Assembly: GCA_963530265.1 (NCBI GenBank)
Contig: CAUSCO010000026.1
Location: forward strand, 5,138-69,137
Length of the DNA stretch: 64,000 nt
Direction of reading: 5' to 3'
From: an uncultured Bacillus sp.
Lineage (GTDB): Bacteria > Bacillota > Bacilli > Bacillales > Cytobacillaceae
Shown here: piece by piece, positions 1 through 64,000 of the stretch
Position numbering within the stretch: position 1 is the stretch's first letter
Layout: the number at the start of each line of letters is the position of its first letter
Notes under the pieces: model-generated
Seen by the model: the letters and a program-made list of their open reading frames with translations, nothing else
Database searches by the model: none
Told to the model about the DNA's origin: nothing
Translations under genes and position numbers: made by a program

Positions 1-152
1 CGCGATTACCTATACGATATAGTTGCAAAAAACCGATATAAATGGTTTGGAAAACAAGAAAGCTGCATGCTTCCATTACCTGAGTGGAAAAACAGGTTTC
101 TAGATTAAAGGAGTCCCTCAACTGCACGGTGTCTAAGACCTTAAATCAAACT

Positions 153-179
153 AATATTTTATTCCATATAGCATACATT
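153..179 (+). promoter_or_regulatory. sigmaE-like (mother-cell) promoter
   Basis: aATAtt-N13-CATACATT upstream of the LysM peptidase resembles the Bacillus sigmaE consensus. Confidence 0.55.
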
Positions 180-212
180 TTATTAATACGATTTTTTCAG
201 CAGGAGGCGCTT

Positions 213-1403
213 ATGGATATTTTTGTTAGACATGGGGATTCACTTTGGCACTACAGTCAGCTGTTTAACATCAGTTTGCAGCTCATAAATGATTCAAATC
301 GGGATATTCAGCCTAGCAGCCTTACAGTGGGGCAGCGGGTGCAGATACCAGGTTTTGTTGCTCAAGAATACCAGATACGCCAAGGGGACTCATTGTGGAG
401 AATTGCTCAAGGCCGGAACCTCCCGCTTGAAGCGATTCTTTTAGTTAATCCGAATGTAGATCCCAATAATCTAAAGGTCGGTCAAATGATCAGAGTTCCT
501 CTGCGAATCACTTGGAGATTAGTGAATGGCGGACAAAACTATGATTACAATATATTAATGAATGATATCAGACGTTTGCAAGGAGTCTATCCCTTTATAC
601 AGACCCCTTCAATCGGAAATACAGTACTTCGAAAAAGTATTCCAGAAATTCTCATTGGTCATGGCAATAAGCGGGTCCATTATAATGCATCCTTTCATGC
701 AAATGAATGGATTACCACAGCAATCATAATGACATTTATTAATGATTATATATTATCATTAACAAATCAAACTCCTATTCGCGGTCTGTCTACCTCTCGT
801 TTTTACCAACAAACCATGTTATCGATTGTGCCAATGGTAAATCCTGATGGCGTTGACCTAGTTTTACATGGTCCCCCCGCCAATGAAACGTGGCGGCAGA
901 GAGTGGTTCAATATAATAATGGAAGCATGGATTTTTCAGGGTGGAAGGCCAATATTCGCGGCGTTGATTTGAATGATCAATTTCCTGCCCGCTGGGAGTT
1001 AGAGAGAGCAAGAAATCCCGATAAGCCTGGACCAAGAGATTACGGAGGCGAAAAACCATTATCTGAACCTGAGGCCGTTGCCATGGAAGAAATGACAAGA
1101 AGACGGGATTTTGAAAGAGTACTAGCCTTCCATACTCAGGGTGAAGTTATTTACTGGGGATTTGAGAATGAGGAACCGCCAGAGTCCAAGGTAATCGTGC
1201 AAGAATTTAGCACAGTTTGTGGGTATGAACCTGTCAAAACCATCGAAAGCTATGCAGGATATAAGGACTGGTTTATCCAGGACTGGCGGCGTCCAGGGTT
1301 CACGGTTGAGCTCGGCCGTGGAATCAATCCCCTACCCATTTCACAATTTGATGAAATCTATCAAAAAACACTAGGGATTTTCTTGGCCGGACTATATATG
1401 TAG
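213..1403 (+). CDS. LysM x2 + M14 gamma-D-glutamyl-meso-diaminopimelate peptidase (YqgT/endopeptidase I-like)
   Basis: Two LysM repeats (GDSLW), M14 motifs HANE, NPDG, GVDLN; RBS GGAGG before ATG at 213, so the ORF-track start at 84 is too far upstream. Confidence 0.9.
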   Translation: MDIFVRHGDSLWHYSQLFNISLQLINDSNRDIQPSSLTVGQRVQIPGFVAQEYQIRQGDSLWRIAQGRNLPLEAILLVNPNVDPNNLKVGQMIRVPLRITWRLVNGGQNYDYNILMNDIRRLQGVYPFIQTPSIGNTVLRKSIPEILIGHGNKRVHYNASFHANEWITTAIIMTFINDYILSLTNQTPIRGLSTSRFYQQTMLSIVPMVNPDGVDLVLHGPPANETWRQRVVQYNNGSMDFSGWKANIRGVDLNDQFPARWELERARNPDKPGPRDYGGEKPLSEPEAVAMEEMTRRRDFERVLAFHTQGEVIYWGFENEEPPESKVIVQEFSTVCGYEPVKTIESYAGYKDWFIQDWRRPGFTVELGRGINPLPISQFDEIYQKTLGIFLAGLYM

Positions 1404-1415
1404 ATATTTGTTTAA

Positions 1416-1444
1416 AGGAGGCTGGCATACCCAGCCTCCTTTTT
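1416..1444 (+). terminator. Rho-independent terminator
   Basis: aggaggctgg/ccagcctcct stem followed by a T-run. Confidence 0.85.
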
Positions 1445-1489
1445 CGATTAATTAGTATAATTTAAATCCCAAATAATGCAGAAAGTAAC

Positions 1490-1591
1490 AAAAAAAAGAA
1501 CCTTTGAATAAATTCAAAGGTTAAATAGAGAACCTAGTGGTCTAGGCTAAGCTCTCACAATTAGGAGGTCTAAACTCAGAAGAATTTAAAC
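1490..1591 (-). ncRNA. putative ~100-nt small RNA with anti-SD motif
   Basis: Minus-strand TTGAAG-N18-TAATAT with extended TG; contains ACCUCCU, an internal hairpin and its own terminator with U8; no ORF. Confidence 0.45.
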
Positions 1592-1709
1592 ATCTTAATA
1601 TTAACACATTTCTAAATATTCCTTCAACAGTTTATTACAGTAAAGGACAAAAGAAATTATAAAAACATTCAAACAAGGAAAAATTAAACAATCTCTTGCA
1701 AGTTACTTG

Positions 1710-1816
1710 TTGACATACATGTATATACAAGTTAAAATTGAAAACGTAAACAAAACTTGTATATACAAGAAAAAAGAGAAATTATGAAAACGCACACAAT
1801 GCTTGTATATATATAG
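1710..1816 (+). promoter_or_regulatory. sigmaA promoter of tre operon with TreR operators and cre sites
   Basis: TTGACA(1710)-N17-TAAAAT(1733); TGTATATACA palindromes at 1718-1731 and 1756-1769, degenerate copy 1802-1816; cre-like TGAAAACGTAAACA (1739) and TGAAAACGCACACA (1785). Confidence 0.85.
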
Positions 1817-1866
1817 AGCAATATAAAAGATATGGGTTAATCCCATTCTATTAGGGGGAAAGAACG

Positions 1867-3291
1867 ATGGCCAAATACACAGAGCCTTCAAAAGAGTTAT
1901 TGGAACACATTGGTGGTAAGGAAAACATTGCAGCCGTTACCCATTGTGTAACAAGAATGAGATTCGTATTAAATGATCCTAGTAAAGCCGATATAAAAGA
2001 AATTGAGTCCATTTACCTAGTAAAAGGAACATTTACACAGGCAGGACAATTTCAGGTCATCATCGGGAATGAAGTTTCCAGCTTTTATAATGATTTTGTA
2101 AAAGTTGCTGGCGTAGAAGGTACCTCCAAAGAAGAAGCTAAAGTCGCAGCCAAGCAAAATCAGAACTGGTTACAGCGTTTGATGGGCAACCTAGCTGAAA
2201 TCTTTACACCTTTAATTCCTGCATTAGTCGTCGGCGGTTTAATCCTTGGTTTCCGAAATGTAATCGGTGACATTAAACTATTAGATGATGGCACAAAAAC
2301 AATTATTGAAGTATCTCAGTTCTGGGCTGGTGTCCACTCCTTCCTATGGCTGATTGGCGAAGCAATATTCCACTTCCTCCCAGTTGGAATCACTTGGTCT
2401 GTTGCCAAGAAAATGGGAGCATCTCAAATTCTTGGTATTGTGCTTGGTATTACCTTAGTATCACCGCAATTATTAAATGCTTATGGTGTTGCAGGTGCAA
2501 AGGAAATTCCAACGTGGGATTTTGGATTTGCACAGATTAAAATGATTGGTTATCAAGCACAAGTAATCCCTGCAATTTTAGCTGGATTAGTATTAGGATT
2601 CTTGGAAACAAGATTACGCAAAGTCGTTCCAAATTCCATTTCGATGATTGTTGTTCCATTTTTAGCATTAGTCCCAACTGTTTTAATTGCACACACGGTT
2701 TTAGGCCCTCTTGGCTGGGCAATTGGTTCAGGAATCTCTCATGTTGTTTATACTAGCTTAACTTCTGCCTTTGGCTGGTTATTTGCTGCAATCTTTGGTT
2801 TCGCATATGCTCCGCTTGTTATCACTGGTTTACACCATATGACAAACGCAATTGACCTTCAATTGATGAGTGAACTTAAGGGAACAAATCTATGGCCGAT
2901 GATTGCCCTTTCCAATATTGCTCAAGGTTCCGCGGTTCTTGCGATGATCTTTATCAACCGTAAAAACGAAGAAGAAAAACAAGTATCGATTCCAGCTGCT
3001 ATTTCTTGTTACTTAGGTGTAACAGAACCAGCAATGTTCGGTATTAACTTAAAATATGGCTTCCCATTCCTAGCTGCGATGATTGGTTCCATGATTGCAG
3101 GCGTCGTATCAGTAGCTAGCGGCGTAATGGCTAACTCGATCGGTGTCGGCGGTCTTCCTGGTATCTTATCAATTCAGCCAAAGCATATGGTCATGTTTGC
3201 CATCTGTATGTTAATTGCAATCGTTGTACCCTTTATTTTAACGAACATCTTTGCAAAAACAGGTGTTAAAAAGTTATCTTTTAAAAAATAA
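1867..3291 (+). CDS. treP: PTS trehalose-specific IIBC component
   Basis: HCVTRMRF EIIB phospho-Cys motif, EIIC GVTEPAMFG; synteny with treA and treR. Confidence 0.95.
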   Translation: MAKYTEPSKELLEHIGGKENIAAVTHCVTRMRFVLNDPSKADIKEIESIYLVKGTFTQAGQFQVIIGNEVSSFYNDFVKVAGVEGTSKEEAKVAAKQNQNWLQRLMGNLAEIFTPLIPALVVGGLILGFRNVIGDIKLLDDGTKTIIEVSQFWAGVHSFLWLIGEAIFHFLPVGITWSVAKKMGASQILGIVLGITLVSPQLLNAYGVAGAKEIPTWDFGFAQIKMIGYQAQVIPAILAGLVLGFLETRLRKVVPNSISMIVVPFLALVPTVLIAHTVLGPLGWAIGSGISHVVYTSLTSAFGWLFAAIFGFAYAPLVITGLHHMTNAIDLQLMSELKGTNLWPMIALSNIAQGSAVLAMIFINRKNEEEKQVSIPAAISCYLGVTEPAMFGINLKYGFPFLAAMIGSMIAGVVSVASGVMANSIGVGGLPGILSIQPKHMVMFAICMLIAIVVPFILTNIFAKTGVKKLSFKK

Positions 3292-3372
3292 ATGTACACT
3301 CCATTTAGGAGGGAGACCATCTCCCTCCTTTTCCGCATAAGAGGTATCAAAAATAATAGGCAGGTGTTTAGG

Positions 3373-5043
3373 ATGTCAACAGCATGGTGGAAAAAAGCCG
3401 TCGTTTATCAAATTTATACAAAAAGCTTTAATGACACGACAGGAAATGGTATTGGAGATATTCGGGGGATTATTGAAAAACTAGATTATCTGAAAGAACT
3501 CGGGGTGGACGTTCTCTGGCTCACTCCCATTTATAAATCTCCTCAACGAGATAACGGCTATGATATAAGTGATTATTACAGCATCCATGAAGATTACGGC
3601 ACAATGGAAGATTTTGATGTGATGCTAACCGAAGCCCATAAACGCGGTATAAAAATCATTATGGATATCGTTATTAATCATACTTCTACCGAACATGAAT
3701 GGTTTAAACAAGCTAAGTCCTCTAAGGACAATCCTTATCGCGACTTCTACATCTGGAAGGATGGCAAAAACGGTGAACCGCCTACTAACTGGGAATCAAA
3801 ATTTGGTGGAAACGCATGGGAGTATGACGAAACGACAGGGCAATACTATCTCCATTTGTTCGATGTGACCCAAGCGGACTTAAACTGGGAAAATGAAAAG
3901 GTTCGTGCAGCCTTATATGAAATGATGCACTTTTGGTTAAAAAAAGGGGTCGATGGCTTCCGGTTGGATGTGATCAATTTAATTTCCAAAGACCAGTACT
4001 TCCCGCAGGATGACAGCGATGGCCGTAAATTCTATACAGATGGGCCAAGAATCCATGAATTTTTACATGAAATGAATGAACAAGTATTTTCAAAATACGA
4101 TATCATGACGGTTGGCGAAATGTCGTCTACTTCCATTGATAACTGCATTCGATACACGAACCCTGAGCAGCAAGAATTAAATATGACCTTTAGTTTCCAC
4201 CATCTAAAAGTGGACTATCCAAATGGTGAAAAATGGACCAAGGCTGACTTTGATTTTCAAGCCTTGAAGGATATCATGTCCAAGTGGCAATTCGAAATGA
4301 ACCAAGGCGGCGGCTGGAATGCTCTTTTCTGGTGTAATCATGACCAGCCTCGAGCTGTTTCCCGTTTTGGAGATGATGTCAACTATCATCAAGAATCGGC
4401 TAAAATGCTAGCCACAACGCTCCATATGATGCAGGGAACCCCTTATATTTATCAAGGGGAAGAATTTGGGATGACCAATCCAAACTTCGATTCCATTGAT
4501 GACTATCGCGATGTTGAATCCTTAAATATGTTTACCATTTTGAAAAATAAAGGGTTGAATGAACAAGAAATTATTGAAATCTTGAAACAAAAATCCCGCG
4601 ATAATTCCAGAACTCCAGTTCAGTGGAATGCTAGTGAACACGCAGGTTTTACAACTGGAACACCATGGATTAAAACCGCTGCAAGTTATAAAAAAATTAA
4701 TGCAGAAAAAGCGATTCAGGACCCTGATTCTATTTTCTATCACTATCAAAAGCTCATTCAGTTAAGAAAAGAAGTTGATGTGATGACTGATGGAGATTTT
4801 GAATTAATTTTAGATCAGGATAAAGAAATATTTGCCTTTATTAGAACTAGCGATTCTGAAAAATTGCTTGTTATTAATAATTTTTATGGCAAAGACAAAA
4901 GATTTACTCTCCCCTCTCAAATAGTTCTTGATGACTATAAGAATAAGATGTTAATCTCTAACTATGAGGACTCATCGGCACAACTTTGCAAGGTAATGCT
5001 ATTGCGGCCATATGAGTCGATTGTGTACCATCTGGAAAAATGA
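3373..5043 (+). CDS. treA: trehalose-6-phosphate hydrolase (GH13)
   Basis: GH13 motifs DNGYD, DGFRLDV, NHD, GTPYIYQGEE; likely ATG at 3373. Confidence 0.95.
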   Translation: MSTAWWKKAVVYQIYTKSFNDTTGNGIGDIRGIIEKLDYLKELGVDVLWLTPIYKSPQRDNGYDISDYYSIHEDYGTMEDFDVMLTEAHKRGIKIIMDIVINHTSTEHEWFKQAKSSKDNPYRDFYIWKDGKNGEPPTNWESKFGGNAWEYDETTGQYYLHLFDVTQADLNWENEKVRAALYEMMHFWLKKGVDGFRLDVINLISKDQYFPQDDSDGRKFYTDGPRIHEFLHEMNEQVFSKYDIMTVGEMSSTSIDNCIRYTNPEQQELNMTFSFHHLKVDYPNGEKWTKADFDFQALKDIMSKWQFEMNQGGGWNALFWCNHDQPRAVSRFGDDVNYHQESAKMLATTLHMMQGTPYIYQGEEFGMTNPNFDSIDDYRDVESLNMFTILKNKGLNEQEIIEILKQKSRDNSRTPVQWNASEHAGFTTGTPWIKTAASYKKINAEKAIQDPDSIFYHYQKLIQLRKEVDVMTDGDFELILDQDKEIFAFIRTSDSEKLLVINNFYGKDKRFTLPSQIVLDDYKNKMLISNYEDSSAQLCKVMLLRPYESIVYHLEK

Positions 5044-5057
5044 ACGGAGATGTCTCT

Positions 5058-5771
5058 ATGACGAACAAGTACCTAACAATTTATAACGCCATTGTCGAGC
5101 AAATTAAAAACGGAGAAATCCCACCCCAAACGCTCCTACCTTCTGAAAATGAATTGAAGGAACAATACGATACTTCGAGGGAAACAATTAGAAAAGCGTT
5201 AAATTTGCTCTCGCAAAATGGCTATATTCAAAAAGTTAGAGGAAAAGGTTCAATTGTCATTGACATCAGCAAATTTGACTTCCCAGTTTCTGGTTTAGTA
5301 AGCTTCAAAGAATTGGCCAGTAAAATGGGCAATAAACCGAAAACGATTGTCAATGAGTTAACATTAATTAAGCCCGATGGTTTTATTCGGCAACAGCTTC
5401 AGCTTGGAGGTAAAGACCTTGTTTGGAAGGTCATTCGCACGAGGGAAATGGGCGGAGAAAAAATTATCTTAGATAAGGATTATTTATGCAGCGACATTGT
5501 CCCTTCCCTAACAGAAGAAATCTGTGCCGACTCCATCTATCAATACCTTGAAAATGAATTAAACCTGACAATCAGTTTTGCAAAAAAAGAAATTGTCGTG
5601 GTAGAACCCACTCAAGAAGACCGTAACTTATTGGATCTTGAAGGTTACCATAGTGTTGTCGTGATTAAAAACTATGTCTATTTAGACGATGCTACCCTAT
5701 TTCAATACACGGAATCACGGCATCGACCTGATAAATTCCGTTTTGTCGATTTTGCTCGAAGAACTCATTGA
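5058..5771 (+). CDS. treR: trehalose operon repressor (GntR/HutC, UTRA domain)
   Basis: LPSENEL..SRETIRKAL HTH, C-terminal FQYTESRHRPDKFRF. Confidence 0.95.
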   Translation: MTNKYLTIYNAIVEQIKNGEIPPQTLLPSENELKEQYDTSRETIRKALNLLSQNGYIQKVRGKGSIVIDISKFDFPVSGLVSFKELASKMGNKPKTIVNELTLIKPDGFIRQQLQLGGKDLVWKVIRTREMGGEKIILDKDYLCSDIVPSLTEEICADSIYQYLENELNLTISFAKKEIVVVEPTQEDRNLLDLEGYHSVVVIKNYVYLDDATLFQYTESRHRPDKFRFVDFARRTH

Positions 5772-5790
5772 TATTTTAATTCTCATTCAG

Positions 5791-5824
5791 AACGAGGAGT
5801 CTCATATTTAGACTCCTCGTTTTT
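5791..5824 (+). terminator. terminator of tre operon
   Basis: aacgaggagtct/agactcctcgtt stem followed by a T-run. Confidence 0.8.
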
Positions 5825-5915
5825 AAATTTGAAAATGACTATTATCGCCATAGAAATGCTTTTAGGAATAAAATTTGCTACAATATACCTATTAATTGGT
5901 GAGGTGAAATATGAC

Positions 5916-6593
5916 ATGTGCGGCCGATTCACGCTAACTGCTAGTTTCGAAGAAATTATCGATCGATTCGATATTCAATCTTTTCTAGACGAAGAGAATT
6001 ATGCTCCAAGCTACAATATTGCCCCATCCCAATCAGTTTTAGCGGTTATAAATGATGGAAAGTCAAACAGGATGGGCTTTTTGAAATGGGGTCTTGTTCC
6101 CCCATGGGCAAAAGACGCGTCCATTGGTTATAAAATGATTAATGCCCGTGCTGAAACTATTTCTGAAAAGCCTAGCTTTCGGAAGCCTTTCCAAAAGAAA
6201 CGTTGTTTGGTCATCGCAGATAGCTTTTATGAATGGAAACGGCATGAAGATAAAACCAAAACACCGATGCGTATTAAGCTAAAGTCTGATGAGTTATTTG
6301 CGATGGCAGGAATTTGGGAGGGTTGGAGGTCTCCAGATGGAAAAACCCTCTACACCTGCTCTGTAATCACAACAGGTCCTAATCAATTAATGAAAGACAT
6401 TCATGACCGGATGCCTGTAATTCTAAAACGTGAAGATGAGCCAAAATGGTTAGACCCAAACATATCTGATACGAAAAAATTAACCCCATTACTTGTCCCT
6501 TTTGATGAAAGTTTAATGGACACATATGAAGTATCATCCCAAGTTAACTCGCCTAAAAACAACTCCATTGAGCTTATACAAAAAATTTGTTAG
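5916..6593 (+). CDS. SRAP/HMCES-family abasic-site processing protein (YoqW/YedK-like)
   Basis: N-terminal MCGRF catalytic Cys, INARAET, FYEW, IHDRMPVIL; GAGGTG RBS before ATG 5916. Confidence 0.93.
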   Translation: MCGRFTLTASFEEIIDRFDIQSFLDEENYAPSYNIAPSQSVLAVINDGKSNRMGFLKWGLVPPWAKDASIGYKMINARAETISEKPSFRKPFQKKRCLVIADSFYEWKRHEDKTKTPMRIKLKSDELFAMAGIWEGWRSPDGKTLYTCSVITTGPNQLMKDIHDRMPVILKREDEPKWLDPNISDTKKLTPLLVPFDESLMDTYEVSSQVNSPKNNSIELIQKIC

Positions 6594-6694
6594 CGCCCTT
6601 TTTATTAAAAATTTTTTCAGCATGGACATGTTCACTACATGCACGTACAAGCATGAGCATATGCTGTACTAACCCATAAAAGTTTTCCTTCTTT

Positions 6695-6726
6695 AGAAAG
6701 TGGCAGAGCCCACTTTCTTTTTTTTT
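6695..6726 (+). terminator. terminator
   Basis: agaaagtgg/ccactttct stem followed by a long T-run. Confidence 0.8.
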
Positions 6727-6728
6727 GA

Positions 6729-6971
6729 TTAGTTTAAAAGTGAATTTCCATTTTTACCTTTGGAATCCCACCATTCGCGAACTTCGAAAATACCCATTAT
6801 TTCATGTTTCCCTTTTTCAAATACTTGTACAGATTCATTTGTTGAATACGAAAAAATATAGTGTGTGGGCGTTTCACTGATAATACGAAATGAACTAATT
6901 TCGCCATCATCCATTTCGACCATATATACTTTACCAGTAAGTACATCGTTAGTGAATGCTAAATTTTTCAT
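6729..6971 (-). CDS. hypothetical protein (~80 aa)
   Basis: ORF with GGGGAG RBS; no family recognised. Confidence 0.6.
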   Translation of the reverse strand: MKNLAFTNDVLTGKVYMVEMDDGEISSFRIISETPTHYIFSYSTNESVQVFEKGKHEIMGIFEVREWWDSKGKNGNSLLN

Positions 6972-7081
6972 TAAAATCATCTCCCCCAAAATACTATATT
7001 TCTAATGTAGCAGAATTATGGATAGTTTAATGATTGAATTACGAAAAATTTCGTAATAAAACATTTAGCCCTCTTCATGTG

Positions 7082-7531
7082 TTAATTGGAAAAATAATAA
7101 AAATAACTCGATTCCCTTTTAAAACCTATTTTTTCATACAGTCTTTGTGCTGTCGTGTTATCCGCTGCAGTTTCTAATAACACTCCCTTTGCCCCTGTTT
7201 CCTTTGCAAATTCAATCGCTGTTTTCATTAATTTCTCCCCTATTCCTTGTCCTCGTGCCTGTTCGTTTACAAACAAATCGTTTAAAACCCATGACCGTTT
7301 CATACTTACACTCGAAAAAGAAGGATAAAGCTGAACAAAACCAAGTGGGCTGGACCCATCTAAAGCAATAAAAGCCACTGATTCTTCATTTGAAATCCGT
7401 TCCTTTAAAAAATTTCTTGCCCCATTCAAATCGGATTTTTGCTCATAAAAAACCCTGTACAGGTCAAAAAGCTCAGTTAACGCTTCGAGCTCGTTTAATG
7501 TTGCTTGTTGGATAATCATACTGTTTGTCAA
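7082..7531 (-). CDS. GNAT N-acetyltransferase
   Basis: LNDLFV..ARGQGIG acetyl-CoA motif, N..AQRLYEKIGF. Confidence 0.9.
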   Translation of the reverse strand: MTNSMIIQQATLNELEALTELFDLYRVFYEQKSDLNGARNFLKERISNEESVAFIALDGSSPLGFVQLYPSFSSVSMKRSWVLNDLFVNEQARGQGIGEKLMKTAIEFAKETGAKGVLLETAADNTTAQRLYEKIGFKRESSYFYYFSN

Positions 7532-7815
7532 AATCTCATCCCCCTTTTTAGTTTGATTATAGCCCTTTTTAAAATAGGAAGCTCAGGAAAAATCTTTTTT
7601 TGATATAGTGGTATGTAAAGTGTTACTCTCCTGCAGCAGAAAAAGCCTTGATTTCAAGGCTTTTTCTTGTGTTGGTGGGACATACCCGATAAAATTGTAG
7701 TTATATCTATCTTTATCTAGAATTTAATTTAGAAGTGTGCCTTTTTAAAAATTTGTTCTGGGAATTCAACGATTTCATCAAACTCTTCATGCTCGTGTAA
7801 TCAGCCCATGCCGCC

Positions 7816-8253
7816 TTATTCGCCGTGACCTGGATATCCTCCCATGCCGCCATATCCGCCGTGACCAGGGTATCCACCCATGCCGCCATATCCGCCATGA
7901 CCAGGGTATCCACCCATGCCGCCATATCCGCCATGACCAGGGTATCCTCCCATACCACCATATCCGCCATGACCAGGGTATCCTCCCATGCCGCCATATC
8001 CGCCATGACCAGGGTATCCTCCCATGCCACCATATCCGTAATGACCAGGGTATCCTCCCATGCCGCCATATCCGTAATGACCAGGGTATCCTCCCATGCC
8101 GCCATATCCGCCATAACTTGGGTATCCTCCCATACCCATGCCGCCAAAACCGCCCATTCCTGGGAATCCACCTGTACCCATGCCGCTAAAACCGCCCATA
8201 CCCGGGAATCCCCTTGTACCCATGCCTACATTAAATTGTCCAATATCAGTCAT
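7816..8253 (-). CDS. Gly/Tyr/Met/His-rich tandem-repeat protein, probable spore coat/exosporium protein
   Basis: AAAGGAGAG RBS; 8 copies of (G/Y)GYGGMGGYPGH; CATAGTCT sigmaK/E-like -10 upstream. Confidence 0.7.
   Translation of the reverse strand: MTDIGQFNVGMGTRGFPGMGGFSGMGTGGFPGMGGFGGMGMGGYPSYGGYGGMGGYPGHYGYGGMGGYPGHYGYGGMGGYPGHGGYGGMGGYPGHGGYGGMGGYPGHGGYGGMGGYPGHGGYGGMGGYPGHGGYGGMGGYPGHGE
7825..8112 (-). repeat. 36-bp coding tandem repeat x8
   Basis: Unit ~GGCGGATATGGCGGCATGGGAGGATACCCTGGTCAT, varying mainly at third codon positions. Confidence 0.95.
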
Positions 8254-8843
8254 TTGAGCATCTCTCCTTTATATAGGTTACAGTCTAGACTATGTTGAAA
8301 CGACAAAAAGGCATAGGCGAATTTCCTAAGATTTCTAAACTAAAAGAGAGTTTCAAGCAGGACCCTAGTCCAAATTTCAGAAATTCAATTTTTCATGGTG
8401 AATACCCAAGCAACCAGTTCAACGTTTTCAAGTTGTCAACTTTTTTACTTTTTGAGAAGGTCCCCCCGTAGGTTGAGGGCTGCTTTGAATATTTTTAAGT
8501 TTTGACAGAACTGGTCTTTTACAATTCAAGCACTTTTGATTGGTAGCTTTTTACCAGGGGTTAATGCTGTTTAAAGAAAAAATGCTTAGAAGAAACCACA
8601 AAAGCCAACCGTTAGAAAGTATTAAAAATTTTACCAAAAAAACGGCAGGCAGGGCCTTACCGTTTTGCGTTTCATTATAAACTTTTAGAAATGAGACTGT
8701 GTTAAATTTCTTTGCCGACATGCATCTACTTAGGGATTTGGATGTATTTCTAACCAGAAAGCCTACGTAGTAGGCGTCTACACCCTTCAGAGCTATATCT
8801 AAAGCAATTCCTCCGTAGAAAGCTGGTGTTAAATTCTATTTAG

Positions 8844-9245
8844 TTACTCATTGTCAGAATCTTTATCTTGATCCTTATTAAACCAAAGCGGTTCATCGTC
8901 ATCGACGTCACCATTATAATTGATGAGGATCTCTTCCCCTGCTTTTATATCCCGATATGCATAGAAATCAAATGTGTGATTAGGAAAGTTAATTTCATAA
9001 ATCGCATTGGGTTGATAAGAATGGTTAAAGAGCATACCATATCCTAAAAGCAGTGCTGTATGGTTTATGCCATATTCAAACGCATAATCCGCTAGTAAAG
9101 TTTTTTCGATATGAACGTGCTCCTCATTTGGATAAGGAATAACTGGTGCCTCATGAATAAGGTCACCCTTTGCAATATCCTGTGTGGCAAATACACCTCT
9201 ATTTAATTCCCCATCGCTGAGCTTAGAAGTTTTTACTTCAATCAT
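8844..9245 (-). CDS. stand-alone SET-domain protein-lysine methyltransferase
   Basis: RGVFAT.DI..G, FNHSYQPN, DIKAGEEILINY SET signatures. Confidence 0.9.
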   Translation of the reverse strand: MIEVKTSKLSDGELNRGVFATQDIAKGDLIHEAPVIPYPNEEHVHIEKTLLADYAFEYGINHTALLLGYGMLFNHSYQPNAIYEINFPNHTFDFYAYRDIKAGEEILINYNGDVDDDEPLWFNKDQDKDSDNE

Positions 9246-9332
9246 TTTAATCACCTATAAAGTTCTTTCCAAAGAAGTTTTAATCAACCTTAAGCTTGCC
9301 ATGATACAGACAAGAAAGCAAATGTTTTTTTC

Positions 9333-9359
9333 ACTAAATGGTGCCTGACACCATTTAGT
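9333..9359. repeat. palindromic REP-like element, copy 1 (core GGTGCCTGACACC)
   Basis: 11-bp perfect stem actaaatggtg/caccatttagt; the same core recurs at 14426 and 31322. Confidence 0.6.
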
Positions 9360-9389
9360 AGGTATTGGTAGTGTTAATTTCATATAGGT

Positions 9390-9417
9390 AATATTTTCCT
9401 CTTTGCTTACATACAAT
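9390..9417 (+). promoter_or_regulatory. sigmaE promoter
   Basis: aATAtt-N14-CATACAAT, near-consensus. Confidence 0.65.
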
Positions 9418-9448
9418 GGAATATATGTTCGTAAAGGAGGCGGGGATA

Positions 9449-9853
9449 TTGGTACTTAACAATGATTCCTTGATCACAGGTGAGATGTTAGTCAGGTATT
9501 ACGAGCTAAGTAAACAGAAAAAAGAAATTGAACTGGAAATGAATCAATTAAAGGATAGTTTTCATACGTATTTTAATCATTTAGTGGGGTCTAATCATAA
9601 AGGTGAGATTACCATTAGCGGTTACAAGCTGCAACGACAAATTCGAAAAACAGAAAAATATAATGAGGAAGAAACCGTAAACACATTAGAAGAATTACAC
9701 ATGCATGACCTCATTCACATTGTAAAAAAGCCGGATGAAGTTAAAATAAAAGCTGCTCTTCAATTAGGATTATTAAATCAAAATCAGTTAGAGGGCTGTG
9801 TCACGACAATGTTTTCCCCTGCTATATTGGTAAAACCATTAACCCCTAGATAA
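9449..9853 (+). CDS. hypothetical protein with N-terminal coiled coil
   Basis: AAGGAGG RBS before TTG 9449; the ORF-track ATG at 9416 lies within the promoter -10. Confidence 0.7.
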   Translation: MVLNNDSLITGEMLVRYYELSKQKKEIELEMNQLKDSFHTYFNHLVGSNHKGEITISGYKLQRQIRKTEKYNEEETVNTLEELHMHDLIHIVKKPDEVKIKAALQLGLLNQNQLEGCVTTMFSPAILVKPLTPR

Positions 9854-9901
9854 ACAATTCCATTAACCCACATCTTTGAATTGAAGATGTGGGTTAATTT
9901 G

Positions 9902-10264
9902 TTAAATTTCAGATGATTTCCCAATATAATGGATAAAATCTGATTTTTTTAGAATAAAACAAGTACCATCCTCTGCAAAGTATAAATATTCCCCATGCTC
10001 TACATTAAAATGGACGTTCTTTTTATCATAGATTAATCTCTTTACCTTAACAAATTGGTCGACTAATTCATGTGCAGGGTTAAAAATAATCTCGTTATTA
10101 TCATTTGTGGTGACAAAGCCCTTTGGCTCGTTCCTCCGATCGGGTCTTACTTCAGTTGCCCACGTCCCATTAAGGAGAACGGTTCCTGCAGTAACCCTCG
10201 ACTTTCTGCTTTGAATGGACCATAACTTTCGACAATTACACCGATGTATTTTGAATTTCACCAC
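9902..10264 (-). CDS. hypothetical protein with N-terminal HRCNC motif
   Basis: AAGGA RBS before GTG 10264; shares a hairpin (9864-9898) with the convergent gene. Confidence 0.65.
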   Translation of the reverse strand: MVKFKIHRCNCRKLWSIQSRKSRVTAGTVLLNGTWATEVRPDRRNEPKGFVTTNDNNEIIFNPAHELVDQFVKVKRLIYDKKNVHFNVEHGEYLYFAEDGTCFILKKSDFIHYIGKSSEI

Positions 10265-10442
10265 TTGATTCCTTCTTTCTCTGATGAGATGGCTTGAAAA
10301 ATTCAAAATATAATTACTTTAATTGTATTATCAGTTTGACAAATTTATTAGTAGTAGACTACCTGCCTCTAGAATTTTGATTCTAAAGAAATAAATGGTA
10401 CAATCACCAATGATTACAAAATAATCTAAGGGAGATGTGTCT

Positions 10443-10874
10443 ATGTCCGTTGATGTTTATTTTATTTTTAATGGGAACACCCGTGAAGCTGTAGAGTTTT
10501 ATGCAGATGTTTTTGGCACTGAAAAACCAAAAATAATGACGTTTGGAGAAGCACCTCCTAATCCGGAATATCCGCTCCCAGAGGAAGCTAAAAATTTGGT
10601 CATGCACGCTAGGCTAAATATTGATGGAAGCAATGTCATGTTTTCAGACAACTACCCTGGTGCACCGTTTGAGACAGGAAGCAACATCACTCTAGCCATA
10701 ATTAATAAGGACCAGGATAAAATTACAACCTACTTTAATAAGCTAAAAGAAGGCGGTAAAGTTGTAATGGAGCTCCAAGAAACCCCTTGGAGTAAATGCT
10801 ATGGCCAAATAAAAGATAAGTTTGGCATTGAATGGCAGTTCAATCTTGATAGTGGAGAAAATTTAATGCAATGA
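10443..10874 (+). CDS. VOC/PhnB-family protein
   Basis: Y..FNGN.REA..FY, VMHA, D.FG..W motifs. Confidence 0.9.
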   Translation: MSVDVYFIFNGNTREAVEFYADVFGTEKPKIMTFGEAPPNPEYPLPEEAKNLVMHARLNIDGSNVMFSDNYPGAPFETGSNITLAIINKDQDKITTYFNKLKEGGKVVMELQETPWSKCYGQIKDKFGIEWQFNLDSGENLMQ

Positions 10875-10922
10875 AAAAAAGGAAGTGGAATCCGTCTAAG
10901 ATGATTCCACTTCCTTTTAATG

Positions 10923-11447
10923 TTAAGCCTCAATAGGTTGATCTTGAGGAACAGGGACTTCGTCTTCTTCCCAGCCTTTGCATACATCTACCCACTCTTT
11001 AGCAAAAGAATATTGAAATAATTCTTCCTTGGTTAACTCAATTGCAGAGTTTGAGCTGCCACAAGCAGGGAAAAGAGTTTCGAAGCGATTCATGGAGACA
11101 TCCAGGTAGACTTCAAGGTCATTTTTCAAACCAAATGGACAAACACCGCCAATCATGTGTCCTGTTTGATCAAGCACTTCATCTGGTGAGAGCATGCGTG
11201 CTTTAAACCCAAAGGTATGACGAAACTTCTTGTTATCAATCTTTGCATCTCCAGCGGCAACAATCAGGATAGCCTTTTCCTCAGCTCCTCTGAAGGATAA
11301 TGTCTTTGCGATTCGTGCAGAGCTTACGCCAATGGTTTCTGCAGCTTGATCCACCGTTGCACTGGATGTTTCAAACTCCATCACATCTACTTCTCGATTC
11401 CATTTTTGAAAATGAGCTTTTACACTTTCTAATGACACCTTATTCAT
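10923..11447 (-). CDS. YbaK/EbsC aminoacyl-tRNA deacylase-like protein
   Basis: IAKTL, TGH.IGGVCPFG, PACGS. Confidence 0.9.
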   Translation of the reverse strand: MNKVSLESVKAHFQKWNREVDVMEFETSSATVDQAAETIGVSSARIAKTLSFRGAEEKAILIVAAGDAKIDNKKFRHTFGFKARMLSPDEVLDQTGHMIGGVCPFGLKNDLEVYLDVSMNRFETLFPACGSSNSAIELTKEELFQYSFAKEWVDVCKGWEEDEVPVPQDQPIEA

Positions 11448-11694
11448 CCTTTCCCTATTGGTATTATTAAGAAAATAATAACATACGGTAAAGGGATAAA
11501 GCGAACAGATAGCTTAAAAACCTAGAAGACCAGAGACTATAATGATGTTTCAACTGGTAAAGCTTGTCCTTAATGTTTATTTTTGCAATAAGCATTGGTA
11601 TACACAATTATAAAAAGAAATAAAAATTAATGCTTGTATCTTTTATCATGATGAAAAAAAGCAGCCCATCTTATGTGATGGCCTGCCTATGTTT

Positions 11695-12417
11695 TTATTC
11701 TTCTCCAAGGTCAACGTTATGGTAAATTCGTTGAACATCCTCTAAATCATCTAATACATCAATCATTTTTTCAAACTTCGCTTTAGCTTCATCATCAAGA
11801 GTAATTTCATTTTGTGGAAGCATTGTTAATTCAGCAACGGTAAATTCACTAATTCCAGCTTGTTTGAAAGCTTCCTGCACCGCATGAAATTGGTCAGGCT
11901 CCGCATAAACAATCACGGAATCTTCTTCTTCAAGGATATCTCGAACGTCTACATCTGCTTCCATTAAAAGTTCAAGCACTTCATCTGCTGTTTTCCCTTC
12001 TAACCCGATAACAGCAGTTGCATCAAACATATACGCTACAGAACCACTTACTCCCATGTTCCCGCCATTTTTACCAAATGCAGCACGGACATCTGAAGCT
12101 GTACGATTTACGTTATTTGTCAGTGCATCAACGATGACCATCGAACCATTAGGTCCAAATCCTTCATAACGAAGTTCAGTATAGCTTTCTTCTGAACCGC
12201 CTTTTGCTTTTTCAATCGCACGATCAATAATATGTTTTGGTACATTGTAAGTTTTTGCACGCTCAAGGACAAATTTTAACGCCTGATTTGATTCTGGATT
12301 TGGGTCACCCTGTCTTGCTGCAACATAAATTTCAACTCCAAATTTAGCATAAATACGACTCGTATTTGCATCCTTTGAAGCTTTCTTTTCTTTAATATTG
12401 TTCCACTTACGTCCCAT
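11695..12417 (-). CDS. YebC/PmpR-family protein
   Basis: [32 protein letters not shown]. Confidence 0.95.
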
Positions 12418-12698
12418 TCTGAACACTCTCTTTCTACTTTTGAATCTTTCCAAAATCATTATACTGAAAAATGTTGTTTCAATAACATTTTTTCACCATA
12501 ATGATTTTGAAGTAATGGACATTTCTGCTAACTAGAACACAGCTCGAATGAATAGTCTGTCTTCATGCACAAATAATATTATACATTAAAAGTTGCATTT
12601 GTTAAGTATCCTCTTATTCAAATATGGTGAAAGTATACGAAAAATATTTTTTACCCTTAAAAAGGACCATTCCAAATCTATTGGATGGTCCTTTCTCA

Positions 12699-13964
12699 CT
12701 AAACCAGCATCTGAAATAGTGTGCTATCATTATTTAATTCCCTGTGTAAAAATCCTTTTGCCTTAATCCGTTCAATTAATGGGAAGTAGTCTTCTTTATC
12801 CTTTAATTCAATTCCAACCAAAGCTGGTCCTGTTTCTCGATTATTCTTTTTCGTATATTCAAAATGGCTGATATCATCATTGGGTCCGAGAACATCAAAA
12901 AGGAATTCACGTAAGGCTCCTGGGCGCTGTGGAAATTGAACAATAAAATAATGCTGCAGTCCTTCATAAAGCTTGGAACGCTCTTTAATTTCCTGCATCC
13001 GTCCGATATCATTATTGCCGCCACTAATGATACATACAACCGTTTTCCCTTTAATTTCATCTGCATAAGTATCTAAGGCCGCAACAGATAATGCCCCTGT
13101 TGGTTCAACTACAATCGCATTTTCGTTATACAGTGATAAGAGAGTAGTACAAACTTTTCCTTCTGGAACAACAATAATATCGTCAACAATTTCTTGGCAA
13201 ATTGTAAACGTTTTGGAACCAACCGTTTTCACTGCTGCACCATCAACGAATGGATCAATTTCCTTTAATGAAGTCACTTCGCCTTTTAAAATCGATTCTT
13301 TCATTCCTGGTGCACCTTGAGGCTCAACACCAATTAGTTGCGTTTGCGGAGAATAGTGTCGTAAATAAGTCCCGACTCCAGCAAGAAGACCACCCCCGCC
13401 AATTGCAGCAAATAAATAATCGATTTTTTCAGAGCAATCATTTAGCAGTTCAACCGCAACCGTTCCTTGACCAGCAATTACATCATAATCATCAAAGGGG
13501 TGGATAAATGTACGATTTTCAGCTTGACAGCATTCCATTGCTTTTTCATAGGCATCATCAAAGGTATCTCCCACTAAAACAATTTCTACACTTTCTTTAC
13601 CCCAAAATTTAACTTGATTCACCTTTTGTTTCGGGGTCGTGCTTGGCATAAAAATCTTCCCATGAATATCTAACAGGTGACAAGAATAAGCAACACCTTG
13701 TGCATGATTACCTGCACTGGCACAAATAATGCCGTTTTTTAGCTCATCCTCATTTAACTTTTTGATGCGGTTATAGGCTCCGCGAATTTTAAATGAACGA
13801 ACGCTTTGCAAATCTTCCCGTTTTAAGTAAACATGGCAATCATATCGTTCCGACAATAATTGATTGTATTGCAGGGGAGTTGGCGAAATGACATCCTTAA
13901 TATTATGACTGGCAATAATAACATCCTCTGCATTAAACACTTTCTTATCGACTTGTTGACTCAT
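12699..13964 (-). CDS. ilvA: biosynthetic threonine dehydratase
   Basis: PLP-Lys motif SFKIRGA, ASAGNHAQG, ACT-like C-terminus FPQRPGAL; GAGGAGG RBS. Confidence 0.95.
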   Translation of the reverse strand: MSQQVDKKVFNAEDVIIASHNIKDVISPTPLQYNQLLSERYDCHVYLKREDLQSVRSFKIRGAYNRIKKLNEDELKNGIICASAGNHAQGVAYSCHLLDIHGKIFMPSTTPKQKVNQVKFWGKESVEIVLVGDTFDDAYEKAMECCQAENRTFIHPFDDYDVIAGQGTVAVELLNDCSEKIDYLFAAIGGGGLLAGVGTYLRHYSPQTQLIGVEPQGAPGMKESILKGEVTSLKEIDPFVDGAAVKTVGSKTFTICQEIVDDIIVVPEGKVCTTLLSLYNENAIVVEPTGALSVAALDTYADEIKGKTVVCIISGGNNDIGRMQEIKERSKLYEGLQHYFIVQFPQRPGALREFLFDVLGPNDDISHFEYTKKNNRETGPALVGIELKDKEDYFPLIERIKAKGFLHRELNNDSTLFQMLV

Positions 13965-14050
13965 TTTCACGTTCCTCCTCAGGTTTCTTACCATTTTCAA
14001 TTTGTTGAATCTTTCACATTGCAGCTAATTTTTAAGTTTAATAAACACAC

Positions 14051-14310
14051 AAAAAACCCGCCCCATGGTTATAGGGACGAGTTAGCTCGCGTTACCACCC
14101 TACTTCCGCAACTAAATAACAGCTGCGGCTCTCGATCAACGTACATCTTTCTCGTACGTGGTCCCTGTTAACGGCGGACTTTCCGGTATAGCTTACTTCA
14201 GGGTTCAGCTATACATCTCGGAGATGATCTTCAGATAGTCTTGTTATCGACTCCCACCACCCGTCGACTCTCTATAAACAACGAACATTTCCTACTCTTC
14301 TCGTCATCAA
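14051..14310 (-). ncRNA. T-box riboswitch with Ile (AUC) specifier
   Basis: AGAGA and GGUG-type stem I motifs, GAAGAUC specifier, T-box AGGGUGGUAACGCG, terminator ...ggggcgggUUUUUU; TTGACA promoter at 14354-14359. Confidence 0.92.
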
Positions 14311-14425
14311 TTTATATCTAATTTTAAATAAGGTTACCACCGAAAAAAAACTCTGTCAATATATTTTGATAATTATAACTTTTTGGTCAATTTTAAAACG
14401 CTTTCACGGTAAAAATAGGAAAAAT

Positions 14426-14438
14426 GGTGCCTGTCACC
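14426..14438. repeat. REP-like palindrome, copy 2 (GGTGCCTGTCACC)
   Basis: Same core as 9340-9352, also preceded by aaat. Confidence 0.55.
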
Positions 14439-14588
14439 GTTGCTACTATTCCCCCTATTGATAACCATTTAATATCTATTTTCTCACGTATAAATCATTA
14501 AACTATTCATTTCTAATGTCATTTATCTCTATCTAAGTGTTATAATAATTAGAGTAGTTATAAAATTCTGATATCCATAAGGGAGAGA

Positions 14589-15116
14589 ATGTACATAATG
14601 AAGATTCCTTATAATGGTAAAGCACCTGTGATTCATGAATCCGTCTTTGTTGCACCGGGTGCATATTTAATTGGAGATGTTCAAATTGGTAAGGATTCGT
14701 CGGTTTGGTTTAATGCTGTGGTACGTGCTGATGACGGACCGATTATAGTTGGCGAAAGATGCAGTATCCAAGATAACTCCACTATTCATTTATTCGAAGG
14801 ATTTCCTGTCGTCATTGAAGATGATGTCACGATTGGCCACAATGTTATTTTGCATGGCTGTAAAGTTGGAAAAGGCTCTATCGTTGGAATGGGATCAACG
14901 CTGTTAGACAATGTTGAGGTTGGCGAGGAATGTATTATTGGAGCTAATACGCTGCTCGCAGGCGGAATAAAAATTCCGCCGCGCTCACTCGTTTTAGGTT
15001 CTCCAGGAAAAGTGGTTCGGGAACTAGTTGAAAAAGATTTCCAGTTGATGCAAATGTCTAGCGAGCACTATGTACAAAGGGGCAAAGAATTTAGTGAAAT
15101 CCTAAAATCTAGGTAA
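14589..15116 (+). CDS. gamma-carbonic-anhydrase family (YrdA-like) hexapeptide protein
   Basis: IGDV.IG..SSVW, IQDNSTIH, TIGHNVILHGC. Confidence 0.9.
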   Translation: MYIMKIPYNGKAPVIHESVFVAPGAYLIGDVQIGKDSSVWFNAVVRADDGPIIVGERCSIQDNSTIHLFEGFPVVIEDDVTIGHNVILHGCKVGKGSIVGMGSTLLDNVEVGEECIIGANTLLAGGIKIPPRSLVLGSPGKVVRELVEKDFQLMQMSSEHYVQRGKEFSEILKSR

Positions 15117-15253
15117 ATGTCACCTTCGTGAAATCAGCTTTCATAAACATTTTTATAGCCTCTCCCCTTTTCAAGGGAGAGGCCGAATTTTGCATAAAAT
15201 TCATTTAAATTTACATAATATAATTACCGTTTATTCCTCTATTGCTTTTACTA

Positions 15254-16582
15254 TCATGAATGCTTATTTAAAGCACCCGTTTTAGCCGGAATGAAAAAGC
15301 TCAATACAACAGTAACTAAACTCAAACAAAAGGCATAAAGAAACACATTTTTCATCCCAATGGAAATGTTTGCAGCATGATTAATGAGTAATCCCATAAT
15401 AGTAACGCCAATGGATGTTCCGATATTTCTTAGAAATATTTGAAGCGATGTCGACATTCCCTTGATATGGGATTCAGCGAATTCTTGCGATGCGATCGTA
15501 CCCACTGCAAACAATAGACCAAAGGCAACACCCTGAACAATCAAAATCAGAAACAAACCTAGATAAGAAATATTATCGATAAATAAATAAAGTCCTAATC
15601 CTGATACAGCAGTTATAAAGCTGCCGATAATAAATAAATCTTTATAGCCAAAGCGAATGATCCACTTTCCTGCGGGTGTACTGCCAAACATCCACCCAAC
15701 TGCGATACTTAATAAAATCAAGCCGCTTTTATAAATACTCATATGGTTTGCTTCTTGTAAATACAACGGAATGAAGTTCGAGGTACCGAAAAACGATAAA
15801 CAATAAAATAGCATGAATAGATTTGTCATAAGAATCCCTTTGTTCTTAAACAAGGAAACAGGAAGAAATGGTTCCGTTTCTTTTCTTTCTACTAAAAGAA
15901 AAACGATTAAACCAATCAGACCAATCACAACGTACCAAATAGGATGAGTAACATTGGTCGATAACAACAATAATGTAATCGAGATTCCGAATAGGAAGAA
16001 TCCTTTATAATCAATATGAGTCTTTTTAAACTCAGTTTTTTCCTGATAAGGCATTAAGCACAACACAGTAGCAATGCCGATTGGGATATTAATAAAGAAA
16101 ATCCATCTCCATGTTAAAGCTTCAACAAAAAACGATCCTAATACAGGACCAACAATGGAGGAAATGGCCCAGATTGAACTAAAAACTGCTTGGATTTTCC
16201 CCCGTTTTTCGATTGTGAACAAATCTCCGACGATAATCATGGAAAGTGGAACCATCCCACCTGCTCCCAGGCCTTGGATTCCTCTAAATACAATTAGCAT
16301 TACCATTGAATTTGCCAGTCCACAAAGAATTGAACCCGCAGTAAAAAAGCCCACCGCAATCATTAAGAGTTTTTTCCGGCCATACATATCAGACAACTTC
16401 CCGTAAAGTGGAACTGTTACAGTACTTGCTAACATATAGACAACAAAAATCCAGGCAAACAAGTTCATACCGCCCAGCTGTTTCACAATCGTTGGACTTG
16501 CTGTCTGCATTATATTGGCATCCAAAGCCGAAATTAGTGTCGTAATCACAAGTCCCCAAAATACATATCTATTTTTCCCCAT
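15254..16582 (-). CDS. MFS drug:H+ antiporter (DHA2-like)
   Basis: GKLSDMYGRK motif A, RGIQGLGAG, WRWIFFINIP. Confidence 0.9.
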   Translation of the reverse strand: MGKNRYVFWGLVITTLISALDANIMQTASPTIVKQLGGMNLFAWIFVVYMLASTVTVPLYGKLSDMYGRKKLLMIAVGFFTAGSILCGLANSMVMLIVFRGIQGLGAGGMVPLSMIIVGDLFTIEKRGKIQAVFSSIWAISSIVGPVLGSFFVEALTWRWIFFINIPIGIATVLCLMPYQEKTEFKKTHIDYKGFFLFGISITLLLLSTNVTHPIWYVVIGLIGLIVFLLVERKETEPFLPVSLFKNKGILMTNLFMLFYCLSFFGTSNFIPLYLQEANHMSIYKSGLILLSIAVGWMFGSTPAGKWIIRFGYKDLFIIGSFITAVSGLGLYLFIDNISYLGLFLILIVQGVAFGLLFAVGTIASQEFAESHIKGMSTSLQIFLRNIGTSIGVTIMGLLINHAANISIGMKNVFLYAFCLSLVTVVLSFFIPAKTGALNKHS

Positions 16583-16809
16583 ATTACCCTCCTAAGTTGA
16601 AGACTTCCTTTTTTTTACAGGTTTGTTTTCACATAGTTACTATTATAACAAAATATCAAACTAATGTTTTAAAAAGTTAATTCGAAATGGGCGATTGTAT
16701 CCTTTTAAAATGACAAATGCCCCAACATTGTTGGGGCATAATTACAATTTATAAATCTAATTAAGCTAATGAACATGACGATTTATACTATTATTTCGAT
16801 ATAATATTC

Positions 16810-18051
16810 TTATTGATGTAAAGGCTCTAACTTTAATAACGGCTGTGTAATGGTAGGTAAGATAATTTCAATCGTCGTTCCTTTATTTACAATACTATTA
16901 ATAGTTAGTACACCTCTATGACTTTCTATAATTTTAAAGCAGGTCATCAAGCCAAGACCTGTTCCTTTTTCCTTCGTAGTGTAAAAAGGTTCTCCAAGTG
17001 TTGAAATTCTTTCTTTCGGAATTCCTACTCCTTGATCAATAATCTGGATAAAAATTTCCCCTTCTCCCTTTCTCGTGACTTTTACATCAATGGTTCCACC
17101 TTGTGGCATGGCTTCGAATGCATTTTTCAATAGGTTTAAAAATACTTGTTTTAACTGGTTCTTTTCACAGCTGATCATCGGCAAATCCTGGTCAAAATCA
17201 ACAGCAATCTCAACACTATTTAAAATAGATTGCGTACCAATTAAGGTCACGACATCCTTTATTAATACTGTTATATCTTGCTCCATATAAACAGCCGCAG
17301 TGGGTTTAGAAAGCACGAGGAATTCTCCAACAATTGCGTTTATCCGCTCCAGCTCTGATAGCACAATATCAAAGTATTCGTCTTTTTGTTGGTTGGCCTT
17401 GAATAGCTGAATGAATCCCTTAATCGATGTAAGTGGATTTCTGATTTCATGGGCTATTCCTGCTGCCATTTGTCCTAATAATGCCAGCTTTTCTGATTTT
17501 TGCATCAACTGTTCGGTTTGTTCTTTTCTTTCTGTAATGTCCTTTCCAATTGACAGGACAGCCTCATTTCCGCCAAAAACGATATTTAAGGAAGACACTT
17601 CAAAAAAGAAAGTGGATTCATCTAATCGTTTTGCTTTGTATTCAATCGTGTTTACGGGTCGCTTCTCTTTTTTAATTTGCTTAAATCGTTCCATTAAACG
17701 TTCCTTATACTCAGGGACAATAAACTCAAATATGTATTTACCGATTAAATCTTCTTTATTTTCCGACCCAATTATACTAGCAGCGGCATTATTAACATAA
17801 AGAAACTTATGATTCCGTGTAATATAAACTGGCTCAGGTAGTGAATCTATCAGTATCTTATAGCTTTCTTCGCTAGCCCTTGCCTTTTTTTCGAAGTATC
17901 GAGCCTTATCATATTGCCATCCGACAACCCAGGCGATGAGAGTAAAAATAATAAAGTCGATGGTAAAAAAAGCGTGATGATCTACAATCTTTTGGTAGCT
18001 AGTAAATACTATCGAAATGAATACCAGAATAATTTGACCTGATCTATTCAT
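16810..18051 (-). CDS. membrane PAS histidine kinase, sporulation-kinase-like
   Basis: 2 TM segments, PAS domain, AAGIAHEIRNPLT H-box, QVFLNLLKNA, EPFYTTKEKGTGLGL; no cognate response regulator nearby. Confidence 0.88.
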   Translation of the reverse strand: MNRSGQIILVFISIVFTSYQKIVDHHAFFTIDFIIFTLIAWVVGWQYDKARYFEKKARASEESYKILIDSLPEPVYITRNHKFLYVNNAAASIIGSENKEDLIGKYIFEFIVPEYKERLMERFKQIKKEKRPVNTIEYKAKRLDESTFFFEVSSLNIVFGGNEAVLSIGKDITERKEQTEQLMQKSEKLALLGQMAAGIAHEIRNPLTSIKGFIQLFKANQQKDEYFDIVLSELERINAIVGEFLVLSKPTAAVYMEQDITVLIKDVVTLIGTQSILNSVEIAVDFDQDLPMISCEKNQLKQVFLNLLKNAFEAMPQGGTIDVKVTRKGEGEIFIQIIDQGVGIPKERISTLGEPFYTTKEKGTGLGLMTCFKIIESHRGVLTINSIVNKGTTIEIILPTITQPLLKLEPLHQ

Positions 18052-18097
18052 ATAATCCCTCTTAAATGCTAATTTCAAAATAATCCTCAAAGAGTGT

Positions 18098-18124
18098 ATT
18101 CGACAAAAATCTTTGTTTTCCTCT
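18098..18124 (-). promoter_or_regulatory. sigmaH promoter overlapped by a Spo0A box
   Basis: agAGGAaaacaaagatttttgtcGAAT; TGTCGAA at 18099-18105 overlaps the -10. Confidence 0.65.
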
Positions 18125-18262
18125 TTTATTCCCTAATAATCTATTTTTATGTCATATAAAACAAAAGTAGCCTGATATTCAAGCTACTTTACTCTTTTTT
18201 CTTGTCTATAAAAGAACAAAAAATATTCAAATAGTTTTTGTTCGTATCCTTTAATTTACCTT

Positions 18263-19144
18263 TTAAAATGAATAGAAATCCATTGACTTTAGGAAATCTC
18301 CCATGATAAATAAATATTCTTCTGTCTCCTCAATATATGCCATATGGGCACTGTGCTCAAACACATGGAATGATGAATTCGGTGTCAAACTGCTATAATA
18401 CTCAGTACTCTCAGGCGTAGCTTCATCAAACCGACCGCATGTAAAAAGGATTGGGCAAGTAATTTCTTTTAATTCTGTTGTACAGTCAAATTCTCTTAGG
18501 TTGCCAAGGACTGTGAATTCTGAAGGCCCCCACATAATATTATAAATTTCAGAATTTCGATACTCTGGTGGTTGCTGTTCTAGCCATTCAGGTTTATGTT
18601 CTAATCTGTTGACAAAATGTTTATTAAATACTTCAATGGCCGCCTCAAATTCTTCTGAATCTGTTGTTCCATTCTCTTCACACCGTTTAATGGTTTCTTG
18701 TACGTCTATTGGCAGCTTCTTGAGGTTTTTCTTTTGGTCTTTTTCCCATAAAGGTGCGCTTAAGCAAGGACTTGAAAAAATGACACTTTTTACACCGCTT
18801 GGCTTGGTTAAACAATAGGCAGCAGCAAGTGTAGTTCCCCAAGAATGACCAAGAATATGTACTTCATCAAGTTCAAGTGCATCTCGTAATTGACCTAATT
18901 CCTCAACAAATCGTTCAATACGCCAAAGACTCGTGTCAGTTGGCCGTTCAGATTTTCCACATCCTAATTGGTCATATAAAATAACCGGCCGCTCATTAGC
19001 AAGAGCCTTCAACACTTGTAATGAATAACACGATGATCCTGGACCACCATGTAAAACAATCACGGGTGTACCCTTGGCATTTTCACCAAATTGCTGATAC
19101 CAGACCTTCCCCCCAGTTACATCTATATATCCTTCACTAGTCAT
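18263..19144 (-). CDS. proline iminopeptidase-family alpha/beta hydrolase
   Basis: HGGPG, YDQLGCG, GHSWG nucleophile, MWGPSEF. Confidence 0.92.
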   Translation of the reverse strand: MTSEGYIDVTGGKVWYQQFGENAKGTPVIVLHGGPGSSCYSLQVLKALANERPVILYDQLGCGKSERPTDTSLWRIERFVEELGQLRDALELDEVHILGHSWGTTLAAAYCLTKPSGVKSVIFSSPCLSAPLWEKDQKKNLKKLPIDVQETIKRCEENGTTDSEEFEAAIEVFNKHFVNRLEHKPEWLEQQPPEYRNSEIYNIMWGPSEFTVLGNLREFDCTTELKEITCPILFTCGRFDEATPESTEYYSSLTPNSSFHVFEHSAHMAYIEETEEYLFIMGDFLKSMDFYSF

Positions 19145-19393
19145 TTTTAACTCCCCTTACATAAATTTATTTCTGATGAGTTTATCCTTTTTTTTCCCGC
19201 AGTGCAAGCCAATTAACCATCCTCCACCTGCATTTTCCCCTTACTTGTATTAAAAATAAGTACTTATACCATTCTATAAATGATTGAAAATACTTTTGAA
19301 TAATAGGCGGAAAGGTATTTTGAAATGATACAAGTTAGATTTAAAAATAACATCTTGAAATTTTATGAAAACCGCTAAGGAAGTAGGATTGTC

Positions 19394-19771
19394 ATGAGGG
19401 ATAACATTATTGAAGTAATTGACCAAAATCTAAAGAGGCAAATCCAGGAAGAAATCAGCGGCATGACCTTTACGAGAAATTTTCGCTCACCATCCGCAGA
19501 AGAGTGGTATATATTTTTACCAAATTTTAAAGACCCTTTAACGGGCGGGGCAGCAGGCAAAACGATTATTCATTACAACCTTTTTGATACAAAGGAGATT
19601 TTTATTAATACGACGATTATCTTTGATGATCCCTTGTTACACAAAAAGGAGTCTCACCATCTTGTTTACGAAATAGCAGATGAGATTGTGAACCGTCTGG
19701 TTGGCTATGCGGATACCCTTTTATCTGTTCATGCGGGTGAAAACTCCTACAATGCCGAATACAAGCAATAG
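19394..19771 (+). CDS. hypothetical protein
   Basis: 125-aa ORF with AGGA RBS; no family recognised. Confidence 0.6.
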   Translation: MRDNIIEVIDQNLKRQIQEEISGMTFTRNFRSPSAEEWYIFLPNFKDPLTGGAAGKTIIHYNLFDTKEIFINTTIIFDDPLLHKKESHHLVYEIADEIVNRLVGYADTLLSVHAGENSYNAEYKQ

Positions 19772-19854
19772 AATGTTAAAAAGAAGTGGGCAACGCCCGA
19801 ACTTGGTAATAAAACCTAACCATTTTACAAACGATAAGGGTGGAGGTGAAGAAA

Positions 19855-20001
19855 ATGAAAAAAGATTACAACGAAAATAACGGGACAAACAATGAAGAAA
19901 TAATGAATAGAGTAAATCAGACCTTTGATAAAATTGCAGAAGATGTAAAAGACATGATTGATAACAATGGTGAGGCATCTAATCAGGACCAGTACTCCTA
20001 A
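19855..20001 (+). CDS. small acidic Asn-rich protein (48 aa, below the ORF-track cutoff)
   Basis: GGAGGTGA RBS; MKKDYNENNGTNNEEIMNRVNQTFDKIAEDVKDMIDNNGEASNQDQYS; terminator directly after. Confidence 0.65.
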   Translation: MKKDYNENNGTNNEEIMNRVNQTFDKIAEDVKDMIDNNGEASNQDQYS

Positions 20002-20067
20002 CGCCAGCAATGGCGTTTTTTATTTTTCTCAAAATTAGCATCCCAATTAATGGGATGCCTTGTTTTC

Positions 20068-21192
20068 TTACTCAACACCTGGAAACCAGCCTGGAGTATG
20101 AATAATCGCCTGCCACAATGGATCCGGCACTACCAACTCCTGCTGTTTACTTTTATCGATTTTTGTTACAATTTCTTCCTCTCTGCCTTCTGCTACCTTT
20201 TGAACCCAGTCAGGATCAATAATCATTTCACGGCCTAAGGCAATGAATGGGATCCCTGTCTGAATTGCATCTAAGGCATCATCTGCGGAATATAGAGAGC
20301 CTACACCAATGACAGGGACTCTTTCGCCCACCCGTTCATGGATAATTTCAATCCTTGCTCTTGTATCCTCAATTCCTCTTCTTGGTTTGGACCAAAAATC
20401 TTGTAAGGAAGCGTGAAGATAATCAACTTTATGATCCGCGAGAGCATCAATTAACATCAATGTTTCAGCCATGGTAATCCCAGGTGTTTCCGCTTCTTCT
20501 GGCGAAAAACGGTAACCAATCATAAATGGTTCCTTTGCATGCTCGGAAACCACCTTTTTAACTTCATCGACAACAGCTAATGGAAAAGTAAGTCTTTTTT
20601 CTAAACTTCCACCAAAGCGGTCATCACGACGATTGGAATGAGGCGAGAAAAATTGCTGGACCAAATAACCGTTTGCTCCATGAATCTCTACCCCATCAAA
20701 GCCTGCTTCAATAGCACGGCGAGTTGTTTCCCCAAAGTCATGAATAATCGAGTCTACTTCTGGTTCCGTTAATTCTCTGGGTACGGGTTTTCCTGTACCT
20801 TCAGCAGGTACGGCACTTGCACTTACCACATCTCCATTTGGTACTAATTCAGGTGGGACTTGCCTTCCCCCATGGAAAATTTGCAGAATGGCTTTTGCTC
20901 CCTGCTCTTTAATCGCAGTTGCGACTTGTCGTAAACTAGGAATTAATTCATCGCGGTCGCCGCCAAATTCTCCGTGAAATCCCTTCCCATTAGCAGTTAC
21001 ATATGTACAAGCCGTGATAACCATGCCCACATCGCTTGAGCGCCTTGCATAATACTTAACCTCTGCATCTGTCACAGTGCCATCAGGATTCGACGAAAAA
21101 TTGGTCATTGGGACCATAACTATTCGGTTTTTTATTTGGACCCCATTAGAAAACGTGAATGGCTCGAATAATGGTGCATATTTTGAATTCAT
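20068..21192 (-). CDS. NADH:flavin oxidoreductase (Old Yellow Enzyme, YqiG-like)
   Basis: QIFHGGR, AGFDGVEIHGANGYL, N.R.D.FGGS, GYRFSPEE. Confidence 0.93.
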   Translation of the reverse strand: MNSKYAPLFEPFTFSNGVQIKNRIVMVPMTNFSSNPDGTVTDAEVKYYARRSSDVGMVITACTYVTANGKGFHGEFGGDRDELIPSLRQVATAIKEQGAKAILQIFHGGRQVPPELVPNGDVVSASAVPAEGTGKPVPRELTEPEVDSIIHDFGETTRRAIEAGFDGVEIHGANGYLVQQFFSPHSNRRDDRFGGSLEKRLTFPLAVVDEVKKVVSEHAKEPFMIGYRFSPEEAETPGITMAETLMLIDALADHKVDYLHASLQDFWSKPRRGIEDTRARIEIIHERVGERVPVIGVGSLYSADDALDAIQTGIPFIALGREMIIDPDWVQKVAEGREEEIVTKIDKSKQQELVVPDPLWQAIIHTPGWFPGVE

Positions 21193-21519
21193 ACGTAATA
21201 TCCCTCCAGTGTTTTAATTCTACCAGTTCCACACTTTCTTGATTTGTGTTTATGAGTGTCATCCGTATTATAAACCAATGATTCCAAGCTTGAAATCAAT
21301 ACGGCTTAGTTTGCCGTTTTCGACTTGGACCAATATTTTTTTATATATGGAACAAAAACAGCTAGTATCCATTATGCAGGACATGCAAACATAAGAAACA
21401 GAATGTCATTTAAAGGGCATTCTGCTTCTTATATTAATACCTTTATAAAATTTTTTAAATAATTGAATTATATTATTGGTGAAAACGATTTACACCCTAA
21501 CCACTCATGGGGAGACTTA

Positions 21520-21660
21520 TTATTGACCTTGTGCACCATTCGGAGTCACTCTTCTAACATGATCATCCTCAAAGTTATTTTTTCGTGCTGCTTCTACTTT
21601 ATCATCTAAAAGTTTCTTTTGATCCACTTCACTTGAAGGGGTTTGCTTGTTTTTTGGCAT
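21520..21660 (-). CDS. small hydrophilic protein (46 aa, below the ORF-track cutoff)
   Basis: AGGAGGT RBS; MPKNKQTPSSEVDQKKLLDDKVEAARKNNFEDDHVRRVTPNGAQGQ. Confidence 0.6.
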   Translation of the reverse strand: MPKNKQTPSSEVDQKKLLDDKVEAARKNNFEDDHVRRVTPNGAQGQ

Positions 21661-21772
21661 AGAAAAATACCTCCTATAATCATTTCAAATTCTCTTTTAT
21701 TTTGCTGCTTTCTCCAAAAAATAATCTTAAATTTATTAAAGAATTCCTTTTTACTCGAACCTGCAAAATCTG

Positions 21773-22606
21773 TTAATGGCTTAAACGCTCTTTTATTTTA
21801 AAAAGAAGAAAACTAACTATAAGGGTGATAAATGAAAAAAGTAAAGTAATACTTGAAAAAGCAAGCACATAGGCATTATAGCTAGCAAGTTTAACAATAA
21901 TCCTATAGCTATCCAACTGTAGCATCCCTGAAACCAAATTAAATAATAATAGTACAAAAAAGATCATTACCAGTCCTTTGGCTGCCCCCTGAATATCAGC
22001 TTTACTTAAAGCAATGTGCGAAGATATACTAATAGCTATGATTAAAAACAACCAAAATTGTGGATTTATAAAATTTTCAAGAGTAAAAAGACTTTCACAT
22101 ATGACTAACACAGATACAGCTACTGTTTTTAATATAGTTATATCCAATTGATCAATAGTCATATGTTGATGAATTTCTGATTGAAAGGCGGTATAAGAGT
22201 GAGGTACCAAAAAATACATACTTAAAATAAGCGAACCTATTCCACTAAATATAGGACCGATACCAATAAAAAAATTTCCAACTTGCTGATACATACTACC
22301 AGGGTTGTATTGATGCTCCACAAACCCAAGTACGCCATTACGATTGTTGAATTGTAATAATTTGAACCTTGTGACACGATGACCCCAAATGAAACACTGG
22401 ATAAGATGTCCGATTTCATGGATGGGTGTCCCAATCCAAGCTGTCGCAATGATTGCCTTAGGTCCAAATGCCCGTCCTAAGTAACTATTAGAATACCTTT
22501 CCATAACCCCAAGGATAAGACCAATAATCATGATTACAGCTAGTAGATACAACAATTCAACACAACTTAATAATAAGGTATTAAAAAAAGATAACAGGAA
22601 ATTCAT
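21773..22606 (-). CDS. membrane protein with HExxH motif (M50-like metalloprotease)
   Basis: GTPIHEIGH plus multiple TM segments. Confidence 0.65.
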   Translation of the reverse strand: MNFLLSFFNTLLLSCVELLYLLAVIMIIGLILGVMERYSNSYLGRAFGPKAIIATAWIGTPIHEIGHLIQCFIWGHRVTRFKLLQFNNRNGVLGFVEHQYNPGSMYQQVGNFFIGIGPIFSGIGSLILSMYFLVPHSYTAFQSEIHQHMTIDQLDITILKTVAVSVLVICESLFTLENFINPQFWLFLIIAISISSHIALSKADIQGAAKGLVMIFFVLLLFNLVSGMLQLDSYRIIVKLASYNAYVLAFSSITLLFSFITLIVSFLLFKIKERLSH

Positions 22607-22942
22607 CCTTATCCTAATTCCTTTCGTTTTATGTCTTTTTCAACCATCTTATACGAATATCTTGAATCTATTCAATGTTAATGCCTTTCCCAACAATTAA
22701 TAGCTATTGAAAAGAAAAGCTTTGTTTCCTTTAAAAATAAAATGCATATATTAGGTTGATTTTAATTACCTTCTTTAATGGACTTTTCTATTTATTTTCC
22801 ACATTGACCAATTTACTTTCTGGTTTTATTGAGTTACTTTTATTCAAACTACTTACCATCATTCCGCATTTGTTCTGCAAATGCCGGTACACTGTCAGAT
22901 ATAAAAAACGCTGCTTTATCAGTAATTTCATCTTCTAAAAAT

Positions 22943-22968
22943 GTTTCAACTACTGTTGTGAAGGGTAC
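22943..22968 (+). promoter_or_regulatory. sigmaB promoter
   Basis: GTTTCA-N14-GGGTAC upstream of a general stress gene. Confidence 0.7.
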
Positions 22969-23003
22969 TTTAATTTCGAGTCTTGAATAAGGAGTTGATT
23001 GCT

Positions 23004-23519
23004 ATGAGCAAAAAAATTGCTGTATTGGTAACTGATTATGTTGAGGATTCTGAATTTGCTGAGCCAGTGCAGGCCTTTAAGGAAAAGGGTCATAAGGTAA
23101 CCACAATTGAAATGGAAAAGGGAAAAACAGTTAAGGGTAAGCAGGGAAAGAGTGAAATTGTCATTGATGAAAGCATTGATGATGTCTCACCTGAGGAATT
23201 TGATGCACTCTTCATACCGGGTGGATTTTCACCAGATATTCTACGGTCGGACGATCGTTTTGTAAGTTTCGCCAAAGCATTTATGGATGCAAAAAAACCT
23301 GTATTAGCCATTTGCCACGGACCCCAACTACTAATCACTGCTGAAACACTTCAAGGGCGAGCTGTAACAGGGTATAAATCGATTCAAGTAGATTTAAAAA
23401 ATGCAGGCGGTAATTTACAAGATAAAGAAGTCGTCGTGTGCCAGAATCAGCTGGTTACAAGCAGACAGCCCGATGATATACCAGCGTTTGTTCGGGAATC
23501 CTTGCGCATTTTAGGATAG
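23004..23519 (+). CDS. PfpI/DJ-1 general stress protein (YfkM/YraA-like)
   Basis: EDSE, IPGGFSPD.LR, AICHGPQ, VTSRQPDD. Confidence 0.92.
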   Translation: MSKKIAVLVTDYVEDSEFAEPVQAFKEKGHKVTTIEMEKGKTVKGKQGKSEIVIDESIDDVSPEEFDALFIPGGFSPDILRSDDRFVSFAKAFMDAKKPVLAICHGPQLLITAETLQGRAVTGYKSIQVDLKNAGGNLQDKEVVVCQNQLVTSRQPDDIPAFVRESLRILG

Positions 23520-23837
23520 CAGAAAGGGAAGTAAGAACTTTTTTATTAGGAAACATTCTGAAATGATCTAAACACCAAAAAGAGCAGGAGTACACGCCCC
23601 TGCTCTTTTATTTAAATGAATCTATTAGATTTTTTATTCAAATTGTAGTTTATAATCTTCTGACTTAATCAACAAAAATTTTTAACACTTTACAGCAAAC
23701 AAGCATAAAAGCATTAAAGTAAATACAAAAAAATACATCTTTGTATTAGAGGTTGCCATATTCTTGCTCTATAATAATCATTGTGGCTAAATAATTTTTT
23801 AATTTCTAATTGGACCTCATGTTGTATGAAAGAATGA

Positions 23838-24470
23838 TTAGCGGAGGACGGCGTCGATTCCCTGGTAACCGAAATATAAACCAAAACCAATTAATGATGC
23901 ACCGGAAATGACCGAAATGGTGATTAGACTTTTCACATTCAATAGTCTTCGAAAACCTATAGTGAGTGTAGCAATAAATACATCCCAAAAAGTAAGGCCA
24001 AGAAAAATCATGCTACTGTAAATTAATAGTGACTCAGTGCCATGTGTTTGGGCTGTTTTTGCTAAGACAGAACCATAAATCCCTAACCAAAATAAAATGG
24101 ATAAAGGGCTGGTAATGGACATAAAGAATCCTGTAAGAAAGCACTTAAATAATGATTCCTTATTTCTGCTGTAGGAAAGTGTGAGTGTATTGGCATTTTT
24201 AATACTTTCTAATCCAGAATAAATCAATATAAACCCACCAAATAACCACAGGAAAATTTGGACAATAGGCACTCCTAGAAACTGAACCATTCCTACATAT
24301 ACCATAAACATAAAGATTCCATCCGCAATCATGGACCCAACACCCACAATCCATGCATGCCAAAAACCATTCTTAATCCCCTTATCCAATCGAGCAGAAT
24401 TTACTGGACCAATTGGGGCTGCTAAAGTAAATCCTAAGATGATGTAACTGACCAAAATACTAACACTCAA
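23838..24470 (-). CDS. LysE-family amino acid exporter
   Basis: AAPIGP, G..IAD, GF.....P..ILFW. Confidence 0.88.
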   Translation of the reverse strand: MSVSILVSYIILGFTLAAPIGPVNSARLDKGIKNGFWHAWIVGVGSMIADGIFMFMVYVGMVQFLGVPIVQIFLWLFGGFILIYSGLESIKNANTLTLSYSRNKESLFKCFLTGFFMSITSPLSILFWLGIYGSVLAKTAQTHGTESLLIYSSMIFLGLTFWDVFIATLTIGFRRLLNVKSLITISVISGASLIGFGLYFGYQGIDAVLR

Positions 24471-24672
24471 AAAAACCACCCCACCCGACCTATGTAACAA
24501 CTTGTACATTTTATGAAAAATATTAAGACTCATGTCCCAAAAATGAAATAATTTTTTAGATAAGATAGGAGCATTAATTAAATCAGTGGTTTTATACTGA
24601 AGTTTTGTCTCACATATTTTTTAAAACAAAAAAAGAAGGCGGGCAAATATTCTGCCCAACCCTCAATTTTTA

Positions 24673-24846
24673 CTAACGACGATGTTCAAAAAGGTCAATT
24701 ACACCCAACACTACGTGCGCTAAGCCGAAACCAAATACTGTGTTCGCTAGCATTTTATTAGTCCTGCGGTTCTGCTTTAACGCATAACCTGTAGCTGTAA
24801 CAGCAGTACCCAATGCAGTAGGAATTAATCCTTCACGTACGTTCAT
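24673..24846 (-). CDS. small hydrophobic protein, probably forespore-expressed
   Basis: GAGGGGAG RBS; sigmaF/G-like GTATA-N14-GGCAAAAATA at 24896-24924. Confidence 0.7.
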   Translation of the reverse strand: MNVREGLIPTALGTAVTATGYALKQNRRTNKMLANTVFGFGLAHVVLGVIDLFEHRR

Positions 24847-25113
24847 TGTATAATCTCCCCTCACATACATGTTAGTGGTGACAAAACACCAACCTTATTT
24901 TTGCCGTGGCCGGAGGAATTATACTTAATTTTTTTCTAACACAATATGTTACTTTTCAATTTTTTTCTTAAAATAATATCAGTGGATTTTACCAAAATAA
25001 TGCAATGAATTGGGGAAAAGTTCACCTTTGGTTGCTAGGTTGTGCATTCTATTCCATGTGATACCAAAAAAAGATCTTTCGGTTTAAAGTAACATAGCAA
25101 GATGAAAAGTTAC

Positions 25114-25569
25114 TTAAGAATTTTTGATTCTAGTAATTCCAAGCGCCGTATGATCCCATAAAATTTTTTCAACAGTTTCCCATTGATGATCTTCACAACG
25201 GACCATGAGGACAATTTCGGAGGTAATATTTTTACCTCCTCTTTTATCTTTTTTAACCATTAGTAATTTTATAATAAGGCCTAAAGCCAATCCTGTAACA
25301 GCCCCAATTATCCCCCATATAATAGGACCCCACTTTAAAACATATCCGTATATTGTACCCAAGAGCATCAAACATGTCCCTAAAATAGCGGCTGCATCAA
25401 ATAGACTAAATCCGTCAGCTCTGTGAATCGTATCAAAAAGCTGTCGTGGTTCCGTTCTTTTATCAAGTGGGGCAGCTAATATTTTTTCCTTTGAGATTTC
25501 CTTCTGTTCAAGGGCTGAAATAGCTAATTCAATAAAAACTGAATTCTCGAACGTGGCAATAACAAACAT
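25114..25569 (-). CDS. hypothetical membrane protein (2 TM)
   Basis: Gly-rich TM hairpin; lies directly behind the upstream gene. Confidence 0.75.
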   Translation of the reverse strand: MFVIATFENSVFIELAISALEQKEISKEKILAAPLDKRTEPRQLFDTIHRADGFSLFDAAAILGTCLMLLGTIYGYVLKWGPIIWGIIGAVTGLALGLIIKLLMVKKDKRGGKNITSEIVLMVRCEDHQWETVEKILWDHTALGITRIKNS

Positions 25570-25587
25570 ATTATTCACACTCACTTT

Positions 25588-26361
25588 TTATAGAGGGAAT
25601 ATAAAATCTTTATGTTGGTAATGATTTCGTAAATATATTGATAGTTCCTTTTCAAACAATTTGTTGTATTCAATTGCTGAGACGTAAGCATCATACAGGA
25701 TGAATAAGTATATGGACGGGACATAAATAGTCCATTGCATATTCAGTACTTGTTTAGCTTGAACAAAATCACCACCCATGGTAAAGTGGATAGCCTGTGG
25801 AATATGTCCAAAATACATGATGGCTACTATATAAGTAAAAATAAAGAATCCTGACATTACTTTATGTAGATATAGATGTCCAAGACCAGGAAATATAACG
25901 GACCATAATAACGCGACCCACGGTTTTCGTTTATCCAAGTAGTTGAGATCCCAAGCACCCATCATAATATTCAAGATTGGAGCATCCTCTCGATCCGCCA
26001 ATAAATACTGCTTGTTTAAATCTACTGTTGATCGATAACTGTCCCAAATTCCAAACATATAAATACCGAGGTACAGAATGAGCCATCTTTCATCCAGTAC
26101 TTCTTTAGCTTTATCAAAATCCCCCAATAAGGTATAAAAAATTCCAAGGTTTACTTTCGCCATACTATTAATAAAGGATTCCCAAAGAATAAGAATGAAT
26201 GCTGCAGCAAATCGGTGTTGCAAAAGGTGTCCAAACCCAGGATAGGAAAAAGAAAAAAAAGCTACCACCCAAGGATTTTTTAAATGAAGTTGTGCTGTAG
26301 TAAATTGTGATAAATAAGCCCTCTGTCTTCGATATGGAGGCATTTGTTGCAATTTGGTCAC
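25588..26361 (-). CDS. hypothetical membrane protein with internal duplication
   Basis: Two homologous halves: PWV..FFS..YPGFGH and PWV..LWS..FPGLGH. Confidence 0.8.
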   Translation of the reverse strand: MTKLQQMPPYRRQRAYLSQFTTAQLHLKNPWVVAFFSFSYPGFGHLLQHRFAAAFILILWESFINSMAKVNLGIFYTLLGDFDKAKEVLDERWLILYLGIYMFGIWDSYRSTVDLNKQYLLADREDAPILNIMMGAWDLNYLDKRKPWVALLWSVIFPGLGHLYLHKVMSGFFIFTYIVAIMYFGHIPQAIHFTMGGDFVQAKQVLNMQWTIYVPSIYLFILYDAYVSAIEYNKLFEKELSIYLRNHYQHKDFIFPL

Positions 26362-26576
26362 CTTTTCTTAAGAAAAAAAATTCATGCTTTTATTGTTCTT
26401 CAAGTTCTATTATTTATCCACTTTTAGCAAATATTGTTTACTATGAAAATGTAGTAATCAATAATAAAAGACAATAAGGAAATTCAAATGTTTAGTGGAG
26501 AATTTACATCTGCTGTGTTTTCCATTACTCGTTCTCCCCCTATATTTTTTTATGTAAAAAGCCATTTCGATTTAAG

Positions 26577-27242
26577 TTATTGATGTTTTTGGCGATGCAA
26601 TTTTATTATTTCAAAATATTGCGTATCACCTAACCCATATTCCGTAAATTTTTCGAGCAGTGCAAATACAAGTTCTTTAGCTGGAACATCTGAGTGCTTT
26701 TGTATATACAACATAATATCACTGTCTTTATTAAGATAATTCAAATATAATTCAATTCCTTTCTTTAAGAGAGGTGGTTGAATATATTCAGGCATTGTTT
26801 TATCCATCAATACTTGTTTATAAATAGCATAATAGCCCTTCGCCTTAAGAGTAAAATGACTAACGGGTTTAAACTTATCCCCGACTATATGTATATCAAT
26901 TGCATCTTTATGTTCTGCTTGGTCCAACCAAGCAAGTAGGGTTAGGAGATTAATTTGACAAAACATATCGGCATCAAACCATAATGCTATATTTGAAAAA
27001 TTTCCATTAAAAAGTGGCTGCAAAGGTTTTAACGAGTGTTCAGTATATTGTCCTGTTGTTACATGATGAACCTTCGCACGTATTTCGGTGAATTCAGGAG
27101 AAAAAAGATCATTACAGGTGTTTCCATAACACATAGCCTCGTTAAAGGGGACCATCAATTCTTGTTCAAGAAAATGTGTCTCTTTAAAATAATTAAACAT
27201 TGATTGTCCATTTAGAATATGTAATGTTCCTTTTCGAATCAT
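26577..27242 (-). CDS. DUF1835-like hypothetical protein
   Basis: LHILNG, LWFD.DMFCQINLL, YGLGD.QY. Confidence 0.7.
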   Translation of the reverse strand: MIRKGTLHILNGQSMFNYFKETHFLEQELMVPFNEAMCYGNTCNDLFSPEFTEIRAKVHHVTTGQYTEHSLKPLQPLFNGNFSNIALWFDADMFCQINLLTLLAWLDQAEHKDAIDIHIVGDKFKPVSHFTLKAKGYYAIYKQVLMDKTMPEYIQPPLLKKGIELYLNYLNKDSDIMLYIQKHSDVPAKELVFALLEKFTEYGLGDTQYFEIIKLHRQKHQ

Positions 27243-27330
27243 TGTTGATAACTCCTTCTTCTTTTCATTATTTTTCATTGTCTATTGTTCTCAGTAAAAA
27301 AGAAACGCAATTCTTCAAAGAGAATTGCAT

Positions 27331-28242
27331 TCACTTTACAGATAAGGTATTATTTTTTCCATAATTTCTTAGGGCAAAATAGGTAAAAACTGAAAGAGTA
27401 ATAATGGACCAAAGCAATGAAGTTTTAGGATTAATATTTGTTACCACAAATAAAGATGGGAGTTTTCCAAACACAGAGTTGTCCATGGTCAAAAACCAAC
27501 CAAGAAACATATTATTTGCTGCATGGGCACCAATCGTTAATTCTGCACTGTTTGTTCTTGCTGTGATGTAACACCAGAAAATGCCCATAAGTACATAATC
27601 ACTGCCAACAAAAAAGGCTGAATAGCTCATCTCAGGATTAGTAAAATGAAGGGAGCCAAAAATTAAGCCTACAATTATAGATAATAGTAGTAAATTATTA
27701 ATCTTGCGACCAAACCATTGCATTAGGTATCCCCTGAAAAAAACCTCTTCTGCAGTGGTTTGAATCGGCGTTAATATTAAAACAAATATAAATAGTTTTA
27801 GAAAATCTTGAACTTTAAAATCATTTACCGCATAATCACCAGGATTTAATAGAGCATCTATCAGGGTTGTTCCTGCCACAAGGCTAAAATATATGGCAAA
27901 TCCCCAAAAAATCTTTTTCCAGTTAATTTTTTGATTTGGAGTAATTAGAGATTTAAATTTTCGTTTATGTATGAGTCTTATAAATAGGAACAGTCCTATT
28001 ATCCACACAATATATATTAAATTAGAAAAAACGAAATCATAAACTGGTTCAACGTTAACACCAATCATATTCTCACTATCAAAATACGTTTTTGGATTCC
28101 CATCAGATTCAGCATATATAGCTAAAGCAATGAAATACACAATTGACCCAAGTAACATAAACGCAAGAAAAACAAAAAATGATAATAAATACCTTTTCCA
28201 ATTGTTTTTCCCCTTGTTCATTTTTATAAAATTACCTTCCAA
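27331..28242 (-). CDS. CPBP (Abi/CAAX) intramembrane metalloprotease
   Basis: EEVFFRG, FGSLH, HAANN motifs. Confidence 0.9.
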   Translation of the reverse strand: MEGNFIKMNKGKNNWKRYLLSFFVFLAFMLLGSIVYFIALAIYAESDGNPKTYFDSENMIGVNVEPVYDFVFSNLIYIVWIIGLFLFIRLIHKRKFKSLITPNQKINWKKIFWGFAIYFSLVAGTTLIDALLNPGDYAVNDFKVQDFLKLFIFVLILTPIQTTAEEVFFRGYLMQWFGRKINNLLLLSIIVGLIFGSLHFTNPEMSYSAFFVGSDYVLMGIFWCYITARTNSAELTIGAHAANNMFLGWFLTMDNSVFGKLPSLFVVTNINPKTSLLWSIITLSVFTYFALRNYGKNNTLSVK

Positions 28243-28342
28243 CACACTACCCCCTAAGTTCTTTTTCTTATCAAGAATATAAACTTGCTCCTCCCTACCA
28301 TTTTTATTCATTTATGAGAAAGAGAAGTACCAACAATATCCT

Positions 28343-28834
28343 TTAAAAATAAAGATGTTTACTCATATTGTACCAAATTACTCCACCATGCTGAGAGCTT
28401 GAAATACCATTATTGCGGAACCCGTGTTTTGCATAAAAATTAATTAATTCAGCTCTGCATGTGAGTGTAATGGTTTCACGTTTTTTTCCTCTTGCTTCTT
28501 TTTCTAAATGTGCAAGTAACGCGGTTGCCACACCACGTTTTTGAAAATGTGGTGACACTGCTAAACCTAAAATACTTTGATGACCCCCAGCAGTGGGATT
28601 TTCCTTTATTCTATGAAAGAGGTCATCTGTAATGTGGGCTGTTTCAATGATAGGTCCATTGATCAAACCCACGATCACCCCTTCTTGTTCAGCTACAAAA
28701 AAACTATCCGAAATAGTTTGGATGCGCTTTTCAAATGCTTCTTTTGTCGCAGCTTCTTCTGGTGTAAAGCAGAGATTTTCAATCACGATAAGATTAGGTA
28801 AATCTTCTATTTCTACATTACGTATGTTTAACAC
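28343..28834 (-). CDS. GNAT N-acetyltransferase
   Basis: LAVSPHFQKRGVA, FYAKHGF, HGG..WY.M. Confidence 0.9.
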   Translation of the reverse strand: MLNIRNVEIEDLPNLIVIENLCFTPEEAATKEAFEKRIQTISDSFFVAEQEGVIVGLINGPIIETAHITDDLFHRIKENPTAGGHQSILGLAVSPHFQKRGVATALLAHLEKEARGKKRETITLTCRAELINFYAKHGFRNNGISSSQHGGVIWYNMSKHLYF

Positions 28835-29114
28835 AGACAGCACTCCTCTTGATAAAACCACTTCTTTAGATACAGTTTGACATTCATTTCATTTTGTTGT
28901 TTTCATCAACAATATTGTTATAATTCAAGATTAACTTCATCGATTTAAATTTTCAATAAAAAGAACATAGAGCACTAAGGCCAGACAGGTCAATAAGCAC
29001 TGAGTCATTTGAAAGCTTACAAATTTAAAATCAGACACTTTCTTTTCTTTCATGAAAAAATCCAAAGGAAAAACCCCAATTAATGTCGAATTACTAGATA
29101 AAGGGGTTGGCCCA

Positions 29115-29327
29115 ATGGATAAATCTAGTTTATTAAAAAGTCTTCGCAATTCCAGTAAGGGTAATTTGTTTTCAACAGAAATTCCAAAAGCAACAAAAGA
29201 AGATGAAAAAAACATTGAAGCTTTGGTAAAGGAATTAGAAAGTGAAGGAAAAATCAAGTTGAGAGAAATTATACAGCGTGAATATTCTGTTTATGTACAA
29301 GGAATAATTAAGTATATTTCTGACTAA
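29115..29327 (+). CDS. small hypothetical protein (~70 aa)
   Basis: AAGGGG RBS before ATG 29115. Confidence 0.55.
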   Translation: MDKSSLLKSLRNSSKGNLFSTEIPKATKEDEKNIEALVKELESEGKIKLREIIQREYSVYVQGIIKYISD

Positions 29328-29710
29328 TTTTCTACATTCTTATTGGAGTGCCGTACAAAAAGATCCGAAAAACAACAATCAAACTGTGTTAAAAGGAAAA
29401 ATAATGGGCTGTTCAAAGCAGCCTATTATTTTTTTTGCCCTCTTCCTCATATTTCTCCCACTATTTAGGTAAATATTCCCTATTTCTGTAAGTCAGATTT
29501 TATTACGTTTGTATATATCAGAAATCGATTCAACATACTAGGCAATTACCCATTTTTACTAATGACAAGAACCCAAAATTTTGTCCGGTCATATGGTAGG
29601 TTAGAAACTTGATTGGGTTAGTCGACCATTAAAAAGGGTTTTATCTTAACTAGCTCCTTTATTCCTTTTAACTAGTCGATTTAATAAATTTTTAAAGGGA
29701 GAGGTTTTAT

Positions 29711-30595
29711 TTGAGGAGGTTAATCATTCTTGCCTTAATTGGCTTGGCCGCTCAGTTAGTCGATGGTTCATTAGGGATGGCTTATGGAGTTACATCCACT
29801 TCATTATTATTAATGTTTGGGATTGCACCAGCAGTTGCTTCTGCCTCTGTGCACATGGCAGAAGTAGTAACAACTGCGGCATCAGGCGTTTCGCACATCC
29901 GCTTTGGAAATGTTGATAAACATGTTGTCTTTAAATTAATCATTCCTGGTTCAATTGGAGCTTTTATTGGTGCTTGTTTTTTAGGCAGCATCCCTGGTGA
30001 TGTAGTTAAACCATATGTATCCTTCTTTCTATTGATTTTAGGTGTCTATGTCATTTATCGTTTTCTATTTAAATTCAAACCTACGAATCAACTCTCAGGT
30101 AAGCAATTGGGGAAAAAGCAATTGATTCCGCTCGGTTTTATTGCTGGCTTTTTTGATGCTACTGGAGGCGGAGGCTGGGGGCCAATCGCAACACCCTTTT
30201 TGTTAACAAGCAATAAAATGGAACCAAGAAAGGTAATTGGTTCGGTGGATACAAGTGAATTTGCCATTGCAATTGCGTCTACACTAGGCTTTCTTTTAAC
30301 ATTAGGATGGACACAAATTAATCTACAATGGGTCCTTGCCTTAATGATTGGGGGAATTATTGCTGCTCCTATTGCAGCCTGGTTAGTCAAGATCATCCCT
30401 ACGAACCTTTTAGGAACGTTGGTCGGTGGAATTATAATTATCACAAATATCCGAACTTTATTAGGGGCATTAGCTGTATCACATACTTTTAGTATTTTCA
30501 CCTACACTGTCCTTGCTATTCTTTGGGCAGCAGCGGTAGTGAATGTAAGTTTGAAGATCAAAAAAGGCAGCTATAATAAACAGTTTGCAGAGTAA
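29711..30595 (+). CDS. TauE/SafE sulfite-exporter family protein (YtnM-like)
   Basis: DGSLGMAYG, DATGGGGWGP, VIGSVDTSEF. Confidence 0.9.
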   Translation: MRRLIILALIGLAAQLVDGSLGMAYGVTSTSLLLMFGIAPAVASASVHMAEVVTTAASGVSHIRFGNVDKHVVFKLIIPGSIGAFIGACFLGSIPGDVVKPYVSFFLLILGVYVIYRFLFKFKPTNQLSGKQLGKKQLIPLGFIAGFFDATGGGGWGPIATPFLLTSNKMEPRKVIGSVDTSEFAIAIASTLGFLLTLGWTQINLQWVLALMIGGIIAAPIAAWLVKIIPTNLLGTLVGGIIIITNIRTLLGALAVSHTFSIFTYTVLAILWAAAVVNVSLKIKKGSYNKQFAE

Positions 30596-30660
30596 AAGAA
30601 AAGCCATAAAGAGTATTTATCCTCTTTATGGCTTTTCGGTTTTATACAGAAACTGCTGTA

Positions 30661-31098
30661 TTATGGATGCTTTATTTCCTCTTCCTCTGTACTGATAGGT
30701 CCTGCATATAGATTAATAAATAATATGTAAATTGGATAAAGAATGACAGACCCATAAATCAGAAGATTAAATCTCGGAAAAAGTGTTACTCCTGAACTAA
30801 GAGGTATTACAATAGTGAAAAAAGAGAAAAAAAGGATAAAATAAGGAAGCCACAGAAAGAGTGACCAATAGTTGTTTTTTCTACCAATCGTCCATATTTT
30901 TGTTAAGTAAATGAATAAAATCGTTGAAAGTAATAGTCCAATAACATTAATAACTGCAATTACAATGTAAACAGTATCCCATGCCCAGCCAGTTATACTA
31001 CTAATATGAGATACATTTATTATGAGTTCGATTGCAATGAACAACGCTAATCCATATATGGCACTTAGAGTATTTAACTTTATAAAAAACTTCATCAT
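30661..31098 (-). CDS. hypothetical 4-TM membrane protein
   Basis: AAGGAGGT RBS, four hydrophobic segments. Confidence 0.7.
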   Translation of the reverse strand: MMKFFIKLNTLSAIYGLALFIAIELIINVSHISSITGWAWDTVYIVIAVINVIGLLLSTILFIYLTKIWTIGRKNNYWSLFLWLPYFILFFSFFTIVIPLSSGVTLFPRFNLLIYGSVILYPIYILFINLYAGPISTEEEEIKHP

Positions 31099-31321
31099 AT
31101 ACCTCCTTGATTTAGAAACAGCATCTAACAACTCTAAGTTCAGTTCTTAATTCAATTATACTATAAGGAAACAAGCAGAAAAGTGAGCAAAAAAACGAAT
31201 GGAATTGAAAAACACAAGACGACAGCATAATTTATTTAAAAACTACAAGAACATCAAAAAAGCAATGCACTCGCATTGCTTTTTTCGTGGAACATTACCT
31301 GTGAAACAAGAAAATTCGGGC

Positions 31322-31334
31322 GGTGACAGGCACC
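31322..31334. repeat. REP-like palindrome, copy 3 (GGTGACAGGCACC)
   Basis: Reverse complement of copy 2, directly after the DUF1801 stop codon. Confidence 0.55.
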
Positions 31335-31754
31335 CTATTGTGGGTAAGTTTTTTGCAAAAAGGCAATTGATTCTTTGATTAATTGTTTTAGTACGTCTAC
31401 ATTGATGTCTGCTGCTTTGTTGATGTACACGCATCCTTTTCCCGATGTGTGTTTTCCAAAGTCCTTTAACAATTCTTCTCTTTTTGTTTGGCCTGGGGCG
31501 AAATACAAACTGATTTTTGCCTTTCGGGGTGAAAAGCCAACTAGCGGTGCATCGCCTTCGTGTCCAGACGCATATTTATAATGATACGATCCAAAACCAA
31601 TAATACTTGGTCCCCACATTTTTGCTGGATACCCAGTAGTTTCAGTAAATATATCTAATAATTGATAGGCATCTTCCCGTTTTTTGGGACTATCCACATT
31701 TTCAATAAACTCAATGACACTATTGTCGGTTTCTTTTGTCTTAAGTTCGTACAT
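31335..31754 (-). CDS. DUF1801-domain protein
   Basis: MWGPSIIGFG.YHY.Y.SGHEGD, GFSPRK, GKGCVYI. Confidence 0.88.
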   Translation of the reverse strand: MYELKTKETDNSVIEFIENVDSPKKREDAYQLLDIFTETTGYPAKMWGPSIIGFGSYHYKYASGHEGDAPLVGFSPRKAKISLYFAPGQTKREELLKDFGKHTSGKGCVYINKAADINVDVLKQLIKESIAFLQKTYPQ

Positions 31755-31932
31755 TACGATAACTCTCCTTTTCATAGAGATTCTTATGATTTGAGGTTAG
31801 ATTAATGATATGTCTATAATAATATACTACATTAAATACATTTTTTCCTTCTCATACTCTATATTACGATAAGCAGTTAGAAAAAAAGACAACGCCTGTT
31901 GATGAGGTCGTTGCCTTTCGTCTTTCGTTCTA

Positions 31933-33180
31933 TTAACTTGCTTTTGTACTTGGTGATAGGCTGCGAATTTCCTTGTGGTTCTTTTTATCTTTCGTTTTAG
32001 GATTCCCATTACCTGGAGACTTGATGATCATGGCAATAAGAACAGAGATGATACTTAAGACAGCAATCAGTTTAAAGGTAGGTATGAAACCTCCTAGGGA
32101 AGAAGCAATAAATGATCCAGAGATGGCACCAAGACCGAAGCCTTGATAAATGATCCCATAGTTTTTTTCCTGATTTTTCAAGCCAAAGAAATCTGCTACA
32201 ATGGCTGGGAATACAGTGATATTACCACCAAAACAGAAGGCAATTGCGGCGACACTTGTAAAGAATAACCCATAATTCAATTTAACAAAACTTAATACCG
32301 TTACTGCCGCTGCTGTTACTAGTAGTGCGCCTGATACCACTTTTAACCGGCCCACTTTATCAGATAATGCTCCAAGGATAATACGTCCACTTGTATTAAA
32401 AATCGCCACTAAAGCTACAGCATTACTTGCTGCTGCAATATCAAGTCCAGCCAATTTAACACCTATGTCTTTCACTATTCCGATTAAGAATAAGCCACTC
32501 ATACATGCTGTAAAAAAAATCACAAATAATAAATAGGCTTCCTTCGTTTTCAGCATTTCTTTGACAGTGAAATCCTTCTGGATCCTGCCATTTACAGTTT
32601 TTGGCTCCTGACTAATTTTTGCTTCCCGTACAAGGAATGAACCTCCTACGACCAAAATCAGGACAATTAATCCCCAGTAAAAAAAGGCTTGGGAAACACC
32701 AACCGATTGAATTAGTGACCCGTTAATAAACTTGAATAACAGACTTCCTGTTCCATACGCTCCAACAGAGATTCCAGAAATAAGTCCTTTTCTTTCCGGA
32801 AACCATTTAATTAAATTAGATAACGATGTAATGTAGGCTGTTCCATCTGCTGCCCCTACAACAACACCTGCCAAAATGTAAAGTATCCACAATGATGATG
32901 CCTGAGAACTGATCATTAGTCCTGCTCCGAGCACAATACCGGCACAAGCGATTAATCGGCGAAGTCCCCATTTATCTTGCAGCTTTCCGGCAAACAAAGT
33001 AGACAATGCCAAGGCTAAGCTGGTTATGGAAAAAGTAAAAGCAACAGAATTTAACTTCCATCCAAAGTGGTCTACTAACGGCTGGTTAAAGAGGCTCCAC
33101 GTGTAGATCGTACCTAACCCCATCTGCACGATGATTGTCCCTAAGACAATCAACCATCGACGATCTGTACTTGTTTTCAT
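31933..33180 (-). CDS. OFA-family MFS transporter (YhjX-like)
   Basis: LGTIYTWSLFN, KWFPERKGL, GNITVFPAIV.DFFG. Confidence 0.9.
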   Translation of the reverse strand: MKTSTDRRWLIVLGTIIVQMGLGTIYTWSLFNQPLVDHFGWKLNSVAFTFSITSLALALSTLFAGKLQDKWGLRRLIACAGIVLGAGLMISSQASSLWILYILAGVVVGAADGTAYITSLSNLIKWFPERKGLISGISVGAYGTGSLLFKFINGSLIQSVGVSQAFFYWGLIVLILVVGGSFLVREAKISQEPKTVNGRIQKDFTVKEMLKTKEAYLLFVIFFTACMSGLFLIGIVKDIGVKLAGLDIAAASNAVALVAIFNTSGRIILGALSDKVGRLKVVSGALLVTAAAVTVLSFVKLNYGLFFTSVAAIAFCFGGNITVFPAIVADFFGLKNQEKNYGIIYQGFGLGAISGSFIASSLGGFIPTFKLIAVLSIISVLIAMIIKSPGNGNPKTKDKKNHKEIRSLSPSTKAS

Positions 33181-33282
33181 TGCAATCTCCTCTTTTCTTT
33201 CGTATATATGGTTATGTTCATCATTAGAAATCTTTTATATGATGATAATACCACCGAAAAAAAGATGGAAACCGTTTTCAGA

Positions 33283-33313
33283 ATGAAATGCCTACTATTC
33301 GGAATGAATGGAG
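33283..33313 (-). promoter_or_regulatory. LytTR (YpdB-type) direct-repeat operator
   Basis: CTCCATTCAT-N11-GGCATTTCAT upstream of the MFS gene. Confidence 0.7.
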
Positions 33314-33314
33314 G

Positions 33315-34082
33315 TTATAGCTGCATAATTTGTCGAAAAGCTTTTACTTTGCTTCTACTGACCGGAATTTCCACTGTAATATCCTTCAAACGCACCATAT
33401 AGGTTTGATTAAACCATGGCACAATTTCATGAATTTTAGTCAAATTAACTGTATAGGATCGGTGACATCGAAAGAAAAGGTCCTCAGGAAGTAGAGATTG
33501 GAATTCTGTGATGCTCATCGGCATAGTATACTCCTCCTTCTGAGTATAAACCATGGTTACCTTTTCACTTGCTACAGCGTAATAAATGTCGTTTACATCC
33601 GTTACAATAATTTTATCGTTCTTCTTTAAATTGATACGATTTGAGGCCTTTGTATGTGTTTCTCCTCCCAGAACATGTGCAGGCTGATTTTTTTCTGGAA
33701 TGATCGCTTGTGTCTGTTCTCGTATGTAGGCAGATTCCAGCCTATTTAACATCGCGGCAATCCGTTTTTCATCATAGGGCTTTAAAACATAATCAAAGGC
33801 CTCTAGTTCAAATGCCTGTGCCGCATGCTCCTTATAGGCAGTGGTAAATACAATGTACGGTCTTTTTGTAAATTTACTTATGGTACTAGCTAATAGCATC
33901 CCATCAAGAGACGGAATATTAATATCCAAGAAAATCACATCTGTTTCTTGCCCCTGCAAAAATTTTAATACATCCAAACCATCATCAAAGAAATCAGTGA
34001 CTTCGATGTCACTATAAGTTTCGACTAAATACTTCAGTTCCTCACGAGCTGGAACTTCATCTTCCACAATAATTGCTTTCAT
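33315..34082 (-). CDS. LytTR response regulator (YpdB-like)
   Basis: REC domain [16 protein letters not shown]; Lyt[16 protein letters not shown]. Confidence 0.92.
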
Positions 34083-35743
34083 TGGTGGTTCTCCTTTTCA
34101 ATATCAAAAAAAACTTCAGTTCCAGGGAATAGACGGTGTATCACCAAACCATTTCCATAGATTAGTTTCACTCGCTGGTGAACATTATATAAGCCAATTT
34201 TGTTGGGCGGTACATCATCCTGCTGCACCTGACGAATTACTTCTTCGCAGATCCCAGCACCTGTATCTTTGACACTTACTCTTACTTTGTCCCCCAAATC
34301 TTTAACCGCAATCGTCACAACACCTGGACCTTTTACCTTAAGAATGCCATGAATAATGGCATTCTCGACTAATGGTTGAATGAGTAGGCTGGGAATGCTT
34401 ACATTCACATTGTCGATATCATATTCAACCGTCAATCGACTGCCAAAACGGGCCTTCTCTATTTCAACATAATCCCGGACTTGCTGTAACTCTTTTTGGA
34501 TATCAATTAATTCATCACTCACCTCTAAATTGTATCGCATATAGCCAGAAAGATTGATAATCAATTCACGCGCTTTTTCGGGACTCCTTCGTGTTGTTGA
34601 GGCGATGGCATTCAGTGCATTAAACAGAAAATGCGGATTAATCTTCGTTTGCAGTGCCTTCAGTTCCGCCTTGTTAGCACCTTCCTTAATTTGTTCAATC
34701 CGGGAAATCTCCATAAGCGTGGATATAATTTGTGATAGACCGATGGCCATCGTTTGCAGTGAATAGGACATCTTATAGGCCTTCTGGTAATAGATTTTGA
34801 GTGTTCCTGTTACCTCACCATGCTCCTCAAACGGCATAATGAGGAGGGAGTGGATTTGTGGTGTCTTTTCATCGGTCACATTATTCCGGATAATAATTTT
34901 TCCACTGTGAATGGCCTCTTTTGAAAAATCACTGATAATTTCCTGTCCAATTGAATATCGCTCTTCCCCAAACCCAACATATGCGAGTACATTATGGGTA
35001 TCCGTAATGGCTACTGCGTCGGCCTTTATATCGTTTTTAATAATAGTGCAAATCTTCCGCAAAGAATCAGAATTAATAGACCGAAAGTAAGGCAAGGTCT
35101 TGTTCGCAATATCTAATGCTAACTTTGCTTGTCTGGCAGCGATTATTTCCTTTTCACCCTCGACACTCATAACTAATAAGACAATCAGGCCTATGTTCAC
35201 CTCTCCAACAATCATTGGGAAGGCAATTTTAGAAACGATATCAAACCCCAATTCAAACGGATTTGCCATTGCAAGAATCAGCAGCATCGTTAAGACTTCG
35301 CAAAACATTCCTGCTGCTATTCCATAAACCCAACGTAACGTTCTCTTCACTCTTCGGTTAATATACCCAGATACAATCCCAGCAATAATGCTTGTAATTA
35401 GGCATGGGATTGATGTAATCCCTCCAATATCAATCAAATATCGATGCACACCCGAAACAATGCCGGTAATGATTCCTACCCACGGTCCAAATAAAATACC
35501 GCCTGACACGACAGCGATAATCCTGACATTTACGAGTGAACCTTCCACATTAATCCCTGAATACGTGCCAAAAATTGCAAATAAGCAAAACACAAGTGTA
35601 ATAACAACGTGCTCTATAGGGGAATGACTGTTCTTTTGCAAGGATTCCTTGAATCGTGGGATACGTATCATAAAAAACAGGCAGATCAAGAGGAGTGCAG
35701 CCCGTTCAAATAAGTTGATTAGCATATCTATTGATGTATTCAT
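34079..35743 (-). CDS. LytS/YehU-family sensor kinase (YpdA-like)
   Basis: 5TM-LYT N-terminus, [25 protein letters not shown] overlap with the regulator. Confidence 0.92.
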
Positions 35744-36074
35744 GTAACATTCCTCTCTATAAGATTTGTTCTGACAGTTTAGTCTCTTACATATATACCA
35801 ATATAGGGTTATTATGGTCTATTCTAATATTACTACTAAAAATGCTGTTCTTGTTCCATTCAAGCACTCTATAGCTAACAATTTATTTAAATTAAGTATG
35901 AGAATACAATTAAAATTCTATTTTTGTTGATTATGATAGTAAGTAAATTTTTAAAAATTTCTCTATTGATAAGGTGAGATATATTATTTATGATAAATAA
36001 TACTATATCTGTTAACCTATTCTTTCTTTTAGTTAACTTTTAAATCTATCAAACATGTCAAACTGGGGTGAATT

Positions 36075-36491
36075 ATGTATAAGCTACGAGGACATCATCT
36101 TTTTTGCCTTCTGGGCTATCGGGGAATGGGCTATTCCCAAGAATACGTGGAAAATATGACGCGTTTGCATCAAACTTTGCGAGACAACCCAAAAACATTG
36201 ATTCAGCTTGTAATTGGACCTGATCAGTTGTGTGAAAAGTACCCCAACTCAGGAGAATATCACTGCCAAGACGACAATATCTATGAAAGAGATGCAGCTA
36301 TTTTAAAGAAAATGGAGCTTAAAATCGGACAAATTCTGAATTGGGAGGACATTGAGTCGCATATCCGAAAGCATATCATCCCCTCTGATATACAAACCGT
36401 CTGTGAAACCTGTTCCTGGCGTTCTTATGGGGTTTGCGAAGAAGGAATTCAAGAGATTCTTGAAGGGAAGGGCTTAAGGGAAGTTAGATAA
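36075..36491 (+). CDS. DUF1284-family Cys/His metal-binding protein
   Basis: LRGHHLFC..Y.G.GYS, D..C..YP, C..C.W...C. Confidence 0.85.
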   Translation: MYKLRGHHLFCLLGYRGMGYSQEYVENMTRLHQTLRDNPKTLIQLVIGPDQLCEKYPNSGEYHCQDDNIYERDAAILKKMELKIGQILNWEDIESHIRKHIIPSDIQTVCETCSWRSYGVCEEGIQEILEGKGLREVR

Positions 36492-36721
36492 GCTCTACAT
36501 TTAGATTCATCAAGACTTAAATTTAAATAATATCCAATAATAAATAAAAGGAAGGACACAACATATTTTATAAGTCTAATATGTTATGGCCTTCCTTTTT
36601 CAACTAAACACCCGGTAGTTTCAGTACAATTCTTCACAATCTTACAAGACCTATAAAAAAGGCTGCTCAAAAGAATTATGAATTACAACTCTTTTGAAGC
36701 AGACTGGCATTAACAATTTAT

Positions 36722-37660
36722 CTAAAATGATAGTTTTAATGACTCCAGATTTTTTTTCATAACACCTATATAGTCTAATCCTTGTTCTTGCTCTTCTTTC
36801 GTTAATCCTTCTAATGGATTTAAGACTTCAGTTTTAGCGCCTATTTCTTTTGCTAATGTCTTCGCCACTTTTGCAGAGGTCATCTCCTCAAAATAAATAA
36901 CCTTTACATTTTTCTTCTTTGTTAATTCTGTTAATTCAGCTAATTTCCCCAATGTTGGCTCAACATCAGGTGATAATCCAGCAATAGGAATTTGAGTTAA
37001 GCCATATTGTTTTGCCAAATATCCAAAAGCAGCGTGTTGTGTAACAAATTCTTTATTCTGTGCTTTATCAATAGTCTCTTTATATAAACGATCTAAATCG
37101 GCGAGCTCCGAATTTAATGCAGCAGCATTTTTTTGAAACTGGTCTTTATTTTTTGGATCTGCCTGCTCTAAAGCCTTAGCTATATTGTCAACTTCCTGCT
37201 GAGCTAATACAGGAGAAAGCCAGACATGAGGATCTATAGAAGACGTATGTTCGGAATGCTGAGTATCCTTTTCCTCTGAATCTAGTGCATCCATCAATTC
37301 AATTCCATTTGAAGCCTCAACAACATTTAAATTAGAATCATTAATACTCTTAAATACTTTTTCAGTCCAAGTTTCAAAGTTACGGTTATTGTAAACAAAT
37401 AAATCTGAATCTTGAATTTTAGCCATATCCTTTGCAGTTGGCTCCCAATCATGTGGTTCTACACCATTTGGTATTAGTAGTTCAACGTTAGCTGAACTGC
37501 CAGCCACCTTTTGAGTAAAATAATACATAGGATAAAAAGTAGTGACAATTTGTAGTTTTTTGGATTCTCCAATCGTTTTTTCACTATTGGTTGAAGCGGC
37601 GTTTGAACAGCCACTTACCATCAATAAAAAAATAATTAAAGGGCCTATCAGTCTTTTCAT
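36722..37660 (-). CDS. Zn ABC-transporter substrate-binding lipoprotein (AdcA/ZnuA-like)
   Basis: Lipobox VSGC, EPHDWEP, DPHVWL, H.AFGY. Confidence 0.92.
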   Translation of the reverse strand: MKRLIGPLIIFLLMVSGCSNAASTNSEKTIGESKKLQIVTTFYPMYYFTQKVAGSSANVELLIPNGVEPHDWEPTAKDMAKIQDSDLFVYNNRNFETWTEKVFKSINDSNLNVVEASNGIELMDALDSEEKDTQHSEHTSSIDPHVWLSPVLAQQEVDNIAKALEQADPKNKDQFQKNAAALNSELADLDRLYKETIDKAQNKEFVTQHAAFGYLAKQYGLTQIPIAGLSPDVEPTLGKLAELTELTKKKNVKVIYFEEMTSAKVAKTLAKEIGAKTEVLNPLEGLTKEEQEQGLDYIGVMKKNLESLKLSF

Positions 37661-37677
37661 GGTCCATTTACCTCCAT

Positions 37678-37795
37678 AGTAGGAATTATTACGATTTAAG
37701 GTGCATAATTATTTTGTATTGTTAAAGATTAATAGTTTTTAATAAAACGTAATTATTACGAATTAAATCATATAATGATTATGTATTTTTGTCAA
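37678..37795 (-). promoter_or_regulatory. sigmaA promoter with two Zur boxes
   Basis: TTGACA-N17-TATGAT; AAAACGTAATTATTACGAATT (37744-37764) and a weaker box at 37678-37697. Confidence 0.85.
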
Positions 37796-37975
37796 TACTG
37801 TTTATAACGGAAGTAATTCTCATGGTAGTTTAACAGTCCCCCTCTAGTATACTGCACATTTTGTTCGTAATGTGCAGTAAACTAATTAAAAAAATAGGTA
37901 TCAAACTAGTCCACATAAAAAAAGTTTACATAGACTAATGGTGACACAAGACAAATTCACATGGAGGTTATTTTA

Positions 37976-38335
37976 ATGAAGAATAGAAATATTGGTTATG
38001 GTGGTTTACCAGCCGCCAACATGCCTGGACAATTCGGTGCACCGCTAGGATATGGATGTGCCCCTGCTCCTCAATACTGCCCACCACAAGTGTTTCCGGC
38101 ACAGTATGATCCCCCACTAGTTTCGCCTGGGCAGCAATATGTAAAGACAAATTTATTTAATAAAGTAGTAACGCATGTACATCCCTCTCACACGACTACA
38201 GTCAACAAGCAAATGATTAATCATCAACACTATTTCCCACATACCGAATCGTGTGTAAATGAATGTTGTGAAACACATACGATGTGCGGTGTTCCTGTTA
38301 ATCCTTGTTGTCCGCAAAGTCCATTTGGATTCTAG
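37976..38335 (+). CDS. cotD: spore coat protein, CotD family
   Basis: V.HVHPSHTTTVN...HQHYFPHTES signature; Cys/Pro-rich; CATAGACT sigmaK-like -10 upstream. Confidence 0.82.
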   Translation: MKNRNIGYGGLPAANMPGQFGAPLGYGCAPAPQYCPPQVFPAQYDPPLVSPGQQYVKTNLFNKVVTHVHPSHTTTVNKQMINHQHYFPHTESCVNECCETHTMCGVPVNPCCPQSPFGF

Positions 38336-38524
38336 CTTCTTGTAGCCTCCCGTTTAAGGGGGGCTCTTTTTAGCAAATAATACCTTAATAATGGGTACAA
38401 CTAACTATTTAAAAAAAAACAAATAAGCGCCACTTTTGGACGAGTCCATTAAGAAGCGCTTGATGGTTAACTATACTTATCTAAGAGGAGCATTCATTCC
38501 ACTTTCAAAAGATTTAAAGTCAAC

Positions 38525-39391
38525 TCAAGTAAAAACAATGGTTTTATTTCCATGAACAATTACTTTATCTTCAACATGCCAGGAAACGGCTTCGGCAAGA
38601 ACCCTTTTTTCCACATGACGTCCCGCAATCTTTAAATCTGCTTGCGTATAGCGATGATTAATCCTCTGTACATCTTGCTCAATAATTGGACCCTCATCTA
38701 AATCATTGTTTACATAGTGTGCAGTAGCTCCAATTAACTTCACTCCGCGGTTAAACGCTTGTACATAAGGGTTCGCTCCAATAAATGCTGGTAAGAAAGA
38801 GTGATGGATGTTAATGATTTGGTTTGGAAACTTAGAAATAAAATAGGGGGAAAGAATTTGCATGTATCTCGCCAGTACAATAAAGTCTACTTTCCCCTTC
38901 AATAGTTCTAATGCTTCCTGTTCTGCATCTTCTTTTGTTTCTTTCGTCAATGGAATATGATAAAAAGGGATTCCGTAACTCTCAACTACTTCTTTTAAAT
39001 CCACATGATTACTGATCACCATAGGGATTTCCACTGGAATTTCCTTCGATTTCCACCGCCAAATAAGTTCCATAAGACAATGATCTGTTTTTGAAACAAA
39101 GATAGCCATTCGCTTCCTTTTTTCTTTACTGCTCAACTGCCAATCCAGAGCATATTCTGGCGCCATCACATGTAAATCATGTTCAAGTTTTTTAAATGAA
39201 GAATCGAAGTCTTCCAAATGAAATTCTATCCGCATAAAAAATTGGCCTGCATGTGGATCTGTGGTATGTTGGTCAAAATGCACAATGTTAGCTTTGTGTT
39301 CTAATAAAAAGTTAGTTACCGTCGAGATAATACCAGGCTTTTCTGGACAAGAAATTAATAATTTGGCACAATTAACATTTCGTTCTAACAC
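38525..39391 (-). CDS. purU: formyltetrahydrofolate deformylase
   Basis: ACT N-terminus, FFMRIEF, VLARYMQIL, INIHHSFLPAF.GA.PY. Confidence 0.95.
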   Translation of the reverse strand: MLERNVNCAKLLISCPEKPGIISTVTNFLLEHKANIVHFDQHTTDPHAGQFFMRIEFHLEDFDSSFKKLEHDLHVMAPEYALDWQLSSKEKRKRMAIFVSKTDHCLMELIWRWKSKEIPVEIPMVISNHVDLKEVVESYGIPFYHIPLTKETKEDAEQEALELLKGKVDFIVLARYMQILSPYFISKFPNQIINIHHSFLPAFIGANPYVQAFNRGVKLIGATAHYVNNDLDEGPIIEQDVQRINHRYTQADLKIAGRHVEKRVLAEAVSWHVEDKVIVHGNKTIVFT

Positions 39392-39466
39392 AATGCATTT
39401 CCTCCATTCATATGAAATTTATACTACTCGTTCTGTACCTCTTTCTTGCATCATAGCATCCTTCGA

Positions 39467-39772
39467 TTAATCTATTTCAATTGCACATGCACTTGAAGCA
39501 AAACTCTCTCCTACGAGAAAGCCATGTTCATCGGAATAATCAATTTGCGTTTCTTCATCTAAATAACGTTTTGTAAAGCGATCTATCCGAAACTGGATCC
39601 CATTATATTCAATGACCGTATCGTTTCGTCGCAGTTCATCAAAAACAAGCGAAAATTTGACAGATAGGCCGCATCCGCCAGCTACATCGGCATCAATTCG
39701 AGGAAAGTGTTCTCCCTTCAACTCCATTGCTTTTAGCTTGTTCCATGCAGCTTCTGTTAATGTTATAACCAT
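39467..39772 (-). CDS. HesB/IscA-like Fe-S cluster biosynthesis family protein
   Basis: ITLTEAA, GGCG, D......G..F.ID, IDY; lacks the canonical C-terminal CGCG. Confidence 0.7.
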   Translation of the reverse strand: MVITLTEAAWNKLKAMELKGEHFPRIDADVAGGCGLSVKFSLVFDELRRNDTVIEYNGIQFRIDRFTKRYLDEETQIDYSDEHGFLVGESFASSACAIEID

Positions 39773-39911
39773 CGAATCCTCTCCCTCTCGTCGATGTCCA
39801 ATCTATGAACAGTCATGAAGTTTTGGTTATTTTTAAACCACCAAGAATGACAGTGTAAGAAGATTCATGTCTCCTAACATTCATTCCCGGTGGCTTTTGT
39901 TCAATTATTAT

Positions 39912-41396
39912 TTATGACTTTACGGTTTCTCTCTTTACTTCTTCTTCTTTTGTATAACGTAAAATTGGTTGTCTTGCTGCTTGTACTTCGTCCAATCGAC
40001 CAATAACCGTAGTATGTGGTGCATCTAATACGATACCTGGATTTTCTTCCACTTCTTTAGCAATTTGAATCATCACATCCGCAAAAGCATCCATTGTTTC
40101 TTTTGACTCTGTTTCTGTTGGTTCAATCATCAAACATTCCTCTACATTAAGTGGGAAGTAGATGGTAGGTGGATGGTAACCAAAATCAAGGAGACGTTTT
40201 GCCATATCAAGTGTTCTTACACCAAGCTTCTTCTGTCTAGAACCAGATAACACAAATTCATGCTTACAAATTTGTGAATACGGTGCATCAAAATACGGCT
40301 CAAGTTTTTTGCGCAAATAATTCGCATGAAGCACTGCACTTTCCGACACTTGACGTAACCCTTCAGCCCCCATTGTGCGAATATACGTGTACGCACGCAA
40401 TAGAATACCAAAGTTTCCATAATACCCTTTAACTCGACCAATAGAAAGCGGTTGGTTGAAATCTAGCACATATTCCTCATCCACTTTTTCAACCCGCGGT
40501 ACTGGTAAAAACTGAATCAGTTTCTCTTTAACACCGACTGGACCTGCACCTGGGCCGCCACCGCCATGAGGTGTTGTAAATGTTTTGTGAAGATTTAAAT
40601 GCACAATGTCAAAGCCCATTTGACCTGGAGTTGTTTTCCCTAAGATAGCATTGGCATTGGCTCCATCATAATATAATAAGCCGCCTGCTTCATGAACAAC
40701 CTTGGCGATTTCTACGATTTCCTTTTCAAAAAGCCCGAGGGTATTCGGATTTGTAAGCATCAACGCTGCTGTATGATCATCTACATGCTTCTTTAATTCT
40801 TCTAAGTCGACTAACCCATGCTCATTGGATGGAATTGTTATGGTATCAAAACCAGCAACCGATGCACTTGCAGGGTTTGTTCCGTGTGCGGAGTCTGGTA
40901 CAAGAACTTTCGTTCTCGTCTCGCCTTTTTGTTTATGGTAAGCTTTGACCATCATTAACCCTGTCCATTCACCTTGAGCTCCTGCTGAAGGCTGTAATGT
41001 CACTGCATCCATTCCTGTAATGACAGCTAACTCTTCTTGTAATTCATATAAGACCTCTAGCGCACCTTGTACCGTTCCAGTTGGCTGGTATGGATGAATA
41101 CGGCTAAACCCTTCCAATCGTGCTACGTCTTCATTTATTTTCGGATTGTACTTCATCGTACAAGAGCCAAGTGGATAAAAGCCATTATCGATCCCATGGT
41201 TTTTATTCGAAAGCGCTGTGTAATGACGAACAAGCTGTAACTCTGATACTTCCGGGAGTTCTGCTGGTACGTCACGAATCAAATGCTTCGGAAGTTTATC
41301 ATTTATATCAACATAATCAACATCACTTTGTGGAAGGCTTGCACCAACACGTCCTTGACGACTGATTTCAAAAATTAGATCATTATAATCAACCAT
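39912..41396 (-). CDS. gcvPB: glycine decarboxylase P protein subunit 2
   Basis: [27 protein letters not shown]. Confidence 0.96.
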
Positions 41397-42741
41397 TAAC
41401 AGCTGCCTCCAATACCTCGATAAATTGGTCAATCTCTTCTTTTGTCCGCTGCTCTGTCACTGCTAGTAGCATTTGATTTTCTAAGCCGTAATCCGTTCCT
41501 AAATCAAACCCACCGATGATACCGGCTTCAAGAAGTTTGGCATTAACTTCCTTGACCGGACGAGGAAGCTTAACAACAAATTCATTAAAGAATGGGGCAT
41601 TATTCATAATGGTAAAGCCTTTATTATCTAAAGATTTTGCCATGTAATCGGCTTTTTCAAAGTTTAGTTGAGCCATTTGACGAATTCCTTGCTTCCCAAG
41701 TGCACTCATACAAACTGCAGAAGCAAGTGCATTCAATGCTTGGTTTGAACAAATATTGGATGATGCTTTCTCACGGCGAATATGTTGTTCGCGTGCTTGC
41801 AGGGTTAGTACAAATCCAGGTTGTCCTTTCTCATCTGTCGTTTGCCCTACAATTCGTCCTGGGATTTTTCGCATTAATTTCTTACTTACTGTAAAATAAC
41901 CACAGTGCGGACCGCCGAAGGACATAGGGATTCCTAATGGCTGCATATCACCAACCACAATATCTGCCCCGAATTTCCCCGGTGCCTGCAGCAATGCTAG
42001 TGCCAAAGGATTGGCACTTACAATTAAAAGCGCTCCTTTTGTATCCGCTATACTTTTAATTTCTGCTAAATCTTCAATGGAACCGAAAAAGTTTGGGTAT
42101 TGAACTATAACAGCAGCAGTGTCTTTATCAATTTGTCCTTGTAGCTTCACTAAGCTTGTTTCATCAGCAGTAAGATTGACGTCTTCAACAATATAACCTT
42201 GGCCATCTGCTACCGTATTTAAAATGGCACGTGATTCAGGATGAACTGCCTTTGATATAAGCACTTTTGAACGTCTTGTTGATGCAACGGCAAGTGATGC
42301 AGCTTCTGCAAGAGATGTAAAGCCGTCATACATCGAAGAATTGGCCACATCCATTCCTGTCAACTCACAAACCATGGTTTGAAATTCAAAAATCGCCTGT
42401 AATTCACCTTGGCTGATTTCCGGTTGATATGGTGTATAGGCTGTGTAAAATTCGGAACGAGAAATCATATGATTGACCACACTTGGAATATAGTGATCAT
42501 AGGTTCCCGCACCAAGAAAGGTTGGGTACTGATTAGCATTCTTGTTTTTGGAAGCAAGCTGATTCATTTTTTTCAATAAAAGTGGTTCAGGGTCCGCCTT
42601 TGGGATATTTAGCTCACCTTTTAGTTGAATTTCAGCTGGAATATCTTCAAATAACTCATCTATAGAAGAAATATTTAAAAAAGAGAGCATTTCCTCTTGA
42701 TCCTGTTTCGTATCAGGGAGGTATCGATAAGTTGACGTCAT
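41389..42741 (-). CDS. gcvPA: glycine decarboxylase P protein subunit 1
   Basis: [28 protein letters not shown]. Confidence 0.96.
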
Positions 42742-42742
42742 T

Positions 42743-43138
42743 TTATTCCTCTCCTTCATGAATAAAGGCTTGGTACGCATCTTCATTTAATAGGGATTCC
42801 AACTCTTCTGGATTTGACATTGCCACTTCTACTAACCAACCTGCTTCAAATGGATATTCGTTTATCGTTTCAGGAGCATCTTGTAAATCCTCGTTCACAG
42901 TAACAATCGTACCGGATACAGGAGAGTATAGTTCAGAAACTGCTTTTACTGATTCGATGGTTCCCATTGATTCATTCGCTGTTACTTCACCATCCACTTC
43001 TGGAGTTTCAACAAAGACGATATCCCCTAATTGCTTTTGTGCATAATCAGAGATGCCAATCCGTACGCGATTTCCGTCTAATTGTAATACCCACTCATGT
43101 TCTTTGCTGTATAGTAAATTTGCTATAGCATTTGTCAT
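42743..43138 (-). CDS. gcvH: glycine cleavage H protein
   Basis: YSKEHEW, lipoyl-Lys motif IESVKAVS. Confidence 0.95.
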
Positions 43139-43239
43139 TGTATTTTCTTCCTTCCGACTGTAAATTAGAGTTTGATCATTCAGCTAATTGGATTACCTAC
43201 CTTCTTTAAGCAAGTTAAAAAGAGAACTCTATCACTCTA

Positions 43240-44352
43240 TTAACCTTTTTTATAAAACGGTGTTTTAACAACAACAGCATCAATCTGTTTATTACGGATC
43301 TCCACTTTAAGTGGTGTCCCCACTTCTGAGTGTTCCGCCGAAATTAGTGCAAGACCTATGCTTTTCTTTAATGATGGTGATTGGGTTCCAGATGTAACAA
43401 CACCAATATCCTCTCCACCTTCAGAAACTACCTTATAACCGTGACGTGGAATCCCCCGGCCTGTTACTTCAATTCCTACTAATTTTCGTTTTAATCCGGC
43501 TTCTTTTTGTGCTGAAAGTGCGGTTTTACCAATAAAATCACTTTCTTTATTCGTTTTAACGGCAAAGCCGATTCCTGCTTCAAGCGGACTTATATCGCTT
43601 AATAGCTCTTGACCATAGAGTGCAAGACGTGCTTCTAATCGAAGCGTGTCACGTGCACCAAGTCCACATGGCTTTAAGCCATCTTCACTTCCCACTTCTA
43701 AAAGCTTTTCCCAAAGTGCTTCTACTTGCACAGCGGATAAATATAGCTCAAAACCATCTTCTCCTGTATAACCGGTACGCGATACTAGCACATCAGTAAT
43801 CCCGTCAAGGTTGACATGCTGAGCAAAATTAAATGATCTAATTTCTGATAAATCTGTTTCCGTTAACTTTTGTAAAATTCCTTCAGCCTTTGGCCCTTGG
43901 ATGGCAAGCTGAACTATTGTCTTCGAAATATTTTGGAGCGTCATATCTCCTTTTACATGCTGCTTCATCCATTCGTAGTCTTTTTCAATGTTTGAAGCGT
44001 TAATGACGAGTAAATATTTTTCATTCTCTAATTTGTAGACTAATAAATCATCGACCGTTCCGCCGTCTGGATAGCACATTGCGGTATACTGTGCCTGATT
44101 GATGCTAAGCTTTGTCACATCGTTTGTTACAAGGTAGTTAATATAGCTTTCTGCATCTGTCCCTTCCACAAGCACTTCCCCCATATGAGAGACATCAAAC
44201 AATCCTGCTTCCTTTCGGACAGCTTCATGTTCATCTAAAATGCTAGAAAACTGCACGGGCAGTGCCCAGCCTCCAAAATCAATGACCTTGGCACCAGATT
44301 TTTTATAAACTTCAAATAGCGGTGTTTGCTTTAACGCTGTTTCAATACCCAT
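43240..44352 (-). CDS. gcvT: glycine cleavage T protein (aminomethyltransferase)
   Basis: [31 protein letters not shown]. Confidence 0.96.
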
Positions 44353-44367
44353 TGATATACCCCCTAC

Positions 44368-45252
44368 CTAAGATTTCCGACAAAATAGTCGTTCCTTAAC
44401 CTGTTTGCCTGTTTCTGTCGTTGCGAGACCACCAAGTGCTGTTTCTCGGAGTGTCCGAGGCATTTCTTTTCCGACCCTATACATCGCTTCTATCACTTCA
44501 TCACAAGGAATGCGGCTTTCAATCCCAGCAGGGGACATATCGGCCGCTGAAAATGCGATGGAGGTTCCAATCACATTTCGTTTAATACAAGGCACTTCAA
44601 CAAGTCCTGCGACTGGATCACAAACTAAACCTAAGAGTGACTTCATGGCAATAGCAGTGGCATTCACAGCTTGTTGTGGGGTGCCCCCTTTTAACTCAAC
44701 GATTGTTCCCGCGGCCATGGCTGTTGCGGATCCTACCTCAGCTTGACAGCCTCCAGCCGCCCCCGAAATGAAAGAACGGTTCGCTATGACAAATCCGAGC
44801 ATACTTGCTGTAAACAACCCCATGACTAAATCTTTATATGGTGTACCATCATTTTTATGAAGTGAAAACAATACACCAGGCAAAATACCAGCTGCCCCAG
44901 CCGTTGGAGTAGCCACAATGACCCCCATTCGTGCATTACTTTCAGAAGTTGCCAATGAAAAGCTCATTGCATTGCTTATATACTTTCCTGAAAGAGATTT
45001 ACCTTGTTGAACATAATTAGACATTTTCACGGCATCTCCGCCAGAAATTCCACTCGGTGCAGTTGATGTATCTTTTATACCGCTATCAACGGCTTCTTTC
45101 ATTTTGATCAACCGCTCTTCCATCATGCTAATAATGGTTTCTTGGTCTCTTCCTGACTTTTCTGCTTCCATCATCAACATGATTTCACCAATGGTTTTTT
45201 GTTCGTTTTCACAAGCTACAATCAGCTCTTTCATGGACTGAATCTCCATCAT
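44368..45252 (-). CDS. sdaAA: Fe-S L-serine dehydratase alpha subunit
   Basis: ATPTAG, GGCQAE, GLVCDPVAGLVEVPC (three Fe-S Cys). Confidence 0.93.
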   Translation of the reverse strand: MMEIQSMKELIVACENEQKTIGEIMLMMEAEKSGRDQETIISMMEERLIKMKEAVDSGIKDTSTAPSGISGGDAVKMSNYVQQGKSLSGKYISNAMSFSLATSESNARMGVIVATPTAGAAGILPGVLFSLHKNDGTPYKDLVMGLFTASMLGFVIANRSFISGAAGGCQAEVGSATAMAAGTIVELKGGTPQQAVNATAIAMKSLLGLVCDPVAGLVEVPCIKRNVIGTSIAFSAADMSPAGIESRIPCDEVIEAMYRVGKEMPRTLRETALGGLATTETGKQVKERLFCRKS

Positions 45253-45770
45253 ATTGCCTCCATAAGGGACTTTGCACCTCGGTTGATTATGAAACTAGCA
45301 ATGTCTCTAAAGTCATCGACTGCACTTAAACGAATATCTGCTTTCTCCTCGTCAACCATAAAGATCTTGGATAAACCACCACCAAGTGATGCGCCGCCAA
45401 CTTTTACAACACGATCGCCGCATTTTGCTGTCACGATTGTTGTATTTGGATGGTCATAATATTCGCAAATGTCTTTAAATTGGAAATGGTACTTCATGCC
45501 AACCTCTTTTGCCCATTCCAACGAATGTTTAATTCGTGTATCATCGGTATCCATCCCAAGCAAACCACCAAGAAGTGCTTTATCTGTTCCATGTCCTTGA
45601 TAAGTTTCAGCAAAGGAATCATAAAATACAATATTGGCCTCTTGTGGACAATCACCCAATAGTTCATAAATGAATTTTCCGATGGATACGACCCCTGCGG
45701 TATGAGAACTCGATGGTCCCACCATAATAGGGCCAATAATGTCAAAACAACTCTGAAATTCCATCCTCAT
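45249..45770 (-). CDS. sdaAB: L-serine dehydratase beta subunit, short form without ACT domain
   Basis: IIGPIMVGPSSSHTAG, GHGTD.AL, HPNT, S.GGG; only 173 aa. Confidence 0.88.
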   Translation of the reverse strand: MRMEFQSCFDIIGPIMVGPSSSHTAGVVSIGKFIYELLGDCPQEANIVFYDSFAETYQGHGTDKALLGGLLGMDTDDTRIKHSLEWAKEVGMKYHFQFKDICEYYDHPNTTIVTAKCGDRVVKVGGASLGGGLSKIFMVDEEKADIRLSAVDDFRDIASFIINRGAKSLMEAI

Positions 45771-45779
45771 GCCCCTTTC

Positions 45780-47030
45780 TTAAACAGTGACTGCCTGTTG
45801 AAATAACGGATAGGCTTCACAAATCGCTTTGGTTGTTTCCTTTGCTTCCTCAAGTACGGCTTTATCCCCTTTGCTCTTCAGAACAGCTGCAATTACTTTC
45901 CCGATTTTCACCATTTCATCCTGCTTCATACCGCGTGTCGTTAAAGCTGCTGTCCCCATACGGATACCGCTCGTAACAAACGGCTTTTCCGGATCATATG
46001 GAATCGTATTTTTATTTACGGTAATACCTGCTTCTTCTAATAATTTTTCTGCTTCTTTTCCAGTTAGATTCCACGGACGTAAATCTAAAAGGACAATATG
46101 ATTATCCGTTCCACCAGAAACAAGAGCGGCCCCATCATTTATTAATGTTTCACCTAAGGTTGCAGCATTTTCAATGATTTGTTTCGCATAATCCTTAAAA
46201 CTTGGCTGCAATGCTTCCTTAAAAGCAACCGCTTTAGCTGCAATAATGTGCATGAGCGGCCCGCCTTGAATCCCTGGGAACACCGATTTATTGATGGCTT
46301 TTATCATCTCATCATCGTTTGTTAAAATAATGCCGCCGCGCGGTCCTCTCAACGTTTTATGTGTAGTGCTCGTTACAACATCCGCATATGGAACTGGCGA
46401 TGGATGAAGACCAGCTGCAACAAGTCCCGCAATATGTGCCATGTCCACCATGAATTTTGCACCAACTTGATCAGCAATTTGTCTAAACCGTGCAAAATCA
46501 ATCGTCCTAGGATAAGCACTTGTACCGGCAATGATCAATTTCGGCTTTTCTTTTTTCGCGATCGCTTCCAGTTCATCATAATCAATTAATTGAGTATCTT
46601 CATTCACACCATAGGATACAACCTCAAACCATTTTCCTGAAACACTAACAGGACTTCCGTGAGTTAAGTGGCCTCCATGTGAAAGGTTCATGCCCATCAC
46701 TTTATCACCAGGCTGAAGCAGTGCGAAAAATACTGCAAAATTTGCTTGTGCACCTGAGTGAGGTTGAACGTTTGCATATTTAGCACCAAATAGCTTTGTT
46801 AGGCGCTCAATGGCTGCTTTTTCTGCTACATCGACAAATTCGCATCCGCCATAGTAACGCTTACCAGGATAACCTTCTGCATATTTATTTGTCAGCACGC
46901 TTCCCATTGCTTCTAATACATCCTGGCTTATGAAATTTTCTGATGCGATCAACTCCAATGTTTGATGTTGACGTTGCCTTTCTTTTTCAATTGTTTCAAA
47001 AATGGTTTGATCATTCGTTTGCAAACTCAT
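45780..47030 (-). CDS. glyA: serine hydroxymethyltransferase
   Basis: [40 protein letters not shown] before ATG 47030. Confidence 0.97.
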
Positions 47031-47092
47031 TCTTATTTCCTCCTCTATTTGGATAGAGCTGCCAGTCCATATTATGTTCCTTTTTTGCACAC

Positions 47093-47322
47093 AAAAAAGG
47101 ACAGAAAAGGGTAATGGCAACATTCCCTTCTCTGTCCTTTTACCTGAGAGTTTAACTCTATACAAAAAGAGTCTTCCCCTTTGGTGGCATGTTATTAATG
47201 CGCTCTCCAGAGTTGCGTCCAATTGTGGTTCTTTCTACCTGAGAGATTTGTTCCAAGGGTTTTTTTGGAACTTGCTCCTTCGGTGGCTCGTCGTATTGCA
47301 CTCTCCCACAACCGTCATCCGC
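47093..47322 (-). ncRNA. tandem glycine riboswitch (ON) with terminator, upstream of glyA
   Basis: Two aptamers GGAGAG..CACCGAAGG..CUCUCAGGUA, kink-turn leader GGAUGA/GGACGC; terminator stem overlaps aptamer-2 P1 (aaaaggacagag). Confidence 0.95.
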
Positions 47323-47346
47323 GAATATTGAATTTTTATTATATTT

Positions 47347-47397
47347 AGAATAATTGGTGATTATAGTAATGTCAATGTTTTTTTGTAAGCGTCAACA
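47347..47397 (-). promoter_or_regulatory. sigmaA promoter plus cre-like site for the glyA operon
   Basis: TTGACA(47370-75)-N17-TATTCT; TGTAAGCGTCAACA at 47384-47397. Confidence 0.55.
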
Positions 47398-47437
47398 ATT
47401 CATCTTCTAAAATTCTTGGATTTTTGTTCGTTGCCTC

Positions 47438-48826
47438 TTAATTTTCTACAACCTTTTCCTGAATTGTTAGATCATCATTATTCGCCTTCGTTGTTCGCAT
47501 TTTATAAATCGCAATTAGCAAAATAAACCAAACAGGAGTTACAAACAAGGCAACACGCGTATCTTCCGCAAGTCCAAGTATGACAAGAACGAACGCTAAG
47601 AAGGCAAGGATTAAGTAATTGGAAAATGGATAAAGCGGCAATTTAAATTTGTTCACTTTCGCTAGATCTGGTCTGGTTTTCCGGTATTTCAAATGGCTGA
47701 TGACAGTAATTCCCCAAATAAAGATAAAACATACTGTAGAAATACTTGTAATCAGCGTAAATACTCCTTCTGGCATAATATAGTTCAAAATAACGGTAAC
47801 TAGAATAACGACAGTGGAAAAGAACAGTGCATTTGAAGGTACTTGACGGGAATTAAGCTTTGCAAAGGGTACAGGTGCATTTTTATCTTTGGCAAGTGTG
47901 TATACCATCCGGCTTGTACTGAAGATGGCGCTATTACATGCCGAAGCTGCAGACGTTAGGACGACAAAATTGACAATTCCAGCAGCTACAGCGATACCTA
48001 CCGCTACGAAAACTTGGACGAATGGGCTTTTAGCTGGGTTGATGGAGCTCCAAGGATAAACACTCATAATGACAATAAGGGCGCCGATGTAGAAAATTAA
48101 AACCCGAATAGGAATATTATTGATTGCTTTTGGGATCACTTTTTCCGGGTCTTCAGTTTCACCTGCAGTTAGTCCTACAAGTTCAATTCCCACAAACGCA
48201 AACACCACCATCTGGAATGAGAGGATAAAGCCATTTATGCCATTTGGAAACATGCCGCCGTGTCTCCATAGATTCGAGAAACTAGCTTGACCGGAATTTG
48301 TGGAAAAGCCTTTAATAATCATGAAAATTCCGATCACAATTAGTGCTAGAATCGCAATGACTTTAATTAAAGCGAACCAGAATTCCATTTCACCAAAAAG
48401 TTTTACAGTTGCAAGGTTCATGATTAGCAAAAGGACAAGTGCAATTAGTCCTGGCATCCACTGTGGTACATCAGGAAGCCAATACTGAGTATAGAGACCA
48501 ACAGCAGTTAAGTCAGCCATTGCAATTGAAATCCAGCAAAACCAGTAGGTCCAGCCAGTGATAAATGCGGCCATATTACCAAAATAGTCCCTTACAAAGT
48601 CGACAAAAGAATGATATTTCAAATTGGTTAAGAGGAGTTCTCCAAGTGCACGCATGATTAAAAAGCAAATGATCCCTGTAATCAGGTAAGCAAATAAAAT
48701 CGATGGTCCCGCTAAATGAATAGATTTTCCTGCCCCCAGAAATAATCCTGTTCCGATTGCTCCGCCAATAGCGATTAATTGCACGTGTCTATTTTTTAGA
48801 CCTCTTGACAATTTTTGTTCCTGCAT
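47438..48826 (-). CDS. APC amino acid permease (CycA/AapA-like, Gly/Ala/Ser)
   Basis: GLKNRHVQLIAIGGAIGTGLF, FGEMEFWFALIKV; lies in the glycine locus. Confidence 0.88.
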   Translation of the reverse strand: MQEQKLSRGLKNRHVQLIAIGGAIGTGLFLGAGKSIHLAGPSILFAYLITGIICFLIMRALGELLLTNLKYHSFVDFVRDYFGNMAAFITGWTYWFCWISIAMADLTAVGLYTQYWLPDVPQWMPGLIALVLLLIMNLATVKLFGEMEFWFALIKVIAILALIVIGIFMIIKGFSTNSGQASFSNLWRHGGMFPNGINGFILSFQMVVFAFVGIELVGLTAGETEDPEKVIPKAINNIPIRVLIFYIGALIVIMSVYPWSSINPAKSPFVQVFVAVGIAVAAGIVNFVVLTSAASACNSAIFSTSRMVYTLAKDKNAPVPFAKLNSRQVPSNALFFSTVVILVTVILNYIMPEGVFTLITSISTVCFIFIWGITVISHLKYRKTRPDLAKVNKFKLPLYPFSNYLILAFLAFVLVILGLAEDTRVALFVTPVWFILLIAIYKMRTTKANNDDLTIQEKVVEN

Positions 48827-48949
48827 ATGATTTCACTCCCCCTATTTATCTAGGATAATTAAAATAAAATAATTCATATTTATATCCTGTAAAAGTTTAA
48901 TATTTTATCAGTCAATTTGGCTATAAAACGCTTACATTTTTAAGTAAAA

Positions 48950-49127
48950 TAAAATCCTCATTAGGACCAGCAAGTTCCGGTGAGTCCAATTCTGTCATAC
49001 TGAATTCCTATTCCAATAATGCCTCCAATCCTCAGCATATCCAAATTAAAGTTTCAACTTTTATTAACCTGAGTGGAATCGAAAAAGAAAGTCCCAAATT
49101 ATTAGTTTTGTGTTTAACTCCTCCTTT
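48950..49127 (-). pseudogene. relic of an APC amino acid permease 5' end
   Basis: Strong AAAGGAGGAG RBS without a start codon; broken frames read IGGIIGIGI..LTG and ELAGP. Confidence 0.45.
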
Positions 49128-49154
49128 TTTTCTTATATCTATCTTTCTCCACAC

Positions 49155-49358
49155 AAAAAAGGACAGAGAAAAATAGGGAATTTCCTATTTTTCTCTGTCC
49201 TTTTACCTGAGAGTTTAACTCCTTTGGTGGCACATGGCTCTCTCCAGAGACGCGTCCTATTGTGGTCCTTTTACCTGAGAGATTGATCTCCCAATTTTTG
49301 GGACTTGCTCCTTCGGTGCTAAACAAATCGTTTAGTCTCTCCCACAATATTCATCCGC
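49155..49358 (-). ncRNA. second tandem glycine riboswitch with terminator
   Basis: Same two-aptamer architecture; TTGACA(49402-07)-N17-TAGTAT promoter; long terminator stem followed by U6. Confidence 0.93.
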
Positions 49359-49531
49359 TATTGATTTATTTAATATAAATACTAGAGTATAGCAAGGATG
49401 ATGTCAATTGAATATTCAGAATTTAGATATAATTTTTAATTTACTCAACCTTATTCATCATGAAATAAGTACAAACCGTTGGCTGTTTTGAAAAAACTTA
49501 ATGATATTTCTTTATCAATACATTAAAAGGA

Positions 49532-50794
49532 TTACACCTTTCTAACAGTAAAAAATTTTGTTATAAGCCAGGGTGCTGCAGTAAAACCAAGTGATAATTG
49601 CCACGCACCAATGGACTGTAAATTATACTGACGTACTAATATCATTTTTTCACTCATACTTCTAACGTCTTCAAACCAAACCTCATGTAACTGTCCCTGT
49701 TGATCTCTATACCGAAAGAAAGGTGTTTGATATTCCACCGAATATTGTATGGGAGATTGATATCTTATGGCTGTTGCAATAGCGTTTTGATTTGAAATGC
49801 CCGGTGCAATGGTTCCTGGCCTATATGGTAGTAACCAATCATATCCATATCTAGGTACCCCAAGTACAATTTTTCTTGTTGGAATCCTAGAAATAGCAAA
49901 TTCAATTGTTCTCCTAACCTCAGTAATAGGTGCTACTGGCCCTGGTTCACTGCCGCTATGATGCCAATCATAAGCCATAATAAACATAAAATTGACGACA
50001 GACCCAATCCCCCCATAATCATAACCCCTTAGCCATGGGAAATCCTCCCCTGTTATAGGTGGAACGGATATTGTTAACAAATATCTTGAGGGTTCAAGTC
50101 GGTCTCTCAATTGACGTAAAAAGCCTGTAAAAAGATCCCGATCCTGGGCACCTACCTGTTCAAAATCAATATTTACTCCTCCGTATCCTTTTCTAGATAC
50201 TAAGTAAACGATATTATTGATAAGATTTGTTCTTGCTGTTGGATTATTTAGAACTTGATGGACAAGTTGGGTACTAAAGCCTTGCTGGGTAAGATTTGTA
50301 ATTGTAACAAGTGGAGTTACTTTGTTGCCCCAGGACGCTTGGATGGCAGCTAAATCATTTAAATCATTTACAATATCTCCATTTTCAGCAAAATGGTATT
50401 CAAAGATAGCAATGGAAGACGTATAGGGTGCGAAATCCCTAATCAATGTCTGATCTAGTTCTGGACTCCGAACAGTATAAAATCCCAATGTTGCTGCAAC
50501 ATAATCAGAAATATTTGGTATTGTTATTTTCATGCCTGGCTGTAATAAATTGGGATCAACGGCGGGATTGGCCGCTCTTAATTGCTCTACAGATACCATT
50601 GCTTTTCTTGCAATACTCGTAAATGTATCACCCGGCTGAACAGTATATACATAAAGTGGAATAAGCAGTGCTAAACCTGGAACTATATTCATTCCCTCTA
50701 AGCCGTTAACAGCACGAATTTGGTCTACAGGATAATCATACCTTTGACTAATTGAAAATAGTGATTCCCCTGGCTCAACTGTATGAATAAACAC
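49532..50794 (-). CDS. LysM x2 + GH18 spore glycoside hydrolase (YdhD/YaaH-like)
   Basis: Two LysM domains, GGVNIDFE catalytic motif, MAYDWH, HEVWFED. Confidence 0.9.
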   Translation of the reverse strand: MFIHTVEPGESLFSISQRYDYPVDQIRAVNGLEGMNIVPGLALLIPLYVYTVQPGDTFTSIARKAMVSVEQLRAANPAVDPNLLQPGMKITIPNISDYVAATLGFYTVRSPELDQTLIRDFAPYTSSIAIFEYHFAENGDIVNDLNDLAAIQASWGNKVTPLVTITNLTQQGFSTQLVHQVLNNPTARTNLINNIVYLVSRKGYGGVNIDFEQVGAQDRDLFTGFLRQLRDRLEPSRYLLTISVPPITGEDFPWLRGYDYGGIGSVVNFMFIMAYDWHHSGSEPGPVAPITEVRRTIEFAISRIPTRKIVLGVPRYGYDWLLPYRPGTIAPGISNQNAIATAIRYQSPIQYSVEYQTPFFRYRDQQGQLHEVWFEDVRSMSEKMILVRQYNLQSIGAWQLSLGFTAAPWLITKFFTVRKV

Positions 50795-50978
50795 ATATTC
50801 CCCCCTCATCTCCTTCTCGCTTTTGAAAATATACTCGAAAAAATTTTAAAAAATAACCTTCTATATAAATATTAATTTACCTTTAAATAAATGTTATCTG
50901 TTTAATTAATAAATCCACAAAGAAAATACAAAATAATGGATAGTGTTATTAGTAAAAATCGTCCTGTGATCAAACTAA

Positions 50979-51737
50979 TCATATTCCTATTTCCCGCATT
51001 TTTATCGTTACTACTTCGACTCTGCTATCAATATCCGTCCCGTCAAACTTCGGAAGCTTCAACTCACTCACGATTTTTCCGTCACGCATAAACATAATAC
51101 GCTCCGTCCGCGACGCAATCTTTGCGTCGTGAGTTACAAGCATAACCGCAGTACCTTCCGCGTTAATTTCGGAAAACATGTCGATAATCTCCTCTGCAGA
51201 TTTTGAGTTGAGCGCGCCCGTGGGCTCGTCGCCGAAGATGATTTTCGGGTTGTTCATAAGAGCACGGCATATTCCAGCACGCTGAAGCTGACCTCCCGAG
51301 GCTTGTGTAATGTCGCGCTTTTCAAGCTCCGCAATACCTACCCTTTTCATAAGCGTTCTTGCCTTCTCCAAAATTTTTGCGGCGTTTTTTCTGTTGCTGC
51401 GCATTGTCGGAAGAATGATGTTGTCGAGGATATTCAAATTTTTCAGCATAGTCGGCTGCTGAAAAACAAATCCCATTTTTGTTCTACGTATTTCTGAAAG
51501 TTCATTCTCTCCGACCGCCGATAAATCCCTGCTGTCAAAAACGACCTTTCCACCGTCAACACCGTCCATTCCGCTCAGCGCAAACAGCAGCGTTGTTTTT
51601 CCTGAACCCGAAGGTCCCATAACCGCAACGAACTCGCCCTCGATTATTTCAACGGACACTCCGTCGAGAACATTGTGCTGTTCATTGCCCTTGCCATAAG
51701 ATTTTACTATACGATTACCAATAATAATCTTCTTCAT
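50979..51737 (-). CDS. ABC exporter ATP-binding protein (LolD/MacB-like)
   Basis: GPSGSGKT, SGGQLQR, DEPTGAL, VTHD. Confidence 0.95.
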   Translation of the reverse strand: MKKIIIGNRIVKSYGKGNEQHNVLDGVSVEIIEGEFVAVMGPSGSGKTTLLFALSGMDGVDGGKVVFDSRDLSAVGENELSEIRRTKMGFVFQQPTMLKNLNILDNIILPTMRSNRKNAAKILEKARTLMKRVGIAELEKRDITQASGGQLQRAGICRALMNNPKIIFGDEPTGALNSKSAEEIIDMFSEINAEGTAVMLVTHDAKIASRTERIMFMRDGKIVSELKLPKFDGTDIDSRVEVVTIKMREIGI

Positions 51738-51741
51738 ATGC

Positions 51742-54060
51742 CTACTCCTTTATATTTTCGGAAATTTTTATATGTCCCGCGCCCGATGTGCCGATTATTG
51801 TTGCGATAAGTACCGAGCATATCATTGTTAGCGGACTTAACAGATACGCCGAAAGCGGATTGACCGCAAAATTAAACGTTGACACTCCAAACGAGGAGAT
51901 TAAAGTACCCGCAAGTAACTCTCCGAGAGTGTTTGCCAGAAGCGTGCCGATAACAATTCCGATAATCAGAACAAATACCGAACGCGAGACATACTGTGCC
52001 GTAACATCCGAGTTTGTAAACCCGAACGCTTTCATTATGGCAATGGAATATCTGTCCCTTGCAACAAGCATTTTCATAAACAACAGTGTAACCATTACCG
52101 TTATAATCAGTGCAACGGCAACCGCTGCGTAGGAGGCCTTTTCGACGGAACTTATTGTCGATCCGAATGTCTGTGTAACAAATTCATCAATGTCTGAAAC
52201 CTTTGCAAAATCAAACCTGTCCGCATATTCCGAAACCTTTCCGTTGACAAGAGATTTATCCGAAAGTTCAGCACAGACAATGCTCCACATAATGTCCGCC
52301 GAATTGTCGGTGAATACAGCCTTTGCGGTTTTGCCGCCGTTGGTAATGTCTGAATATATTCCGCTTACTGTGATATTTTTCTCCTTCCCTTCAATCACCA
52401 GCGTAATCACTTCTCCGACCTTTTTGCTCATCTCATCGGCGTTTATAGTTGAAAGAGCAATTTCGTCTTCAGCAGTCGGTGCCCTGCCCTCGGAATACTC
52501 TAAAGGAAAAATCGTATGGTCGCCGAGTTCAACTTTAATATTTTCCTCCGATCCGTCTTCCCTTTCTGCTTTGAATGTTTTTGTTGTATAGACGGCATAC
52601 TTTGAAATGGTATTGTCGCTGCTCATCGTTTTTAAAATTTCACCGGTTTTTTCGGAGATATTGTCAGCCTGCTGTACGTCAATGCGCATATCGTAGTTTC
52701 CAATACCCATATATTTGATGAAGCTTTTTGAGGAAATCGTGTTGTACAGGTTCTGCGGAACAATAATGATAAATGCCGAAATTACTAGCACCGCAAGCAT
52801 TGTGGCGTAAAGTCTTTTCCTTGCCAGAACATCTTTGATACCAAGAAAAATATTGGTGTTAAACAGCGTGTTTCCGCTCAAGCAAAAACGCTTTGTGCCT
52901 GCATTTTTTTCCTGTGAGGTGCCAAAGCGAATAGCTTCTGCAGCAGAAATTTTCCGAAAGCGTTTCAAAATAAAACTTATATAGGCAATAATTGTAAGGA
53001 ATACAAGCAGTATGCCAATGATTCCTAAAAGCAGGGCATAAGAGGTATTTTCGCTTTCACCCATATAAAGCTGGATATTTTCAAGAAGCATGCCTTTGAA
53101 CATAACCGAAAATGCAAAACCGAGAAGACTGCCTGCCGCCGCAATCGCTGCGTATTTCGCTAGATAAATCTTTTTTATGTCGGAAATACGCAGCCCTATT
53201 GCCTTCATAACGCCAATTTCGCGGTAGTCGTCTTCGATTTTCGCAAGGAGCGTAAAGCGTATGCACATAAATGCGATTGCAACGACAAGTGCACTTACAA
53301 GTAGTATGACCGCAATCATCATCCCGTCTGATAGTGCGTTAATCGATTTGAAAAGAGGATATGTAATTGTTGGCCCGTTCGCCTCAAGTCCTGCGGAGGC
53401 ATAAGCAGTTTCAAATGCTCCGAGCGCCGACAAATCTTTTAATCTGAACTCAATCAGATACTCCGTACTTCCCAGGTTTTTTATTTTCGTGTAATCATTT
53501 TCACTGACAAGAAATCTCTTAGAGGCGGAGAGCGTGGAATTCATCTGCGAATCGCGGAGAAATCCCGCAACGGTAAATTCCTTTCCGTTTATTACTGCCT
53601 TGTCACCGACCTTTGTGGTGTTGTCCCTCATATAGGTTATTGGAACATACAGTTCTCCGTCGGATACGTTTATGATGTTACCATCAAGATCAAGAAGATA
53701 ATCGAATTTTTCACTCTGTATGCTGAAACCGTTATCCTGAACATTATTCGCAAGCGAATTATCGCCCAAAATAATCTGTGCACCGTCCATGTTGAGAAAT
53801 TCAAGCACCTGAAATTCATCGACATTGCTATTTTTCTCTGCAAAAGATGTAAGCCGGGCCGTATCAATTTCACCCGAATGCATTTGCATAAAATGCGGAG
53901 TTTTAGCTTGTGTCATAAGCGTATCTAGCGCGACCGAAAGATTCACGACGAGTATCGCAGCGAGCGAAACAAGCATTGTCGCTGCTGTGACAAATATCGT
54001 TGTTGTCAGCGTAATCGCTTTGCTCATTAAAATATCATTGCGGATAATTCTGTAGAACAT
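51742..54060 (-). CDS. FtsX-like ABC exporter permease (duplicated)
   Basis: Two FtsX repeats, EIGVMKAIG and SIAIMKAFG. Confidence 0.9.
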   Translation of the reverse strand: MFYRIIRNDILMSKAITLTTTIFVTAATMLVSLAAILVVNLSVALDTLMTQAKTPHFMQMHSGEIDTARLTSFAEKNSNVDEFQVLEFLNMDGAQIILGDNSLANNVQDNGFSIQSEKFDYLLDLDGNIINVSDGELYVPITYMRDNTTKVGDKAVINGKEFTVAGFLRDSQMNSTLSASKRFLVSENDYTKIKNLGSTEYLIEFRLKDLSALGAFETAYASAGLEANGPTITYPLFKSINALSDGMMIAVILLVSALVVAIAFMCIRFTLLAKIEDDYREIGVMKAIGLRISDIKKIYLAKYAAIAAAGSLLGFAFSVMFKGMLLENIQLYMGESENTSYALLLGIIGILLVFLTIIAYISFILKRFRKISAAEAIRFGTSQEKNAGTKRFCLSGNTLFNTNIFLGIKDVLARKRLYATMLAVLVISAFIIIVPQNLYNTISSKSFIKYMGIGNYDMRIDVQQADNISEKTGEILKTMSSDNTISKYAVYTTKTFKAEREDGSEENIKVELGDHTIFPLEYSEGRAPTAEDEIALSTINADEMSKKVGEVITLVIEGKEKNITVSGIYSDITNGGKTAKAVFTDNSADIMWSIVCAELSDKSLVNGKVSEYADRFDFAKVSDIDEFVTQTFGSTISSVEKASYAAVAVALIITVMVTLLFMKMLVARDRYSIAIMKAFGFTNSDVTAQYVSRSVFVLIIGIVIGTLLANTLGELLAGTLISSFGVSTFNFAVNPLSAYLLSPLTMICSVLIATIIGTSGAGHIKISENIKE

Positions 54061-54536
54061 AAGTCACCTCTGTTTTCATGCATTTTAACCGATTTTACAT
54101 TATACAAAATAACCAAAGTCTCACATACCAGCACTCTCGCGATGGTAATGAGAAATTCCGTTCCTCTGCCGCTGCCCGTGCCGACTATAACACCACCTAA
54201 TGACCTAAAATTAATACTGTTTCATCAATGTTCTCCTCTCTATCATTTATTAAGTCTTCTTTAACGTAACTATACAATTGAACTGAATTTTGTTTAACAG
54301 TCCTTTGCTTGATTTCCATCTAAGACTTCAGGCTGATTAACCGGACAGGCTGAAACATAAAAAAATCTTTCCAGTTAAAATGGAAAGGTTTAATGAATAT
54401 CTTATGATGCATGTTGCTATATTTGAGAACAAAAAGTAATTATAGTTCTTTTTGTCTATATCCCTCTATATAGAAGAGGCGATGCTTTTTAAAAGCATCG
54501 CCTCCTACTGTGTAAAACAAGTGATCATTTACCATT

Positions 54537-55439
54537 TTATTCCGCAGCCATGGCATCTGCTTTCGTGACATGAACGGTACCACGTGGATGCTGTGGCGGT
54601 GCGTAGATTGAGTAAAGTTTTAAGGGGATATTCCCCGTATTGGTAACATTGTGCCATGTTCCAGCAGGGACCATGATGGCATAATTGTCATGGACCTTTT
54701 TCACAAAATCTAATTGATCTTTACGTTTTCCCATTTGGACAATCCCGTGACCTTGTTCAATGCGTAAAAATTGATCAATTGTAGGATGAATTTCCAAACC
54801 GATATCTTCTCCTACTTTGATACTCATCAAGGTAACTTGCAAATGTTGCCCTGTCCATAATGCAGTACGGTAGGTATTATTTTTCTTTGTAGCCTTCTCG
54901 ATATTAACAGCAAACGGCTCTGGACCATGATCTTTTAACTCAATTTTATGTTTTCCCCTAATTGATTGTAAAAATCCCAATCGTTTGGCATGCTCTATTT
55001 CATCGGTAGCTGCACGCAAGAATGCCTCTCGAACGGGTGAATTGGGTATAAACGTAGAACCATTTTGGTATAATTCATAATCCGCTAATTCCGCATGATA
55101 CGCCTTTTGCAATCCTTCTTCATAAGTATGAAAAGGAATTTTTTCGATTTGATACAAAGGCTGGCTTCGAGTAAGCATGATATATAGATTAGTAAATTGT
55201 TGTAAATGTACTTTTTCATCTTCTAAAACAGAAAGAATATCATTTTTATGCTGTTGATCTGGAGCTAAATCAGCTAATCGGCTATAAAAATCAATGGCAG
55301 AAGCTTCTCCTTGGATTCCAGCAAGTATAGCCTCATAAACCTCTTTAGGAGGGGCTTCTTGTTGATTTCTTGGCATAAAATTATTTCCTTGAGTGTTTGC
55401 GTAGTTAGGATATTGGTACGTTATAGGAACATGATACAT
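54537..55439 (-). CDS. ferritin-like (ExxH) + cupin fusion protein
   Basis: E..AIDFY, DEKVH, DEIEH; cupin GLEIH...DQFLRIEQG, PAGTWHNV. Confidence 0.8.
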   Translation of the reverse strand: MYHVPITYQYPNYANTQGNNFMPRNQQEAPPKEVYEAILAGIQGEASAIDFYSRLADLAPDQQHKNDILSVLEDEKVHLQQFTNLYIMLTRSQPLYQIEKIPFHTYEEGLQKAYHAELADYELYQNGSTFIPNSPVREAFLRAATDEIEHAKRLGFLQSIRGKHKIELKDHGPEPFAVNIEKATKKNNTYRTALWTGQHLQVTLMSIKVGEDIGLEIHPTIDQFLRIEQGHGIVQMGKRKDQLDFVKKVHDNYAIMVPAGTWHNVTNTGNIPLKLYSIYAPPQHPRGTVHVTKADAMAAE

Positions 55440-55537
55440 TTTTCTCATCCCTTCACAGTCATTCAAAGGTATCATATTCCTTCGTTTGTTGGGATGTGCT
55501 TCAAATTAAACTATCAAAAGAAATGAATACTTTCAAT

Positions 55538-56533
55538 TTAGATTAGTTCCCTTGCCAACAACCGATAAACGTTCAAGCGTTTCTCTTGGGAATGCGGAAT
55601 ACTGCAAATCATCGCTTCATCAAAGCCATAATATTCCTGCTCTTGCTGAAGTCTTTCCGCAATCTCTTTAGCAGATCCGACTAAGTGAAGTTTTTTACGA
55701 TTTTCCTGGATGTGCATCCGTTCCATTTCAGTTAATGGATGACTTTGTGCTTCTTCAGGCGTAAGCAATTGTCCTAGTTTCCCTTTCATCAACATAAGGC
55801 GGGCAATATCCTGCGGAAGGGCTTCATACTCTGCCTCTTCCTTCGTTTCCGCTGTGGTCACCAAATACGTTACCGAAATCTGAGGATTTTCCATAAAGGC
55901 GGAAGGTGTAAATTGGTCTTTATATAAATCTAAAATCTCCTTTGTCATTTCTCCATTGAAAAACTGAGCAAATGAATAGCCGACACCTCTGCGTCCTGCC
56001 ATAACAGCACTGTTACCAGTAGACCCCAGTAGCCATGCTTCCGGCAAAACCACTTGGGATGGAGTAGCAATTGTTTTGTTGTACAAATTATGTTCTGGTA
56101 CTTCATCTTTCATTAACTGTAAGGCAATATCAAATTTTTCATACATATTATTCACCATAGGCGGGCGTCCTTCGGATAAGGCATAAATCGCGTAATTATC
56201 TCCACCGGGTGCGCGGCCAACGCCAAAATCTATCCGACCGGGTGAATAGGCACTAAGTGTTTTAAACACTTCCGCCAGTTTCAATGGCGAATAATGCATC
56301 ATCATCACGCCGCCTGTACCAATCCGAAGTTTTTTTGTTTTAGCAGCCAAATGGGCGGCCGACACTTCGGGAGCAGAACTGGCATAAGATCCGGTACCAT
56401 GATGCTCGGCCATCCACATGCGGTGGTAACCTAATTCATCTGCCAAAATGGCTAATTCTTCCGCTTTCTTTAATGCACCTGCAGGAGGATTTCCTTTCGT
56501 GATTGGCGCTTGATCAAGCACACTTAATCTCAT
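55538..56533 (-). CDS. luciferase-like (LLM) flavin monooxygenase
   Basis: LSVLDQAP, W.AEHH, IGTGGVM, GRIDFGVGRAPG. Confidence 0.92.
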   Translation of the reverse strand: MRLSVLDQAPITKGNPPAGALKKAEELAILADELGYHRMWMAEHHGTGSYASSAPEVSAAHLAAKTKKLRIGTGGVMMMHYSPLKLAEVFKTLSAYSPGRIDFGVGRAPGGDNYAIYALSEGRPPMVNNMYEKFDIALQLMKDEVPEHNLYNKTIATPSQVVLPEAWLLGSTGNSAVMAGRRGVGYSFAQFFNGEMTKEILDLYKDQFTPSAFMENPQISVTYLVTTAETKEEAEYEALPQDIARLMLMKGKLGQLLTPEEAQSHPLTEMERMHIQENRKKLHLVGSAKEIAERLQQEQEYYGFDEAMICSIPHSQEKRLNVYRLLARELI

Positions 56534-56673
56534 TCATCATAATTCCCTTCTAATTTTTTATTTACTTCCTTTCTTATGAAGTTAGTAGTAGGAAGATTAA
56601 CTAAATACAATCTTAATTTGTTTTGTTTTCTAAAGAGATTCATACAAGAAAGCCCTTAACAAGGAAAAAATCT

Positions 56674-56943
56674 TTAATCTTGGATTAAAGCTGGTGCGTA
56701 TTTCTCTAAGACATCACGTTGAATACTATAGTACCGGTATGTACCTTCTCTTCTTATCGTTAGTAATCCACAGTCTATTAATAATTTTAAGTGGTGTGTT
56801 AACGTTGAATTAGCTTGAATATCTAACTTATTCGCCATTTCTGAACAAGCCAACTCAGGGTGAACAGCCAATTCTTTTACGAGTTGTAAACGAGTTGGCT
56901 CACCAAGTGCTTTATATACTTTTACTGCCCTCTCATCGTTCAC
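56674..56943 (-). CDS. ArsR/SmtB-family transcriptional regulator
   Basis: KALG.PTRL, STL.HHLK.L, REG..RYY. Confidence 0.88.
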   Translation of the reverse strand: MNDERAVKVYKALGEPTRLQLVKELAVHPELACSEMANKLDIQANSTLTHHLKLLIDCGLLTIRREGTYRYYSIQRDVLEKYAPALIQD

Positions 56944-57151
56944 ATTTACACCTCTATTCTATTTCGATGTTTATAGAAATAAAGATACTCTTCCTCTTAT
57001 TTATTTGCAAACATTTAAAACCGAATCGTTCATTGCGTTCCTTTCCTTTACCGAAAAAAATAAACTCTCAATCCAAAAGATGTAGCCATTTGGAACACAC
57101 GAGATCAAAGACGCTTTAAAACACCACAGGAAGCTTGGACTACATTGACAC

Positions 57152-57618
57152 CTACAAGTAAAAGTAGGACAACAGGTTAAATTCATAATCCGATTCAAAA
57201 GCCCAAAGAAAAATAACAACGGGGATCCAGTTCAAGTAGATCACGTGGATTTGATTGCTGGTGATGTTACGGGGAAAGCTTTACCAGGTACAGCTGCATA
57301 CAATGATGACAACAACGATAAACCAAAGTTGTGAAACGCTTTACTAGCCAAGACTGGAAAACGGACCGTGACGGATTCAATGTCATTACTTATACTGTGC
57401 TTGCAGATAAGGATCAATATTTCCGTCTCAGAGGCACCAACTTGGGGATCAATGTCCCAGGAGAAACGAGCAACGGTGAGCCATTAATCGACCCTGCAAC
57501 CAATATTGCAGATAATGAGACACGTTTTACTGAAATCAACAAACGGAACTATCAAGATCTATGGTTTTATTCTAACCCGATCTTCGTCGGTGTCGATGAA
57601 AAGCCAAATAAGAAATAA
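57152..57618 (+). pseudogene. frameshifted C-terminal fragment of a large (probably secreted PHP/phosphoesterase-type) protein
   Basis: One frame reads IRFKSP..N.NGD..VDHVDLIAGDVTG and shifts near 57320 into KVVKRF..YFRLRGTN..DLWFYSNPIFV; no start codon or RBS. Confidence 0.65.
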
Positions 57619-57829
57619 TAGGAACCTAAAGCTTATAAAGCTTAATAGAATCAAAGAACAATATAATAAAAATTGTTCTAAAAAACCCGAAGAGGAAAGC
57701 CTAAAATATTATTGAGCTTTCCTCTTCGTCCTCTATGCTATTTAGCCCAGGACGTATGCATAAAAATCAATATTCCTTTGTGCATCGTTTACCATGGCTG
57801 AAATATGATAAATGGGATTTCATATGGAT

Positions 57830-58447
57830 CTATTTGGGCCTTTCAATTTCAAAGATCTCCCCGATTTTGGCGTAATTATTTCCAGCCAATCGACTTACAG
57901 CTGCTAAGCCATTCGGATTGATTCTTCCGTTTTGATAAATATCCTTTTCAATATGAAATTGAACAACTTTTCCTATAACAAGATCACATCCTGGCGAATC
58001 AGATCCTCCTAATTCAATGGAATGCTCCAATGTACATTCCATACGAATTTTTGCTTCCTTTACACCTGGTACAGAAACCTTAATACTTTCGACTGGAGTT
58101 AGTTTAGCTAACTCTATTTCACTTTGATTTGGAGGTAGGTTTGCAGCAGTTTTATTTATTTTTTCAACATTTTGTTCGTCAACGATATGAACTACAAATT
58201 CCTTAGAATCCATGATGTTTTTCGTCGTATCTTTTAGTTGTCCTTTTGAGCGTTGAATAGCTAAAGAAATCATCGGGGGATTGGATGTTACGATATTAAA
58301 ATAACTAAACGGTGCACCATTCAAAACACCATCCTTCGAAATCGTTGTGACAAATGCAATCGGTCTAGGTATAATGCTGCCTATTAAGAGTTTATAATTT
58401 TCTTTTTCGGACAATGAGGTTGGATTTATTGATAGCAAAATAATCAT
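57830..58447 (-). CDS. flavin reductase family protein (YwrF-like)
   Basis: IIPRPIAFV, N.APFSYF, KDT..NI, V.RLAG..Y. Confidence 0.9.
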   Translation of the reverse strand: MIILLSINPTSLSEKENYKLLIGSIIPRPIAFVTTISKDGVLNGAPFSYFNIVTSNPPMISLAIQRSKGQLKDTTKNIMDSKEFVVHIVDEQNVEKINKTAANLPPNQSEIELAKLTPVESIKVSVPGVKEAKIRMECTLEHSIELGGSDSPGCDLVIGKVVQFHIEKDIYQNGRINPNGLAAVSRLAGNNYAKIGEIFEIERPK

Positions 58448-58459
58448 CCCTTTTCATAT

Positions 58460-59398
58460 TCAGTCTAATTCTCTAACATCAAAAGGTAACAAACCTTTCT
58501 CTTTCTGCCCTCTATATTGTTCATACTGTTCAGGCAGCATTAATTTTTCTCCCATTGTTTCTTGTGATTCATCATGTGCGAATCCTGGTGAATCAGTCGC
58601 AATTTCAAATAGAATTTTCCCATGCTCTCTAAAGTAAACAGAATTGAAATAATTTCTGTCCTGGACAGGAGTGACAACATACCCCTTTCCTGCAACATAC
58701 TTTTGCCAATCCAATTGGTCTTCATCATCTACAGCCCGCCATGCAATATGATGGACTGTTCCCACACCCATCTTCCCACGGCCACTTTGTGTTAATTTAA
58801 GGTCGATTATATTTCCTATGTCGGCAGAAGAACGAAAGCGAATGAAGTCCTCTTCTTTTCCAATTAGTTCAAGGCCCATTACTTTTTCTAACAATTCGGC
58901 AGTTTTTTCAGGCTGTGTCGATAAGAGAGTAGCACCACTAAAACCTTTGATAGCAACATTAGGTGTTACCTCAACAGAATTCCAAGCATTAATTTCTCCA
59001 TCTTCTCTTTCAACAATTTCCAAGTGAAGACCATGCGGATCATCAAATTTCAAATACTGCTCTCCAAAGCGTTCCGCGACAGTAAAAGGAACATTTAATT
59101 TTTCAAATCGTTTTTTCCAAAATTCCATCGCACCTATTGGAACAACATATGATGTTACTCCTACTTGACCGTCTCCAATGATTCCTTGCTTAGCTCCTGC
59201 CCATGGAAAGAAGGTAATAATTGTTCCTGGTTTTCCACCTTCATTACCAAAATAAAGGTGATAAGTACCTGGATCATCAAAATTTACGGTTTGTTTCACT
59301 AATCGTAAACCAAGAACTCCTGCGTAGAAATCGACATTTTCTTGGGGGTGACCTACGATTGCCGTAATATGGTGAATCCCCACTGTTTTTTTACTCAT
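58460..59398 (-). CDS. ring-cleaving dioxygenase (MhqO/MhqA-like)
   Basis: GIHHIT, VKQTVNFDDP.TYHLY, HHIAWR, DRNYF.S.YF. Confidence 0.92.
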   Translation of the reverse strand: MSKKTVGIHHITAIVGHPQENVDFYAGVLGLRLVKQTVNFDDPGTYHLYFGNEGGKPGTIITFFPWAGAKQGIIGDGQVGVTSYVVPIGAMEFWKKRFEKLNVPFTVAERFGEQYLKFDDPHGLHLEIVEREDGEINAWNSVEVTPNVAIKGFSGATLLSTQPEKTAELLEKVMGLELIGKEEDFIRFRSSADIGNIIDLKLTQSGRGKMGVGTVHHIAWRAVDDEDQLDWQKYVAGKGYVVTPVQDRNYFNSVYFREHGKILFEIATDSPGFAHDESQETMGEKLMLPEQYEQYRGQKEKGLLPFDVRELD

Positions 59399-59533
59399 TT
59401 TATTCACTCTCCTTGATTATATAGTAAAATCCCTGTGTTTTTAAGAATGTGATAGCTTAATTTTTCCCTAATATAGAATTTAAAATCTATTTTACTATTT
59501 ATCACATTTCAAGAATCTTTAAACTGAGATATT

Positions 59534-59932
59534 TTAGAATAAAAAAGCATCTAAAGAATATTGACCAGGACCTGTTAGAGCTACACCTATAGCAACTACA
59601 AGCAATGTAAGGTTAAATTCATAACCATTTGAAGTTGCCCATAATCCGTTTGCAGCATGTACCTTAACAATTGCTATAACCATCGTCCCTGCAATCATGA
59701 TTCCTGCAAGTGGGGTTAAGAATCCTAAAGCAAACAAAATTCCTCCAAAAAGTTCTGCTAATCCTGCTAAAAGAGCCATTATTACTCCTGGTTTAACCCC
59801 AATAGATTCAAACCAACCTCCAGTACCTTTTAATCCATAACCACCGAACCAACCAAATAATTTTTGAACACCGTGACCTATGAATAATACACCAATTACC
59901 AACCGAATTAATAATAATCCTAAATTTATCAT
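59534..59932 (-). CDS. DoxX-family protein (MhqP-like)
   Basis: [27 protein letters not shown]. Confidence 0.9.
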
Positions 59933-59962
59933 GATAATTTCCTCCTACATTTCGTTTTATTT

Positions 59963-59980
59963 TATCTCGAATTCGAGATA
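59963..59980. promoter_or_regulatory. MhqR operator (perfect palindrome)
   Basis: TATCTCGAATTCGAGATA; related ATCT-N8-AGAT sites at 60094-60111 and 59514-59531. Confidence 0.8.
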
Positions 59981-60000
59981 TTTTACCAAAATAATTTATG

Positions 60001-60073
60001 CTATAATCTTGTATGAACCTTTTTCAAAAGTTTAACTAATCTCTCAAACTCATCAGCATTAAAAGAACCTCCT
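60001..60073 (-). pseudogene. probable deletion scar of a MarR-family repressor
   Basis: AGGAGG RBS abuts an out-of-frame C-terminal helix NADEFERLVKLLKKVHTRL*. Confidence 0.5.
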
Positions 60074-60205
60074 AAAACTATTCTTAATTAAAGTATCTTG
60101 AACATGAGATAATATTATAGCTTATTTTCTTCTATGTCAATAACCATTTTATTATTATTTTCTTCTCTTTATAAATTGAATTTTGGATTCACGTTTTAAC
60201 CATAT

Positions 60206-60391
60206 CTACCCTGCATAATGTTCATTTCCATCATCACCTACAATTGAGATGGACCGAATTGTTGCATTTGTTTGAAGTCCCTGAATCTGGATTTTTGCGT
60301 CTTCCATACTGGTAGCCGATACATTTTTGAAAAAAGTGACTCCGCCTAACTCATATTCAACAGAAAAAGTGGTTGATTTGTTTTGCTCCAT
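60206..60391 (-). CDS. small hypothetical protein (61 aa)
   Basis: AAGGAGGA RBS; no family recognised. Confidence 0.7.
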   Translation of the reverse strand: MEQNKSTTFSVEYELGGVTFFKNVSATSMEDAKIQIQGLQTNATIRSISIVGDDGNEHYAG

Positions 60392-60713
60392 GATTTGTCC
60401 TCCTTATTTCTATATCGAAAGTCAGATATTAGTCCATTAGTAGCTTAATTTTAACTTCCCCCATATTGAAAAGGTTTATTAATCAAAATTACAGGGGGGG
60501 GATTCATTCATTGATGGCAAATCCACTTCCTTAAACTCTTTTTTAAATACGAAGGATAGGAAGCTTATTAAATACCTATTATTTTAAAAAATATTAGCAA
60601 CACAAACATAAAATTACCATAAATTTTTGTTTTATTTAAAAAGACAGGAAGTGCGATAACGGTTTTGATGCCGTTAATTGCCCTCCCTGTCTTTTTTATC
60701 AAATATAAATCAT

Positions 60714-62504
60714 CTATTTTATCTGAACAAAAACATATACCATGGCCGAACCAACCGGTGGACTGGATTCCTTTTCCATATCTAGTGTTTGAACGAATAA
60801 GGTCATTTTTGCTTGGTTATTTTCTTTTGTAAATGTAGCCTCTTCACTCGAGATTAAATGTTCTCCATGGTAGACGGAAAACTTATCAAAAATTTCTTCC
60901 GTTTTAAAAACAAGGAGACTTTCCTTATTTTCGTTCATTAATTTAATATTAACTTCGTCATCACTGACATCTGATAATAAGGTGTATTGGCTACCTGCTT
61001 TTTCAATTTTATACTGTTCATCACTATTATGATTGGTCCTAGAAAGGCTCATTTGGATAAAGAAATCATGTCCTGTTATCGGAATTGGAGTGGGTTGTTT
61101 CACACTAATGTAAGTATAATGATCAGTGCTAAATTTGTCAGGATTTCTATATTCGTCAAAACCAAAGGTAGGACGAAAATCTTCATAGCTATTAAAATCT
61201 TTTGGTAAGTAAGAAAGCTGGTTGGTATAATTCATCCTGCTTAAATAATTTATGGCATTTGTTATTTTCTCTTTATCCTTATCTGGGATAGATTCCCTCG
61301 GCGTAATTTTATTGTTTTCTAACATATTATTTTTCACGAGAACATCTTCTAGTGTATTCATCTGACTATGTTTGCTAATGGTAAAGGCATCAACTGGAGG
61401 CAGTATCGATATGATGGCAAACACAATTAGGATGGGAGCAATCACTCCATTTTTTCGAACTGACAAGAAACTCAATAAGATACCAGAAATTACTGCAAAA
61501 AGTCCAAACAAGATAACATAATAGCGGGTATGGGTAATACCTGTATCTGTTAAGGTTATCAACGAGGATATAATCTGGAATACGACTATCGGTACAAGTA
61601 ATTTAGGAAACACTTTTCTAAAGAAAACGGTAAACTTGTTTTCTAGCTCACTTGCTAATATATATACTAGAATCACAGTAATCGAATAGGATACAAGCAT
61701 AGGTTCTAGTAAATTATCCGTCCAAAATTGTCCGCCAATATTTTTAATAATGTAAATGACTAAAATTAACGTAAACACAGAAATTAAAGGAATGAGAATG
61801 TAGGAAATCAAAATGACTAAAAACTTCGGACAATTGGCTGCCTTTTCTATCCTTACTTTTTGAACAATACTATTTTCTTTATTCTTGTCTGCCACTCCCC
61901 GATAAACTGGAAACAGCGAAAGAAGATACATCGGGGCAAACAGAACAAAAACAAGATTTGCAGTATGTGCATAGGCATTACTATTTATCGTAAAAATCAA
62001 TTGGTTAATGGAAGCAAGTATGATGGTAATGCCAGCATAAATAACACCTGAAAAGAACAAGGTTAAAAAGAAAGATTTGAAAGCAATCATAAAGCTTTGA
62101 TTGAAACTGATGCTGCTTTTTATGACAGGCACCCAAATGAAGGCAATAAACAGAGCAAATAGAGCCACGGTTGTTCTAATTTCTATCTCCATACTTAGCT
62201 GTGGAGCTTGCCTAATGATGAGGTAATATCCCCCCGTTAACACAACCACCATGACCATTAAATTAAAACGGGTAGAGGTCTTAGAAAAAAAACGTTCATA
62301 GGCAACCTGTAATACAGCACTGAGAAAAGCACCAACTACAAAAGTTAACAGAAATTTAGAATTTTGCTTTCCGTCGTTGATCATATATGCATTTATTAGT
62401 GCTGCGGCCACGAGGAATATAGTCGTTAAGGGAAAACGGGCTATGGCATCATTCAATCCCGTAAGCCGATCTTTGATCTTTCTCATTAATTTCATCTTCT
62501 TCAT
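60714..62504 (-). CDS. DUF4153-like multi-pass membrane protein
   Basis: RFP at N-terminus, many TM segments, GIT..RY motif, soluble C-terminus. Confidence 0.75.
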   Translation of the reverse strand: MKKMKLMRKIKDRLTGLNDAIARFPLTTIFLVAAALINAYMINDGKQNSKFLLTFVVGAFLSAVLQVAYERFFSKTSTRFNLMVMVVVLTGGYYLIIRQAPQLSMEIEIRTTVALFALFIAFIWVPVIKSSISFNQSFMIAFKSFFLTLFFSGVIYAGITIILASINQLIFTINSNAYAHTANLVFVLFAPMYLLSLFPVYRGVADKNKENSIVQKVRIEKAANCPKFLVILISYILIPLISVFTLILVIYIIKNIGGQFWTDNLLEPMLVSYSITVILVYILASELENKFTVFFRKVFPKLLVPIVVFQIISSLITLTDTGITHTRYYVILFGLFAVISGILLSFLSVRKNGVIAPILIVFAIISILPPVDAFTISKHSQMNTLEDVLVKNNMLENNKITPRESIPDKDKEKITNAINYLSRMNYTNQLSYLPKDFNSYEDFRPTFGFDEYRNPDKFSTDHYTYISVKQPTPIPITGHDFFIQMSLSRTNHNSDEQYKIEKAGSQYTLLSDVSDDEVNIKLMNENKESLLVFKTEEIFDKFSVYHGEHLISSEEATFTKENNQAKMTLFVQTLDMEKESSPPVGSAMVYVFVQIK

Positions 62505-62848
62505 CCCTCCCCTTCTTTTTTTTACAGAAGCAAACTAGAACTGGATATGACTATATTTCCACTTTCCGTCAGTATCCAAGTCATGATTTTATATATTTTT
62601 ATTCATCTATCTCTTTATTAATTATATCATTAGTAAAATAAAAACAATTTTGAATTTTGGCTAACAAGTGAATATTGTTGATTTTAATATAATCAATTTT
62701 GTATTTACTATCATTGTGGGGGAGACTTTTGGATTAATTCTTTATGTAAATTGAGGAAAAATAATTAAACGGATGCTATCCTAAGCAATCTGTGGAACAA
62801 AAAAGAACTTGGATTCCAAGTTCTTTTTTGTTCATTATTTGATTATGC

Positions 62849-63724
62849 TTAATTCTCTGTTTTAGAGATTTGACTAACAATTTGGGGTAATGCCTCGCTA
62901 ATTGAGGTAGCTGGACGACCAAGAAGTTTTTCGAAATCCTTGCTCTCAAAGTCTAGTGAGCCTACGCGAATGCTTCTTTGGATTTCAACAAGTATAGGAA
63001 GAACGAAGTCTGGAATGCCAGCATTTTTCATAATATCAGCATAAGTGTCATCATCAACCTGTTGCACAGGTACTTCTTTTCCCAATACGTTGCTAAGAAC
63101 AGACACTAGTTCTTCCTGAGTCAATGACTTACCGGAAAGTTCATAGATTGTATTTTCGTGCCCATTGCCAGATAGTACCGCTGCAGCTGCTTCTGCATAA
63201 TCTTGTTGTGGTGCCCAGCCTACCATGCCGTTTCCTGCTGATGTCACCCAAGGAGCACCAGCTATGACACCTTGAATGCTTGGAATTTCATTTTCCAAGT
63301 ACCAGTTATTACGTAAAAAGGAGTAAGGAATGCCTGTTTTCAAAATCGCCTTTTCTGTTGCCTGATGCGTTGGGGCGAATAAGTTTTTACTTTCCTGTGC
63401 ATTTGCTAAGCTCGTATAGGCAATGAATTTAACTCTAGCACGCTCTGCTGCAGCCACTGCATTGGCATGCTGACGAATTCTTGTTTCATTGTCTCCATCA
63501 GCAGAAATAATTAATAAGCGGTCAATACCTGCAAAAGCAGAATCTAATGTTTCCGGATGATCAAAATCTCCGTGTCGTACTTCTACTCCACGAGCCTGTA
63601 TTCCTTCTGCTTTTTCTGGATTACGAACACTGACAGCAAGTTGACTAGCTGGTACAGTCTTTAATAACGTCTCCACCACTTTTGTCCCAAACTTACCTGT
63701 TGCTCCCGTCACTAACATTTTCAT
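62849..63724 (-). CDS. NmrA-like SDR / quinone oxidoreductase (QorB/YtfG-like)
   Basis: VTGATG, LLIIS, YTS, LRNNWYLEN, YELSG. Confidence 0.9.
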   Translation of the reverse strand: MKMLVTGATGKFGTKVVETLLKTVPASQLAVSVRNPEKAEGIQARGVEVRHGDFDHPETLDSAFAGIDRLLIISADGDNETRIRQHANAVAAAERARVKFIAYTSLANAQESKNLFAPTHQATEKAILKTGIPYSFLRNNWYLENEIPSIQGVIAGAPWVTSAGNGMVGWAPQQDYAEAAAAVLSGNGHENTIYELSGKSLTQEELVSVLSNVLGKEVPVQQVDDDTYADIMKNAGIPDFVLPILVEIQRSIRVGSLDFESKDFEKLLGRPATSISEALPQIVSQISKTEN

Positions 63725-63782
63725 TGTATAATTCCCCCAATTATGTTTGATTGAACTCTAATACAAAATTGCTTTGTTTTAT

Positions 63783-63837
63783 TGTAACCTTTTTGATTAC
63801 CTGTAATAACAATAGTTACATTTAAGATTTTTGTCAA
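63783..63837 (-). promoter_or_regulatory. sigmaA promoter with tandem TGTAA-N9-TTACA operators
   Basis: TTGACA(63832-37)-N17-TATTGT; sites 63802-63820 (exact) and 63783-63801 (1 mismatch). Confidence 0.65.
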
Positions 63838-64000
63838 TTGATTTGAATAGCAATTTTTTTAAAGTATACCCAAACATTATTAAAATATTGTTAAAGATCT
63901 TGTTGAAAGAGAATTTTACAATAATAAATTAATAAATGACATTCTTTATAACAGAATGTCTTTTTTGTTTTTACCATAACCCCCAATTTAAAAACAAGGC

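Follow-up and report, generated by a model that had tools for sequence, protein, structure and literature searches.

We analyzed a window of 64,000 nucleotides (the whole stretch of DNA under study) from an uncultured Bacillus sp., in which a locus of ten genes and two tandem glycine riboswitches resides on the minus strand (Table 1). The initial annotation had listed ten co-oriented genes in the order permease, glyA, sdaAB, sdaAA, gcvT, gcvH, gcvPA, gcvPB, a HesB-like gene, and purU, and the gene calls bear this out; gcvT, gcvH, gcvP, glyA, and sda form a single co-oriented cluster. PurU, GcvPB, GcvPA, GcvH, GcvT, SdaAA, and GlyA clear their NCBIfam cut-offs. The best NCBIfam match of the permease is the CycA-like NF008272, with 622 bits under a cut-off of 732. 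The permease, which likely takes up glycine, has a 60% paralogue elsewhere in the genome (C20), with its own single glycine aptamer. SdaAB matches only positions 1-138 of the 208-position TIGR00719 profile (142.5 bits, below the 161.2 cut-off) and lacks the C-terminal extension of the full-length B. subtilis type, which we take to be an ACT domain. Downstream of the GPSSSH motif, 42 operon-type SdaAB copies have 149-160 residues, versus 205 in five long-type copies. The gene junctions, earlier described as short or overlapping, are so from glyA to gcvPB, but the tail is looser, the gaps from glyA to purU being 9, -4, 15, 101, 1, -8, 139, and 75 nt. The permease and glyA are 407 nt apart.

Table 1. 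Features of the glycine locus, in window coordinates.
Feature	Position	Strand	Remarks
Putative sigma-A promoter, permease leader	49379..49407	-	TTGACA-17-TAGTAT, 10/12 match
Tandem glycine riboswitch 1, before permease	49191..49358	-	leader GGA kink-turn type
Intrinsic terminator, permease leader	49152..49203	-	-31.3 kcal/mol, z -9.9
cre-like box, permease 5' UTR	48923..48936	-	roadblock position, 2 mismatches
APC-family amino acid permease, CycA-like	47438..48826	-	462 aa
cre-like box, main operon	47384..47397	-	8 nt upstream of -35 hexamer (about -50)
Putative sigma-A promoter, main operon	47347..47375	-	TTGACA-17-TATTCT
Tandem glycine riboswitch 2, before glyA	47128..47322	-	
Terminator overlapping aptamer-2 P1, glyA leader	47093..47139	-	-28.1 kcal/mol, z -6.5
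glyA, serine hydroxymethyltransferase, operon clade	45780..47030	-	416 aa; 64% to housekeeping copy
sdaAB, short beta chain	45249..45770	-	173 aa; without ~50-residue C-terminal extension of long type
sdaAA, Fe-S L-serine dehydratase alpha chain	44368..45252	-	294 aa; private L241P
gcvT	43240..44352	-	above NCBIfam cut-off
gcvH	42743..43138	-	lipoyl-lysine motif
gcvPA	41389..42741	-	private R308P
gcvPB	39912..41396	-	PLP-lysine motif; private P296Q
Strong hairpin after gcvPB	39835..39896	-	no U-tract; z -6.3
lipA deletion junction	39790..39810	-	homology to relatives ends ~39803
HesB/IscA-fold protein	39467..39772	-	101 aa; cysteines C34 and C96
Spacer where relatives have lpdA (dihydrolipoyl dehydrogenase, L-protein)	39392..39466	-	
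purU, formyltetrahydrofolate deformylase with ACT domain	38525..39391	-	288 aa; 52% to housekeeping copy

Both leaders match RF03166 over its full length, with 107.6 bits before the permease (49358-49191, E 3e-23) and 99.8 bits before glyA (47322-47128, E 3e-21), both below the gathering score of 110; the latter match supports the proposed tandem glycine riboswitch on glyA. Under RF00504, three of the four aptamers reach the gathering score; the one not reported is aptamer 1 of the glyA switch. The aptamer cores GGAGAG, CC-A-GG, and CUCUCAGG as well as the leader GGAUGA are present, and the CUCUCAGG core recurs in 50/50 aptamer-1 and 49/50 aptamer-2 copies among glyA leaders. In the permease leader, the 3' P1 strand of aptamer 2 doubles as the 5' arm of the terminator, and all nine permease leaders (9/9) contain a terminator overlapping aptamer-2 P1. 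The strict terminator motif is found in 44/55 glyA leaders, and a hairpin with small changes is recognizable by eye in the other 11. Terminator and aptamer-2 P1 are mutually exclusive, and from this overlap both switches are predicted to be of the glycine-ON type.

The permease promoter is called from its position, since the promoter scan overall found no more sites than shuffled sequence; the pattern of the main-operon promoter recurs in 42/50 related leaders. The cre-like site noted earlier is confirmed upstream of the main operon, and a comparable box occurs in 29/50 glyA leaders versus 0.4 expected from shuffles, the leaders being kin and not independent. The box lies either 6-9 nt (22 leaders) or 18-19 nt (7 leaders) from the -35 hexamer, and these two spacing classes differ by one turn of the helix. 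Seven of nine permease UTRs also contain a cre-like box with at most two mismatches, located 111-152 nt ahead of the start codon. The match to the cre consensus TGWNANCGNTNWCA exceeds chance and the genome contains ccpA, over its cut-off. We regard the boxes as candidate CcpA sites, for which position leaves repression and activation ambiguous. A rule of thumb given in part of PMC3463425 connects cre sites upstream of -35 with activation, which runs counter to a repression step by CcpA.

Housekeeping paralogues of all the operon enzymes are encoded separately at other sites in the genome (46-69% identity); they include a gcvT-gcvPA-gcvPB operon (C7) with its own tandem switch. The genome further encodes lipA, four lpd paralogues, folD, three lipoate ligase/transferase genes, and fhs. 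Operon and housekeeping clades split in the GlyA and GcvPB trees (quick IQ-TREE; FastTree on a 48-row subset), with a support of 100 in both, and the operon is present in 9/24 same-genus genomes, seven of the nine carriers having the full 12-gene form. The proposal of an accessory second copy is thereby upheld. One copy resides on a mobilizable 179-kb plasmid, adjoining a BCCT transporter, a Rieske oxygenase, a solA-type oxidase, and an FAD oxidoreductase. The operon is patchy in the genus and probably horizontally spread, and operon-type GcvPB is the sole copy found in several genomes of the order.

We collected 67 GTDB loci via the HesB-like gene as the sample for gene-content counts: glyA is found in 59, gcvT/PA/PB in 56, gcvH in 55, sdaAA in 48, lpdA in 44, lipA in 43, and purU in 42. 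A glycine aptamer lies upstream in 63/67 loci. Sarcosine-oxidase-like genes lie within 10 kb in 9/67, and the neighbors include creatininase, creatinase-family, and HxlA/B genes. As sdaAA is absent or partial in 19/67 loci, the family does not depend on the pyruvate step, a point against the explanation favored below.

The order in relatives is glyA-sdaAB-sdaAA-gcvT-H-PA-PB-lipA-hesB-like-lpdA-purU, and the window copy has been trimmed, both lipA and lpdA having been deleted. The locus had been called self-contained, which fails for this copy: after the loss of the two genes, it falls further short of that description than its relatives do. The reported absence of folD, L-protein, and lipoylation genes is correct and extends to lipM. 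In relatives, lipA is preceded by a ribosome-binding site, and it is within this site that the homology breaks off; lipA remnants persist at the same place in two other loci (L030, L058). In 26 aligned loci, inverted repeats recognized by eye follow gcvPB, and they belong to two sequence types that are unrelated to each other. The hairpin at this place separates the catalytic core from the support tail and possibly stabilizes the mRNA or acts as an attenuator; it could uncouple the tail, which counts against the explanation we favor below. Elsewhere, pdxS follows hesB directly on its 3' side in two loci, and a lipM-like gene is present in three.

The HesB-like protein belongs to PF01521 but scores below every IscA/ErpA/SufA NCBIfam cut-off. 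Its fold is that of IscA (Foldseek probability 1.0, TM about 0.56-0.64), common to IscA/SufA/ErpA, DsrR, and YneR/PdhI. C34 and C96 are invariant in 67/67 aligned sequences; the GGCG cysteine and the first C-terminal cysteine align with ErpA, while the third A-type cysteine, part of the CxC of IscA/SufA/ErpA, is lost. Because only C34 and C96 are invariant, and the three-cysteine pattern C-x(n)-C-G-C is not found in the protein, we do not class it with the canonical A-type carriers; the genome encodes a SufA-type protein with three cysteines separately. The family occurs in 14/16 genomes with operon-type GcvPB versus 4/384 others, and unlike IscA/SufA/ErpA it tracks glycine riboswitches. We consider it a new two-cysteine IscA-fold family tied to these switches and likely a glycine-induced Fe-S carrier, which would most likely supply SdaAA and LipA. 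The Foldseek matches also include the non-Fe-S YneR/PdhI, an E1 inhibitor in B. subtilis according to part of PMC10090944, and a binder of this type might modulate a lipoyl-dependent complex (P-protein, pyruvate dehydrogenase). Such a role would suit the usual position of hesB after gcvPB where lipA is absent, the riboswitch-T-PA-PB-hesB operons without an Fe-S enzyme in cis, and the retention of only two of the three A-type cysteines, but we find it unlikely: both cysteines are invariant, hesB is kept in sdaAB-sdaAA-hesB operons without the glycine cleavage system (GCS) (L094, L131, L133, L089, L091), and it sits among the cofactor-supply genes lipA, lipM-like, and pdxS.

With a probability of about 0.72, the locus is an accessory, horizontally spread operon, glycine-ON by prediction, that likely burns glycine to pyruvate and, because lipA and lpdA are lost, would borrow housekeeping lipoylation and L-protein. 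Glycine would fold aptamer-2 P1 and sequester the terminator 5' arm observed in the leaders, upon which the permease and glyA-to-purU transcripts would read through. The chemistry of the GCS, GlyA, and SdaA steps is established, and gcvT, gcvH, gcvPA, gcvPB, glyA, sdaAB, and sdaAA are present here. The cleavage system would turn one glycine into CO2, NH3, NADH, and CH2-THF, GlyA would combine CH2-THF with a second glycine to yield serine and free THF, and SdaAB/AA would then deaminate serine. The net reaction would be 2 Gly + NAD+ -> pyruvate + CO2 + 2 NH3 + NADH; this is the glycine-serine-pyruvate route originally suggested, but the balance gives two NH3. PurU had been assigned THF recycling, but GlyA itself regenerates THF. 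PurU is therefore more plausibly an overflow valve, which, dependent on FolD in trans, would vent surplus C1 as formate and avoid THF trapping; purU is absent from 25/67 loci. The tail in relatives would constitute a cofactor-supply arm of lipA, lpdA, and the HesB-like protein, joined in a few loci by a lipM-like gene or pdxS.

For carbon control, we lean slightly toward CcpA repressing the system in glucose through the -50/-60 box and the permease UTR, as would suit a pathway that provides carbon from sarcosine, creatine, betaine, or peptides. The operon could instead mainly provide glycine detoxification or nitrogen supply during sugar growth, with CcpA activating the glyA promoter and pyruvate as overflow; a Streptomyces griseus study, judging by its title, reportedly links the GCS to glycine detoxification. 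The box upstream of -35, a place generally linked to activation (PMC3463425, in part), its two helical-phase classes, and the lack of sda in many copies agree with this. An uptake permease with predicted inducibility, whose UTR has a second cre-like box in a roadblock position, points instead to glycine being imported for utilization. The activating phase of ackA/pta presumably lies near -56, and the -50/-60 boxes are off that phase. Relative to predicted start sites, moreover, the -50/-60 phase extends the -27/-14 repression series contained in part of PMC3463425, and we judge a role mainly in detoxification or nitrogen supply to be improbable.

Somewhat less probable still is that the window locus is the remnant of a full operon in decay, with little flux left. 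In addition to the loss of lipA and lpdA, private changes occur at otherwise invariant sites of SdaAA (L241P, 48/48), GcvPA (R308P, 67/67), GcvPB (P296Q, 67/67), and PurU (R211Q and T228N, 44/44); eight departures at near-invariant sites are found across the ten proteins, several of them radical, and breakage is plain to see in other copies (L030, L045, L050, L056). Yet none of the ten reading frames is disrupted and each has a ribosome-binding site, the catalytic motifs are kept, both switches and their terminators are undamaged, as are the promoter and the cre box, the departures per gene (0-2) are close to the medians in other copies (0-1), and otherwise intact copies commonly lack lipA or lpdA. 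Reductive operation, in which the same enzymes would make glycine, serine, and pyruvate from C1, CO2, and NH3 (formate assimilation by the reductive glycine pathway), could draw on fhs, folD, and three fdhD genes in the genome, but is very improbable, given switches predicted to be ON with glycine, an intermediate such a route must make, the hydrolysis of formyl-THF by PurU, glycine-releasing catabolic neighbors, and no fhs or folD recognized among the listed recurrent neighbors of the 67 loci.

A close functional counterpart of the proposed glycine-to-pyruvate operon is gcs2 of P. aeruginosa (gcvH2-gcvP2-glyA2-sdaA-gcvT2, activator GcsR), whose enzyme set that species needs in order to grow when glycine is the only carbon source, as described in part of PMC4894688. 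Both are second-copy sets of GCS, GlyA, and SdaA beside housekeeping paralogues. In the same part of that source, gcs2 is co-transcribed, serves glycine use as carbon source, and depends on a protein activator and sigma-54; our operon, known from its genes, has a tandem riboswitch, a cre box, and a sigma-A-type promoter, and no regulator gene was found in the locus. Unlike gcs2, the window operon splits GcvPA/PB and SdaAB/AA and adds a permease, and its family adds the lipA-hesB-lpdA-purU tail. By analogy, it would work like gcs2 but is not gcs2.

RNA control had been contrasted with the protein-activated Pseudomonas cluster. Such control is not new for this route: the closest known analogues with an RNA switch, actinomycete gcvT-gcvH-glyA-sdaA operons, are already catalogued behind tandem glycine riboswitches, one row of Table S20 also having gcvP and lipA (PMC12452182, in part); Table S1 of PMC3766115 lists gcvBTH-glyA2-sdaA in a mycobacterium and glyA2-gcvTHP1P2 in Clostridium bolteae. 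The actinomycete operons share route and switch class with ours, but belong to a different phylum and differ in gene order, glyA being first in the window operon, and the parts of these sources used here do not describe them as accessory or mobile second copies. The supplements of PMC3766115 gave no match to purU or lipA, and in the supplement of PMC12452182, COG0788 (purU) and COG0316 (HesB) appear in enrichment tables and in no row of Table S20. The route is known from gcs2, and its riboswitch control is catalogued in actinomycetes. The B. subtilis-type gcvT-gcvPA-gcvPB operon, the layout of the housekeeping copy, has the same switch logic with a terminator overlapping aptamer-2 P1, but the window GcvPB and GlyA fall in a separate clade, with gcvH, glyA, sda, and support genes joined. 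The horizontally spread glyA-soxBDAG-purU cassettes for betaine/sarcosine breakdown (PMC3691474, in part) likewise pair GlyA with PurU for C1 recycling; unlike them, the window operon has no heterotetrameric sarcosine oxidase and contains GCS, Sda, and a glycine riboswitch. What appears to be new is the Bacillaceae version with a probable cofactor-supply tail (lipA, lpdA, sometimes lipM-like or pdxS), together with the short SdaAB and the conserved cre-like box, which lies upstream of -35 in either of two helical phases.

We hold at somewhat less than even odds the joint proposition that the 101-aa protein is a riboswitch-run Fe-S carrier for LipA and SdaA, within a mobile operon that brings its own cofactors and is sometimes the sole GCS. 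If true, glycine sensing would be coupled to the delivery of Fe-S clusters to the two steps of glycine breakdown that consume most of them, namely the self-sacrificing lipoyl synthase maturing GcvH and the Fe-S serine dehydratase. A mobile operon would then carry a catabolic pathway together with the means to provide its lipoate, PLP, and Fe-S clusters, and would have become the only glycine cleavage system in some lineages.

Judged from sequence, the window carries a trimmed copy of what appears to be a mobile and modular catabolic operon of Bacillaceae with glycine-ON control. The ten-gene, co-oriented cluster with two tandem glycine riboswitches described in the initial annotation is real, and all its genes have open reading frames and ribosome-binding sites (see the table). 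The intergenic gaps from glyA to purU amount to 9, -4, 15, 101, 1, -8, 139, and 75 nt. A folding scan found no stable terminator between gcvT and gcvH (z +1.2) or between the hesB-like gene and purU (z +0.3), and no clear one after purU (z -1.6). Compared with the long type, the SdaAB protein is shorter by about 50 residues in all 42 operon-type copies counted; the missing tail is presumably an ACT domain.

Operon features in the window and substitutions private to this copy
Feature	Position	Strand	Remark
APC permease, glyA, sdaAB, sdaAA, gcvT, gcvH, gcvPA, gcvPB, 101-aa HesB-like gene, purU	48826 to 38525	minus	Frames open, ribosome-binding sites present
Tandem glycine riboswitch 1 (permease side)	49358-49191	minus	Sequence-model match
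Tandem glycine riboswitch 2 (glyA side)	47322-47128	minus	Sequence-model match
Private radical substitutions in SdaAA, GcvPA, GcvPB, and PurU	SdaAA L241P; GcvPA R308P; GcvPB P296Q; PurU R211Q, T228N		Window copy only

In both leaders, the 3' strand of the P1 helix of the second aptamer opens a strong terminator (-31.3 and -28.1 kcal/mol, z -9.9 and -6.5 for the permease and glyA sides, respectively). Because of this overlap, we predict that both are glycine-ON switches. The strict terminator motif recurs in 44 of 55 glyA leaders and in 9 of 9 permease leaders, and the hairpin is still seen by eye, with small changes, in the remaining 11 glyA leaders. Among glyA leaders, a CUCUCAGG core is retained in the first aptamer of 50 out of 50 and in the second aptamer of 49 out of 50. 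The assignment of the glyA promoter rests on conservation, since a promoter/terminator scan by itself did no better than chance (30 sites against an expected 30.0). The permease leader (48827-49150, minus strand) extends about 330 nt past the terminator, compared with 106-318 nt in relatives, and contains a strong GGAGGAG without a start codon behind it. Elsewhere in the same genome (contig C20, 31569-33162), a permease paralogue with 60% identity lies behind a single glycine aptamer (50 bits), which brings the glycine-switch loci of this genome to four. Another leader in the window, a T-box (139 bits; 14070-14316, minus strand), precedes the ORF at 14000-12699.

The cre-like site noted initially also proved genuine: with at most one mismatch, it was found in 29 of 50 glyA leaders, compared with 0.4 expected from shuffles. 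The box precedes a conserved TTGAC-17-TATTCT promoter by 6-9 nt in 22 cases and by 18-19 nt in 7, which puts it near -50 or -60, two positions one helical turn apart; 7 of 9 permease UTRs hold a second box. By the general rule in PMC3463425, a cre upstream of the -35 element leads to activation, and CcpA would then activate the operon. However, the phase of the box continues the -14/-27 repression series of the same paper, the box overlaps with an A-rich stretch upstream of -35, and there is the additional box in the permease UTR. For these reasons, the balance tips toward repression of the operon by CcpA.

The operon was correctly recognized as a second-copy system. Separate copies of its enzyme genes and of the permease reside elsewhere in the genome, with identities of 64% for glyA, 66/61/69% for gcvT/PA/PB, 59% for gcvH, 46/52% for sdaAB/AA, 52% for purU, and 60% for the permease; the housekeeping gcvT/PA/PB genes are placed behind their own tandem glycine switch. 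The genome further encodes lipA, four lpd paralogues, folD, three lipoate ligase/transferase genes, fhs, three fdhD, and ccpA at other places. Operon and housekeeping copies fall into two clades with a support of 100 in the midpoint-rooted trees of GlyA (82 rows, quick IQ-TREE) and GcvPB (48-row subset, FastTree), and same-genus genomes have one copy in each clade of both trees. In genus g102 and others (for example G283, G307, G331, G353, G375, G396, G417), no GcvPB other than the operon type was found, and its genes have a plain riboswitch-gcvT-PA-PB(-hesB) layout; displacement of the housekeeping glycine cleavage system (GCS), or a source lineage, is possible for these lineages.

The locus had also been called self-contained, which does not hold for the window copy. 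The operon is present in 9 of 24 same-genus genomes, one more having the permease region only, and seven of the nine carriers possess the full set of permease, glyA, sdaAB, sdaAA, gcvT, H, PA, PB, lipA, hesB-like, lpdA, and purU. Of the other two, one is missing sda and its permease is truncated; the second lacks purU, and a monomeric sarcosine oxidase takes the place of its permease. The window sequence loses its homology to relatives at about 39803, inside the lipA ribosome-binding site, and regains it at the hesB-like gene; lpdA is also absent. We rejected a gain of lipA and lpdA in the relatives in favor of loss, because two other loci (L030 and L058) retain lipA remnants at that same junction and the window GcvPB nests among lipA-bearing copies. 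The trimmed copy presumably depends on housekeeping LipA, LipM, and Lpd. Its hesB-like gene is discordant, with DNA identities of 89% to L030 and 77% to the locus L067, to which the glyA-to-gcvPB stretch is 88-92% identical (the tree having few columns), suggesting recombination between operon copies. In view of the private radical substitutions, the window copy may be in early decay.

A GTDB scan with the HesB-like alignment yielded 67 loci; most belong to records that carry the names Neobacillus, Peribacillus, Oceanobacillus, Halalkalibacter, Evansella, Domibacillus, Priestia, or those of related genera. Within 10 kb, we found glyA at 59 loci, gcvT/PA/PB at 56, gcvH at 55, sdaAA at 48 (five of these with long-type SdaAB), lpdA at 44, lipA at 43, purU at 42, and the permease, which often falls outside the flank, at 30. 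At 63 of the 67, a glycine aptamer motif precedes the genes on their own strand; of the four loci without it, three run into a contig edge and one has decayed. One strong hit among 72,556 plasmids places an operon copy on the mobilizable 179-kb plasmid NZ_CP071467.1, adjoined by a BCCT transporter, a Rieske oxygenase, a solA-type oxidase, and an FAD oxidoreductase. Sarcosine-oxidase-like genes are near 9 of the 67 loci, and creatininase, creatinase-family, and HxlA/B genes near several. These neighbors make sarcosine, creatine, or betaine the likely upstream source of glycine in many carriers. In the genome of the window itself, the best homologue of sarcosine oxidase reaches 20%, so none is close.

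At L025 (15937-16350), a 137-aa protein without a Pfam or NCBIfam hit, with homologues in 6 of 67 loci, is encoded between a monomeric sarcosine oxidase and the glyA switch. Five Oceanobacillus copies (L032, L037, L038, L039, L044) have no short sdaAB/AA after glyA; in them purU is followed by a long-type sdaAB-sdaAA pair, so the serine step seems to have been re-acquired. At L206-L208 (genomes G199, G253, G393), a glycine riboswitch directly precedes short sdaAB-sdaAA with no gcv, glyA, or hesB-like gene nearby, which reads as serine dehydratase alone under predicted glycine control. About 3 kb downstream of purU in the window (31933-35743, minus strand), a LytS/LytTR pair (5TM-5TMR_LYT kinase and LytTR regulator) precedes an OFA-type MFS transporter (above the NF049980 cut-off), a unit not seen beside the operon in relatives. 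We take it to resemble the pyruvate-sensing YpdAB-YhjX module of E. coli.

The HesB-like protein is predicted to adopt an IscA fold (model pLDDT 84; Foldseek matches to IscA, SufA, DsrR, ErpA-like, and YneR). All 67 sequences keep Cys34 and Cys96, and the third cysteine of A-type proteins has been lost; a separate SufA-type protein with three cysteines is encoded in the same genome. To avoid counting only loci found through HesB, we searched one draw of 400 genomes from the order in three ways. The HesB-like gene occurred in 18 genomes and operon-type GcvPB (at least 78%, with a gap to at most 74%) in 16; 14 of these 16 carried the HesB-like gene versus 4 of the 384 others, although kin are not independent and one genus contributes 7 of the 16. 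All six genomes with operon-type short SdaAB (at least 58%) carry it as well. The link is not strict: the gene is absent from three riboswitch-sdaAB-sdaAA operons that are more distant and from two gcv loci of the operon type, and one copy (L117) lacks a glycine context. The gene is kept in T-PA-PB-hesB, sdaAB-sdaAA-hesB, glyA-hesB, and hesB-purU operons, and in several cases a switch of its own immediately precedes it.

A dedicated in-cis client for the HesB-like protein was rejected, as lipA is missing or partial in 24 of 67 loci, sdaAA is lacking or partial in 19, and several have neither. What gcv-only and sda-only operons both require is Fe-S, for LipA in GcvH lipoylation and for the SdaAA cluster. 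According to PMC13692748, LipA consumes its auxiliary cluster and requires carriers, and lipoate in B. subtilis is built on GcvH. Genes at the operon tail, namely pdxS immediately behind the HesB-like gene at two loci (L043; L046, 10321-11205) and a lipM-like octanoyltransferase gene in three (L044, L084, L085), let the tail be read as a cofactor-supply arm. We infer that the protein is an Fe-S carrier with a probability of about one half, and a family of dedicated, glycine-induced carriers is a slightly more tentative proposal. The main rival is a PdhI-like regulator (PMC10090944). A predicted complex of the HesB-like protein with GcvPA and GcvPB scored 0.06, the mark being 0.32, which speaks neither for nor against an interaction. 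A query of ESM Atlas with the homologue P0006 led back to the unnamed Fe-S_biosyn cluster of the family itself and otherwise only to leads below 0.9. In three Halalkalibacter loci (L057, L059, L060), a 391-aa FAD/NAD-binding reductase (PF00667 and PF00175) directly follows the HesB-like gene, possibly as an electron donor for Fe-S or radical-SAM chemistry.

The reaction chemistry of GCS, GlyA, and SdaA is established. Glycine entering via the permease would switch on both leaders; GCS would yield CH2-THF, CO2, NH3, and NADH, GlyA would convert a second glycine to serine and free THF, and SdaAB/AA would release pyruvate and NH3. PurU had been assigned the recycling of THF, which is not needed as a route, since THF is balanced without PurU; together with FolD in trans, PurU would instead act as an overflow valve. 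The purU gene is absent from 25 of 67 loci. E. coli PurU is inhibited by glycine.

P. aeruginosa gcs2 follows the same route and second-copy logic (PMC4894688). Streptomyces gcvT-gcvH-glyA-sdaA under a riboswitch is catalogued, one row including lipA, in PMC12452182 (Table S20 among others). PMC3766115 catalogues riboswitch control of the same route in mycobacteria and one Clostridium, and calls serine genes rarely controlled by glycine switches. A Bacillaceae survey (PMC6944388) classes tandem switches as GCV or transporter, leaving an undescribed "GLY_MET" remainder that includes Bacillus gobiensis and B. simplex aptamers in its S7 table; these entries may be the switch of this operon, catalogued without description. 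Neither this Bacillaceae operon nor its support tail nor the two-cysteine protein is described in the literature and supplements searched, which covered mostly open journals, 24 of 59 COG1760 and 30 of 31 COG0112 hits in the PMC12452182 table, and part of the PMC6944388 supplements.

The operon occurs in scattered Bacillaceae (about 4% of the order draw and 9 of 24 genomes in the genus), and this transferable module likely enables them to draw carbon from glycine and thereby from sarcosine, creatine, or betaine, which would not be expected from the model species B. subtilis. As a GCS-GlyA-SdaA cassette that occurs naturally in Gram-positive bacteria, is co-regulated, and brings its own lipoylation arm, it is useful for one-carbon and reductive-glycine engineering. 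Because natural copies differ in the presence of sda, lipA, lpdA, and purU, and because the cre box has two phases, every step is open to strain comparison.
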